Source of the DNA: Octopus vulgaris
Lineage: Eukaryota
DNA length: 64,000 nucleotides
Assembly: GCA_951406725.2 (NCBI GenBank)
Contig: OX597826.1
Coordinates: 51,894,001 to 51,958,000, forward strand
Direction: 5' to 3'
Shown: positions 1 through 64,000 of the stretch, one piece after another
How positions within the stretch are numbered: position 1 is the stretch's first letter
How the letters are laid out: each line of letters begins with the position of its first letter
Notes under the pieces: model-generated
Told to the model about the DNA's origin: nothing
Database searches by the model: none
The model's input: only the letters and a program-made list of their open reading frames with translations
Program-made: the position numbers and the translations under genes

Positions 1-499
1 ATGATTTCGTTTCAATTTGTCAATAAATATTCTTCCCATATTCTGAATTCTATCAAATATTTTACTGATTTAATGTATTTAGAAAGGAAAAATTACATGA
101 AAATATAATCCTCTATTCAATTTCTTATCACATCTGAAACTGGCGCCTTGGCAATGTTAGAAACAAAATAATACCTAATGATTTACTTTTTATATATGTA
201 TTACATATTTTCATTATCAATTTTACGATTGAAGTTTTATGAAATGATATTCATGATAAGAAATGAACAACACAGCGATAACTCGAGCATATAGACTTCT
301 GTGAGATTATCCTTTATTTAGAAGAATAATATACTCCATTTTACAATGGTGCCACTGTGTTTAAATGCGTAATTTGATTAAAAGGAATTTGGAACAGGAA
401 CTCTGTTGCTTTCCTGTATTAAATAATTCCGGACTTTTTTATGTCCATACTTCTTCTTTACCTTGAGACACATATATGCATGCAGACAAATACACGGGC

Positions 500-588
<89 letters not shown>

Positions 589-629
589 CGCGTGTGTGCG
601 TGTGTGTGTGTATGAATGTATGTATGAAT

Positions 630-661
<32 letters not shown>

Positions 662-1376
662 GTATATGTATATAATCAATAATAATAAATGGTAACAGTA
701 ATTAATTAACTAGTAATTAATAATTCCATCAAGTACTTATTTGGCATGTTAAAAGGACCATTTTTCGGTACACATATACAATATTTTATAATTATGAGTA
801 TAATTATAAGTAGGGTTCAGCAAAGATTTGCTTTACCAAATACCGAACTTTAGAAATAGCAACCAAAGAACCTTAGCTATTTCTTCTTCTATAAGAAGAA
901 ACTCCCGGATAACAAAATACTCAAAATAACCCACGTAGACATAGAGGAAAAATAACGAAATGATCGATATAATTTGGCCTGGTTAACATCATGTGCTTTC
1001 TTTTGAAACGTTCGACATCCCGTAGCATTTGGGTTGTTTGTTCTTTGCTTTTCTGTCGCACCCATGTAAGTAGGTTGGGCAGTGAAAATTTGAAAATGGA
1101 TATATCAGAAAAATTTTACTACTGATTTCAAATTGTGATGCGTCTACAATCATTGATAAAAATGTTGTTTCCATGGATAGATTTCTTCTAGTTCCGTTCA
1201 TAATAAAAAGCGTAGGTTTGATGATGCAATTTTATATATTTACATCTAGATGTTATCGCAAAGAAAACTTCTGTTTCTTTCGAGTACTCAGTCTAAATAT
1301 AAATTTCTACTTCAAATCTTTCCAGACTACATTTCCAGAACATTTCATGAAATCTGTTTTCTATCTCTTTTGACAG

Positions 1377-1648
1377 GTATATTCAATTGGATTAAAAGAC
1401 CGGGATTATGCCTGGCTACTGACTGAACATGATTATATACGATCAACAGAACGATATCACTCTTTCCCGATTGGATCGCTTTCTTTTTCGTTGAGCGTCA
1501 CTATAAACCAAGAACATATAGTCAGTGACGTTGTTAATCTTATAAGCCAGGCCATGTCTCATATTAAGCATCTACCGTTTGGTAGTAAGCGTGAATGTTC
1601 AAAAATTGCAAACTCTAAACAAATAGCTCGGGGTAAAGCACTATACAA
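1377..1648 (+). CDS. Internal coding exon of the NMDA-type glutamate receptor gene (amino-terminal domain)
   Basis: Pyrimidine tract and acceptor (ctatctcttttgacag, ending 1376), donor gtaagt at 1649. Open frame VYSIGLKDRDYAWLLTEHDY...SFPIGSLSF...VSDVVNLISQAM...GKALY(K) resembles the iGluR ATD 'GLxxxxYxW' and 'FPxG' motifs. Ends in phase 2 (AA|), matching the next exon (|A TCG). Not in the ORF track. Confidence 0.8.
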
Positions 1649-2111
1649 GTAAGTATCATGTCATTTCATTTTTATTTATTCAACATTATTTTTCTATGAT
1701 TGATGATGTAATGTCTGGCGATTCTGAAGTGATTCATAATCTCTAGATATGTAAGTAGTATGCGCATATATAAAAAGATACACCCACATATCAGACATAA
1801 CGTAAATTTTCGTATATATCGATATATATGTATATGTACACACGCACTCGCACACATACACACAAACACACACACACACACATCCATCCATCCATATATG
1901 TAGAACTATATAAGTACGTGTATGAATATTATCGCTGATGCCTGTAAAAAGTAAGTATCTAATGCATAAGGTATAGTGTGATATATATATATATATTTTG
2001 TGTATGTGCATGTGCGTATAGATGCATACATATATATATATACTGAACAAGAATGAGTTTTCTGATAATTATTTTCCACATTAATGATTAGATGTTAACA
2101 ATTCGTATCAT

Positions 2112-2265
2112 ATAGGGCCGGGAATGCAAGTGAATGACCGAATGATATAATCGAGCGGGATCTCGAACGTGCTCATTTTCGGAATTCCATGAACCGAATT
2201 CCGAAAATGAGTTTTTCAAACACGAGAATTTAAATAGACACTTCCAGAAGTGGAATTCCGGCTCA
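2112..2265. mobile_element. Small MITE-like element with internal hairpin
   Basis: Ends tagggccgggaat / aattccggctc are imperfect inverted repeats. Internal palindrome ctcattttcggaattc-N8-gaattccgaaaatgag. Confidence 0.4.
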
Positions 2266-2521
2266 TTGTCTCAAAATAATGCTCCAACGCGATTGAGTGA
2301 CGTTGGTGGCCTGCCGATGTGAGGGCACACCATGTGTATCAGCTGTTTGCTCGTATTTCCAGCACTATAGGATTTTTAAGCATTTAATCTTTAAAGTGGA
2401 AAATAGGTCATAATTATTAGAAACATCATTCTTATTTATTTTTCAGATATACATTACTATACCAAGGAGTTTTTATTTCTATTACTACTACGTGCATGTG
2501 TGTGTGTATTTATACACACGC

Positions 2522-2558
<37 letters not shown>

Positions 2559-2630
2559 AGAGTAAGCACATAAATGTGAAAAAAAGAGTACTCAAACACC
2601 AGAGGTAGAGTGATATGCTTTTAAATAAAG

Positions 2631-2663
<33 letters not shown>

Positions 2664-2720
2664 TTTTGAGCTCTGTACGGATTAGAGCCAGTCACTCACA
2701 CGTAAGGGTGCAAAGTTCAT

Positions 2721-2763
2721 CTAACACTGAAGAAGGAAACTATCAGAAACGTCAGGGTTGTAG
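2721..2763 (+). ncRNA. Degenerate minimal hammerhead ribozyme motif
   Basis: ctgaaga-aggaaactatca-gaaa-cg-tc. Core boxes present, stems I and II eroded. Confidence 0.4.
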
Positions 2764-4124
2764 ATTGCTCATACTGTCAACTGTTCGAAATAAGGAATAT
2801 CTAATAGACGCAATCAACAATACGTCTCACTGGACTCTACTTCATCGTACACACTCCCCCCACCACACACATATATATATACATATTAGTGTATGTGTGC
2901 GTGAGTGGGTGTGTATGTCTAAGAGATAATCAAAAGATTAAGAACAAGCAAAATATACATAAAATATAGTGTATTAATTCTGCGAAGCCTCATGCATATA
3001 TTCACAAACGCACACACGCACATACACACACACACACATACATGCGTGAATGTGTGTGTTTGTGTGTGTGTGTGTATGAATGTATATGTTTGTATATAGG
3101 CATACACACACATCTATATTATATATATATATATTTGTGTGTATATATACACACATATACACAAAGTAATAAAATGCACATGAATATACATATATTTGTT
3201 CATGCAAACATTTCCATTAGCAAACATGTAGACTGGCGTGTTGCTTTCGTTTATATCTCTATAAAAATCTAAAATGTCTCGAAAGACATTAAAGATTTGT
3301 TTATTTAACAATGCAATAAGCTACAAAGAGATGATTTCTCTGTAAAATTCCATGACAATGTTAATAAAGTAAACATACTGTTTATTAATGCTGACAATGA
3401 ATTCTACAAGCAAAATTTTCAATAAAATATATGATATATGATTCAATATGGATTATATTGAATTCTCAACAATTGGGCGGTGAGTGTAAACGGAATACAT
3501 CAGTCTGTCAATGGGTAAGATTACATCTATCTTCTATTTCCAGCAGGCTGTAACACTACTTCAAGACCCAGGTAGACCCTTGCGCGCACTGATTGAGCAT
3601 TTGGGCGTATGATCACAGACTTAACTCCATTGTTTCATGTGGTCTTTCTTTTTAAAACGGTAGGGTGTAATTGGCGGTGAAGCTGAGGTAGGCGAGCGGG
3701 TATATGTGCGTGTGAATATGAATACGTATGAGTGTGTGGGCTTGTGTCTGCTAGACTATATATGAGTGTATATGTTCATCAGCATGTAACATCTGTGATA
3801 CCAATCTGAGGCTAACTTTCTCATTATTTTTTTTTTTGTTTTAGTTTATAATTGTCTCCCAGACTTACCTTATTAACCTACATTAAAAAACCACCCCTTC
3901 TCCTAACCCTATCTCCACCTTTAGCCAGTCTGTGTCCCTTCCAAATCTGGCTCATCAATCCAAACTCTCTCCATACCTCAGAGCACTCGGTTGTCAAATC
4001 TAATTTTACTCCTTCATATTGTAATTCTAACGATGTTTTATCGTCATAATTAACTTTAATTGCTTATCTGTTATATTTTATAGCTGCATTATCATGTATA
4101 CATATGAATGTGACAAAATGTTAG

Positions 4125-4608
4125 CCACCTGGAAAGTGCATGTACTCTGATATGAATCCAGTACAACATGTTGCCGGCAACTATACTGGTAGCCCCACCA
4201 TGCTATCATGGTGAGGAGGGTTGCTAGAAACCCAGCAGGATTAAAAACAAGACGTGTTGAAAGGTCGGATGAAACTAGTGCAGGCTCAACGGCTATCTAG
4301 CTATAACATGGGTACGCAGAAATTCCGGGATGGTGCCCGGCATGCTGAAGAACCAATGTTGAAGCATGTCTCTAGCAGATATGCAAGGAATGTCATTGGA
4401 CATTCTGAAGATCTTTGGTTTGTGCTAGAGATCAAGGCGCTCCCACATCCCTGAGCATGTGACTCATATTGGCACCAGACATCTTGCTCCGGCTTGTCTC
4501 TGGATAATGTCAATAAACTAGAGAGTGTCTATGAGGTGTCGTGCAAGCCTTATTGGACCTAAAACACTACACAGGCATTGCTGACCTCTGCCCAGTATGT
4601 GCTTTCAC

Positions 4609-4610
<2 letters not shown>
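4125..4610 (+). mobile_element. Probable non-LTR retrotransposon 5'-UTR fragment
   Basis: GC-richer island ending at a (TA)n tract. General resemblance to RTE-type 5' regions, with no diagnostic protein motif. Confidence 0.3.
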
Positions 4611-4658
<48 letters not shown>

Positions 4659-4719
4659 ATATATATTATTTTTAGTATATACGTATCTTTATTTTTAGTA
4701 TATATATATAATTTTATTC

Positions 4720-7700
4720 GGAAGTCCTGCGTCCATGAGAATGTGGTGAAGCATGCAGACCTGGAGGGTTGGAAGCATGTAGTCAGCGACCTGCACGTAG
4801 GTGGCCCATGCTAGATATAAAGTCGTCCCCTTGTCGCTCAAGACAGCGGTAGGATAAGGTTACTGCATGGGTGTCTGAGCACCTCCATTTGGAGAGGGCA
4901 CTGCTCACCCGTAGGCCGGGGAGGTTCTAGAAAAGGTGAACCAAAAATTGCCGTCAGTTTAGCGCGACTGACGGATGTCCAACCTGCGCTCGAAAAACAA
5001 AGACTTTTATTTACAAAAATCTAGATAGAACTTAAACATTTCATGTTGGAATGTGCGCATACTGTTGGATAACAAGAGTGATTGTAAGCCTGAAAGACGC
5101 ACTGCACTTGTTGCTCGCGAGCTGAACCCTTATAACATTGATATAGCTGCATTCAGAGACTCGTATAGAAGGTGATGGTTAGCTTGAGAAAGTAGGAGGT
5201 GGATACATCTTTTTTGGAAGGGGAGACAGAAGAGGGAGTGCAGAGAGGCTGGTGTTGGCTTTGCAGTTCGTTCTGATATCCGTAAGAAGTTGGAGGAGCT
5301 TCCTCTTCCAATAAATGAACGTCTAATGACTCTACGATTGCACTTGAAAGGTGGGCGATTTGCTACTCTAATAATTGCCTATGCACCTACTCTGACTAGC
5401 TGTGATGAAGATAAAACTATTTTTATACCCAGCTGACAGCCATACTTAGGAAAATCTCCAATTCTGATAAAGTCATTCTACTGGGGTATTTCAATACCAG
5501 GGTTGGAACAGACTGGTAAACATGGAACTCTCTAGAACGTTTTGGAGTAGGGAAATGAATAGCAATGGTCTCAGGTTGCTAGAGCTTTGCGACGAACATG
5601 GACATCGCAAGCACTCATTTTATGCACAAAGGTGATCACACAACAACGTGGATACATCTAAGGTCTAAAGCTTGGCACTTGTTGGATTATGTCATCATTC
5701 GCAAGCATGACATCTGAAACATTTGTAATGTCAAATCCGTTCATGGATCGGAATGCTAGACAGACCAGTCTGGTGCGAGCAAAGTCCCGGATGATGATTA
5801 AAATGAAAGATAGAAGAGGGTCAGTCAGCATCTCTCGGCGTCTGAATGTCTACAAGATATATGATGCTGTGTTGAGGAAAGAGCTTCAGACTCACTTGTC
5901 CAGCATTGAAAATACTGCAGCAAGGGAAGATTTTCGAGACCAGGTTCTTCAATGTGCCGCTTGAACACTGAGATATGCTACTGCCAGACACAGAGATTTG
6001 TTTGATGAAAATGATGCCGAAGTTCAGCGACTGTTGCATGTAAAGCGTAGTGCCCACAATGTGTGGCTACACAGAGGACTTTGTGATGTACAGCGAAATC
6101 TAGCACTTACCCACTATAGCAGTGTAAAATGACTACTGCGGCGATCGCTCAGGAAGATGAATACTTGGTGGGAGGATCGTGCACGTGATGTTCAGGCTGC
6201 TGCTGTTGCAAATGACAGAAAATGACAGCAAGAAGCTTTACCATCTTGTGAAGTAAGTTCTTGGGCCAAAGAGCTCCACATCAGCCTTTGCGTTGCAGTG
6301 AATCTTTCATTCTATTTACTAAATCAACAGAAATCACTGGTCGCTGGATCAAACACTTCTCTGAACTCCTAAACCTTGAGTCAGTTGTGGATGAAACAGT
6401 GACTGATACTATGCAACAAAGACCTATCAATGGCTCCATAAATTCCACGCCCTCAATAGCTGAAGTAATGACATCAATAAATAAAGGATGGAATTTGTGC
6501 TGAGATCTTGCGATTTGGTGGTGATTACATCACACAGTCCCTTCCGGAACTTATTAATGCAGTCTTGATGGATGGTTCAATGCCTGAGGACTGGAAGGAT
6601 GCAATTATTCTTCCTTTCTATAAAGGAAAAGGAGCCAGAACAATGTGTGGTAAGTACAGATGTATTGCTCTAATATCAAGTACTAGCAAGGTTCTGGCAA
6701 ATATTCTTCCTATCAGACTGAATCGGTGTCTCGTAAATGATGTCTTATCTGAATCTCAATGTGGCTTCCGATCTGGTGGATGGACAATGAATATGATTTT
6801 CACAGCAAGACAGATGCAGGCGAAGTGCTATGAACAGAATATGGATCTTGTCCAGGTATTCATTGATTTAACGAAGGCCTTTGATACTGTAAATAGGGCC
6901 TTTCTATGGAAAATACTTGGCAAACCTGAATATCCGGATCACTTTGTATCTATAATTAAATCATTTCATGATGGGATGGAGGTTTGGGTCAGTATTGGTG
7001 GCGAGATCCATCACTGTCAACTCTCTTTTCTTTGTACTTTGCTGCTGCTTTTACTCATGCTTTTGCTAAGGTTAGCTCTATGGGAATATATATCAGATAT
7101 CGATCTTATGGCCGCCTCTTTAATCTGCACCGATTTGTTGTCAATTCAAAAGTTTCCAAGTCTCTTATTCGTGACCTTCTTTATGTAGATAACTGCGACT
7201 TAGTCTTGTACAGTGGATGACATGCAAATACTTATGAATTGTGTTTCTGCATCCTACAAGGCATTTGGACTCAGCATTAACCTGGACAAGACTGTTGTAA
7301 TGTTCCAGCCTGCACTAAGAAATCCATATGTGGAACAAGCTATCTTGGTTGAAGGAACAATTCTGAAAGTGGTAGACAAGTTTGTCTACCTGGGCAGCAC
7401 ACTCAGTCGTTCTTGCTCCCTGGATGATGAAATATCTTTCAGGCTGCAGAGAGCGACTGATTACTACCGATCTCTTAAGTCTCGTGTCCGGTGGACCCAG
7501 CATGGCATCACAAGGCAAACAAAAATTGCCGTATATCGTGCATGTGTACTGACATCGCTCCTTTACTCATGTGAGGCGCGGACCCTTTACAAACGTCATG
7601 TAAGAGTCCTTGGACGTTTCGATCAGAGATGTCTCAGACCTTAAAAACTCTAGACATACAAGCTCTGAGGAGAGCTGATATCTTGAGTATTGAAGCGATG

Positions 7701-8180
7701 GTGCACAAGCACCGGTTGCGTTGGACTGGACACCTTATTAGAATGAACCATAGCAGAATCCCTAAACAGATGTTATAAGGGGGAACTTATGAATGGAAAG
7801 AGACCTCAGCAGAAGCCAAGGCTCCGATTTAAGGACTGTGTCAAGTCCTCATTAAAGGCCTGTGACATGCAGGAGACTGACTGGGAGAACAATGCCTGTC
7901 ATCGCCACAGATGGAGGAAGCAGGCTAAGGCAAGGGTTGACACTTTTGAGAGGGCACGTATTCAACATGAAGAACTTAAGCGTGCTTCTCGAAAGCGCAC
8001 TGCTGGTGTAGCGAATGAGGAAAGCTTGGTCTGCAATGTTTGCAGTCGTGTATGCTTGACAGGTGTAGGGCTCATTAGCCACCAACGGAGCAGCAACTGC
8101 AAAATATAAGTTAGTCCTAGAGTGCACAATGTCCCTGAAATTCAGCAATGCTCTTCCTCGGTCACGAGTGGACGGCCATC

Positions 8181-8181
<1 letters not shown>
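4720..8181 (+). mobile_element. Near full-length, inactivated RTE-clade LINE (APE endonuclease + reverse transcriptase)
   Basis: Frameshifted APE motifs (WNVR.L, GVGFAV, AYAPT, LDY) at ~5045-5700. RT motifs WKDA.I...YKGKG, ESQCGFR, FIDLTKAFDTV, LLYVDNC (YADD decayed), FVYLGS. C-terminal C2H2-like CNVCSRVC...GLISHQR. Single-ORF layout, ends in a (TATG)n tract. Confidence 0.93.
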
Positions 8182-8213
<32 letters not shown>

Positions 8214-8472
8214 TGTATGTATGTATGTATGTATGTATGTATGTATGTATGTATGTATGTATGGATTGATGGATGTGTGTGTGTACGTATATACGCCATT
8301 TTGTTAAGAAGCTCAAATGCAAATGATATTATGAATAAACAAATAATGTCTGAATAAACAAATAATACCATCCTACACGGTTCAATGTCCGCATGTAATT
8401 CTCGCTACTTTCGTCTAACTATAGCGTATATTTTCACCAAGATAGTTTATAAGATAATGTAAAGTATAGAAG

Positions 8473-8640
8473 CCATCTTATCATGGCTAACCACATTGGG
8501 GAGGGGGTGTTACTGTAGCTTTATAGCCCCAAGAGATCGTCGTCTCTAGCTGGCTTTAGACACAATATCAGTGTCCTTGGATCAGTTTATAAGATGTAAT
8601 TTATTCACTGTTAGTTTCATTTGCGTGTGACCTTCTCGAA
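8473..8640 (-). repeat. Decayed copy of the hammerhead-bearing element seen at 23040-23341
   Basis: 8485-8570 (ggctaacc...tactgtagctttatagccccaagaga...agctggctttagacacaatatc) aligns with the reverse complement of 23234-23315. It shares the GCCAT-N6-ATGGC hairpin and a collapsed gtcacacg..gaaact ribozyme remnant. Confidence 0.6.
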
Positions 8641-8753
8641 AGTATATTTTACTTCAAAATCTCCAAATCCTTCAAATAAAAGAAAAGCAAATATATACAT
8701 AGATACATACATACACACACACGCACACACACATACACACACACACATACACA

Positions 8754-8853
<100 letters not shown>

Positions 8854-8945
8854 GTGTGTGTGTTTGTGTGTATAATATTTGTTTTGTTTTAATGAACTTG
8901 AGACAAAACTTCTGCTGAAGTGTAGCACATCTAAGCATAGCGTAT

Positions 8946-8986
<41 letters not shown>

Positions 8987-9881
8987 CTAAATCCATATAT
9001 GTATGCATATATATGCATACACACAGATATAGATATATATGTAACGTGCATGTATATATGTATATATATATACACATTTATATATATATACACACATATA
9101 TATATATACATATACATATATACATACACACACATGTGAGTATTCATATAGGTACAATAATACACTAAATATATATATGTATACATATTTATATATATTT
9201 ATATATATATGAAAATGTGTATATGCATATAAAATTAGCATGTGTATATGTGCATGTGTGCCTAAATAAACATGCTTGTCTGAGTAAATGCTTATACACG
9301 TTCACGCAAGAATGCCAATAAATTATTTTAACGTTGTCTTCGTTTATATCTGTAAATAAATCTAAAACGGGCTTTAATGGTGGTCATAAATTTACGTATA
9401 GTTTAACAAATCACTAACGTGCAAGTAGATGTTTTCTATTTAATCTTTGATGATGGCAGTGATTATATGAACGTAAGTTTTAACAGTATATTCAAAGAGT
9501 TTTACTATATAAAATATTCGGCAATTTTTTCCATATAAGTCAAAACGAGTAATTTTATTACTTTTTTTTATAAATTTAGAATATGACAAATTTTTTAACG
9601 GCAGGATAAGTACACTTTATTAGTAGCATGACTTGACTTTTGCATTTTCTATACACAATGGAAGGCCAAAAGGTGAAATTGGTCTTTAAGCAAAGAATAC
9701 GTTTATACATTTTCACAAGGTTACTATATTTTTAAGAACGACTATGTCGACACCACTTCTTATATTGTATGTTGGTCTGTTAGCCCAAAGCAAAGTGGAT
9801 CTCACAAAGGCTACTGCTATGAGATGTGCATATTAGGTATGAATATAATAGTTTTCACCAAATTTGTAGAGACCACCATGT

Positions 9882-9915
<34 letters not shown>

Positions 9916-10630
9916 GATGGAGAACGTAACGCTATATCAAAAGTGAAAACGGGAACTGCTGTTACTCAATCAAATAAAATGAACCATAGAATGTTTTTCT
10001 TAACATCTAATTAGATTACATTTTAACAGCAATATTTTCTAAATATTTGTATAGAGCTTTGTTTTGACATAACTGTCTCATCGGTCCAAATTAATTAGCA
10101 TTAACAGAAAAAAAAAACAAGATAGAATGGAGACGATCGAAATATTTGACAAAAAATATTTCATGAAATTAATGTTTATTTTAGATCAGGTGGAGAGGGT
10201 GGGTAAGTTTAATTTGAAATACAGATTTATAGATAAAAAGAAACACAATTACAATTTATATTTTTGTTGACATTATGAAGACATTGATTCCATTCTTTCT
10301 GTATATATATGCTTGTGAATGTGTATGCAAAAGAAAGAGAGAGAGAGAATAGATGCTGTGTACCTATTTGTAGTTTTTCATAGCTGCATTTCGCGGCAGA
10401 AGTCGGACGGCCTCACGGTAGGATGCACAAACAGTCACTGCTTTACTTAGTGAAGAATTTAATGGCTGATTATTCGGGATTTCTATTGTACCATGGACAA
10501 AATTCATTCCACTCTAGATGTCTTGCGGGAAATTATTCTCGCATTAATTACATACAACACGCTTTAGTATTTAAAAAAATATTTACTTCAATAGGCAGAG
10601 TCTTGCATTCGTATATATACAATATAAAAA

Positions 10631-10861
10631 GGCGGCGAGCTGGCAGAGTCGTTGGCATGCCGGACGAAATGCTTAACGGTATCTCGTCTGCCTTTACGTT
10701 CTGAGTTCAAATTCCGCCGAGGTCGACTTTGCCTTTCATCCTTTTGGGGTCGATTAAATAAGTACCAGTTGCGCACTGGGGTCGATATAATCGACTTAAT
10801 CCGTTTGTCTGTCCTTGTTTGTCCTCTCTGTGTTTAGCCCCTTGTGGGTAGTAAAGAAATA
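10631..10861 (+). mobile_element. tRNA-derived SINE (Deu/Nin-core family A)
   Basis: ggcggcgagctggcaga head, B-box-like gagttcaaattcc, core gcctttcatccttttggggtcgattaaataagtaccag. 14-bp duplication cgtatatatacaat at 10610-10623 and 10862-10875. Confidence 0.88.
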
Positions 10862-11231
10862 CGTATATATACAATCATTCGTACACAGGTATATATGCAC
10901 GCACATATACATTAGGTATATAGTGCACGCGAATAAGTTGCACAATTATAAAAGGTGAAAAATAAATATACAGAAAAATGTATAAAGTTAATAAAATATA
11001 TATAAATGTATAAGGGATGTTAAGATATATGAAATGCTTGTACATGGACATAATATAAAAAACAGGTCCTATCCGTGACCTAGTACTTGTCTTTTTCTTC
11101 ATACACACATATATGTATGTACGCTTATATGTCTGCAGGTGTAAATATGTTTGTCAGACATGAGGGTGCATTTGTGTATATACATATATAACTCAGACAG
11201 GAGAGTGTATATGTGTATATACATATAAATG

Positions 11232-11273
<42 letters not shown>

Positions 11274-11676
11274 TACGTATATATATACATATATACATAT
11301 GTGTATATACATATATATAACTCATTTCTATATTCAAGTATTGCGGCGAAGGTGAATGTTTTACGGTTTATGTGTTTTTTGCGTATGTTTTTATTTGTAT
11401 ATAAGTTTTCTGCGTATGTATGTGTGTGTGCGTGTAGAGATGTATATATGAACGTAGTGATATATGTGTGCTCGTATGTATATGTACACGCGTGTGTGAG
11501 TATTTATATAAATATACATGCATACATTGTGTGTGTGTGTGTGTGTGTGTGTGCGTACACGTATTTGTGTGTGTATATGTGTGCATATGCGGATTCTATG
11601 CATGAAGTATTATTTTTACCATACCTATTGGAGTAATTTCCCTTTATTTATCGGTTTTTTTCATAGAGTTTTATCT

Positions 11677-11738
11677 TAATAACTGATGAGATGCCGGAGG
11701 AGATCTTAGCCCCGGTATCCGAACTCTTAGTCTTATTA
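11677..11738 (+). ncRNA. Degenerate type I hammerhead ribozyme motif
   Basis: taataa-ctgatga-gatgccgg-loop-ccggtatc-c-gaa(A missing)-ctcttag-tc-ttatta. Stems I and II pair. Flanks are homologous to the element at 39980-40140. Confidence 0.6.
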
Positions 11739-11978
11739 TGACAACCAACTAATTGTCACATATTGCATGCATACATACATACATACATACATACACACAT
11801 ACATACATACACACATATATGTGTATATATATTTGTGTATGTATTGCTCAAAGAAATTCCAACTTTGATATTCACATTTTATTTACACCGTGTTACTCTA
11901 AAGACAATATCGATTTGATGGGGAGAGTAAGCTAATGTAAAATACAAATGCTTCATCACTTTAAACAAATTTTCGGCA

Positions 11979-12059
<81 letters not shown>

Positions 12060-12239
12060 TAGGTACACTAAGCAGTATTGTGAACTAAAACTTTTTAAAA
12101 TCACTTCCAAAATGTATCTTAGGTAATGGAGGAGTTAATAAACAAATTCCACTGCGGTTTGCCATGGGGGAAATTGTCACTTTAGAAAATAGGTGTCAAA
12201 ACACAATCAGTCATCACGGTACGCTCTCAGGTTGATTGA

Positions 12240-12925
12240 TAAATGCCCTTCTAGCTATTTGGCTCCCGGGTACTATGCAAGATTGGAAATGGCCTCTTAA
12301 AAGTCAAGTACATCAGAAATTTTTTTGAACATATTCATACTTATTGTCTGACGTCTCTTTATATTCTTTCTGGGCTACTAGCATGCATTGACTGGTAATA
12401 TACCATACGGTTTCAATATTTTGTCCTCAAAGTCTGCACTTATAACTTTCTGATGTGTTGTCTATTCCATATTTGATGTAATTCGGTCTTAGTGCTTGCG
12501 CTTGGGCAGCACAGATTAGAGCCTCAGTTTCTGGTTTTCAATCGCATTTAGTCATCCATAGCCATCTTGTTTCTCTGTCTGTTTTATCTTCAACATCCCT
12601 ATGAAATTGTCCATGTATTCTTTTCTTTATCCACCTATTTTCAGTTTCATTCATTCTCAAGTGCTTGTACAGTGCTTTATCATTTCAATCTTCCATCATA
12701 CACAAGCATAACCTTCTTATTTCCAATAACAGTGGTTCTCTGTCATTTTTACATACCATGCTATGTTGTTTCCTTCTGCTATAATGCTGCGTTCGCATCC
12801 AATCAGTCCTCGTCCCCCTTTTTTTTCTTGGTACATGCAGTCTGTTTGTGTCACTTTTTAGGTGGAGTATCCCATATCTAGTCAGTAACTTCCTTATCTT
12901 TCTCTCTAAGCTGTTTAATTCGTCT
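12240..12925 (-). mobile_element. R4/Dong-like (REL-endonuclease) non-LTR retrotransposon fragment
   Basis: Minus-strand decayed LERKIRKLLT..G..H.KSD..RL.VPRK.GG, KTETEALICAAQ.QALR.N and CRL motifs. Abuts an (ATC)n(ATT)n tract. Confidence 0.75.
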
Positions 12926-12952
12926 ATCATCATCATTATCATCATCATCATC

Positions 12953-13024
<72 letters not shown>
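12926..13024. repeat. (ATC)n/(ATT)n microsatellite
   Basis: Direct reading. Confidence 0.95.
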
Positions 13025-13339
13025 GCCAGCATCGTCCTTGCTGTAATTATTAATGTTATTGATGGTATCGCTAGTTATAATATTGATGTAATCATTACTA
13101 ATATTAGACCTACTGACTCAAATGAATGCCACCTTTAACCCATTTTGAACAAGGCAATCACGCAAAGCCTGTTACTTATTTGATCGTGAACGTAAGCATT
13201 TCAAGACCGGTTGTCAAGCGGTTGTAGGGGCCAAACACAAACACAAAGGAACACACAGACATAAGTATAAATATATAAATACGCATATTCATACACACAC
13301 ATATACACACATGTATATAAAAGTTCAATTAGATGTTAA

Positions 13340-14016
13340 GTAGGCTTCATTAAGGGACAATAATATTCCATGAAATTGGATAGACTTGTGACTGGTGAGG
13401 AAAAATGGATATTCTATCGAAATGTTAAACATCGTAAACAGTGGCTTGGTAAAAGCGAAAAAGCCTAACCACAACTGATAAGGGAATTGTATGCGGTAAA
13501 AAGGTTCTTTTCTCTATCTGGTGGGATTGGAAAGGAGTAATTAACTTTAAATTGTTGCCACCTAACGCAACAATCAATGCTCAAGTCTACTGTCAGTAAT
13601 TAGAGCGTTTAAACCAAGCTTTGACGAAATAAAGCTCGCTTTAGGGAATCAAAAAGGAGTGATCTTTCATCAGGACAATGCGCGACCCCACACTTGGTTG
13701 GGAAAAAAATTCCTTATCCACCTTATTCTCCCGACCTTGCTCCTTCAGACTAACATTTGTTTCGTAGTTTACAGAATCATTTGGGGGACATAACTTTCGC
13801 AAGCCAGGAGGAGGTAGAAACTGACATTTCAAAGTTCTTCGCTTTGAAACCAAAAGAGTTTTACATTGATGGGATTAAAAAGCTTGTAAATAGATGGAAG
13901 GAAGTCATAGATAATCAGGAAAAGTACATTGATGATTAAATTTCAATTAAATATAACATTCGATCACTTGTTTCCTTTATTCAAAATTCGGACAGAACTT
14001 ATGGGATGGCCTGAGA
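13340..14016 (+). mobile_element. Mariner transposase 3' relic with right terminal repeat
   Basis: Decayed LVTGEEKWI, HQDNARPH, PYSPDLAPSD..LFRSLQNHL and FYIDGIKKLVNRW. TIR-like cggacagaacttatgggatggcctga at ~13989-14014. Confidence 0.88.
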
Positions 14017-15673
14017 TATATGTGTGTGTGTGTGTCTGTATTTACGTTTGTACATCCCCGTAACCTAGCGATTCGAAGAATTTTGGTACCAAGATTAAAC
14101 GACCCACAACGCTTTATCAAACATAAATTTTATATTATCTGCTAAGTAGAATCGAGGTCCGTGTTGTTATCTGTATTTTCAAGCCAGTTGCATTTATTAA
14201 TCCTTTCTTGACACCATTCTGCCGTCGCCCGTCGCCTGTCTCAAACTTCAGAGTGGACACGAAGAGAAGCGTCAGTGCTCCTGAGTTTTTAATATTTTCA
14301 TACGGTTTTCTATTGAAATATAAATTTATTTACTGTAAGTTTCCTACTGAAGCACATGAGGTTAAAATATTCTTCAACACAATTTTTGTTGAAAGTAAGA
14401 AAGAAATAGGAAAACTTGTTTCTTATAGGACTAAATATATCTGAGTAATATGATAAGTTGCCCAGAATGTGTCAGCGCAGTGCTGCTGTTTTCATTAAAA
14501 AAAAATTTCAACCACTATTGTTGTGTAAGCATGAAAAGAAGAGAAATATTTGACATTGAAAAATCAACACTTGCTAATGAGAATATAGATCGTAATGATT
14601 ACGGTCTGATAAAGTCAGATAAGTTTAGACAGCACTGCAAATTTCGTTTGGCAATGTTCCCAAAAAGAATACAATTAATGAAGCGCCAATGCGTCAGTTT
14701 TCGAAAGAAATTCTTAAAGAAAATGTAGTGCTAAGTGATAGATGGTGTAACAGATGGAAATACTTGAAGAATATTGTAAACAAATGCGTAGATAGCTAGG
14801 AATTGTGTTGATATATCATCAGCTGAAGTATATATTACGACAGAATGACTGAAAATTATAGATGATTATTCACTTGGGAATATTTTTGCCGTAGAGAGAA
14901 AAGGTCATTAATTTTGTACAATGCCTGATATTACTTTAATCTTTAAAAGAGTAAGTCGCAATTTTTTGTTCCGCTAATATGAAATGAAAAGACCCAGGGC
15001 TTTTGGTCGTTGCTAACAGTAAATATTCCCGCTGTTTTAAAGAAAGTTTACCCGCTCAATACTATTATATTGCTTTTACAGGGATTACGACCGTTAATTT
15101 TAACAAATGTTTATTTGAGATTTCAAAATAAAGGAAGATATAGCCTAATTGACTTTATGGTGCAGAGAAATAAGCTTTGATTAAAGAACATGTAGCAAAT
15201 TGCATTACCCTCGAACAAAACATCGTCAATCGAAACATATGACCAAAGCATCGGAAAGTAAGTTGAACGAAAACGTTATCCGAAGTCGATATTTAGAGCC
15301 ACAATGTTGCAATTATAATTGCGAAATAAATTTTCTTTTTTGATGCATTGCATACAGCAATGTCACGGAAACAAGGCTATTGAAATTTTTCTTTTTAAAG
15401 ATATTGGTTTTTTTAAAGCAATCAACGAAACTCCTGTTAACAGTGAATTAGTCGTTTTACAGACGAAGCATTTGATAATACTCCAAAACTGAGATTTAGT
15501 TGCCTATTGATAAGAATGTTGAGGTAGAAGCTGGGAGGATTGTATCGAATTTATGTTTAATTTGTAGTCATGTTGGAAAAAACATACCAACCAACTATTT
15601 ATTTTACTTTTTGCTAAATTCGCTCACAAGATATTGGTCAACCAGGAGAGTTAGTAGAAGACACGTGCATGAG

Positions 15674-15715
<42 letters not shown>

Positions 15716-15939
15716 GAGAAAAGAGATGAGAGGGAAACAGGAAGATAGTGAGAGGTGAGAAAGCATAATGAGAAAGAGCACGAAAAAACGAAAAGTATGA
15801 AAATATTTTAAAGACGTGAGACAGTTCCGAAATGATCAGTCTGTTAACATACTGACAGAAACCAATAGAGATTGGAAAATGAATATAAACATAAAATGTG
15901 TTGCATATATATATATATATATATATATATGTTTGTATG

Positions 15940-15970
<31 letters not shown>

Positions 15971-16179
15971 CTATGTATGTGTATGTATCTATGTATGTAT
16001 GTATGTGTGTGTGTATGTGTGTGTATGGAATTACACCGGTATGTTAAATGCCACACAAAAAAATTCTCGAGTAATTAAAATTATGTCTGCCTTTAGAGCT
16101 TGTAACGTAATTCTCAGATGGGAATTATGACCATCAACACTTGAGAAGGGGAGATATTCTCAAAAATTATGTAAACAAC

Positions 16180-16247
<68 letters not shown>

Positions 16248-16561
16248 TGCCTATTACCACTTTAACGTGGATGTCCTCTTAGAGATATTTTCCTCGGGTT
16301 AAATAGCAGTATCATCATCAAGTTTCTGACTTAATAGCTAAAAAACGTTTCTAGACTTATAAAAAACAGAGTAGAAAAAGGGTATGATGAACGTAATTTG
16401 CATAATTTAAACAAAGATGAGCTAAACTTGAAGTGACCAGTAGCATATATTTGAATAACAGGAATAACATACTCTAAAGACGGAGATACTTTTAATTAAT
16501 CAATAACTTTTATTGTGTGACATTTAACATACAAGTAATTCTGTTTGTGTGTGTGTGTGCA

Positions 16562-16647
<86 letters not shown>

Positions 16648-16677
16648 CATACATACATAGATACATTTATATATACA

Positions 16678-16726
<49 letters not shown>

Positions 16727-16744
16727 GCATGTATGTATATATTT

Positions 16745-16855
16745 CTGTGAAGTAAGAAGTTTGCTTCCCGACTGTATGGATCTTTGTTCAGTCCCACTGC
16801 ATGCCACGTTGGGCACGCGTCTTCTACTATACCTTTGGTCCAACTAAGGCCTTGC
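16745..16855 (+). mobile_element. 5' fragment of SINE family B
   Basis: gtaagaagtttgcttccc...gttcagtcccactgc...tcttctactata aligns with the head of the copy at 48220. Confidence 0.6.
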
Positions 16856-16857
16856 CT

Positions 16858-18514
16858 TTTGCCATTCCAGTGATATGGAGGGAGCCGTTTTAATGTCTAT
16901 TATTTTTGAAGAATAAATACAAAATTGCGTATCATAATTTGGATTCTGCAATGAGACTGTTCTTCATAATAGGTGTCTACCATTTCCAGTTCCAGCAGAT
17001 GATGGTATTGAAGCATTAGATAATGATGCTGAGTGTCACGATAGTGCTGCTGAGGAAGATCACGTGGCTGATGGTGATAGCTTTGAACCTCAGAAATTTT
17101 CCCAAGCTGAACTGAATGACCTTGTCAGAGACATGACCTTCTCAAAAGAGAAACACAACTGTTGGCATCAAGACTGGAGAAGTATCTGCTAGAGCACGGT
17201 TTTAGTATAACTTATTTTCGACAGCAATGTGTGGTTCTACAAATGTGGCTTTCTGTTGAAGGCCTGCTTCGCTTTTGCATTAACATCGATGGACTCTTCG
17301 AATGTTTATCACACAGTCATAATCCTGCAGAGTGCTGTTTGTTTATTGACCCTTCAAAGAACAACGTTTAAAAGCTGTACTTCTCCATAATGGTAATTTG
17401 AAGCCCTGCATTCATTCCTATTTCACACTCCATTCATCTTCATGAATCATATGAGGATATGGAACGTGTACTTCATGCCATTGCCTATGAAAGATACTCA
17501 TAGAAAATATGTGGAGATTAAAAGTCATTGCAATGTTAATGGGAAAGCAGTCAGGTTTCACAAAATACTGTTGTTTTTTGTGTTTATGAGGTAGTCGGGC
17601 AACTGACTGACATTATTCGGAATCAAACTGGCAAACAATAACATCATACCAGACAGGACTGTCTAGCGTCAAGAATACACTTCTTATAGATCCATGTAAT
17701 GTCCTACTGCCTCGTTTGCACATAACGCTTGGACTGATGCAACACTTTGTAAAGACACTTGGGAAGAGAAACGTGAGTTTCTCAAAATCACACAGGCAAT
17801 GTTGAAAGAGGCTATCTTTGTCGGATCCCAAAATTGGAGAAGTACTCAAAGATGTCAACTTCAAGACAACACTGGATGAACTGGAACTGCCTGCCTAGAA
17901 TGCTTTCAATTGGATCTGTGAGAATTTATTGAGCAACAAGGATGGCATCAAGAATCTTCTGAAATGTTTCTCAGCAATGGATTGTCGCATGTCACTGAAA
18001 ATCTACTTGGACTCCCAACTGGATTTCTTCGCAGATAACCTTGGAGCAGTGTCTGATAAAAACTGTGAAAGATTTCACCAGGACATTAGTACTATGGCGA
18101 AACGGTAACACGGCTTCTGGAATGACAGTTTGCTCGCTGACTACTGCTGGACGCTTCACCATGATCAACCAGATCACGAACATCGCAGGAAATCCAAATT
18201 ACAATGTTTCTAACTCTATTGTTCTAACGTTGTCTGTTTTGTCTGACACATTTTTTGTGCATTCACTCTTTGTAAAATAATAGTGATGATTTTTAACTCA
18301 ATAAACTAATTTACTTTCGAAAAATATGTCTTTATTGATTGCATTAATAATTTCATATACACAAATATGTAAATATTTGTATGTATCTACTGAAAAAACT
18401 GATACGTGCTGCATACAAATGGAGTGAAATTTTGAAATCAGCATGAAAAATTAGTCTAAAAAAGTTGGTTATCAATCATAATGAGTATAGTACATTAAAT
18501 TTTGTTGACCAGTT
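16858..18514 (+). mobile_element. Chapaev3-like (CMC/Transib-related) DNA transposon relic
   Basis: Frameshifted FSQAELNDLVRD, LFIDPSK..LKAVLLHNGN, ICGD.KVIAML.G.QSGFTKYCCFLC, LHITLGLMQHFVK, IFVGSQ, MDCRMSLK, FFADNLGAVSD..CERFHQDI and LADYCW. Terminus-like ttgttgaccagt at ~18502-18513. Confidence 0.75.
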
Positions 18515-18677
18515 TTATTTATTATCAGGGAAATTCCCTTTGTTTCAGATCGACTCTTACAACAAAAGACGAGGCCTCCTTCGACAAATCCACAATTACA
18601 GCTAGTGGTGCATTAGCAACAACAGCTTCAAATGATTGTTGTTGTTATTGCTTTATTTTTTTCGTTTCGGTTTATCA

Positions 18678-19059
18678 TGATGGAAGCACTCCGTAGGTTA
18701 CGACGATGAGGGTTTCGGTTGATCCGAATCAACGGAACAGCCTGCTCGTGAAATTAACGTGTAAGTGGCTGAGCACTCCACAGACACGTGTACCCTTAAC
18801 GTAGTTCTCGTGGATATTCAGAGAGTGACAAGGCCGGCCCCTTGAAATACAGGTGCAACAGAAACAGGAAGTAAGAGTGAGAGAAAGTTGTGGTGAAAGA
18901 GTACAGCAGGGATCACCACCAACCCCTGCCGGAGCCTCGTGGAGCTTTTTTTAGGTGTTTTCGCTCAATAAACACTCACAACGCCCGGCCTGGGAATCGA
19001 AACCGCGATCCTATGACCGCGAGTCCGCTGCCCTAACCACTGGGCCATTGCGCCTCCAC
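18678..19059 (-). mobile_element. tRNA-derived SINE (family C), full length
   Basis: Minus-strand head gtggaggcgcaatggcccagtggttagggcag...ggtttcgattccc with A and B boxes. Perfect 12-bp TSD ttcggtttatca at 18666-18677 and 19060-19071. Confidence 0.9.
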
Positions 19060-20734
19060 TTCGGTTTATCAACACTCTGGTCAAATGAAGTCTAACTTCT
19101 TTCTGTTACTCAATTCTTTTTACTAAATACCTTTCCGTTCTCATCTTCATTCTGTCTTTAGTATTACCCATATGCTAAAACATTTATGATATATTAGACG
19201 GTTACTTAGACTATTTACGATATTATGAGTGCTTACCTATTAGACTTTAGTAGGAAAGCTAATGACACGAGAAGTGGCTGATGTGTTTTCCCACGTAGGC
19301 GTAAGGAATTTTGCTTCGCGTAATCTCTTCATCACCTTTTAGGTAATGGTAAAAGTCCCACTATCTCATACTTCTGTTCTATAAATGATTTTAATGAATC
19401 AGGAAAAAAGAAAAACATTGTTCAACTCATTTGCTGGAGCATTGCCATAGATTTAATATACGTGGGAGACAGAATTGTTGTAATATCAAAGAATTTCGGC
19501 ATTTATAAGTGTGCAACTGTTTGAAGGGATATCTCAAACTAGTTCAATTCTTGGAGATACCCCGTCAGTTCACTTACATTGCTATCAATTTTTGAGAGTA
19601 GCGTAGATGCCAAATAATGATTTTTGTGGCATCTAAGTCATTCTGGATAAGAAAAAAATAAGTTTGCGACGTAAGTGGAACTGCCAATAATATTGTTCTG
19701 TTTCTTTACAAATATAAAACCTCCTGTTTTTGAAATGAGTCATTATTGGTGCTCTAGAGTGTAAAAATAAAATATACTAGCTTACTTAAAACATAGCAGT
19801 ATTTCTTTAATATAGTCAGATTTTTTTACATTACATCATCTATCAGTCAATAACAGAAATAAAACGAGCAAGCAGGTCTTCTGTTACCACACACATACGT
19901 AAAAAAATGCACTATCGAATATGTAAGTAGACCCTTTGGAATTCTTGAAATCAATTCCTAATCACGGAAGTTATAAATTCTCTTGGATTCTTTTGTCAGC
20001 GTCTACGTCAGCTTTGATTATGTAAAGAAAACAAGAAATCAATATTTAAGGATGTTCTTCATCGATACCTTGAAGTTGAATAGTTTCTATTTCATCTCTG
20101 TCGGATGAATGCCAAATCGAATATCGTTCGATATCCATGATTTAAGTCTTACCCAGAGAAATTGTTCAAGTGCTTTCAACTTGGATATTAGTTCCTAAGT
20201 TCTCTTTACATTTTCTTTAGCTTTTAATGAAATATTTAGTATGACTTCATCCTTCAGCTGTTGCTGTAGGCTGGCGGACTAGAGGAAAGTGAAGCAGTCT
20301 CTCTCACTCTTTCTCTACTATACATATATATATCTATATATATACATACATATATATATACATATATATACACATGTACTCACACACATATACATGTACA
20401 TATATGTATGTATGTATATATATACACATATAAACATAAGCATGGAGAGTGGGTGGGACAGAGAGATGGGTAATAAAGACAGAGGAAAATATCAGTAGAT
20501 TTGTGCTTAATGCTCTATGCGAGTAAATAGTCCCATCTTTAGTGCTTAGAATGAATCAAGTGATTTCAAATATTATCTTCGTCAAATCAAAGAGACATGG
20601 TTATTTTGATTGTGGAAGCGGTACTAACGTAGATGGTTATATAATGGCTGTGAAAACGGCGGCTATGATCTCTCTGGTAGTAATGACCATAATGGTAGTA
20701 ATGACCATAACCAAAAACAATGTGTAAATGTATA

Positions 20735-20794
<60 letters not shown>

Positions 20795-20804
20795 CACACA
20801 TGCG

Positions 20805-20856
<52 letters not shown>

Positions 20857-21512
20857 CACACATACAAAGATATACATACAAATATTTAACCTGTTAGGTA
20901 TGTTTACGTATTTAAATATGTGTCTTTGCCTGTGTATCTATACTTGTCTATAGGTATATTTTATTCGTATATATCTGTATGTGTACATATACATTCTCAC
21001 TACTAGATCTATTTAATCTTTCTCTGCTTGTTGGTATGCCAATCAGTATATACATTTTCGAATTAATCTTATTCCATTTATGGAAGAAGCCCCTGTTTAT
21101 CATCCCTTATAGATATGCTTTCTCATTTGTACCGTCTTTCGTGTGTATTTTCATAAATATTGTTGCTCTCCCAAATAAATTTTCGAAACTGCGATCAAGC
21201 TATCAACTCTGAGTCCACTGGTTCTGAAAGCTGAAACAGCTATAAGCTAATGAAGGTCACAACAAAATCTTTTGTATCTTTGTCAACTCTGTTTCCTACT
21301 GCGGCTCTGTACACGATTAACAATTATCCAGAAGCATACGTGCATTGAGTTCTACGCCAGGTTATAAGTATCGCAATTCCTCTCAACCTGCGTTCCTGTC
21401 GGGATTTTATCCATAATTTTGTGGTCATAGAACTTAGCTGCTCTCTCTAGCGTGTTGAATCCCACGAGTGGATTCCTTATGAGTTTAAATGTACACTGTA
21501 TTTTTTGAGTTT

Positions 21513-21572
<60 letters not shown>

Positions 21573-21578
<6 letters not shown>

Positions 21579-22700
21579 CCTCTCTTTAGACATTCACTTC
21601 GTACATGCAAGCTCAATTTGATTCGTTCTCAGTCGAAAGACTCCTGTTGTTATTTCTTGTTTGTATTCGCAATTGTGTACTATGTTCTCCGTTTTCTGTC
21701 TTTGTTACAATGGGGTCTAATGCTCTTAGCTTAGACTTTTGGGCGTGGGGCAACCAGATCGAATCATCTCAAGTGTAACTGTCCGAAATAGTCGTGACGT
21801 CTGGCACTTGACTGTTGAAACAAGGCCACGAATGACATGTTTTTTGCCTTTACTTCTAATTGTTGTTTCTCTTGTGCACCTTTGCATCGGCTATCTGTCT
21901 GAACTTTTTTATCGTCCTCTGTTGCGTTTTTGTTCCATTTTTATATTTATATATACATATAGCGACGTACGTACACATTTGTGCTCACCTTACAGTAGGT
22001 ACGTATCTAAATTCTGTACGACTATTACTCTGTCTTTTAATCCCCTCTCACTTTCTTCCCTTTTTCTTTTTCTCGCTCCCCCTCTCTCTCTCACATTTCT
22101 TGGCCCTCTCTTTCTCTAGCTCCCACTATTTCCCACTCGTTTATATCCCCTATACCTTTCCTTTTTTGTCTGATTTTTTCTTCTAATCCTTCAATCCCGC
22201 TGTCCCCTACCCATATCTCCCCCTTCCGGCCAGCCATGATCTGTGTCCAGCCAGCCATGATATTTCTTTCATCGCTTGACCGCTGACCATCAACACCTCT
22301 TATGTCCATCACGTATGTTCCTGCCTTTAGGCATTCACTTCATACACCCCAGCTCAATTTGATTCGTTCTCAGTCGAAAGACATCTGTTGTTATTGTTGT
22401 TTGTATTCTTAATTGCGTACCGTGTTCTCCGTTTTTTGTCCTTGTTGTCATACAGATTCGCTAGCTTTATTACACAGGAGTCTAATGCTCTTAGCTTAGA
22501 CTTTTTGGGGAGCAACCAGATCGAACCATCTCAAGTGTAACTGCCCGAAATGGTCGTGACGTCTGGCACTTGACTGGGGAAAGAAGGCCACGGATGACCC
22601 GTCGTTTTTGCCTGTCCTTCTAATTGTTGTTTTTGTTATCCGTCTTTGTATTGCCTATCTGCCCGAATGTTTTTATTGTCCTCTACTGCGTTTTTTCCAT
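21573..22700 (+). repeat. Diverged ~370-bp direct repeat pair (21573-21938 and 22314-22700), pseudo-LTR-like
   Basis: Both copies contain agctcaatttgattcgttctcagtcgaaagac, tctaatgctcttagcttagactttt and gtcgtgacgtctggcacttgactg. The first starts directly after a (TA)n tract. Confidence 0.85.
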
Positions 22701-22701
22701 A

Positions 22702-23490
<789 letters not shown>

Positions 23491-25029
23491 AATTAATATG
23501 AACATATTTGAGAAAAGTCTTTTCTCGCAATATTTTTTCTTGAGTGAGAGAAAATCGAGAACAGAAAAAGTTATATTTTTGTAAGAGAAAGAATTTAATG
23601 AAAAAGAAAATGTATACACGATTACCTTGTGACAATTAACATATAATTATATTTAATGAAGTTGTACACAAGATTTGCACCGTATAGCCTTCTATTGGAG
23701 CTTTTGGGAATTACGTAATTATGAAGGAGACATGAAGGTACGTCGTAGGAGGAAGGACGTCAGGAATATAAATAGAAATCATTAATTATACAGAGTATTG
23801 CGATGTGAGAGATTTTGATGATTTTGTTCAGTACTTCAGCGCATGAAATAGTTGAAGTTTTTGTCGATATTTATCTGCACGTTAATTCAGGTTGAGTATA
23901 CCTAACTTGGAAGTTATGTCAAACAAAATATTCGTATCTTTGTTATCAGCATCTAACACTACATTACCTCAGGCATCCTTCCTTGCTCAAAAATGTAGGG
24001 AGATTATTTGGTAGTTAATTTTGCAAATACAGTCACCACATAACAACACCAGTGTAGGCACAAAACTATTTCAGATATTTACACTAGTTTACGTTTAAAA
24101 CATTTAGATAATGTAATACTTCTAAAAGAAATTTATTTTACAACTTATGTTTCGCATATTAAGGATATGAAGTTTAGAATTGAGACTGGTGTATAACACG
24201 AGGAATTTCATACAATCCATCATGTTAAAAGTGGAGGAAAGCGTATCATTATGCTATCGTGTAAATAAGAATACTACTGAGAATTTTAGGTATAAAAAGT
24301 AAGAGGTTGACAATGTATTTGAGATCGTTGTTACACGAAGAAATATATTTTGCCATAAAATATATAATTATTTGTGCGAAATATTCTATCATTATTGTTA
24401 TATAGAAAAATATGTCGTATAAAAAAAAAATAAGTAATTTATTTTTCGAGGTTTCAGGGGCAGCTGTGCGGGTTGTTATTAGAGCAGTGACATAGCGCGG
24501 TGCAGGGCCATCCTTTGTGGAGGTCCATTTGAACCCCTCTTCTTAAAAAAACATAAGTTTGACGACAGCAAAGGCGTTGATATAAAATGGCCGTTCTTTG
24601 TGATCCGCACACCTTGCACACTCCATGTTACCTCACATTATTAGAGAAGAAACTTGTGGGAAATTATATGCATTGTAGTCCCTGTTACTGTTGTTATTTT
24701 TTCTCTTCAAGTTACCATTGACAGAATTATGACCGAGTAGACCTCTAACTTATTTATATGTGAATCAAACTCTACACTATGTAATAGGTTTTATTTTATT
24801 TTTTAAGACAGCAAAAACGACACTTCAAGGAGAATTGGTTGCTATTTCTAAATGTTCAGTAATCTCGTAACGGTACTCTCTTTACAAAGTGTCAAGAGGT
24901 AATGTAAACATTGGTGATGATCAGTTTATAAATATACCTAAATATGTCATTGGTTGATTAGATTTATTATCTCACATGAAGAACATGCTAGATATACTTT
25001 TTTATTTTTATTCTTTTATTTGTTTGGAC

Positions 25030-25241
25030 ATTACCAACCCGGCTGAAACCGGATCTGGCTCTCAGTACAAATGTCTTGTTTCATAAGTTTTGAATTAAAA
25101 TCTTCCACCAAACCTTAGTCACAATTTATGTTCCTAACACCTGCTGAATGATAACTAAGTTACTTTACTGAATTCTTTGTTATATTTAAAGTAATTGAAA
25201 GAAACACAGAGCATCTCAAAATAAATACAGTAACGAAAGGG
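25030..25241. mobile_element. Non-autonomous DNA transposon fragment (piggyBac-like end) beside a SINE
   Basis: Ends in gtaacgaaaggg, the reverse complement of a CCCTT-type terminus. The left end is truncated and no TTAA is retained. Confidence 0.35.
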
Positions 25242-25244
25242 AAG

Positions 25245-25416
25245 ACTTTAGTCGAAGAAATTGACCCCAGGACTTAATTTTTAAGACTACTTATTTTCTT
25301 GGTTTTCTTTTGCCGAACCGCTAAAATACGGGGACGTAGACACATCAACACCGGTTGTCAGGCGGTGATACGTGACAAACAGAGACACAAAGTCACACGC
25401 ACAGATACACTCACAC

Positions 25417-25447
<31 letters not shown>

Positions 25448-25610
25448 TACGCATACGCCGTACTTCTTTCAGTTTCCGTCTACCAAATCCACTCACAAGG
25501 TCTTGGTCTGCCCGAAGCTATAATGGAAGACCCTGGCATGCAGTGGGGCTGAAGCCGGGGTCTTTTGGAAAAGAATCAAGCTTCTTACCACATAACCACG
25601 CCTGCACTCG
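25245..25610 (-). mobile_element. SINE family B copy
   Basis: Reverse complement of 48220-48647 (ttgccgaaccgctaa...ttcagtttccgtctaccaaatccactcacaagg). Confidence 0.85.
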
Positions 25611-27153
25611 CAGATAGAAATGTCTAAAAAATGTTGTGATAGTGGCTGTTATTTATCCCTGTGGCTGTCTTGATCAAGTGGACCTATCCTCAAAAACACT
25701 CCAGCCAACCGTTACAGCATGAATATCCCTTTCATAGAGGCATCTTCGTTAGTTCCAATATTATAATTAGTTGGGCAGCAGTGTGCATCTTGTTAGTTAT
25801 ATGATTTTCGTTGTTGTGATGGTGGTGCTAGGAAAATGTATTGCGTGTCTTGTTGCTTAGTTCCTCTTGTATTTGAAATGTTTTATTCGAAATAATTCTC
25901 ATAGGGATAGTCTTCGGAATATGATGTTATATACATGCATGCATACATACATACATAATACATACATGCATAAATACGTATATATATATATATATTCATA
26001 TATATATATATATATATATATGTATGCGTATATATATACATATATAATGTAATATAATATAATATATACATATATATTAAGATACGTGTGAGCATGTATG
26101 TATACATACATGTAAACACATACACATATATATGAACGTGTACATATATATACATCTACATACACATCCATATGTATATGTGTATATACACCATATACAT
26201 ATATGTATCAATACACACACACGTTCGCGTACAGTTATGCATATATTCCGTTAATTAATGACGTAATTGGCTTTGAAAGTTCTAATTTTAGTCGAGGGAT
26301 TGCTATGTTAAGAAAAAAACATTGAATATCTTGTAGTTATATTTAGGTCTTACCAATCAATGTATACGTAATTGAGTTATCTTAACTGGTTTTCTCTTTT
26401 TAACGTTCCTCATACTTTTTTTTATAGTATTGCAGATGTTTCTCTATATTATTACTGCAATTGAGTATACTAGAATTCGTAAAAGTTCTTTTTTGATCAT
26501 TCAATATCATGGTTAATTTAAGAATGATGCAGATATACAAGAAAGGGGGGCTCCTCACAAAATAAAATTAGAAGTATTTCATGTTGAAATGTCTAAGTTC
26601 CTAACTGATATATCGTTAAGGATTTTTTTTTTATTTATTTCGTCTTCTTCCTTCGAGATTGACAATTTATTTAGCAATAACACATCTCAGCCCTTGATAT
26701 TTTTCAATATCGTTTCGAGCCAACGCGAAAACATCTATAAAGTGCTGCTGCTACCAAAGTAACCAAGTCTGCCTTAAATTACAACCTACATGGTTTATTT
26801 TAATATAGAAAAACGATGGGATAATCGCGCGGGTAATATGTTTGTGTGTAGATCACGAACAGGTCAGATTACAAGATAAGCGAAAATAACAAGAATTACA
26901 TTTTCTACCATAGGCATAATGCCAGTGTTTTTGGAATGGGTTTCACCGATAAACCAACCAACCCTAGTATATGACTGGTACTCTGGGAGGATGAAAGAAA
27001 GGTTGAGTGTTGCGGAATTTATACTCAGAATGCAAATAGTCTGAACACAGACACAGATCACCATTCAACCGTATACCTTGATAAAGAAAAGAATAATATA
27101 TGTAACTGCACGGCTGAAACGAATGAAAGAAAAAAAGAATAATAAGGTATATG

Positions 27154-27204
<51 letters not shown>

Positions 27205-29570
27205 CTTTAAACGTTTTATAATGTTCCAAATTTTCATTTATTTTATGTCTTCTATAATTGCAGAGGTACTTTTGTGTATTTTCAAGAACCTTAGTAATAA
27301 TTCCACCATTAGTCATATATCTATGTTTTAATGGGCCATAATAAAGCTATTTCTCGTTTTTGTGATGAAAATTCATGTTTCATTTAGAATTTCTGTAATC
27401 AAGAGAGTTATTATTGTTATTGTCATAAAAAAGTGCTTCATTTCGAATGGAATCAACGTTGGCAAAGACATCAATAACTTCAAACAAAATACTGATTTCA
27501 AAACATTGGTGCAAAAACGCTTTTTGAAGCAGTGTGTATTCAATTAAAGCGATCCCATCACTTAAGTGGAACTTTAGTTTAACGGTATCAGAATGACGAA
27601 ATTTCAAAATAAACGCGCCGGTATTCGAACTCATTCTGCAAATGACTATAAACAAATATAGCAAGACATTGTAACCATCATTCTACCGATTCTACTTAAC
27701 TGTTGCTACTTGAAACAAAATATTGATTTCTCCTTTCTGGCCTCACTTAGAAAGTGTGAAGCCAATGGAATTGATTTGTACTTCTGCATTCCATCTGCGA
27801 GAGATGAAAGGTAACCTCAGGGGTTCGCATTTAAATTCTATAAAGGGTTTAGTTTCTGTCAACTCTTCTTGCTAAATCAAAATACAAAAACATTTCTTCT
27901 TGTGTAAGCAAACGTTTGTAGTCGGATTAATTAAGTTCTACAGAAATACTGGAATATATATTTGTGGAGATATATTGAGGTGTCCTGTTTAGGGTACCTC
28001 GCCGTTTTAAATGTCTTGGTGCTTAGCGTCAGATTAGCTCTCTTCGAGCAAACGCAGGATCAAACACGAACTAACCATACCCACTCTGTCCATTTTAGAG
28101 AATCGACTACGTTATACTCTGTTTTCATTCATTTTTAAGTAGTATGTAATTTCAGGGGGATTTGGTTGCTATATCATGCAATCGAGGGAGCATGTAGAAA
28201 CAACTTTACGTCTAATTTTCTGGTGATATAGAAACTAGTTGACCCAACAAGATATTCAATTTTATGCACATGAGCTACAATTTCTAATTCCTTGTTGATG
28301 GTGAAATATATTTCAATACAATACACATTTCGTCACACTTCCTGAGTCCATATGGTCCTTGGAATATGCCTTTCATCAACCAGGAATATTCATCCTCATG
28401 TAAAACCCGATGCATTTTCTCATTTCGCCTTCCGTTTCGATTAGCTATCCAGTATTGTTTAGTTATCGTTAGTGGTGTCGGTGTCTGCTACTGTTAATTG
28501 CATCCTTAAAAGCATCCAACACAAGATGATAGTCGTTTATAGCTTGCAGAGATTCCTGTACATGGCAACAATGAAGTATTAAACATTATTCAGTTTCCTT
28601 TCTCCGTGTCCTAATTTTCGTAGATACACTTTTAGCTTCATTTAATTACTGACAAAGACAAGTTTCACTGTGGGAAGATATTTTTACTTGAATCGATACC
28701 AATACGTTTCTGTATACTATAAGATGTTGATAAACCTGGGTCAGCCCTGATTCTTGAGATCTGTGATCGACTGCATTCCAGCTCTAAGCCTCACGTCTGT
28801 TTCGACATCACTCACTACGTGTTTCTATATGTTCCTTGTTTTATTAAGCTCTTTTCTACATATTAGGCATAGAAACATGACAAAAATTCCTATTTCTCCC
28901 TACTGTGGCAAAATGAATAGCTTTAATAAATTTTTGACCGTCGTTGGAGTTCAAAAAATCCCAGAGGAACAAGCAGCCAGTCCGTTTAAATACACATCAA
29001 ATGTACTAGCTCCAGAAACTTGGAGTCACGAATTTCTACACTATAAGTGTTTAACACTTTATTTAATATTAGAGGCCAGTCAAAGGATAATCTACCCCAC
29101 ATAACAACAATATATTATACTTCATGAAATAAACATTTCTTGCATGTGTGTGTATAAAATTTAGTGATACTCTTCTCAGAATTTTAGTTTCTTTTATTTC
29201 AATATTACTCTTATCAATTATTGGATTTCCTTTATTTTATTAATTCCACTTTCAGCAAAAACACGTTTGATAGCGAAATGTTGCGTTGCATTAAATCGAT
29301 CAAATATGTTTTGGTAAATATTCAAAATATTATGAAGGCTTTTAGCCTCGTGGTTAGAGTGTTAAGATAATGATCATTATGTTACGGGTTCGCTTGCTGG
29401 ACAGAGTAGCGCGTTGTATCTCTGAGCAAATCACTTTATTTCACGTTGTTTTGTAGTTACTTATCTGAAATTGGGTCCTAGCCAAGAGTTAGAGTAGTTC
29501 TCTCTTTTACGCCAGGTTTCATATACTGGATGTGTTACTGGGCCAACAAGTGGATTAGACGAGAGGCTTT

Positions 29571-30006
29571 GGATCTTTTCGGTTTGAACGGCAGTTTTTT
29601 CTAGCGGTGTCATATGAAATTGTCACCCATAATTATGACCCTAGTAGCGATCTATTGAATTTCAATGTGTTTTAAGGTTAGGATTAGGGTTCGGGTTCGG
29701 GTTAGGGGTGGGGGAAGGGTATCTTTTTTTCTTCACAAATGTAAATAAACCCAATCTGTTTCTTAAACGAGGGACATATTCATACGGCACAGAATGCTTT
29801 TTAACTCAATAGACGTCACTGATTGGTTGAAATTGCAGAAATTGAAGGAAAAAAAAAAAACAAATATCTTACAAATTATAGAATTTTCTCAATAAAGCCA
29901 AGAGAAAAAGATGTTTTATAAACACATTCTACCAGTATACGAAGTTTTAAATGTTTTAGTTGCCTAGAAATTATGTTAAAAACTGCCGTTCAAACCGAAA
30001 AGATCC
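29571..30006. mobile_element. MITE with 29-bp TIRs, GG termini and 8-bp TSD (Merlin-like)
   Basis: ggatcttttcggtttgaacggcagttttt (29571-29599) / aaaaactgccgttcaaaccgaaaagatcc (29978-30006). Flanks gaggcttt / gagtcttt. Confidence 0.88.
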
Positions 30007-31349
30007 GAGTCTTTTTATATCTACCCCCAAATATATAGGCTCAAAAAAAAAAAAAATTACCAGACGCAGTGTACATACTACCAAATCGTACTTGATTGTC
30101 ATTAGTGACAGCTATGCGGTTTTAAAAAATAGTTTTATTGACCCCTAAAAGCTGACCGACAAATAGAACCAGATGAATCGAAATATAGGATAGCTATTCT
30201 GCTGATATATAGAAGCTTATTATAGTTGATTCTGTTATATATTATTTTGTGTATGCTTAATTATTTATCGAACCATTTCAGGCTATTTTTTAAAATTCTT
30301 ATTTTGATCTTCTATAATAATGACGAGCTACTGGGAAGTTTGTTTCTTTCAGCATTCATTAATATTCACAAAGCGTTCGTTCCTCATTGAGCTCACTCAA
30401 AACGCTTTGAAGCTATTTTTGCATTTATAGTATTATTACTTTTTGTCTTCCTTGTACTTTACGAGAAACAATTATATCTATTATTTTCAAAAGTGCCACT
30501 TGCATTACAAAGAACGATTAAACATTTATGACATTCCCTACAACGAGGAAATAACTAGTCATTCATTTGAAACAGTGTGCATAGTGTGTATTACAATAAA
30601 TTTTATATGAATTTTTTATTGACCAGACGTTCGATCAATGCACTTAGACTGAATAAGACATTTTAAGCTGTGCTGGCGTTATATTAGAAAGACGTTTATG
30701 AAACTGGATGCAGCTGATGTCTTTCATCGTTAACTGTTTCCTTTTTCTTTTTATATATTGAAATTATCGACATTTTTGCTCAGAACTATTCTAATCACCA
30801 TAAGAATAAAAGTGTTATTCAATTATACAGCAAAAGATATGGAAATAGGTAGTCATTCCATAACACATCAGTCTACTACAATGTATTTGTTGGAACCAGC
30901 CTACTGAAACGCTGCCGATTATTAAGCTTCTTCATCTTTCGTCTCCTTCATTCGCGAAACATTCAAATGACCCTTTATTAATAATTCTATTTCCAAAGAA
31001 ATAGCGAATCGTAATATCTTCTATAACTTACTTACTTTGTTCGACATACTTTAAAATAGGATTTTTCCGTCCAAACATTCTGATTGCTCGTGAGCATCGA
31101 AAACTTTTTATTATATTTTCATAATCACGTGATGTTGATGTTTTTGTTGTCTGAACCCAAGATCATCCATAAACTAAGCAGATCCCTTCCCGCCATTAAC
31201 AACCTCGGGAATATCGCGACTTGGACTACATTATCTAATGTGTCCACTATTCTTTCGAGATGAGAGTATGTAATATGAGGGAAATTTAAATTACATTTTG
31301 AGTGACCACCAATGCCTCCCCTCTCCTCATTGTTTGATCACCATCATTA

Positions 31350-31920
31350 AGTTCCTTTAACTCGTGCAGCCAGTCGTTGCCAAACTTGACACGATAGCAG
31401 TCAGCCGTCGCCACTGGTTTCTGTTCACTGCCATGCCTAGCAGTGTTGTGGCATTGTGACCTGTCCAGTTCTTAATGCCAGACCTGGATTTTCTGTCTAC
31501 CTTTCCTTTGCCCTCACTCAACTTTGCTCTGAAGAATGATTTTGGACTGGAAGTTGTGACGAGATATATGACCGTACCAGGCAAGCTTTCGTTTTTTGCC
31601 TGTACTAGGATTAGTTCCTGTCTGCGAGCGTATTTCTTGACTTGCTGCCTGACAAAGATGTACGTTTTGTTTTCTACGTACGGGGTGAGTAGCAGCCTTG
31701 TGAATCCCTTGTGCTCATATGCCTGGTTTCTTAGCTACATGTCAGCTGTAAGAGTCCCGCCCTCACACTATACCTAAGAATCGAAGTCATCAAATACTTG
31801 TATACATTGAGTATCCATATGGTATTCAGATTCACCATGGCAGCAGAGGCCACACCGAGTCTTGCTGTTATCTCATTTTGAGGTTCGATTTATACTCGAT
31901 ATTTATTTCACCACCACCTT
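31350..31920 (-). mobile_element. 3' fragment of an RTE-type LINE
   Basis: Minus strand GEGK...IKNWTG....LL.MAVNRNQWR, with upstream EITARLGVASAA and decayed LLY..GTLT motifs. Confidence 0.65.
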
Positions 31921-33040
31921 AGAAGACGTACCGGATTCTGATTTATTGAAATTATACAAGTAATTATTCAGTAACTTTTTTAATAACAAATATATAAAAT
32001 ATTAGCATTTCCAAACAGACCCTAAATAACAGGTCTCAAGGAATATCATATTATCTACGAGCCACAAATTCGTGTACTGTTTCATTGTCAAATTCTCCCA
32101 AAGACTTCAAGAGATGACTAATGTATTAGAGAAATCTGATGAAAACAGAATAAAAGTAATAAATGGAGTCCATAAGTAGGTGTCTTTGGAAATTTTGCAT
32201 TTGTTATGTTTGTAAATTCATTGTGGCTGTTATTATTCAACCGGTAACATAAATAAAGCATTCAAGTATCTAAGCGTTGATTAAAACTTAGTATTGCATC
32301 GGAGTGTAATCTTTCGTATTGTTTTGTTTACAGAAGTAGAGTAATGCTTAGGGGTCATTCCATTGGTCTTAAACTGCTGACTGAGATGACCGAAGGAAAT
32401 AATTTCGATAAATACCGAGCTTTAATTATTGAATGTTAAGGATCCAACTTAGGGAAAATCAAAATCCACATTGCACTTCTGTCGATGACTTAACTAATGG
32501 TTATGTTTCTCAATGACATTACAACACTAGCTGCTTTTATGTTCATATAGCAACTTAGACATCTAAGTCAGTTTCACAATCGCATAATCTGGCAATTTTA
32601 TTTCGTCTATCAATTAGATTGTCGCTGATGTTATCAACATATAACGCTCATCATCTTCTGAAAATTCCTATATCAGATACTTTAATCGTTACAGTTTCTG
32701 AAATCCCATATTTTGATATACCGTTCTATTATTAATGTACATCTTTATCATCTCCGGTTTTCAGCTGATATCTCATATGTTTGACAACATTTGTTTGATT
32801 TCACTAATAACTATTTCAGGCAACCTCCTCGACTGGCTCTCAAAGATATGTTTGATATATTTCTGCTTGATTAAAACTTCAGAATCTTTTCCAATATTAC
32901 GATATTATCAATATTATGTAGTTTATGATAAAAAACAGAACCTTCAAACTTTCACTTAATATCTAAATATAAGATGTTTGACAAATGTGCAGACATGCTT
33001 ACATAGCTATAGCTATATATGTATAGGTGCGAGTCTGTGC

Positions 33041-33093
<53 letters not shown>

Positions 33094-33097
<4 letters not shown>

Positions 33098-33334
33098 ATC
33101 GCCATATTAATATGGCATTCTTATAGATATAAGAATAAACGCTGCCGCTGGTCAGCTCCATGTGGCCACCGCCATCAAGATAGCTATTGATACACGATCT
33201 GTATCCATTATAACCTTCGAACAAGGGAGGTCAGCCGCTTCACACTATCTTGATGGCGGTGGCCTCATGGAGCTGACCAGCGGCAGCGATTATTCTTATA
33301 TCTATAAGAATGCCATATTAATATGGCGATAACA
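33094..33334. repeat. 90-bp fold-back inverted repeat (33094-33183 / 33245-33334) beside (TA)n
   Basis: Arms are reverse complements with 2 mismatches, and each contains the gccatattaatatggc palindrome. Confidence 0.95.
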
Positions 33335-33390
33335 ATTAATTTCCAGTAAACGCTGCCGCAATCTCTTTTATAGAGACTTAGTAATTTTAA

Positions 33391-33448
<58 letters not shown>

Positions 33449-33504
33449 TACATATATATATATATACATATATATAATATATATATATATATACATATAT
33501 ATAT

Positions 33505-33570
<66 letters not shown>

Positions 33571-33584
33571 GTATACATATATAT

Positions 33585-33840
33585 TGTTGAAATTCGGGAT
33601 GGTCATTTGTTTGCCAAATGAACACACACACTACATATTTGTTCTTCACTTGTTTATTAATGCTCTTATTCTAACTCATGTGTATTATCCAGAAATCTTT
33701 CGTCACACATCTGTGACCTCTTCAGCGACACTTTTCGTATTCGTGTGTGCTCTTGCAGAACAGTAATAAACGAGTGAAGGACAAGCATATAGTGCGTGTT
33801 CTTATTTAGCCCCCCAAAAAATGACCATCCCGAAACAGCA
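33585..33840. repeat. Diverged inverted repeat enclosing a hammerhead motif
   Basis: ttcgggatggtcattt (33593-33608) / aaatgaccatcccgaa (33819-33834), plus inner arms atatttgttcttcacttgtttatta / taataaacgagtgaaggacaagcat. Confidence 0.75.
33688..33730 (-). ncRNA. Degenerate hammerhead ribozyme motif
   Basis: Minus strand tgtcg-CTGAAGA-g-gtcaca gatg tgtgac-GAAA-gatttc-tg. Perfect 6-bp stem II, but stems I and III and the cleavage site are mutated. Confidence 0.55.
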
Positions 33841-34061
33841 GGGTTCTTGCAACACAAATGCATAAACGTGTGTGTGTATGTAACTATATATGTTTATTTT
33901 AGTTTTATTCAAGGTGAGAATCACTAACAAAGCGAAAAGACTTTATGAGTTAAGCGATTCCCCGGTAGTTGTAAATATGTGGTTGAGTTGATGCGTTCGT
34001 TAAATTGTCGATGCATACATCAAAATGTGTGCATCTGCTCACATAAGAATCACCGATTATG

Positions 34062-34329
34062 CATGTATGTATGTATGTATGTATGTATGTATGTATGTAT
34101 GTATGTATGTATGTATGTATGTATGTATGTATGTATGTATGTATGTACGTACGTATGTATGTATGTATGTATGTATGTATGCATGTATGTATGTATGTAT
34201 GTATGTATGTACGTATGTATGTACGTATGTATGTACGTACGTACGTATGTATGTGTGTATGTATGTATGTATGTATGTATGTATGTATGTATGTATGTAT
34301 GTATGTATGTATGTATGTATGTATGTATG
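34062..34329. repeat. (TATG)n microsatellite
   Basis: Direct reading. Confidence 0.95.
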
Positions 34330-35715
34330 CTTGTATCTAATAGATAATAGCCACCTCAATCAATCTACATCCTCCCGTGATAATCGCCATTAGATCTGTA
34401 TAGTCTAAGATAACCTTTAAGACCGGCAATACTTGGAAAAGTTGTAGTAGATAAGGTTCGAAATTACTACGGGGTTTGTAACTTGCTTCTGGTTTGGTAA
34501 TCGTATGCACTTTCATGTCTCTTTTCAAACCAAGACTCAACGCTAGCAATATCTTCCTTCACCAGAGATTTCAATCTATTTTTGTCAGTAGCTTTCTTTT
34601 CCTTGAATTGAACATCTATTTTCAGTTTTACTAAGCTGTCATGTATCGTTTCTTTGGAGTATGTTATGGTCGCTCTCCATATCATAATATACCATAAAAT
34701 ATCTGCTTAGACGGACATGCATGTGATATGCATAGAAGATGCCCTGCCCATCATATTTTATTTTGTACTAGATAGGACTCAGTTGACACAGAGCCAGATC
34801 CCTTGAAGTTTCTTAGTATCTGATCTCACATTTTCCTATTTTAACTTTTAAAAAAAGTGGACAAAGCTAGTACTAGATTATTAAGAAGTACTGGGTCGGT
34901 TCTCTTCTTCAACGAGGCACCCCAATGTTCATTCACTGAAACAATAAAATGAAATATATATATATATATATACACATTTACATATATGCATGTACGTATA
35001 TATATATATATGGGATGTTATTACTCCGCATGAAATCAAAGTCTCACGTAGCAGGCTTCATAATTATTGAGATTTCTTTCGATAAGAAAAATATGGTAAC
35101 CTTGTTAATGGACAAATAATGAATGTTTGTCCACCAATACGATGTTGAGCACGCCTCACTCTTCCGTATTACACACAAATACACACACACACACACACAA
35201 CACATACACACACACACACATACACACACTCACTCGTATATATATCGTTACAGACAGATGAATAGAAAAGTATGCCATCTTTCAATGAACATGCAATTTT
35301 AGTCTCAGTTTGCAAAATATAGATTGTCAGTTATCACTCCAAGACACGTTGCTTTACATTTCATTTTAGAATGCAAAAATAAAGAAATAATAACAAAACG
35401 ATTCGTTGTGCAAGTACAACAAATAAATTTATTAATCTATATATATCAAAAGCAATAATGAAATAAGGGAGGGTTTAGTTGATACTGTCGACTGAATATT
35501 TGACTAGTGCTTTATTTTATCCAAAGAATGAAAAGCAAATTTGGCCCCGGCAGGATTTGAACTCAGAACGTAAAATGCAGTCGATGAGCTCACGGTTGGA
35601 GTAACCATGTTTGGCACAATTTTGCTCTTTTGTTTGTTTTATTTTTCTAAAATTCTTTATGTGATTCCTTGTTATTTTGTGATAGTAATTCAGTTTTCAT
35701 ATTGTATTTTTACAG

Positions 35716-36757
35716 ATCGATTCTTAAAGCTTCCGGTGCCAGCCCATTCCTTGGACCATTATTTTTTGACAGTGATGGCCATATACAGATATCGAATTTT
35801 ATAATCAAAAACCTAATACACGATGGAGAAAAAGTGACATGGAGAGAGATAGGCTATATTCGCAATGGTGATGTCAGGATTCGTGAGCCTATATGGCCCA
35901 TTGATCATATTCTACCAACATCTGTGAACGGACGTACGCGTTATCGGATTGTTACGAACCCTGTTAAACCTTTTGTAATGGAAGAGGCTCCTCATAAGGA
36001 TTACAACGAATGTATGTCAGATACACCGTGTTTGAAACTATCCTCAAAGGATAAAGAACGGACTATAGAAGCTCTTCGAGACTTCGAAGCTGGTGTGTTA
36101 AATCAGAGTAACCCTTGGGAAATACGTTGTTGTCGAGGGTTATCCATTGACTTATTAAATAAGTTGTCTATCGACTTAGATTTCGACTTTACATTATTTC
36201 TCGTTTTTGATAAATCCTATGGAGCCTACAGTAACGGATCGTGGAATGGTATGATTGAAGATCTCCTCGAGAGCACAGCACATATTGCCATGGCAGCCTT
36301 TAGCATCACCAAGTCACGTGTCAAAGCTATTGATTTTACGGATCCTTATTTTTTCTCAGGGTTTTCTATCCTAGTTGCTGATCGTGTCAGGGATCCACAT
36401 ATGCAAGCATTTTTGGAACCTTTTTCCATAGGTGTATGGTTTGCGATTTTTATCAGCGCCACAGTCACTGCCGTTGCAATGGCCTTGTTTGAGTGGAACA
36501 GTCCATTTGGACTAAATCCATGGGGACGAAAACGAAAGTCAAACTATACAATGGCTTCCGGATTAAACATGGTATATTCTGTATTATTTGGTCATACAGT
36601 CAGCACCAAATCCCCGAAAGCATGGCCAAGTAAAGTCATGCAAAATTTCTGGGCATTTGCTGCAATATTTATTATAGCAAGCTATACTGCCAATCTTGCT
36701 GCCTTCATAGCCGGGAAAAATAATGGAGTCGGATATAATGGAATCTATGACAGCAGA
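35716..36757 (+). CDS. Grin3: Large coding exon of a GluN3-like NMDA receptor subunit (end of ATD, S1 ligand-binding segment, M1, M2 pore loop, M3)
   Basis: Acceptor ttttacag ending 35715, donor gtaagt at 36758. Translation contains CCRGLSIDLL, SYGAYSNGSWNGMIEDLL, AFSITKSR..IDFTDPYF, FLEPFS, EWNSPFGLNPWGRKR, LFGHTV..KSPK.W and SYTANLAAF. EWxSPFG, the LFG pore and KxPKxW match vertebrate GluN3A/B better than GluN1/GluN2. Confidence 0.92.
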
Positions 36758-37108
36758 GTAAGTAATTCCTCTCTCTTTCTCTCTCTCTTACTTGAATAAC
36801 ACGTTTTTGAAACAATATCTACTTTGAAAGGATTGTGTTGAATTCATTTTAAATATATATTTTAAAATTCTTTCAGAAATTCTGAAAAGATACAATTTAA
36901 AACAATTGTGATCGGTTTACATTGAACAAGCATTAATAGGAAGGCTTGAAATTACTAAAGAATAGATATAATTACACATTAAACCATATTAGAAATACTC
37001 GCAAGAAATATTTCTGTTGTGTTTAATATTAATTGCATATGTATTTTCAATTATCATCAACCTGTTATATAAATTTTACATTTAAAAGAATATATATAGT
37101 TTACCATG

Positions 37109-37161
<53 letters not shown>

Positions 37162-37368
37162 GTCTAACTGCAATTATTTGACTAGAATATATTATTTTAT
37201 AAGAAATAATCCTCACTTCTAAAGGTTACTAACGATATATATATATATATATATATGTATACATATGTATATATATATATATACAAGCGTAGAAACACGC
37301 ACACATGCATATATGCTTATATACATATATATATATAATATATGTGCAAGCATACAGACATATATACA

Positions 37369-37419
<51 letters not shown>

Positions 37420-37428
37420 CTGTGTATG

Positions 37429-37482
<54 letters not shown>

Positions 37483-39505
37483 GCTTGACATAAATAACTA
37501 TAAGAAATATTGATCTTATGCTATCATAAAGAAAGTAGCAAATCATTCATGAATACTTCAGAAAATTTATTAAGAAAGTAACCCAATATATGACTTTATA
37601 TCAATATTACTTATTATTGGAAAAATGAAAGGTTTCAAAACATTCACTCGGTTTGTGTCTGCAGTGCTGTGGATATTTTGCAACATATTGATCCGTTTCC
37701 GCCTCAATTTAATTCAATTTACGTGATTCTTTGTGTTACCTTTGGCGCAAATGTTCTATTTTGAAGTAATATTTTTATTCTAATTTGTGGTTTTGTTGAT
37801 ATTTAACCCCAGATTAACCAGGATGTAGTAGACTGTGATCAGAGGCGTTCCACTTGTGACAAGCTGTCTATTATTTAAATACCATTACTTCATTTTTAAG
37901 ACGTCAAGATCTCATTTGCAGGAAATTTAGTTGCTAATTTTACGAAGTCGAGTGACCACCGAAAGGGCACTTCATAAAAATGTGAACTGACAAATAGTTA
38001 GATAAAGCACTATTTTAATTAGTTTTTTTCAGAATTAAGATGCAGTTTGAAATTACTAGTTTTCTGCCATTGTTTAACTCTGAGTTAGCCAAGATAGGCA
38101 GACTTACGACCAACTGCCTCTTGAGCAAAACGATCTTTTCATTCTTTATTGCTATATTACAAAATGTGTCCTTCCGATTTTCAGGATCGTATGATGTGCA
38201 TTAGGCCTGCTTTGGATGGCTTTGCTTGCAAGTCGAAGCTCCGATATTATTTGCTTGTTTATCTATACTTTGTATTGTTTACTACTGCGTAGAAATATAT
38301 TGATTTCATTGTTTAAATACAACTTGTTAGATATACAACACTGTATAAAGAAGACTGTTTTGGCGTTCATTCCTGTTTTCAGGATATTTGTGATGTCAGT
38401 AGGACGAAGTTGCTGCAGCTAGAAATAATTTATGGGTCACGGAATCACTAGAACGTTATTGCCTAGCATGGATGGATAAACACTATGCGAAACATAAATA
38501 AAAACGTCTCGGTATCATGTAAGAGCATATATTTCGACATCAAATACACAATCATATTATTGTCAAATTGCATTCTACTTTCATTTATTCAAATTGAAAC
38601 AGGATGAACGTGTGTAAGAATTGATTATTGCAACGAAACTGACATAATAAATTCCTAAAATATATGACATTTGCTGTCACCCGAACATCTCTGTATGTCT
38701 GTTACTCCATCAAAACTGTCTACTCTAGTATTCTATAAAGTAACGAAAAAATCGAAAACGTTCTATCAGTTGAGCTGAGCAACATTAGTCAATTCTGTTT
38801 TCACGATGTATTTTGGTGTACGATTCTTAGGAAGAGAGGTTATGATTGATTAGCTTAAGGTTAGCACTGATTGAACAGAGCTATCTTCAAAGTTATCCTC
38901 TCTGTGACTATCCTGTCTTCTTTGCATCCATTATTTATCTTGTTTGTTTAAGAACGTGGGACAAATCGTGAGGGCAGGTAGATTTTCCCTCGTCGGGTCG
39001 TCTACCTGTATGTTATATAAATTTTGTTTCAGTTTTAGGAAAAGAATAAGCGTTAGAATTAAGGTTTACGGTGAAAAAGCCTTAGATCGGTGACTAATGT
39101 AATTGTAAAATTAAAAGACAGATGATATAAAGACAGTTCTTCAAGGATTTCTAATATAGGCACATCGTAGCAAATGGCAAGAACACTATATTCAATTTTA
39201 TGACGTGTGCTTATTTTATGATTTTAAAAAGTAAAGGGAAGGACAAGGAATATTGCCATATTTTGTCCTGCTCTCTATAACAATTCTGAAATCTACATTG
39301 TGGGCTATGCAATAATTGTTTGTGTAAGTGCACAGTGGAGAAAGTACGTTCCTTAAAAAGTACAACGGTGAATTAAGGTAGACTTTAACTTCATTTGTGT
39401 GACAAAATATTCCTCATTTCACGATTCGTTTGTCAAGTCAACTGTATGACATATTCAATGATGTCAGTGGCAATCATCCTTTACTACACAGCCACAAACT
39501 TTCGA

Positions 39506-39568
39506 GCCAGTTTTAACTGATGAAGCAACGGAAATTGCCGAAACTGACGTCAATATTAAAAATACTGG
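39506..39568 (+). ncRNA. Hammerhead ribozyme motif (partly decayed)
   Basis: ccagttttaa-CTGATGA-a gcaa cggaaa ttgc c-GAAA-ctgacg-TC-aata-ttaaaaatactgg. Core intact with a GUC triplet, first stem II pair mismatched, stem I bulged. Confidence 0.6.
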
Positions 39569-39743
39569 GCGAAAGATAGTGTATACGTTTACTTTTGTAT
39601 GCGTTGATAGCAGCATTAGAACAGTTTACTTACTTCTAGCAATGCACGTGTTTCTAAGACCCAAATCACATTTAGTGACAATTATATATATATATATATA
39701 TATACACAAACACACAGACACACACTCACACATAAACCTATAT

Positions 39744-39960
39744 ACTCTTTACTCTTTTACTTGTTTCAGTCATTTGACTGCGGTCATGCTGGAGCACCGC
39801 CTTTAGTCGAGCAACTCGACCCCGGGACTTATTCTTTGTAAGCCCAGTACTTATTCTATCGGTCTCTTTTGCCGAAACGCTAAGTTACGGGGACATAAAC
39901 ACACCAGCATCGGTTGTCAAGCAATGCTAGGGGACAAACACAGACACACAAACATACACG
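39744..39960 (-). mobile_element. SINE family B, 3' half
   Basis: tactcttttacttgtttcagtcatttgactgcggtcatgctggagcaccgcctttagtcgagc is the reverse complement of the 48570-48647 tail. Confidence 0.88.
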
Positions 39961-40012
39961 CACATATATATATATATCTGTAAAATAATATGTTACAATT
40001 ACTCAATAGTCA

Positions 40013-40075
40013 AGATAAAACTCTGAGTTTCAGATGCCGAAGTGGAAATCCACAACACCATCTCTTCGGTTATCT
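40013..40075 (-). ncRNA. Type I hammerhead ribozyme motif (U4C variant)
   Basis: Minus strand agataa-CCGAAGA-gatg..gtgga tt tccac..catc-t-GAAA-ctc a gag-TT-ttatct. Same family as 11677-11738. Confidence 0.65.
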
Positions 40076-40189
40076 GACCATCTGAAAAACGCTATGAAAA
40101 AATACCGTTATACAAAGGGAAATTACTTTATTATAATTATGCTCGCGAACCCACGTGCGTACTTATACGTCACTATGAAAACATACGTG

Positions 40190-40240
<51 letters not shown>

Positions 40241-40309
40241 CAAATTAATAAATAAAACATATGCATATATACATACATATATGTACGTACCTACATCTAC
40301 ATGTATATA

Positions 40310-40630
40310 TACATGCATATATGGGTACAGGACACCAAACAAAAAAACCTCGAACACAATGAGAAACGAAAACATAAACACAAAACCAAAGAAATGGACA
40401 TTTTTCTTAAACAACGAAAAAATAGAGTACAGGACATACAACACAAGGACAATTCCCCTTCTTCAGTCGCCTCTGTTTCATCTACTCCGCGTTTCGAAGG
40501 TCAAGGCAAGACGCGACTTCGTTGAAACATTCTTTCCCGTAAAAAGCAAATTAAATAAAATTTGAAATTTTTTTTGCGGAGGGGTAAAAATGGTGACAAA
40601 AACAGGACCGTAAAGACAGGACAAAGATAT
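40310..40630. repeat. Interspersed repeat flanked by (TA)n tracts
   Basis: Complex ~320-bp block between TA tracts, with an internal repeated gtacaggaca. Ribozyme-like boxes are present but out of order. Confidence 0.45.
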
Positions 40631-40946
40631 ATGTATATATATATATATATATATATCAGGCACATGGTGCCATTACTCAGGGTAGGCATTTGGTGACATT
40701 TATGTAGTAACACACGCAAAAAAGAAGCGAAACACAGGCGCGCGACTGAGTTGGATGCAGAATTGCCTCTGCCTTTATAGCGCGTAAAGAAAACACTGTT
40801 GAAGGTTTGTACGCAGCATGTGTACTACAGCAGTACTAGTTTTAATACTGGAATGGTAAGGCAGGGGCTAATTATGCATTTATTTTTCCTTGGTTTCATT
40901 TACGTTTTTCTTCTTCTCCCCTTCTTCTTCGCCTTCTTTCTTCCTA

Positions 40947-41075
40947 CTTGTTGTTGTTGTTGTTTTTGTTGTTGTTGTTGTTCTTGTTGTTCTTGTTCTT
41001 GTTCTTGTTCTTCTTGTTCTTCTTGTTCTTGTTCTTGTTCTTGTTCTTGTTCTTGTTCTTCTTCTTCTCCTTCTT
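40947..41075. repeat. (TTG)n/(TTCTTG)n compound microsatellite
   Basis: Direct reading. Confidence 0.9.
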
Positions 41076-41136
41076 CACACATGCGTTTGTATTCTTTGTA
41101 TATATATATTTGAAAATGCAATAAATAAAATGAAGA

Positions 41137-41181
<45 letters not shown>

Positions 41182-41455
41182 ATTTATTCATTTTTTTTTT
41201 GCTTTTTCAAATATTTCTTTTATATTTTTTATGTTCTTTTCTCTTTCCTGTGAATATATTTTTGTATGTACACTTGTAAGAAGAAAAAATTCTTTTTGCT
41301 ATTTAAGCAGGCAGTAAAGCATACATTTTACGGTTAGAAAACGGCCACTTGAAGCTCGAAAGTGATTTCAGAAAAACTCACTATAAACATTATTATTAAG
41401 ATTAAAATAAAAATCGTCCTCTAAAAAAAGACATCCCTCTTTATTCTTTCAAAGT

Positions 41456-41562
<107 letters not shown>

Positions 41563-41675
41563 GTATAATTTAAAAATAGGATAAAATCTTCACAAGAAAT
41601 TATCAAGTAGTTAGCGTGAAAAACCTCATAAGAGAAAAGATCTGTAAATTTTTTCACTTGAATATATTTATTTAG

Positions 41676-41961
41676 ATTATATAGAGGGCATTATTACACA
41701 TAAATGCCGCACGCTAGGAGGGACTCTTAAAGTCAAAACTACCAAAATAAACATATCGTACCGAATGCAAGTCTCGAAGCAAGTCATTTAAAAACAGAAT
41801 TTAGCTGCATATCACCAGTGATTTCGTAATCAACGCAGTGGCTGCGTCCCTTACTCATCAGTACAGCGAGATTCAAGATATATAATGAATGAACAAAATC
41901 AACATACCAGACGAACAACGATCGTATCCACATTTATGTGTAATAATGCCCTCTATATAAT
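41676..41961 (-). mobile_element. Short non-autonomous element with 31-bp inverted repeats enclosing a hammerhead ribozyme
   Basis: attatatagagggcattattacacataaatg (41676-41706) / catttatgtgtaataatgccctctatataat (41931-41961). Ends at a (TA)n tract. Confidence 0.8.
41804..41867 (-). ncRNA. Intact type I hammerhead ribozyme
   Basis: Minus strand gctgta-CTGATGA-gtaa ggg acgcag cca ctgcgt tga ttac-GAAA-tcac tg gtga-TA-tgcagc. All core nucleotides present, G10.1-C11.1 pair, three pairing stems, AUA triplet. Confidence 0.9.
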
Positions 41962-41965
41962 ATAA

Positions 41966-42002
<37 letters not shown>

Positions 42003-42590
42003 CGTGTGTATTTATATGTGTGTGTGTGCGTGTGTTTGTTTGTGTGTATGTGTGTATATATTCGTATTTATATATATATATATATATATATGAATACGAA
42101 TATATATATACACTCACTCATACACACGCACACATATTTGTATAATGTATGCGTGTGTATGACAGAGGATTTTGTTTCGTGTCATAAACACACTAATATT
42201 AATGTCTGAGATATGGTGAAGTAATGTACGTGTGATACAAAAATTATCACATGTAGTGATTTTCACAGAATTCCAGCAGTGTCCTAGCGGCCATTTATAT
42301 AATTTCAGTTCACTTCACTTATGTATCTTCATATATGTATCTGTAGTGTCCGTCCTGTAGGGTAGTTTTCTTTTTCTGTAACACCTGAAGCTGATATTGT
42401 ATTCTAACAAAGTGTAAACAAATGTCATTTTCTTTCTGTCTACAGTGAGAAAAAAAGTTATTACCTGACTAGTTTCGCTTTTCACTTCATTTATATCTGA
42501 AATACTATAACATTTGATCTGCCTGTGTATTATAATTTTATTAATTGAAATATACATGAATGAATGGCTCCAAAATTTTAATCTGATACA

Positions 42591-42637
<47 letters not shown>

Positions 42638-42734
42638 TGTAAATTATGAAGAACATTATGCTATTAGTTGGGATTAAAGGATTAGAGATGTCTTGGGTTG
42701 ATATACAATTGTGATGAATTATAAAATTTCGTAA

Positions 42735-42960
42735 GGCGGCGAGCTGGCAGAAACGTTAGCACGCCGGGCGAAATGCGTAGCCGTATTTCGTCTACGTTCT
42801 GAGTTCAAATTCCGTCGAAGTCGACTTTGCCTTTCATCCTTTCGGGGTCGATTAAATAAGTACCAGTTACGCACTGGGGTCGATATAATCGACTTAATCC
42901 GTTTGTCTGTCCTTGTGTGTCCCCTCTGTATTTAGCCCCTTGTGAGTAGTAAAGAAATAG
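42735..42960 (+). mobile_element. SINE family A copy
   Basis: Near-identical to 10631-10861. TSD-like tataaaatttcgt (42720-42732) / tatagaatttcgt (42964-42976). Confidence 0.9.
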
Positions 42961-44244
42961 AAATATAGAATTTCGTTTTATCTTCTGTGCTAAGGGGTAT
43001 GTATGTAATCCATTGATTAGACATATGACTTATTTATATTTTTTAATGGATACCGAGCTGGATTGTTGCCCACAGGTCAGTCCTGACTAAGCAAACATCT
43101 TTACTTCTATTCCGTAAAAAATTCCATTGCCGTTCTTCTGTCAAGCTTTATTTCTTAAGTTGAATCAGTCGAGCGACCCATCTTCCTGCTGATCTTGATC
43201 CTTTTACTACTGTTGTCTCCTCAAATAAAAAGTGCTTCGACTTTAGTTGTTTATCACGAATGTCTGTTTTATGGAATTGCATTCTTTGTATTTCCTTGTT
43301 AATTCTTTGATATATTACGTTGATCGTTTTATGAATCTCACAGCAGCCTCTCATTACATTTCATTTTCTTTCCTTTTGTACCACCCAACATACTAACTGG
43401 TTGCTTCAGACCTGTTTCGTTACTCGTTGCTTTCTAAATGTTGAGACTGATTTCCATAAATAAATGAATAAATAAATGAAAATTCAAAAAAAATTAAAAA
43501 CATACTTATGATCAAAGCTATTCCATCTTTCGCGCTGTTGTGGTTTGTATATTAAGGAGTACATTGACCAATGTATCTTTCTTTTCTCGGAGAGTGATAG
43601 TATGTTATTTGAAGTCAAAATGTTACTATTTCTAGCGGGTGTTTTCGATAGGAAGAAGTGATATTTAGGAATCTATTAGTGTAGAATATTAGATATAATA
43701 AAGATCCGATCGATAATTTGGAATCTTTTCTATTGTCTCTAGTTTTACCTCAAGGCTATTTTCGTTTATATTGTCGAGATAGAAATTGTTAATGGTCGCC
43801 TGTTATCTCAATTTGTCTCAGTTCAAGGCTTTCTTCCAACTTGAATAAACATTTCAAACTGGCAACAGTAATTCCTTTACACAACAACCAAAAGAGAAGT
43901 ATCTACATTTTTTGTTAATTTGGTCTTCAATAGTATTATTTAGGCAGATCGAATAAATATTTCGATAAGATTTCTGGAAGAATATGTTGAATATGGATTA
44001 ATCATCAGATATTTCAGTTGTTTCTTCCAATAAATAACAAGCATTATATCCATATTTACTTTTTAAGGATTTCTTTCCCGATAGTTCAGTATTCAATGAT
44101 CGATGCGAAACCAATCAATGGTTTCTCTACATGCCAGCACATCGAACTTCTCCCGCAGTAAATAAATAATGATTCGAAAACTTTGGGCTTCGTATTTTGT
44201 GACAAAGGAAGAAGCGAACGGCGAAATAACTGTTTTGAAATATG

Positions 44245-45488
44245 TACGACGGTGGGCTGAAAAGTTCATAAGACGATTATAAGGGAGTGATGCTGGAGCT
44301 GTGAAGTCTTGGATGCATTTATTTCCACTGACATCTGACTGTTCGAAGAATATTTCAAAAGTAACTAGTAAGAATAGTAGAATCGACAAAATTTGGCATC
44401 GTGGTGTTATCAAGTACCTGCAGAAAAGGGGTTTATCCCTCAGCGACATTCATGATGACATGATTACTGCATTAGAGGATGCCCCTCCAGCTTTGTCAAC
44501 GGCGCAAATGTGGGTAGTTGTGTTTAGAAGTAAGGGGGAGAATCTTGGAGATGACAAAAACGTCTGGAGGTCCTGCAACTGCTACCACCAAGGAAAATCT
44601 TGATCGATCTTGTTCTCCACTCAATGATGGAATGCAGACGATTGACTAGAAATCACATAGCCAAAGCTATTAGCATATCCCGTTAGTGACTTGAGAATAT
44701 TCTGCACAATAAACTTGGTATGACAAAGTGTTCTACTCTGTGAGTGCCACGTCTTCTGACGCCTGATCAAAAGTGCACCAGTCTGATCACATCAAGGGAA
44801 AATATGACTTTGTTCGAGGCAAATTCAGCTTGTTTCCTTGAACATTTCCTAACCCAGATGAGTTTTAGGGTCACTACTTTGAGCCCGAGAAAAAAGACAA
44901 TCCATGAACTTGAAACCTCACCTGCTCCAAAGAGGGCTAAATTCGTCTTAGCTGCAGAGAGGTTGGTGACCTCTGTTTGTTGCGGTGTAAAAGGCATTGT
45001 TTATTGACTATGTTAAAAATGCACTCGACATCAATAAAGAGTACTATGCCAACTTACTGAGGCACGAATGGTTATCGATAACAAGCAACTAGGAAAACTG
45101 ACGAAAAATCTCTTGTTTCATTAGTACAATGCCCCAACACACAAGCCCTTGGTTTCAATGCTGCTGTGCATGACTGTAGCTTTGAACTGATTGACCACTC
45201 TCTCTATTCTCTTCATTCGGTCTCATCTACTGTATCATATGTTCTACAACATGAAAAAAACACTTGGCTGGGAATCAGTGTCGCAATGATAGTGGCACCA
45301 TATCTATTGTTGATGACATTTTCGATCAACAGAATGAAAGCTTCTTCACCAATGAGATCCAAACTCTGCAACAACGATGGGATAAGTGTGCGGAGCGCAT
45401 GAGGAGACTATATCGGAAAACGAGCCACCTTTGGTCCCATTCATAAGAGTCTCTCGATCAGCCTATGAATTTTCAATCGACATTTGTG
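44245..45488 (+). mobile_element. Full-length decayed mariner element (~1.24 kb)
   Basis: TA + TIR cgacggtgggctgaaaagttcata and a degenerate right TIR cctatgaattttcaatcgac. Transposase relics HRGVIKYLQKRGLS, (W)VPRLLTPDQK, KGIV.IDY, L.QRWDKC. Confidence 0.88.
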
Positions 45489-45718
45489 GGTCTTTATTTC
45501 TGTGTCCTGAGATCAAATCGTATCCAGCTTAACTATATTTTAATTAATTCAGAAAAAAGCATGATATCTACCTCCAAGAAAACATGCTTTAGTTACGGGT
45601 GACTTCACGTACTTTCTGGTCACCCTTGTGGAAATAATATTCTACAACTCTAATATTTCTGACTTCAACAAAAGAAGAATCTAGAACAATAATTGAACCA
45701 TGACAATAAATGCGAACA

Positions 45719-45784
<66 letters not shown>

Positions 45785-45785
45785 A

Positions 45786-45842
<57 letters not shown>

Positions 45843-47469
45843 GTATGTACGTGTCTTTAAATTTTTAATTCTTCTGCTTGCTCCACGACAAAGCGTTCTT
45901 TCTATTAATTTCTCTGTATTCAATCAGTTATCATTCCGCTGAAGCTCACCGTTAAATCACAGACGAAATTCTTTTATTCGGGATAATTTACTAAACTTGC
46001 AATTCCCAATTACTAATTTTAATTTCCTGCACTTAAAGTTTAGCACCAACCCAAACGACTTCACTGAATCTTCTCATTTAGGCAGCGTTGTCTGAATAGC
46101 GGTTCCTTTCCATAATGATATTTACTGGTGGAAGCCACAAAATTGCTCGTCATGCGACAAATGGCTTCTAAATCTCCCTGACATAACAGCTTACTGTCTT
46201 AAAAACGGAGGGACACATTGCATAATGTGGACCTTGATACATAAAATCACAAAAGAGAAAGTGCTGGTCATGGTTTTAACGTAGTTGGCCATTAATTTGC
46301 TCAAGACAGGTTTATTTAAACAACAGCAACAACTCCGAACAACGATGTTCTAGTTATCCAACACTACCATTTGAATATAAATGCTCCATTTTATCTATCG
46401 TTTGCACAGAGGCCGTATCATAGCCAATTAGGCTTATCCAAGGTTTGGTTATTGTTAGTTAGAAACTGTTCCCAATCTATTGTATTGCAGGTTCCATTGT
46501 CAATAAAGTGCCTCTGTGTCTATGATCTCCAGAGGGCATAATTCTGAAACCAGTATTTACAGTGGAGATTCAGATATCCACTACATACTAGTAGGGTAAT
46601 TACTATGTTATGCAAACTGTAATTACAAAGACTTAAAACTAGAAAAAAGTACTATAAAGACGCATCAACATATACACAACGTTGATGCAAACTCTTCAAA
46701 ATTCCGCTTTTTTATAAATATTCTAATTTCTCTGTTGATGCGTAAATTTACGACTAAGTCATATCTTCCATTTTATTTCACTGTTAAACTCGGTGAAAGT
46801 GTGTAACACTTAAACTTGTTGCATTATGTTGCAATTTTCAATTATGTTTTCAATTTGTACGATAGATAAGATTTTTGAATGTTTGATGATAATACAGTGT
46901 AGATTTTTGACAACTGATAGAAGACTCTCTCAATTAGGATGAACGGTGCTCATTCACACAGACAATCATACACATAGACAAAGATACACAGACACATCCT
47001 CTTTTATACATTATTCACAAAAGCAAGCTTTAAGTATATTTTTATAAACAAAAAGATCCGACTAAAAGCATTATTTTCCCATCAGCCAAACGCGAACCAT
47101 CCATTCGGGGAGTAACTGCTATGTTAGTCCATCAGTAAAAATTAGAATTGAAAACTTCTTAAAAGGAAAAATATACGATATCTTGATATAGCTTTTGTGA
47201 CTACGTTATAAGATATATCTTAAAATGTAGGTTTATTATGGCCAGATTGATTTTAATCCTAAATATTCTCTATAATGACTGAGAAGGATTTCTTCAACAA
47301 GATAAGTATCTTACACCGTTGTCTATGTTGTCTATGTCGTCGTCATCACCTTCCTCATCGTTATTGGTATTATTCTTTGATGCAAACTCAGTTTTTTGGG
47401 GGTTGAGTATGATGGAAAATGTCAGCTGTCCACAACCAACCAACTAAGTCGACACTTGTTTACTTGTCA

Positions 47470-48150
47470 ATCTTCAAGATCCCTTTGAAGAATTCTTGCA
47501 GTTCCAAGCAATGATGATTTTTGTAGGTGTTCTACCTTTGCGTTTGTACCAATCTTTTTTGACCCATGTACTCCCCTCATTGACCACAACCTTCGTTTTT
47601 CCCCCCTTCAAAGTATCGTAGTTGTTCAGTTTTTCTTCTTTCTCTTTGATCCTATTGTCACCGGGATATGCTATGTCGATTATCATGTATGCTCATTCAC
47701 TTTTTTCCACCACAACACTGTCCGATTTCCAATGTCTGGACAGGTGATCGCACTGAATCATTGTATCACACAAGATTTTGCAATTTTCAGTCTCGGTGAC
47801 CCCTTCAGGGGTTTTCTCATACTACGTCTTTGCTTTTGCTAGCCGTGATTTTCGCAGAGCTCCCAATGGATCATTCTTGTCATACTGTTATGTCTTTTGT
47901 ATTCGCGTTGTGCTAATTTCTGGTATTCGCTAACGGTGTGCATACCATTTCACACCTCTCACCACACTTTCTGCATTTGTCGCTGGCGGTAGTGTTGTCG
48001 ATTCTGCATATCACATAGTTAGTCCTTAACGCTTGTTCTTGTGCTTCTCTCTCTATCTTCAGATCCCTCCACCTCATCCATTGCCACCGGCCTTCTGTAT
48101 CTCTCTTGGCATTTGTATCTCTTGCAAACTGACCGTATATTTTCTCCTTG
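47470..48150 (-). mobile_element. R4/Dong-like non-LTR retrotransposon 3' fragment
   Basis: YGQFARD, LKIE.EAQEQALRTNY..CRID...KCRKCG, PEGVTE....KIL.D and IIDIAYPGD.RIKEKE. Confidence 0.8.
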
Positions 48151-48178
48151 CAGTGTGTGTGTGTTTCTGTGGGGGTGC

Positions 48179-48219
<41 letters not shown>

Positions 48220-48220
<1 letters not shown>

Positions 48221-48647
48221 GAGTGGCTATAGGCGTAGGAATGACTGTGTGGTAAGTAGCTTGCTTACCAACCACATGGTTCCGGTTTCAGTACCACTAC
48301 GTGGCATCTTTGGCAAGTGCCTTCTACTATAGGCTCGGGTCGACCAAAGCCTTGTGAGTGGATTTGGTAGACGGAAACTGAAAGTAGCCCGTCGTATATA
48401 TCTGTATATATATGTATGTGTGTGTATATGTTTATGTGTCTGTGTTTGCCCCCCCCAACTTCGCTTGACAACAGATGCTGCTGTGTTTACGTCCCCGTTA
48501 CATAGTGGTTCGGCAAAAAAGACCAATAGAATAAGTACTAGGCTTACAAAGAATAATTCCTGGAGTCAATTTGCTCGACTAAAGGCGGTGCTCCAGCATA
48601 GCCACAGTCAAATGACTGAAACAAATAAAAGAGTAAAAGAGTAAGAG
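48220..48647 (+). mobile_element. tRNA-derived SINE family B, full length
   Basis: Head ggagtggct..gtgtggtaagtagcttgcttaccaaccacatggttccggtttcagt, internal (TG)n and (gagtaaaa)n tail. Several copies in this window. Confidence 0.88.
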
Positions 48648-49251
48648 TATATATATATTTTTTTTCAGTGTATATATGTGTACATTTGTGCATGGCTGAG
48701 TGTATGTATGAATGTATGAGCATATGTATATATGTATAGATATATTTATAGATATAGACGTCTGTGGGTGTGTGTCTCTGTGTTTGTAATTGAAAAATGA
48801 TTTAAAAGTGAAAGGCAGGGGATAATCTTACTATTTATCTATGTTATTGTAAAGAAAATACCGTTTAGAGATGAAATTCTTAACAGCAATGTCTCTATAT
48901 ATTACGGTCTCATGACAATACAACAGCTTTCCATTTTATATATCATATCATATAATTTTACTATACGATAAAGTATAGTATTTGTGCTTTGACTCAGGTT
49001 TTCATGTTTTCTCTCTTTTCTTTAGGATGATGATTAAGTAATGCTGGCAGTATATTGTAGTGTTATATTGTCTTAAACTAGAGCGCTGTATGAGTTCTCC
49101 TCTTTTTAAGTTTTTATAAGTCACTATCTTTCTGTCGTTTATAGTTTCAAAGGTAGGTGCTATGATGATAGCTTCTTTTTTGGAATTTTTACGTTATCAC
49201 TATTTTTCCAGTTATATTGACTTATAAACGTACATACATACATTCATACGT

Positions 49252-49343
<92 letters not shown>

Positions 49344-49529
49344 GTATACACATGTCTGCAGATATGTAAAGATATGTAATTATATTTACGTAGGATGTAT
49401 ATATATATACATATGTGTACATATACATATACATATACATATACATACATACATATATATACACATATATGTATGTGTTTATTTACACACACACACACGT
49501 ACACATACGTGTGTGTGTTTGTGCATATA

Positions 49530-49558
49530 TAATAATAATGATAATAATAATGATAATA

Positions 49559-49639
<81 letters not shown>

Positions 49640-49669
49640 GTAATAATAATAGTAATGATAACAGTAATG

Positions 49670-49717
<48 letters not shown>

Positions 49718-49753
49718 GTAATAGTAATAATAATAGTAATGATAACAGTAATG

Positions 49754-49838
<85 letters not shown>
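49530..49838. repeat. (AAT)n microsatellite, ~300 bp
   Basis: Direct reading. Confidence 0.95.
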
Positions 49839-49983
49839 TTATACTAGAAAAAGTATTCAAAATTTATAAATAGATGATGAATAAGGCATCCGGCACAGTT
49901 TAGGGTACCTGTTGTTATGTATTGTACTTAATAAAGTCTAATACACATTCCATCCTCTATTTTATTAATACTATATATATATG

Positions 49984-50057
<74 letters not shown>

Positions 50058-50405
50058 AATATATATACATGTGTGTGAGTACATACACGCATATATATAT
50101 ATATGTATGTATGTATATATATATATTTATATATATAAATTTGTGGATGCATATATATTAATTTTTTGACACATACTGTTGTCAGCTCAATAGATGCTAA
50201 AACACTCCTTTCTAATGCTTTTTGACTATAGTATCTAGATAAGTTCTGTTAATCTCCAAGTGCTTGTGAAGTGACATGTTCCAAACTATATCCATTTTGG
50301 CGTTTTGTGCAAATTGTATGCTTGCACAATCTCTTTTTCTCCTTTTTTTAATGTTTCTGTATTCCTAGGATAGAAACTAGTGTATGAAGCCTCGAAGCAA
50401 CACAA

Positions 50406-50406
50406 T

Positions 50407-50445
<39 letters not shown>

Positions 50446-50472
50446 TCTCTCTCTATCTCTCTATCAATCTGT

Positions 50473-50554
<82 letters not shown>

Positions 50555-50597
50555 GTTTATCTATCTATCTATTTATCTATCTATCTATCTGTTTATC

Positions 50598-50684
<87 letters not shown>

Positions 50685-50690
50685 GTTTAT
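50406..50690. repeat. (CT)n + (TATC)n microsatellite
   Basis: Direct reading. Confidence 0.95.
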
Positions 50691-51099
50691 CTATTCATGT
50701 TTATGTATGTGTCGATTTATCCGTCTTTCTACCTATCTATCTGTCTATCCATCTATCTTACTCCGTCTCCCTTTCTCTTCATATATATATATATATATGT
50801 GTGTTTGTGCGTGTATGTGTGCGTATGCGCGTGTGTGCGCGCGCACGTACGTGTATACGCATGTGTGCATGTGCGAGTATTACTATCTGTCCATCTTTCT
50901 ATCTGTCTATATTCTGTCCTCTGCCTCTCTCTCTGTATGAAAGCGCTTGCGTGCGCGCGTATGTGAAGTGTTTGTCGTTCAACTGAATCAATCACTCTCA
51001 TTATCTGATAACGGTTTAGTCTCAAAGGAGCTGTGCCCACAGTTTAGAATAGCAGTGAGACATACAGTAAGTTCTGCAGTAATATCATATGAAGAGTAT

Positions 51100-51511
51100 C
51101 GAGCTAGCAGAAACGTTAGCACGCCGGGCGAAATGCTTAGCCGTATTTCGTCTGCCGCTACGTTCCGAGTTCAAATTTCACCGAGGTCGACTTCGGCTTT
51201 CGTCCTTTCGGGGGTCGATAAATTAAGTACCAGTTACGCACTGGGGTCGATGTAATCGACTTAATACCTATGTCTGTCCTTGTTTGTCCCCCTCTGTGTT
51301 TAGCCCCTTGTGGGTAATAAAGAAATAGGTATTTCGTCTACCGCTACGTTCCGAGTTCAAATTCCGCCGGGGTCGACTTCGCCTTTCATCCTTTCGGGAT
51401 CGATAAATTAAGTACCACTTACGCACTGGGATCGATGTAAACGACTTAATACCTATGTCTGCCCTTGTTTGTCCCCTCTATGTTTAGCCCCTCGTGGGTA
51501 ATAAAGAAATA
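51100..51511 (+). mobile_element. SINE family A, head-to-tail partial dimer
   Basis: Unit 51100-51327 is followed immediately by a 5'-truncated second unit, 51328-51511. Confidence 0.9.
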
Positions 51512-51788
51512 AGTATCTTTGTGGAAAGAAGCGACTGCGCATACATTTAAGCATTTTCCTAAATACCTAAAACGCATTCTACGTTCAGGTTACCTTATGT
51601 ACGAGACAGCAATGAGCTAACGAAAATAATTTCGTAATTCATGTTTTTCTGTTATTCATGCATCTTTTTCTTTTTATCTTTTATCTTTTACCTGTTTCAG
51701 TTATTTGACAGAATCTCTGCATATGTGCTTATGCTAATGTTACAAATTTGCAGTATCTTTATGCATTTTCCAAGTGGTATGAATGTAA

Positions 51789-52031
51789 GGCGGCGAACTG
51801 GCAGAAACGTTAGTGCACCGGGCGAAATGCTTAGCGGTATTGCGTCTGCCGTTACGTTCTGAGTTCAAATTCCGCCGAGGTCCACTTTGCCTTTCATCTT
51901 TTCAGGGTCGATTAAATAAGTATGTCGATAAAGTAAGTACCAGTTACGCACTGGGGTCGATATAATCGACTTAATACGTTTGTGTATCCTTGTTTGTCCC
52001 CTCTATGTTTTGCCCCTTGTGGGTAAGAAAT
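51789..52031 (+). mobile_element. SINE family A copy
   Basis: Aligns with the 10631 and 42735 copies, with a small internal duplication around gtcgat..aataagta. Confidence 0.88.
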
Positions 52032-52371
52032 AAGATTTAGTCCTCTGCTCTGGTCAGCCCAAGATGGAATAATTTTTCTGTTCCCTCTACATTTCATTAA
52101 TGTTCGATTGTACTCCGTGTGGAGACTTTTCTTTCTAATCATTTTCGAGGACATTTTATATCGTATAATCCCCTTTACAATCTATTTTTAAAAAATAGTT
52201 TTTGTTGTCTTACTTCTTCCTTACAACTGTCCTACTTTATTTTTTTCTTATATTTTTAGAGAAATATTTTCCTTGAAAACGGGAAATAACTATCTTCGTT
52301 TTTCTTATATTTTATTGCAATGTACGCAGATTCCTCATTTATGCATACACTCACACACAAACATATATACA

Positions 52372-52406
<35 letters not shown>

Positions 52407-53049
52407 GCATATGCTTGTATATACTTATCCTTATATATGCATATATATATACTTATATATATATATACATATATATATATACTTATATTTATATATTCAC
52501 ATATATATGTACATATATATATAGATAGGTAGATACATACATACATAGAAAAACAAATCGCTAAACACACATGTGTATGCATATAGATGTACACACATAT
52601 ATACATATATATATGTATATATGTATATATGTATATATGTATATATATATATGTATATACATATATATACTTATATATACATATATATATACATATATAT
52701 ACATATAAATGAACGCGCACACACAGACATATATAGATATTTCTTGTCCTACATCAGATATTTTATGACGATTTTGTAATTCCTGTTCATAAGTAGCTCC
52801 AATTATCCGTCGGAAACATTAGTGAAATATAGTAGCAACGTTACACCTTCAACCTCATAACTTTTATTGTTATGACAACGGATGTTCGATCGGTGAAACT
52901 GGTACTTGGCCATTTCCTTCAACTGAAGTACAAAGTAATCGAAGCTCAGGTCAAGCTCTTAGACAGAAAGGCGTGATAAGCGTGTTATAGGCTATGAGAG
53001 AAGAGGGACACATTGTAAGAAACCAATTAAGTCTTTACTCAATTAGGTC

Positions 53050-54400
53050 TGTGATAGGACGCGACAGGTACATATTATTTAACTCCAAGCAGGTGTCTCT
53101 GTTTTCCAGGGGCGCTTTTTCCATCTGAACGAGGGAAATTACTGGATGGAAATGGTAAATTTTCGGCGTATCTGTACATCGACACCCAGGGAAAATGTTG
53201 TGTAAATCCGTTTGCAATAATTGAGATACAGTAAGTAGTGGGTGTACGAGGAAAATATATTGTTTGGATGATTTTTATAACAAGTTCTATCGAGATATAA
53301 GATACGTTCCCCACCTCCTGCCAGGCATTTCTAGCAAATGACAGACTGGAAACTTATGGAGACTGGGAACATTTACCGCTTTATGAGATATGGAGTGGTA
53401 GAACTAATAACGAAGGTAATGAAGAATGGGACATCTTTGACAATTTCCGGTACATATCACAGCTGAACGTTTAAATGCTTCAGTTAAGTTGCACGAGAAA
53501 AGTTAATGTTTTTTGTTAGTATTGTATTTATAATTGCTCGAACCTGCAGTATTTCGATCAACTAACAGAAACATTTCTTCCCCTCATGAGCGATCACTAT
53601 TCACATTTTAATATGATTTCCTTCATAAGTCATTGTTATGGAAGCTTGAGAGTTAGATGCCATACTGCTCAAAGGTGAGTTCGAGGCGACCAAGTCTGAA
53701 GACGCGAATGACGTCGCTTTCCTGAGGTGGAAATCGACGAAACTTGAGGTAGTAACATTAAGACATCCACATTAACAAGCAACTGGCAGCTCGAGAATCT
53801 ACAAACGACAGTCCATAATGAACAGAGCCAAAGGTTACCGGATCGACAGTCATGTTCAAACGCTTGTGGTCTGATTCATATTGGAACTCTGTGCGGATAA
53901 GAATTGGGATGACGTTACATGGAAGATGGTCTGTTTCATTGACAAATGGGCTTTAACTGAGAAAAACCTCAACAGAAAAATTGATCATAGCTGGTGAATA
54001 CTTGCATCACACCCATTATTAATTGTCCCTTGATCGTTATTCCTCGCTCCAGTATTATCATTATAAGTTGGAGCGTCTACGCATTTGCCTCTTGTAGAAG
54101 GTACACGTTTTATTAGTGAGAGAGTCAATCTCTTATGACACTCTGCGAGAAGGGTTCGATGTATGAGGCTGCTCATACTCACGCAAACACAGGGACAACA
54201 GTGTCTGTAGATACCTCAGTAGAGTGTGAAAATGTGGAGTAGGTTTTGTGAGAAACATTCTGCTTTATATCGTGTTTGGACAGACATTCAGCCAGGAATG
54301 CAATCTGACGGCTGAGAAGTTCCGACATTCTCGTAGATTGCTACTGTCCGAGCAGCTGAAAATACATAGATGTAATCGGTCGGATAGACACACTGGTAAG
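53050..54400 (-). mobile_element. Highly decayed Ty3/gypsy gag-protease relic (tentative)
   Basis: Minus-strand fragments in the expected order: STEVSTD, LIKRV, HLPCNVIPIL, FYH, GFTQHFPWV. They resemble gypsy gag (LPxEV, LIKR, RLPxNV..IL, CWYH) and protease (GLRRxFPW) motifs. Confidence 0.35.
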
Positions 54401-54538
54401 TACTGCTAATTTAATACAGCTGCTTTCGGGGTTATGTCAATCTAAAACAAACCTAATCGTTCTAATAAGCATAACATAAATAATATGCATGCATGAAATT
54501 ATGTTACTATGTATTCCACACACACGCAGTCACCATCG

Positions 54539-54606
<68 letters not shown>

Positions 54607-54701
54607 ATATATATACATATGTGTGTGTGTGGTGTGTGTGTGTGTGTGTGTGTCAGGTACAGTATATAAATGTATATGTTAGATAGATATATATAAATAT
54701 A

Positions 54702-54799
<98 letters not shown>

Positions 54800-54909
54800 C
54801 GTATGTCGGTATTCGTATATTAACAGGAGAGGGAGAAGTTTTTATAAATATATAAAAGTTTAACGCTAAAAGTACAGGAAAGAGACTTGATGTATTGCAC
54901 TCTAGATGC

Positions 54910-54955
<46 letters not shown>

Positions 54956-54999
54956 ATATATATAAACTTAGATTAAATTAGATATGTTTCGACCAAAGA

Positions 55000-56430
55000 T
55001 TGGTCCAGGCCATGTCTAACTTAATAGCACCACCTGATAGGATTATCTAAATCCTGTTTAAGTCAAGTTTTGTTTATGGTCCATTCAAGTAATGAGATCT
55101 TGTTGAGTGAGTTGTATGCAGGTATGGGTGGCTCATCCGGTATTCCTTGGAAAAATCTGTCCAGATTCCATTTAAAGTTGATGGGATACTTTTCCTCTTT
55201 GATCTCTTTCGGGACAATATTAAACAGGGCAGGGCCTGTTGAAGAAAAGAAATTATGTCGCAGTGCACCTATATGCTGTGATCCTGAATTGGGCAGGGGA
55301 CGTATGGTCCGTGGTCCCAGTCTTGGATGAACCTTGAAACTAATGTTCAGGTCTTTTGGGCAATGCTGGCAGTATATTCTCCACATCGTACAAATGATGT
55401 ACCGCTCGCAGCGGTGCTAGAGAGAATAGAGTTTCAAGGCTTTAAGGCGGTCCCAATAATCGATATCAGTCATGTCTTTAATTCGTTTAGTGAGTGTTTT
55501 GTAAGGAGATACCATAAGGGGCAGCAGTATTCAAGGTGTGGCCGTACAAAAGAGGAGAAAAGTGGAATGATAATACCTTGTTCTCTTGACCGGAAGGTTC
55601 TTAAGATTCAGGTGCTCATCCTATGAGCTATATCGACCTTATTGCTGATGTTGGCACTCCAACTGAGATTGTTATCTAGAATTAAGCCCAGGTCTCTGAA
55701 ATTGTTAGATACTGTGAGCGGTTCCCCTGAAGGAAGAGAGTATAGCTGTTTTTGCATAGACTTCCTTCCAAAATGCATCAGCTCAAATTATCCCTCGTTC
55801 AGTTGCATTTTGTTTTTGTCTGCCCATTAAGTCACAGCATATAGATCAGACTGGAGTTGAGTTCGGTCTGCTTCTTCATTGATGATTTGCTGGAGCTTAG
55901 TGTCATCAGCAAATATTTTCACTTTGCAGTGATTTACGACGCTGGAAAGGTCATTTATGTAAATTATATAGAGAGCGGGCCAAAGACAGTCACCTGAGAG
56001 ACATCACTGGTGACTTTTTGCTAGGCTTGAGTGGACTCCATCGACTACAGCATGTGTTCTATTCGCCATGAAATACTTAATCCAGTATAAAAGTTTTCCA
56101 CGGATTCCAGCATTTGCCAATTTTGAGAGGAGGATATTATGGTCAACCCTGTCGAACGCTTTACTGAAGTCAAGAAATATGACATCAGAGTTTGAACCTG
56201 TTCCCAAGGCTTTAAGTATATCTTGAATGTGGTGCATGAGGTGTGTTAGGCAGTCCCTGCCACAGCGAAAGCCATGCTGATTTATATTTAGTAGTTTGTG
56301 GGTCTCCAGGAAGTCAGCTATCCTTGATCTTACCACTCTTTCAAATACTTTAATGGTGTGGGAAGGTGAGTGAAATTGGGCGATATTTGACTACGATAGA
56401 TCTGTTTCCCTGTCTGAAAACCGGAATGAT
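55000..56430 (-). mobile_element. CR1-like LINE reverse-transcriptase 3' fragment
   Basis: YRPISLT, QHGFRCGRDCLT, FLDFSKAFDRVDH, FADDTK, RDLG and RPHLEYC motifs, with frameshifts. Confidence 0.9.
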
Positions 56431-57228
56431 ATATATATATACATACATACATACATACGATCTCTGTGTATGTATGCGTACGAACGTCTTTCCTTGTGTG
56501 AATATGCATGCATCTATGTGTATGTTGAAATGAAATGAATAATAGCTTCCATAACTAACGTTTGAAACGTATATCTGAAGCAAACATCAATTAATATATT
56601 ATTGGCATATAATAAAAAAAAAGTATTATGACGTTCGAAGAAAATATCATCTTTAGAATTTCTATTTCTTGTTTTAATAATAACCTTTCTGATTGCTTCC
56701 TTTTTTACTTTACTGAAGTTCATTTCTCTAATATTTATATCAATGCCCAGTTCGCATTTCAAAATAATATTTATTTGCAAGTTATATTCTGAAAAATTAT
56801 CTTTATATTTATAGAAATAACTTAAGCAAATGAATGATGGAAATGGTATTGAATTAAAGATGTAGAAGCGCGCCTGGAAATAGTCATAAATGAGAGTTTC
56901 TGAAGAATACGTTTTATTAGGAGTTATATATAACATATGCACATTCATACACAAGAACACAGAGACGCATAGAAATATACACATCTGTATATGTATATAT
57001 GTATATATGCGTGTGTGTGTGTGTGTGTGTGTGTGCGTGTGTGTGTGTATCTGTGTGTATACAAACACGTAATATACATGCAGGCATACATACATGCATA
57101 CATACGCACACACACACATATATATATGCATGTATGCATATATACATATATATGGGTATATATGTATATATATATATATATATATGGGTATATATGTGTA
57201 TATATATATATGTATGTAAACGTATATG

Positions 57229-57280
<52 letters not shown>

Positions 57281-57356
57281 TGCATATACATGCATCTGTA
57301 TGTACGCACAGAGACTCAGACACAGACACAAACACACACACACACACACACTCACA

Positions 57357-57395
<39 letters not shown>

Positions 57396-57692
57396 GGGAG
57401 GAATTCAGAGAGGCCAGTGTCATAATTTCGAACATGAAATACAAATTAAGCTATATTGAATGGCGTACTTGATAAATTATTGATTTATTGCGATTATTAT
57501 CGCTTCGAGAAAGGGTAAACAAAAAACCTCGGAGGCAATTTGCATCAAACTACGAAGGAGAAGGCAAGACTATCTCAAGAATCAAGAATTCTTCGCAATT
57601 GATACGTAAAGACATTCTCAGTTGTTTTCGGGGACCGGGGGGTCTGATCAACAGGCGACAACAATACAACAGTTTTTGCAACATGAATCATA

Positions 57693-57764
<72 letters not shown>

Positions 57765-57989
57765 ACTCCCTCTAAATAATATATACTGCATAGCATTTGG
57801 AAATAACTTAAGATATCCACATTCAAATAATATATATATATAAATATATACATTTATATATATATATATATATATATAACTAAAGTCAAAACAAGGGTGA
57901 AAAATTGGATATTAATTTAATAACACCAATTTAAAACACCAAGTGGCCTAGCGTATAAAAGACTGAGATTCAGTAAATATTATTAATAC

Positions 57990-58418
57990 ACAACTATAAG
58001 AGAGAATCCACTATGTGGACGCTCTTACGCTAGATATAGATCCGCAAATGGAATCCACCACCAAGAATTTTTCTCAAGTAATAATTCAACACACCAAGAA
58101 CGTAAGCGAGCAGGACAAATGAAAAGCAACGAAAATATAGATTAACCCTATACAATTGTTCTCAGTTGTTTTCGGGGACTAGTGGTCCTGATTAACAGGC
58201 GACAACAATACAACAGTTTTTGCAACATGAATCATATCTTTCTCTCTCTCTCTCTCAATTAACGATGAAACAATTAATCTATACTTTTCATCTGTCCTTC
58301 CCGCTTACGTTCTTGGTGTGATGAATTATTTCTTGAGAAAAATTCTTGGTGGTGGATTCCCTTTGCGGATCTATATCTAGCGTAAGAGCGTCCACATAGT
58401 GGATTCTCTCTTATAGTT

Positions 58419-58420
<2 letters not shown>
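57990..58420. repeat. ~137-bp inverted repeat (57990-58126 / 58284-58420) within a TA-flanked element
   Basis: acaactataagagagaatccactatgtggacgctcttacgctagatatagatccgcaaa... and its reverse complement, with few mismatches. The right arm abuts (TA)n. Confidence 0.95.
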
Positions 58421-58458
<38 letters not shown>

Positions 58459-58522
58459 CGTGTGTACCGTTGGCGATTTCTTTTCCTCTGTCTTCCCTTC
58501 TCTGGATCTTACCTTTTCCTAT

Positions 58523-58557
58523 GTTTCCGACGAAGAGCTCCGCTCGAAACGTTAAAC
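58523..58557 (+). ncRNA. Minimal hammerhead ribozyme motif (U4C variant)
   Basis: gttt-CCGACGA-a-gagc tcc gctc-GAAA-cg-TT-aaac, with palindromic AACGTT stem III. Lies in a ~200-bp element bounded by (TA)n on both sides. Confidence 0.65.
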
Positions 58558-58650
58558 CCTCCTTCTTTTCTTCTTTCCTGAGCGTCCAATAATACTATAT
58601 TTGTTCCACGTCCGCCCGTTGTGATTTTTTGTGCTTTCTTGTCTGGATTA

Positions 58651-58735
<85 letters not shown>

Positions 58736-61700
58736 TATATATATATTATATTCATTATATATATGTATATATATTATATTCATTATATATATGTATATAT
58801 ATATATATATTCACTATATATTATAAGTATATCAACATTTATTATACGTGTGTATATAATATTTAAATATGCAATTCTTGAACGATGTTAGCATTAATAT
58901 AGTGTATTAGAAAAACTTCTATTAACAAACTGTTAAAAACAGTTGGCTCAAGATGTCATTGGTAGATCACAAATGTTGTTTCCACATGCTTTTGTTTCTT
59001 CAGCCACGATTAGATCCGAACATTTTCAGCGAGATGATACTCATCCTTCTGCTATAGTAATAAACAAAACAGACACTCACTGATTTTGTACGAAAATTGG
59101 CCAGGCTAAAATTTAACATCTGTGTATATGCAATTGAAAGAAAGATCATTAGATTAAAAGAACGACGTGTGTAGCAGCTATAATATATACGCAAGGAACA
59201 GCTCTAGTTGTGATATTTTATTTCTGATAAGCATCGGTAAAGAGATGGTGAATGTTGTAAACACTTGACTCTCCTGAGAGAAATAACTCAGAGAAAATAT
59301 TACAGCTAACACTATTCTAAGTTTGTACGTACATAATAACACTAATACATACCGTTATCATTAGTATCAAGTGCGTATAATGATGATTGATATACCTGAA
59401 CACAATTGTTTATAATGTCTAAATTCTTCTGTCTTCTTTGTAGCGAAACCAAATAAAACCAATAATAATTTTACACTTGGCTTTTGAGTAAAATGGTACG
59501 GTGACTGGTGTAACGTATTTGAAAGGTTTCAATTGTATGTTCCCCCAAATGTCGTGAAATGTTTCGTTTTAATTGCCGCTGTTTCCACTTCAACTTTGCG
59601 TTGTAACACCGCGGTTGATGGATGGTTGCAAGCGAACGCAATACATGTTCTCTGATAGCAATTATGCGCTTTAATCTTGACGAAACAAATGTAATGCGAG
59701 GATGATGCCGCAAGACTCGTTTGCTGTTGCTTAATTTATTGAAGCAACAAAGAATCTGTTAAGAATGAATCACTGTGATATCTTTTATTTATTGAAGGAA
59801 GAGCTAACAGACAAATTAACCTGGTAATTTATCATAAAACAACAATAAAATGTATAACAATCTTATAATTTATGACAGAATTGTGACGAGTAACTAAGTA
59901 ATGACATTTATTGCCTTTTTCGTTTTTTTCTTATAAAACCTGACAATTCATAATTTCTCCAATCATGTGGAATATAATTTTTGACAATTTTCATGGGAAA
60001 CTGTGACAGAAGGGGTTATAAGGTGTTACATGTAAGGAAAAAATCTGCTATTGAATATTGAAAATGATAATGATATTGACGAGGACGTTAATGATAATGA
60101 CGAGGATAAAAAGATTGTGACAACGATTAAGATGATGGTTGTAAATGTCGGTGTGAAAGAAAATTGAAACGTATACTCGCACACCCGCATACGCAACGCC
60201 ACTCCCCTCGGCACAAACAAAGGCAACGAATTCAAAGCATTTTTACGGATTAATTCAATCTCAATGTTACTGAATCTCTTTGGCGACACAACTGATAACG
60301 AGGATGATGATGATTATATGGACCATGTTACTGGCGGTAATGATCGGATGAAATGCCTTGATATATATTTTACTTCTTTTTACATTCTGGTTTCGAATCC
60401 AGCTGAATGCCAACCGCTACATTCACCCAACAGAGAACGGCCACATCATCACTCGAACTACTTCCCTCAAATCACATTCGATAATCTTTAATAAAGAAAC
60501 AACACATAGCTCTACATTATATAAGTCTACCCAGTCAAGGCTGGCTTGGTTCTAAACAACAACATCGCAATTGATTCTATCAATATTACGACTCCACCGG
60601 ATAGGAGGCATTCTGTTTTATTATAAACCAGTATTTTCTTTAACTAGTCTTTTATTTCGGTACACATCCATGCGCAATCATGTATGCCTTAGAACATGGA
60701 AAATTTCTTCTATTTTTGTAAGTATTTTCGATGCAATGTTACATAGTGTGCAATACAATACCTAAGAAATTTAATTCCTACTCTCTGTATGCATGTGCAA
60801 GTTTTGAAAAGCTCAATATATTGGCAGCAGCATATAAGTATTACGTTTTTATTGTGTATATTTCTAACGCTTGAACTTTCAAGGTGTCTATATTTTTCTA
60901 TTATTCCCTGTATACCTATTTTTATAGGGATATTTTTCTTGATATTTTTCAATATTGCTAGTTCCAGATTTATACATATGTCGATGGCGGAATTTATACA
61001 TCAGCTGGGAGACATTACTTTTCATAATGTCTTTTCAAATAATATCCTGATGATTTTTCTCCTACTCTTCTGATGTGAAAGACCCGAAGTATATGTAAAG
61101 CATTCTATGCTGTAGGCTTGGCCCATTTCCTTTCTACGTGGTTTTAATAATGCTGGTATTATTTCCAGTACACAGAACTGCCAGCTCTTTCTTACCTATG
61201 CGTATATACATTTGCATACATAGGTACATACGAAAGACCCGAAGTATATATAAAGCCTTCTCTGCCAGCTCTTTCTTACCAATACGTATATACATATGAA
61301 TATATAGGTATATACGTACGTACATATATACACATACACACACACACGCGGTTATTTGTATGTATGTTTTTGTTTGTCTTTAAACTCAAGGTTTTTGTTT
61401 ACGTACTGCAAAGAAAAATCCTTCGATCTTATCTTTGTGTCATGTGCTTCGCAGTCAGCGCAGTGGCTTTGTTTTTTTCTTTACCCACTTCCGTTTTGCT
61501 TAGTCTTGCATGACATTTCGTAATCCGATTTTCAGCTTAGTTTTAATCTTTTAATAGTTTCTGCTATGGTTTCTCCACCCTCATCACAACTATGTTGCTC
61601 CACACTCTGTTATGCATATGTTGGTTTCCTTGAAAACAGAAAACAATTCACTTTGTTTGGTCCATACTCCGTATTAACGTTTGTTTCCCTTTATTATTTA

Positions 61701-62109
61701 CTTGACATATTTATATTTTAATTTTAATTTTAAAAAATAACATTTAGTTTTCAAAGACCTCCGCCTTCACCATCTTCTCTCTTTTCCTTGAAAATATAAA
61801 CATGTTTTAGTGTTGTTGCTTGGACTACAGTCATTTGCTTCTTGTTTTGTTATCTAGGTTTGCAAATTCATTTAGCTCCCATATGAGATTGTTATAACGT
61901 TGCATTTAATCAAAGTTGCCTAGAAGGGTTAAAGAACATCACCGAATTATTTTATTTATTTTGTAACGGAGAATTTCTATTGTATACTTTACTCTTCTGG
62001 TTATAAGTGTTATGTTCTTTTGTAGGAAACATTATTATCAAACCCCACCTAGACTGTTGTTGTCAGTGTGTAAGCAAATTGTTGAACTGGGTAATAGATT
62101 TCGAGAGAG

Positions 62110-62191
62110 TCATGGAGGGGTGATAGAGAGTCACCCTGGAAAATGCCACATGAAATTCTTATATCCCCAGTAATAAGAGGTTCATTGTCAC
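62110..62191 (-). mobile_element. Short RT fragment of an R4/Dong-like element
   Basis: IRISCGIFQGDSLSPL, directly adjacent to (TAA)n. Confidence 0.7.
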
Positions 62192-62270
<79 letters not shown>

Positions 62271-62298
62271 CATCATTATTATTATTATTATTATTATT

Positions 62299-63153
62299 CA
62301 GTAGTTTTATTTTTATAGCGTGCGTTCACTTCACTACCGAGCACAGCTCTGTGTGCCTTGGGTATGTGCTGTGATTTGTTGCGATGCTCTGATGGTTATT
62401 GTATGGAAAGTGTTCTGCGTAGGATGTGTGCAGTGCCTAGTAGTGCAATTTTATGTATGTTATATGTGTTTGTAAGTCCTGGTGTTTTTGTTATGTATTT
62501 GTCTGAATATTTTTTTATCATGCCTAATGCACCTACTATGATAGGAATTGTTTCTGTTTTCAGATTCCACATTCTAGTTACTTCTATTTCCAGGTCTTTG
62601 TATTTTGAGAGTTTCTCCATTTCTTTTAGAGACACGTTGTCATCAGCCGGTATTGATACATCAATTAGAAAGCATTTTTTTCTTCATGATCTCTGACAAC
62701 TATATCTGGTCTGTTGGCCTTAATTTCTCTATCTGTGTGTATCGGCATATCCCAGAGTATGGTTGCTTTCTCGTTTTCTGTGACCTTTTCTGGTGTGTGC
62801 CTATACCATCTTTTTTCTGTTGTTATTCCATAATGTTGGCATAGCTTCCAATGTATGTAGGTTCCAACTCTGTCATGTCTGTGAATATATTCCTTCTTAG
62901 CCAAGACTGGGCAGCTAGAGATAATATGATTTATTGTTTCTTGTCCATCTCCACATATTCTGCAGTTACTTGTAATATTTCTTTTCATTACATGTTTTTG
63001 GTAATTTCTGGTGGGGAGGCTTTGGTCTTGTGCTGCAATTAAAAATCCCTCTGTTTCTGCTTTGAGTCCTGAGCTTCTCAACCATTGCTGGGATTTTTCT
63101 GTCTATTTCTTTTGCATTTAGTTTAGTCCAGTATTTACCATGAAGGGGCTTTT
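62299..63153 (-). mobile_element. 5'-truncated R4/Dong-like non-LTR retrotransposon inserted in (TAA)n
   Basis: LKAETEGFLIAAQDQSL, CCHC knuckle CRIC...ETINHIISSC, RHD, RPDIVV (REL endonuclease), EKLSKYKDL and PIIVGALG. One frameshift, a 3' UTR, and triplet repeats on both sides. Confidence 0.92.
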
Positions 63154-63171
63154 CTTCTTCTTCTTCTTCTT

Positions 63172-63269
<98 letters not shown>

Positions 63270-63317
63270 CATCATTATTATTACGATTATTATTATCATC
63301 ATCATCATCATTATTAT

Positions 63318-63480
63318 TAGCGGCATTTTTTCAAGCTTTACATCCTGAGTTCAAATCCCGCCGAGTTCGACTGTATTTTGTCCATTCGAGGAAGATAAAG
63401 TAAGTACCAGTTGAGCACTGGAGTCGTTGTTATTGAATAGGACTCTCTCCCCGAAAAGTTCAGGCCTTGCGCCAGTATTA
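63318..63480 (+). mobile_element. Diverged SINE family A-related copy
   Basis: ctgagttcaaatcccgccgag...taagtaccagttgagcactgg. Confidence 0.65.
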
Positions 63481-64000
63481 GAAATGCTTACTACTGCTAC
63501 TTCTGCCGTTGTTATTATTATCGTTGTTGTTCATAATTAAAAAAAAAAAATATTACCATGATGATGAAGCGGGACATCAGAAGGAGTAATTGTAAATTGC
63601 TATTAATAAGAGTTTTATAAAGGACAACAATATAATATTTTGCAGCTTTGAAAATGGCCGCTGGAAATTATTCTACTCTCATTACGAAGACAAGGAGATA
63701 ATTTGATATGCAACTTGCAAAAACTAGATATTAAGAAGGGATAAAATATCAGGTTTAAAAATAGTTAATGGTGTATAAACGAAACTGAAATGTGTAACAT
63801 ATTTAATAGAATTAAGTATAATCGGCCTTCAGCTAAAAGTATTTGTTCCAGTAACAAAATCCTTTGAGATCCTGGGAGAAATAAAAGAATCGATAGATGG
63901 AAGATAGCAGGATTTATTCAGTACAACTGAACGACCGACATACATGAATTTCGTTGAAATTGTATTTGAACCAGTACTAGCTTGATGATGATGATGATAA

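Follow-up and report, generated by a model that had tools for sequence, protein, structure and literature searches.

A hammerhead motif in an Octopus vulgaris intron belongs to a truncated retrozyme copy, likely inserted by a Penelope-like mechanism

Introduction

A window of 64,000 nucleotides from the genome of Octopus vulgaris (contig OX597826.1, positions 51,894,001 to 51,958,000; all coordinates below refer to this window) contains a hammerhead-like sequence between two perfect inverted repeats, inside an intron. What kind of element is this, and how did it get there? The original prediction, made from the sequence, described a fully canonical ribozyme enclosed by 31-bp inverted repeats that end at (TA)n.

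Two kinds of mobile sequence are relevant here. Retrozyme monomers are reported to circularise in coral, mussel and axolotl (Cervera and de la Pena 2020, PMC7229834). Penelope elements carry hammerheads in their pseudo-LTRs (pLTRs; PMC4209133), and are known for inverted 5'-truncated copies, a one-sided tail and a bias towards (TA)n (PMC8557442, PMC3846280). A link between retrozymes and Penelope elements is described in a 2026 preprint (10.64898/2026.07.22.740005). In the open-licence literature that we searched, no title or abstract opening pointed to a paper about the present family, octopus hammerheads or Penelope twin priming.

Results

Anatomy of the hammerhead motif

The minus strand at 41804-41867 contains every core base, as had been claimed: C3-U4-G5-A6-U7-G8-A9, G12-A13-A14, A15.1-U16.1 and H17, which is an A. 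The predicted 6-bp stem I and extended stem II with an internal loop were likewise recovered (Table 1), so that a CUGANGA / GAAA / UH core lies at a three-way junction with an open stem I. A strict type I descriptor matched this site only in the whole window and found no match in any of 200 block-shuffled windows. As sole match it is, at the level of sequence, the best ribozyme candidate in the window. The distal extension of stem I, paired in 98% of the cells of the family alignment, could serve as partner for a loop 1-loop 2 contact.

Rfam gave no hammerhead match for 41804-41867 with the gathering cut-off applied, nor with E<=10 allowed. A match in Rfam is a library criterion rather than a defining property of the hammerhead fold, and our identification therefore rests on the descriptor and on covariation among copies.

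Table 1. Features of the insertion, its hammerhead motif and its surroundings (window coordinates).
Feature	Position	Strand	Remarks
GluN3-like NMDA receptor exon	35708..36757	plus	GTAAGT donor at 36758
Left flank, (TA)n(CA)n(TA)n microsatellite	41456..41563		likely part of the target site
Whole insertion, sub-monomer retrozyme copy	41564..41973	minus	long arm and short inverted arm; BLAST to the L007 unit
Long arm, 5'-truncated	41564..41931	minus	unit 249 to 500 and 1 to ~126; 3' end at fixed site B; 95% identity to the L007 unit
"Tail" between fixed ends A and B	41564..41663	minus	~100 bp, one side only; outside the originally predicted coordinates
Long-arm segment duplicated by the inverted arm	41664..41706	minus	41/43 identical; 41676-41706 = perfect 31 bp
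Distal stem I extension	41797..41874	minus	GAAU 41874-41871 with AUUC 41800-41797, beyond a 3x3 internal loop
Type I hammerhead	41804..41867	minus	core, descriptor, covariation
Hammerhead stem I	41867-41862 pairs 41809-41804	minus	6 pairs, one G-U
Hammerhead core CUGAUGA	41861-41855	minus	
Hammerhead stem II	41854-41826	minus	4 bp + GG/GA internal loop + 7 bp
Hammerhead GAAA	41825-41822	minus	
Hammerhead stem III	41822-41811	minus	
Hammerhead A17	41810	minus	predicted cut between 41810 and 41809
Short inverted arm	41931..41973	plus	unit 474 to 16; 3' end at fixed site A; 43 bp
Perfect 31-bp repeat (inner part of short arm)	41931-41961	plus	
Right flank, (TA)n(TG)n microsatellite	41974..42060		likely part of the target site

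Stem III differs from the original description. Five base pairs in the monomer would need a 2-nt loop, which the energy model of ViennaRNA forbids, and this variant was rejected; stem III instead closes a CUGG loop with 4 bp, A15.1-U16.1 included. The proposed monomer fold itself is possible, at a predicted -17.6 kcal/mol, which is 2.1 kcal/mol above the predicted minimum of -19.7 kcal/mol, and the predicted pairing probability of stem III was 0.02. Nearest-neighbour energy models leave out the tertiary core, so the energy comparison carries little weight. Being self-complementary, the stem III segment could also pair between two copies, for which 12 bp with two G-U pairs were computed (-14.4 kcal/mol).

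Compared with canonical metazoan type I hammerheads as described in PMC4209133, the motif has the same 6-bp helix I, 4-bp proximal helix II and G10.1-C11.1 pair, and a similarly self-complementary helix III able to pair between copies. It differs in its helix III of 4 bp instead of 1-2 bp, in the 7 bp of helix II beyond the internal loop, and in its AUA triplet.

Three more CUGAUGA cores with partial hammerhead anatomy occur on the plus strand of the window, at 11683, 23139 and 39517. The latter two resemble minimal Penelope-type ribozymes with a near-palindromic stem III, and the first has a long stem II but GAAC instead of GAAA. None of the three satisfies the hammerhead descriptors.

Variation of the ribozyme across copies

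Sister copies, which the original prediction had suggested looking for, were numerous. A search of the 2.8-Gb genome with 41680-41957 as query yielded 1742 first-look candidates; 40 of them were scored, and the best places were 90-97% identical over query positions 1-252. A core no better conserved than its flanks had been put forward as refuting the ribozyme. Taken literally, this is what we observed: across 38 copies (3 short matches were dropped), the core was no better conserved, with 0.0335 differences per site against 0.0346 in the flanks (i.e., 3.4% vs 3.5% of the copies), and singleton rates were alike (0.45 vs 0.49 per site). Equal rates are expected for decay after insertion, and this comparison is a poor test of a ribozyme because inserted copies decay neutrally. 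The core was intact in 25 of the 38 copies, and U4C was its sole shared variant. Hammerheads with this variant (CCGAUGA) and a bulged stem I form a subfamily of 14 among 72 (L014, L016-L019, L025, L030 and others), which must have amplified with the variant, since U4C is shared.

We aligned 68 of the 72 family hammerheads, leaving out four that were partial or rearranged; 65 of the aligned sequences were distinct. Paired cells amounted to 94.1%, compared to 23-42% in slid controls, and three pairs of stem II had changed on both sides, in 13, 16 and 19 of the 65 rows. The number of covarying pairs (6) was not above that in shuffles (289/500), and none of the covarying pairs in the 68 aligned hammerheads was in stem III. 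The register of stem I shifts between subfamilies. Judged by its core and by covariation, 41804-41867 is a real type I hammerhead motif.

"Fully canonical" was too strong a description, given the 4-bp stem III with its low pairing probability and the cleavage triplet: 47 of the 72 family ribozymes have AUC, 13 have AUA, as does this one, and 12 have another or an unread triplet. According to a review, cleavage at AUA in engineered hammerheads can lag behind that at GUC or GUA by up to several orders (PMC3138052). RNA of 41804-41867, if transcribed in vitro, would probably cleave, more slowly than its AUC sisters. The 4-bp stem III, the AUA triplet, the single ribozyme and the antisense intronic position argue against high activity.

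A tandem repeat family without protein

Locus L007 extends over more than one 500-bp unit, the end of which wraps to its start without an open reading frame (ORF). The family unit is about 495-500 bp, tandem, with 34% GC and a longest Met-ORF of 79 aa. Folded as a circle, it reached -120 kcal/mol (z -3.3, 30 shuffles). Two whole tandem hammerheads, ~500-530 bp apart, were present in 3 of 79 places (L039, L069, L083). The family thus combines a short tandem unit carrying one type I hammerhead with dispersed copies, no coded protein and a GC content below 50%, which are the features of non-LTR retrozymes. Our copy contains one hammerhead and less than one unit. From its sequence, we identify 41564-41973 as a truncated copy of this multicopy, protein-free tandem-unit repeat, a non-LTR retrozyme.

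The family resembles metazoan non-LTR retrozymes, as far as these are described in the sources cited, in its non-coding tandem unit with one type I hammerhead, its GC content, its dispersed monomers and multimers, the self-pairing of the circular unit and the co-occurrence of Penelope-like elements. Its long stem II, interrupted by an internal loop, sets it apart from them. Its unit is longer than the circles of 170-400 nt in PMC7229834, and lies inside the range of 51-972 bp in 10.64898/2026.07.22.740005. The latter preprint regards elements with two tandem hammerheads as "active", whereas our copy has one; of nine dimers predicted there, only one underwent cleavage (Li, Clavereau and Pollet 2026).

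In public sequencing data, matching contigs numbered 3673, 1693 and 1053 in three large runs with three organism codes. The strand changed at 9 of 13 joints among those listed for these public-run contigs. In four presumed-RNA runs, out of 17 with family matches, family fragments occurred as contigs, which give no strand, ends or level, and none of the listed runs with family sequence was labelled as RNA. Depth of DNA-run contigs was far higher at 41679-41756 and 41601-41639, the regions of the fixed ends, than over the ribozyme. These segments may be common to related families, or the excess may simply reflect 5' truncation.

Structure of the insertion

The 31-bp inverted repeat (41676-41706 / 41931-41961) is perfect, as stated in the original prediction. 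Its full length is 43 bp with 2 mismatches (41664-41706 / 41931-41973). The idea that these repeats enclose the ribozyme as the ends of an element did not hold, since what looked like an end is really a 5' inversion junction. None of 29 sister loci has the right-hand repeat after query position 252, and most run on into more family sequence. The repeats were also said to end at (TA)n. This is correct for the right arm; on the left, the element runs on for ~100 bp to about 41564. The outer ends of the insertion are uncertain by several bases within TA-rich sequence, and both lie inside (TA)n, where a target-site duplication cannot be read. Close analogues of this layout are L164 (39-bp arm) and L154 (52-bp arm). 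Two loci 22 kb apart on contig C11, L003 and L009, contain the same two-armed insertion with near-identical flanks; because insertion and flanks occur twice, this insertion predates a local duplication.

Arm ends across copies

We pooled 150 loci from five DNA searches, merged overlapping loci and counted L003/L009 together, which left 79 places. These are the best-scoring few among thousands of candidates, one query selected B ends, and BLAST arm ends blur within TA flanks. Within this sample, 44 places were head-to-head, none tail-to-tail, 32 single and 3 other. The 3' ends of the arms fell mainly at two sites ~110 nt apart: 56 of 135 at site A (near unit 16; 36 exactly) and 55 at site B (near unit 126; 37 exactly), or 111 in total, with 24 ends elsewhere. 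TA-rich flanks adjoin 72 of the 111 A/B ends. The 5' ends were scattered across the unit, inner breakpoints varied, and arm lengths ranged from tens to hundreds of bp. Hence, the copies show an inverted, 5'-truncated head-to-head arrangement with a one-sided tail, which characterises Penelope-type insertions.

Both ends could be classed in 27 of the 44 head-to-head pairs (17 had an unclassed end), and 25 of these 27 combined one A end with one B end (p = 2.8e-6 vs 50%). Arms of the A+B pairs crossed the ribozyme cleavage site in 22 of 50 cases. Only 6 of 135 5' ends were within 3 nt of the cleavage site, without a sharp peak and in a region enriched by the queries. Enrichment at this site is not convincing, which weighs against our explanation.

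Could the element instead be a DNA transposon, such as a miniature inverted-repeat transposable element (MITE), that is bounded by terminal inverted repeats of 31 bp, targets TA and carries a hammerhead as cargo? MITEs are short and non-coding with an inverted repeat beside TA, as is 41564-41973, and here a perfect 31-bp repeat does adjoin TA. In MITEs, unlike here, the repeats are the family's common termini. The absence of the right-hand repeat at this position from all 29 sister loci, the continuation of the element for ~100 bp past the left repeat and the wide range of arm lengths make this origin extremely improbable, and we rejected it, as the same terminal inverted repeats do not bound all copies.

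An alternative that alters only how the inverted repeat formed is that the short arm came from fold-back or repair copying of the first cDNA instead of a second priming on RNA. At our locus the long arm covers the whole 43-bp arm, with identity over the inner 31 bp; furthermore, the two fixed ends, being TA-like, could anneal to target DNA. However, neither arm contains the other in 14 of the 25 A+B pairs, so that in these pairs one arm was not copied from the other by fold-back. In 14 A+B pairs the A arm extends beyond the B arm on the 5' side, and in 2 the arms do not overlap. The inversion junction of 41564-41973 has only 1 nt of microhomology. We consider fold-back copying unlikely.

Penelope-like elements in the genome

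The genome contains a young Penelope-like family (L171-L176; e.g., L171:2245-4587) with an intact 781-aa ORF for reverse transcriptase (RT) and GIY-YIG, and copies that are ~98% identical. It has two 3' ends ~40 bp apart (a ~40-bp tail) and (TA)n flanks, and in L174 the arms are inverted with one end of each type, a layout that matches that of the retrozyme copies. Some copies have an upstream open frame of 330-480 aa. The linker is CxxxxCxxC, Neptune-like in the terminology of PMC8557442. A relaxed scan found no convincing hammerhead in this family, and its sequence has no link to the retrozyme unit.

Comparison of 26 Penelope-like loci (6 full-length, 20 GIY-YIG matches) with the unit yielded only AT-rich chance matches (E>=0.027). 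L128 holds a separate retrozyme copy, apart from its Penelope-like sequence. Among these 26 loci, which cover a minority of the genome's Penelope-like families, we found no autonomous partner of the retrozyme family, a point against our explanation within that scope.

This result also bears on another origin of the unit, as the pLTR of an autonomous Penelope-like element yet to be found, of which the copies would be the 5'-truncated ends. The insertion footprint is the same as that of Penelope elements, Xenopus retrozymes are reported to be related to pLTRs (10.64898/2026.07.22.740005), and our comparison covered just the 26 loci. Against this stand the 25 of 135 arms that exceed one full unit and re-enter it without an ORF in between, the tandem hammerheads in L039, L069 and L083, and the short longest Met-ORF. 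A pLTR origin is therefore, in our judgement, quite improbable.

The host gene

An ionotropic glutamate receptor exon, most similar to GluN3A, makes up the ORF at 35651-36799; over 326 aa its product is 100% identical to an annotated Octopus bimaculoides protein. Mapping this protein places exons at 1365-1649 and 35708-36757, and the next one at about window coordinate 107,500 (L188:3503). Motifs and distant paralogues used as queries did not find the downstream exons; the full-length homologue did. The host intron thus spans ~71 kb, from 36758 to about 107,500, and the insertion lies inside it, antisense to the plus-strand gene as originally predicted. With pieces at L188:3503-3640 (the exon near 107,500) and L190:6106-6267, the gene has very long introns, and a paralogue (L184 on contig C7) has the same large exon with 45% identity. 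Elsewhere in the window, the ORFs at 6481-8109 (+), 44283-44603 (+), 56004-56390 (-) and 62319-63102 (-) resemble fragments of LINE reverse transcriptases and of a mariner-type transposase.

The intronic position raises the question whether the copy was co-opted as an active ribozyme or hairpin that regulates the GluN3-like gene. Its core is intact and its 6-bp stem I unbroken, and it is one of the 19 family rows (of 68) that satisfy the strict descriptor; moreover, on each of the two strands the inverted repeat would fold into a long hairpin. The pre-mRNA, though, has the opposite polarity to the ribozyme strand, and the triplet is AUA. Only 4 of 252 positions deviate from the family majority, which marks the copy as a recent ordinary insertion. 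We regard co-option as very unlikely.

Discussion

Our results indicate, with good though not complete confidence, that 41564-41973 is a 5'-truncated, single-ribozyme copy of a non-LTR retrozyme, and that a Penelope-like reverse transcriptase/endonuclease, priming from both cut ends, likely placed it in a TA microsatellite. The inverted repeats are likely the scar of a Penelope-type insertion and not the ends of a dedicated element.

Such an insertion could proceed as follows. Tandem source copies would be transcribed, and the hammerhead would cut the multimers into monomers, which may circularise. A Penelope-like enzyme would nick both strands at (TA)n. One cDNA, primed at unit ~126, would run for ~370 nt through an intact cleavage site, and the other, primed at unit ~16, for only 43 nt. 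Head-to-head joining of the two cDNAs would leave an inverted repeat and a one-sided tail. Arms longer than one unit need a multimer or a circle as template. Arms of the same insertion differed by 4.4%, compared to 5.2% for different insertions (n=19, p=0.06), a small difference that fits one template or two. The anole Penelope enzyme is reported to behave comparably in vitro: it nicks AT-rich DNA, both strands are extended, and there are two internal RT starts (PMC11167929). Hammerhead cleavage was not required in that system, and uncleaved RNA was the main template.

The copies share with Penelope-like elements, as described in PMC8557442, PMC3846280 and PMC11167929, the 5' truncation, the adjacent inverted truncated copy and the (TA)n targets, as well as an optional one-sided tail from two fixed 3' ends and a hammerhead in the repeat. 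In contrast to Penelope-like elements, the octopus unit has no ORF, its hammerhead has a full stem III and not the minimal form, and its tail is ~100-110 bp compared to 30-40 bp in the published elements. The last difference weighs against our explanation.

The fate of this particular copy is likely a dead end, because a monomer cannot be released by a single hammerhead and the strand present in the host pre-mRNA is the non-catalytic one. As one decaying copy among very many, the single locus matters little. The family, by contrast, is a natural data set on the mobilisation of animal retrozymes, a question listed as open in 10.64898/2026.07.22.740005. Its two fixed ends mirror the two in vitro RT start sites of the anole Penelope element (PMC11167929). 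We tentatively suggest, at somewhat less than an even chance, that this footprint, in which arms cross the intact cleavage site and exceed one full unit, arises when a Penelope enzyme primes from both DNA ends at two internal sites on circular retrozyme RNA. If true, two-site priming on a circle would be direct genomic evidence for the reinsertion of animal retrozyme circles, and it would name two cis sites for the existing in vitro Penelope system.
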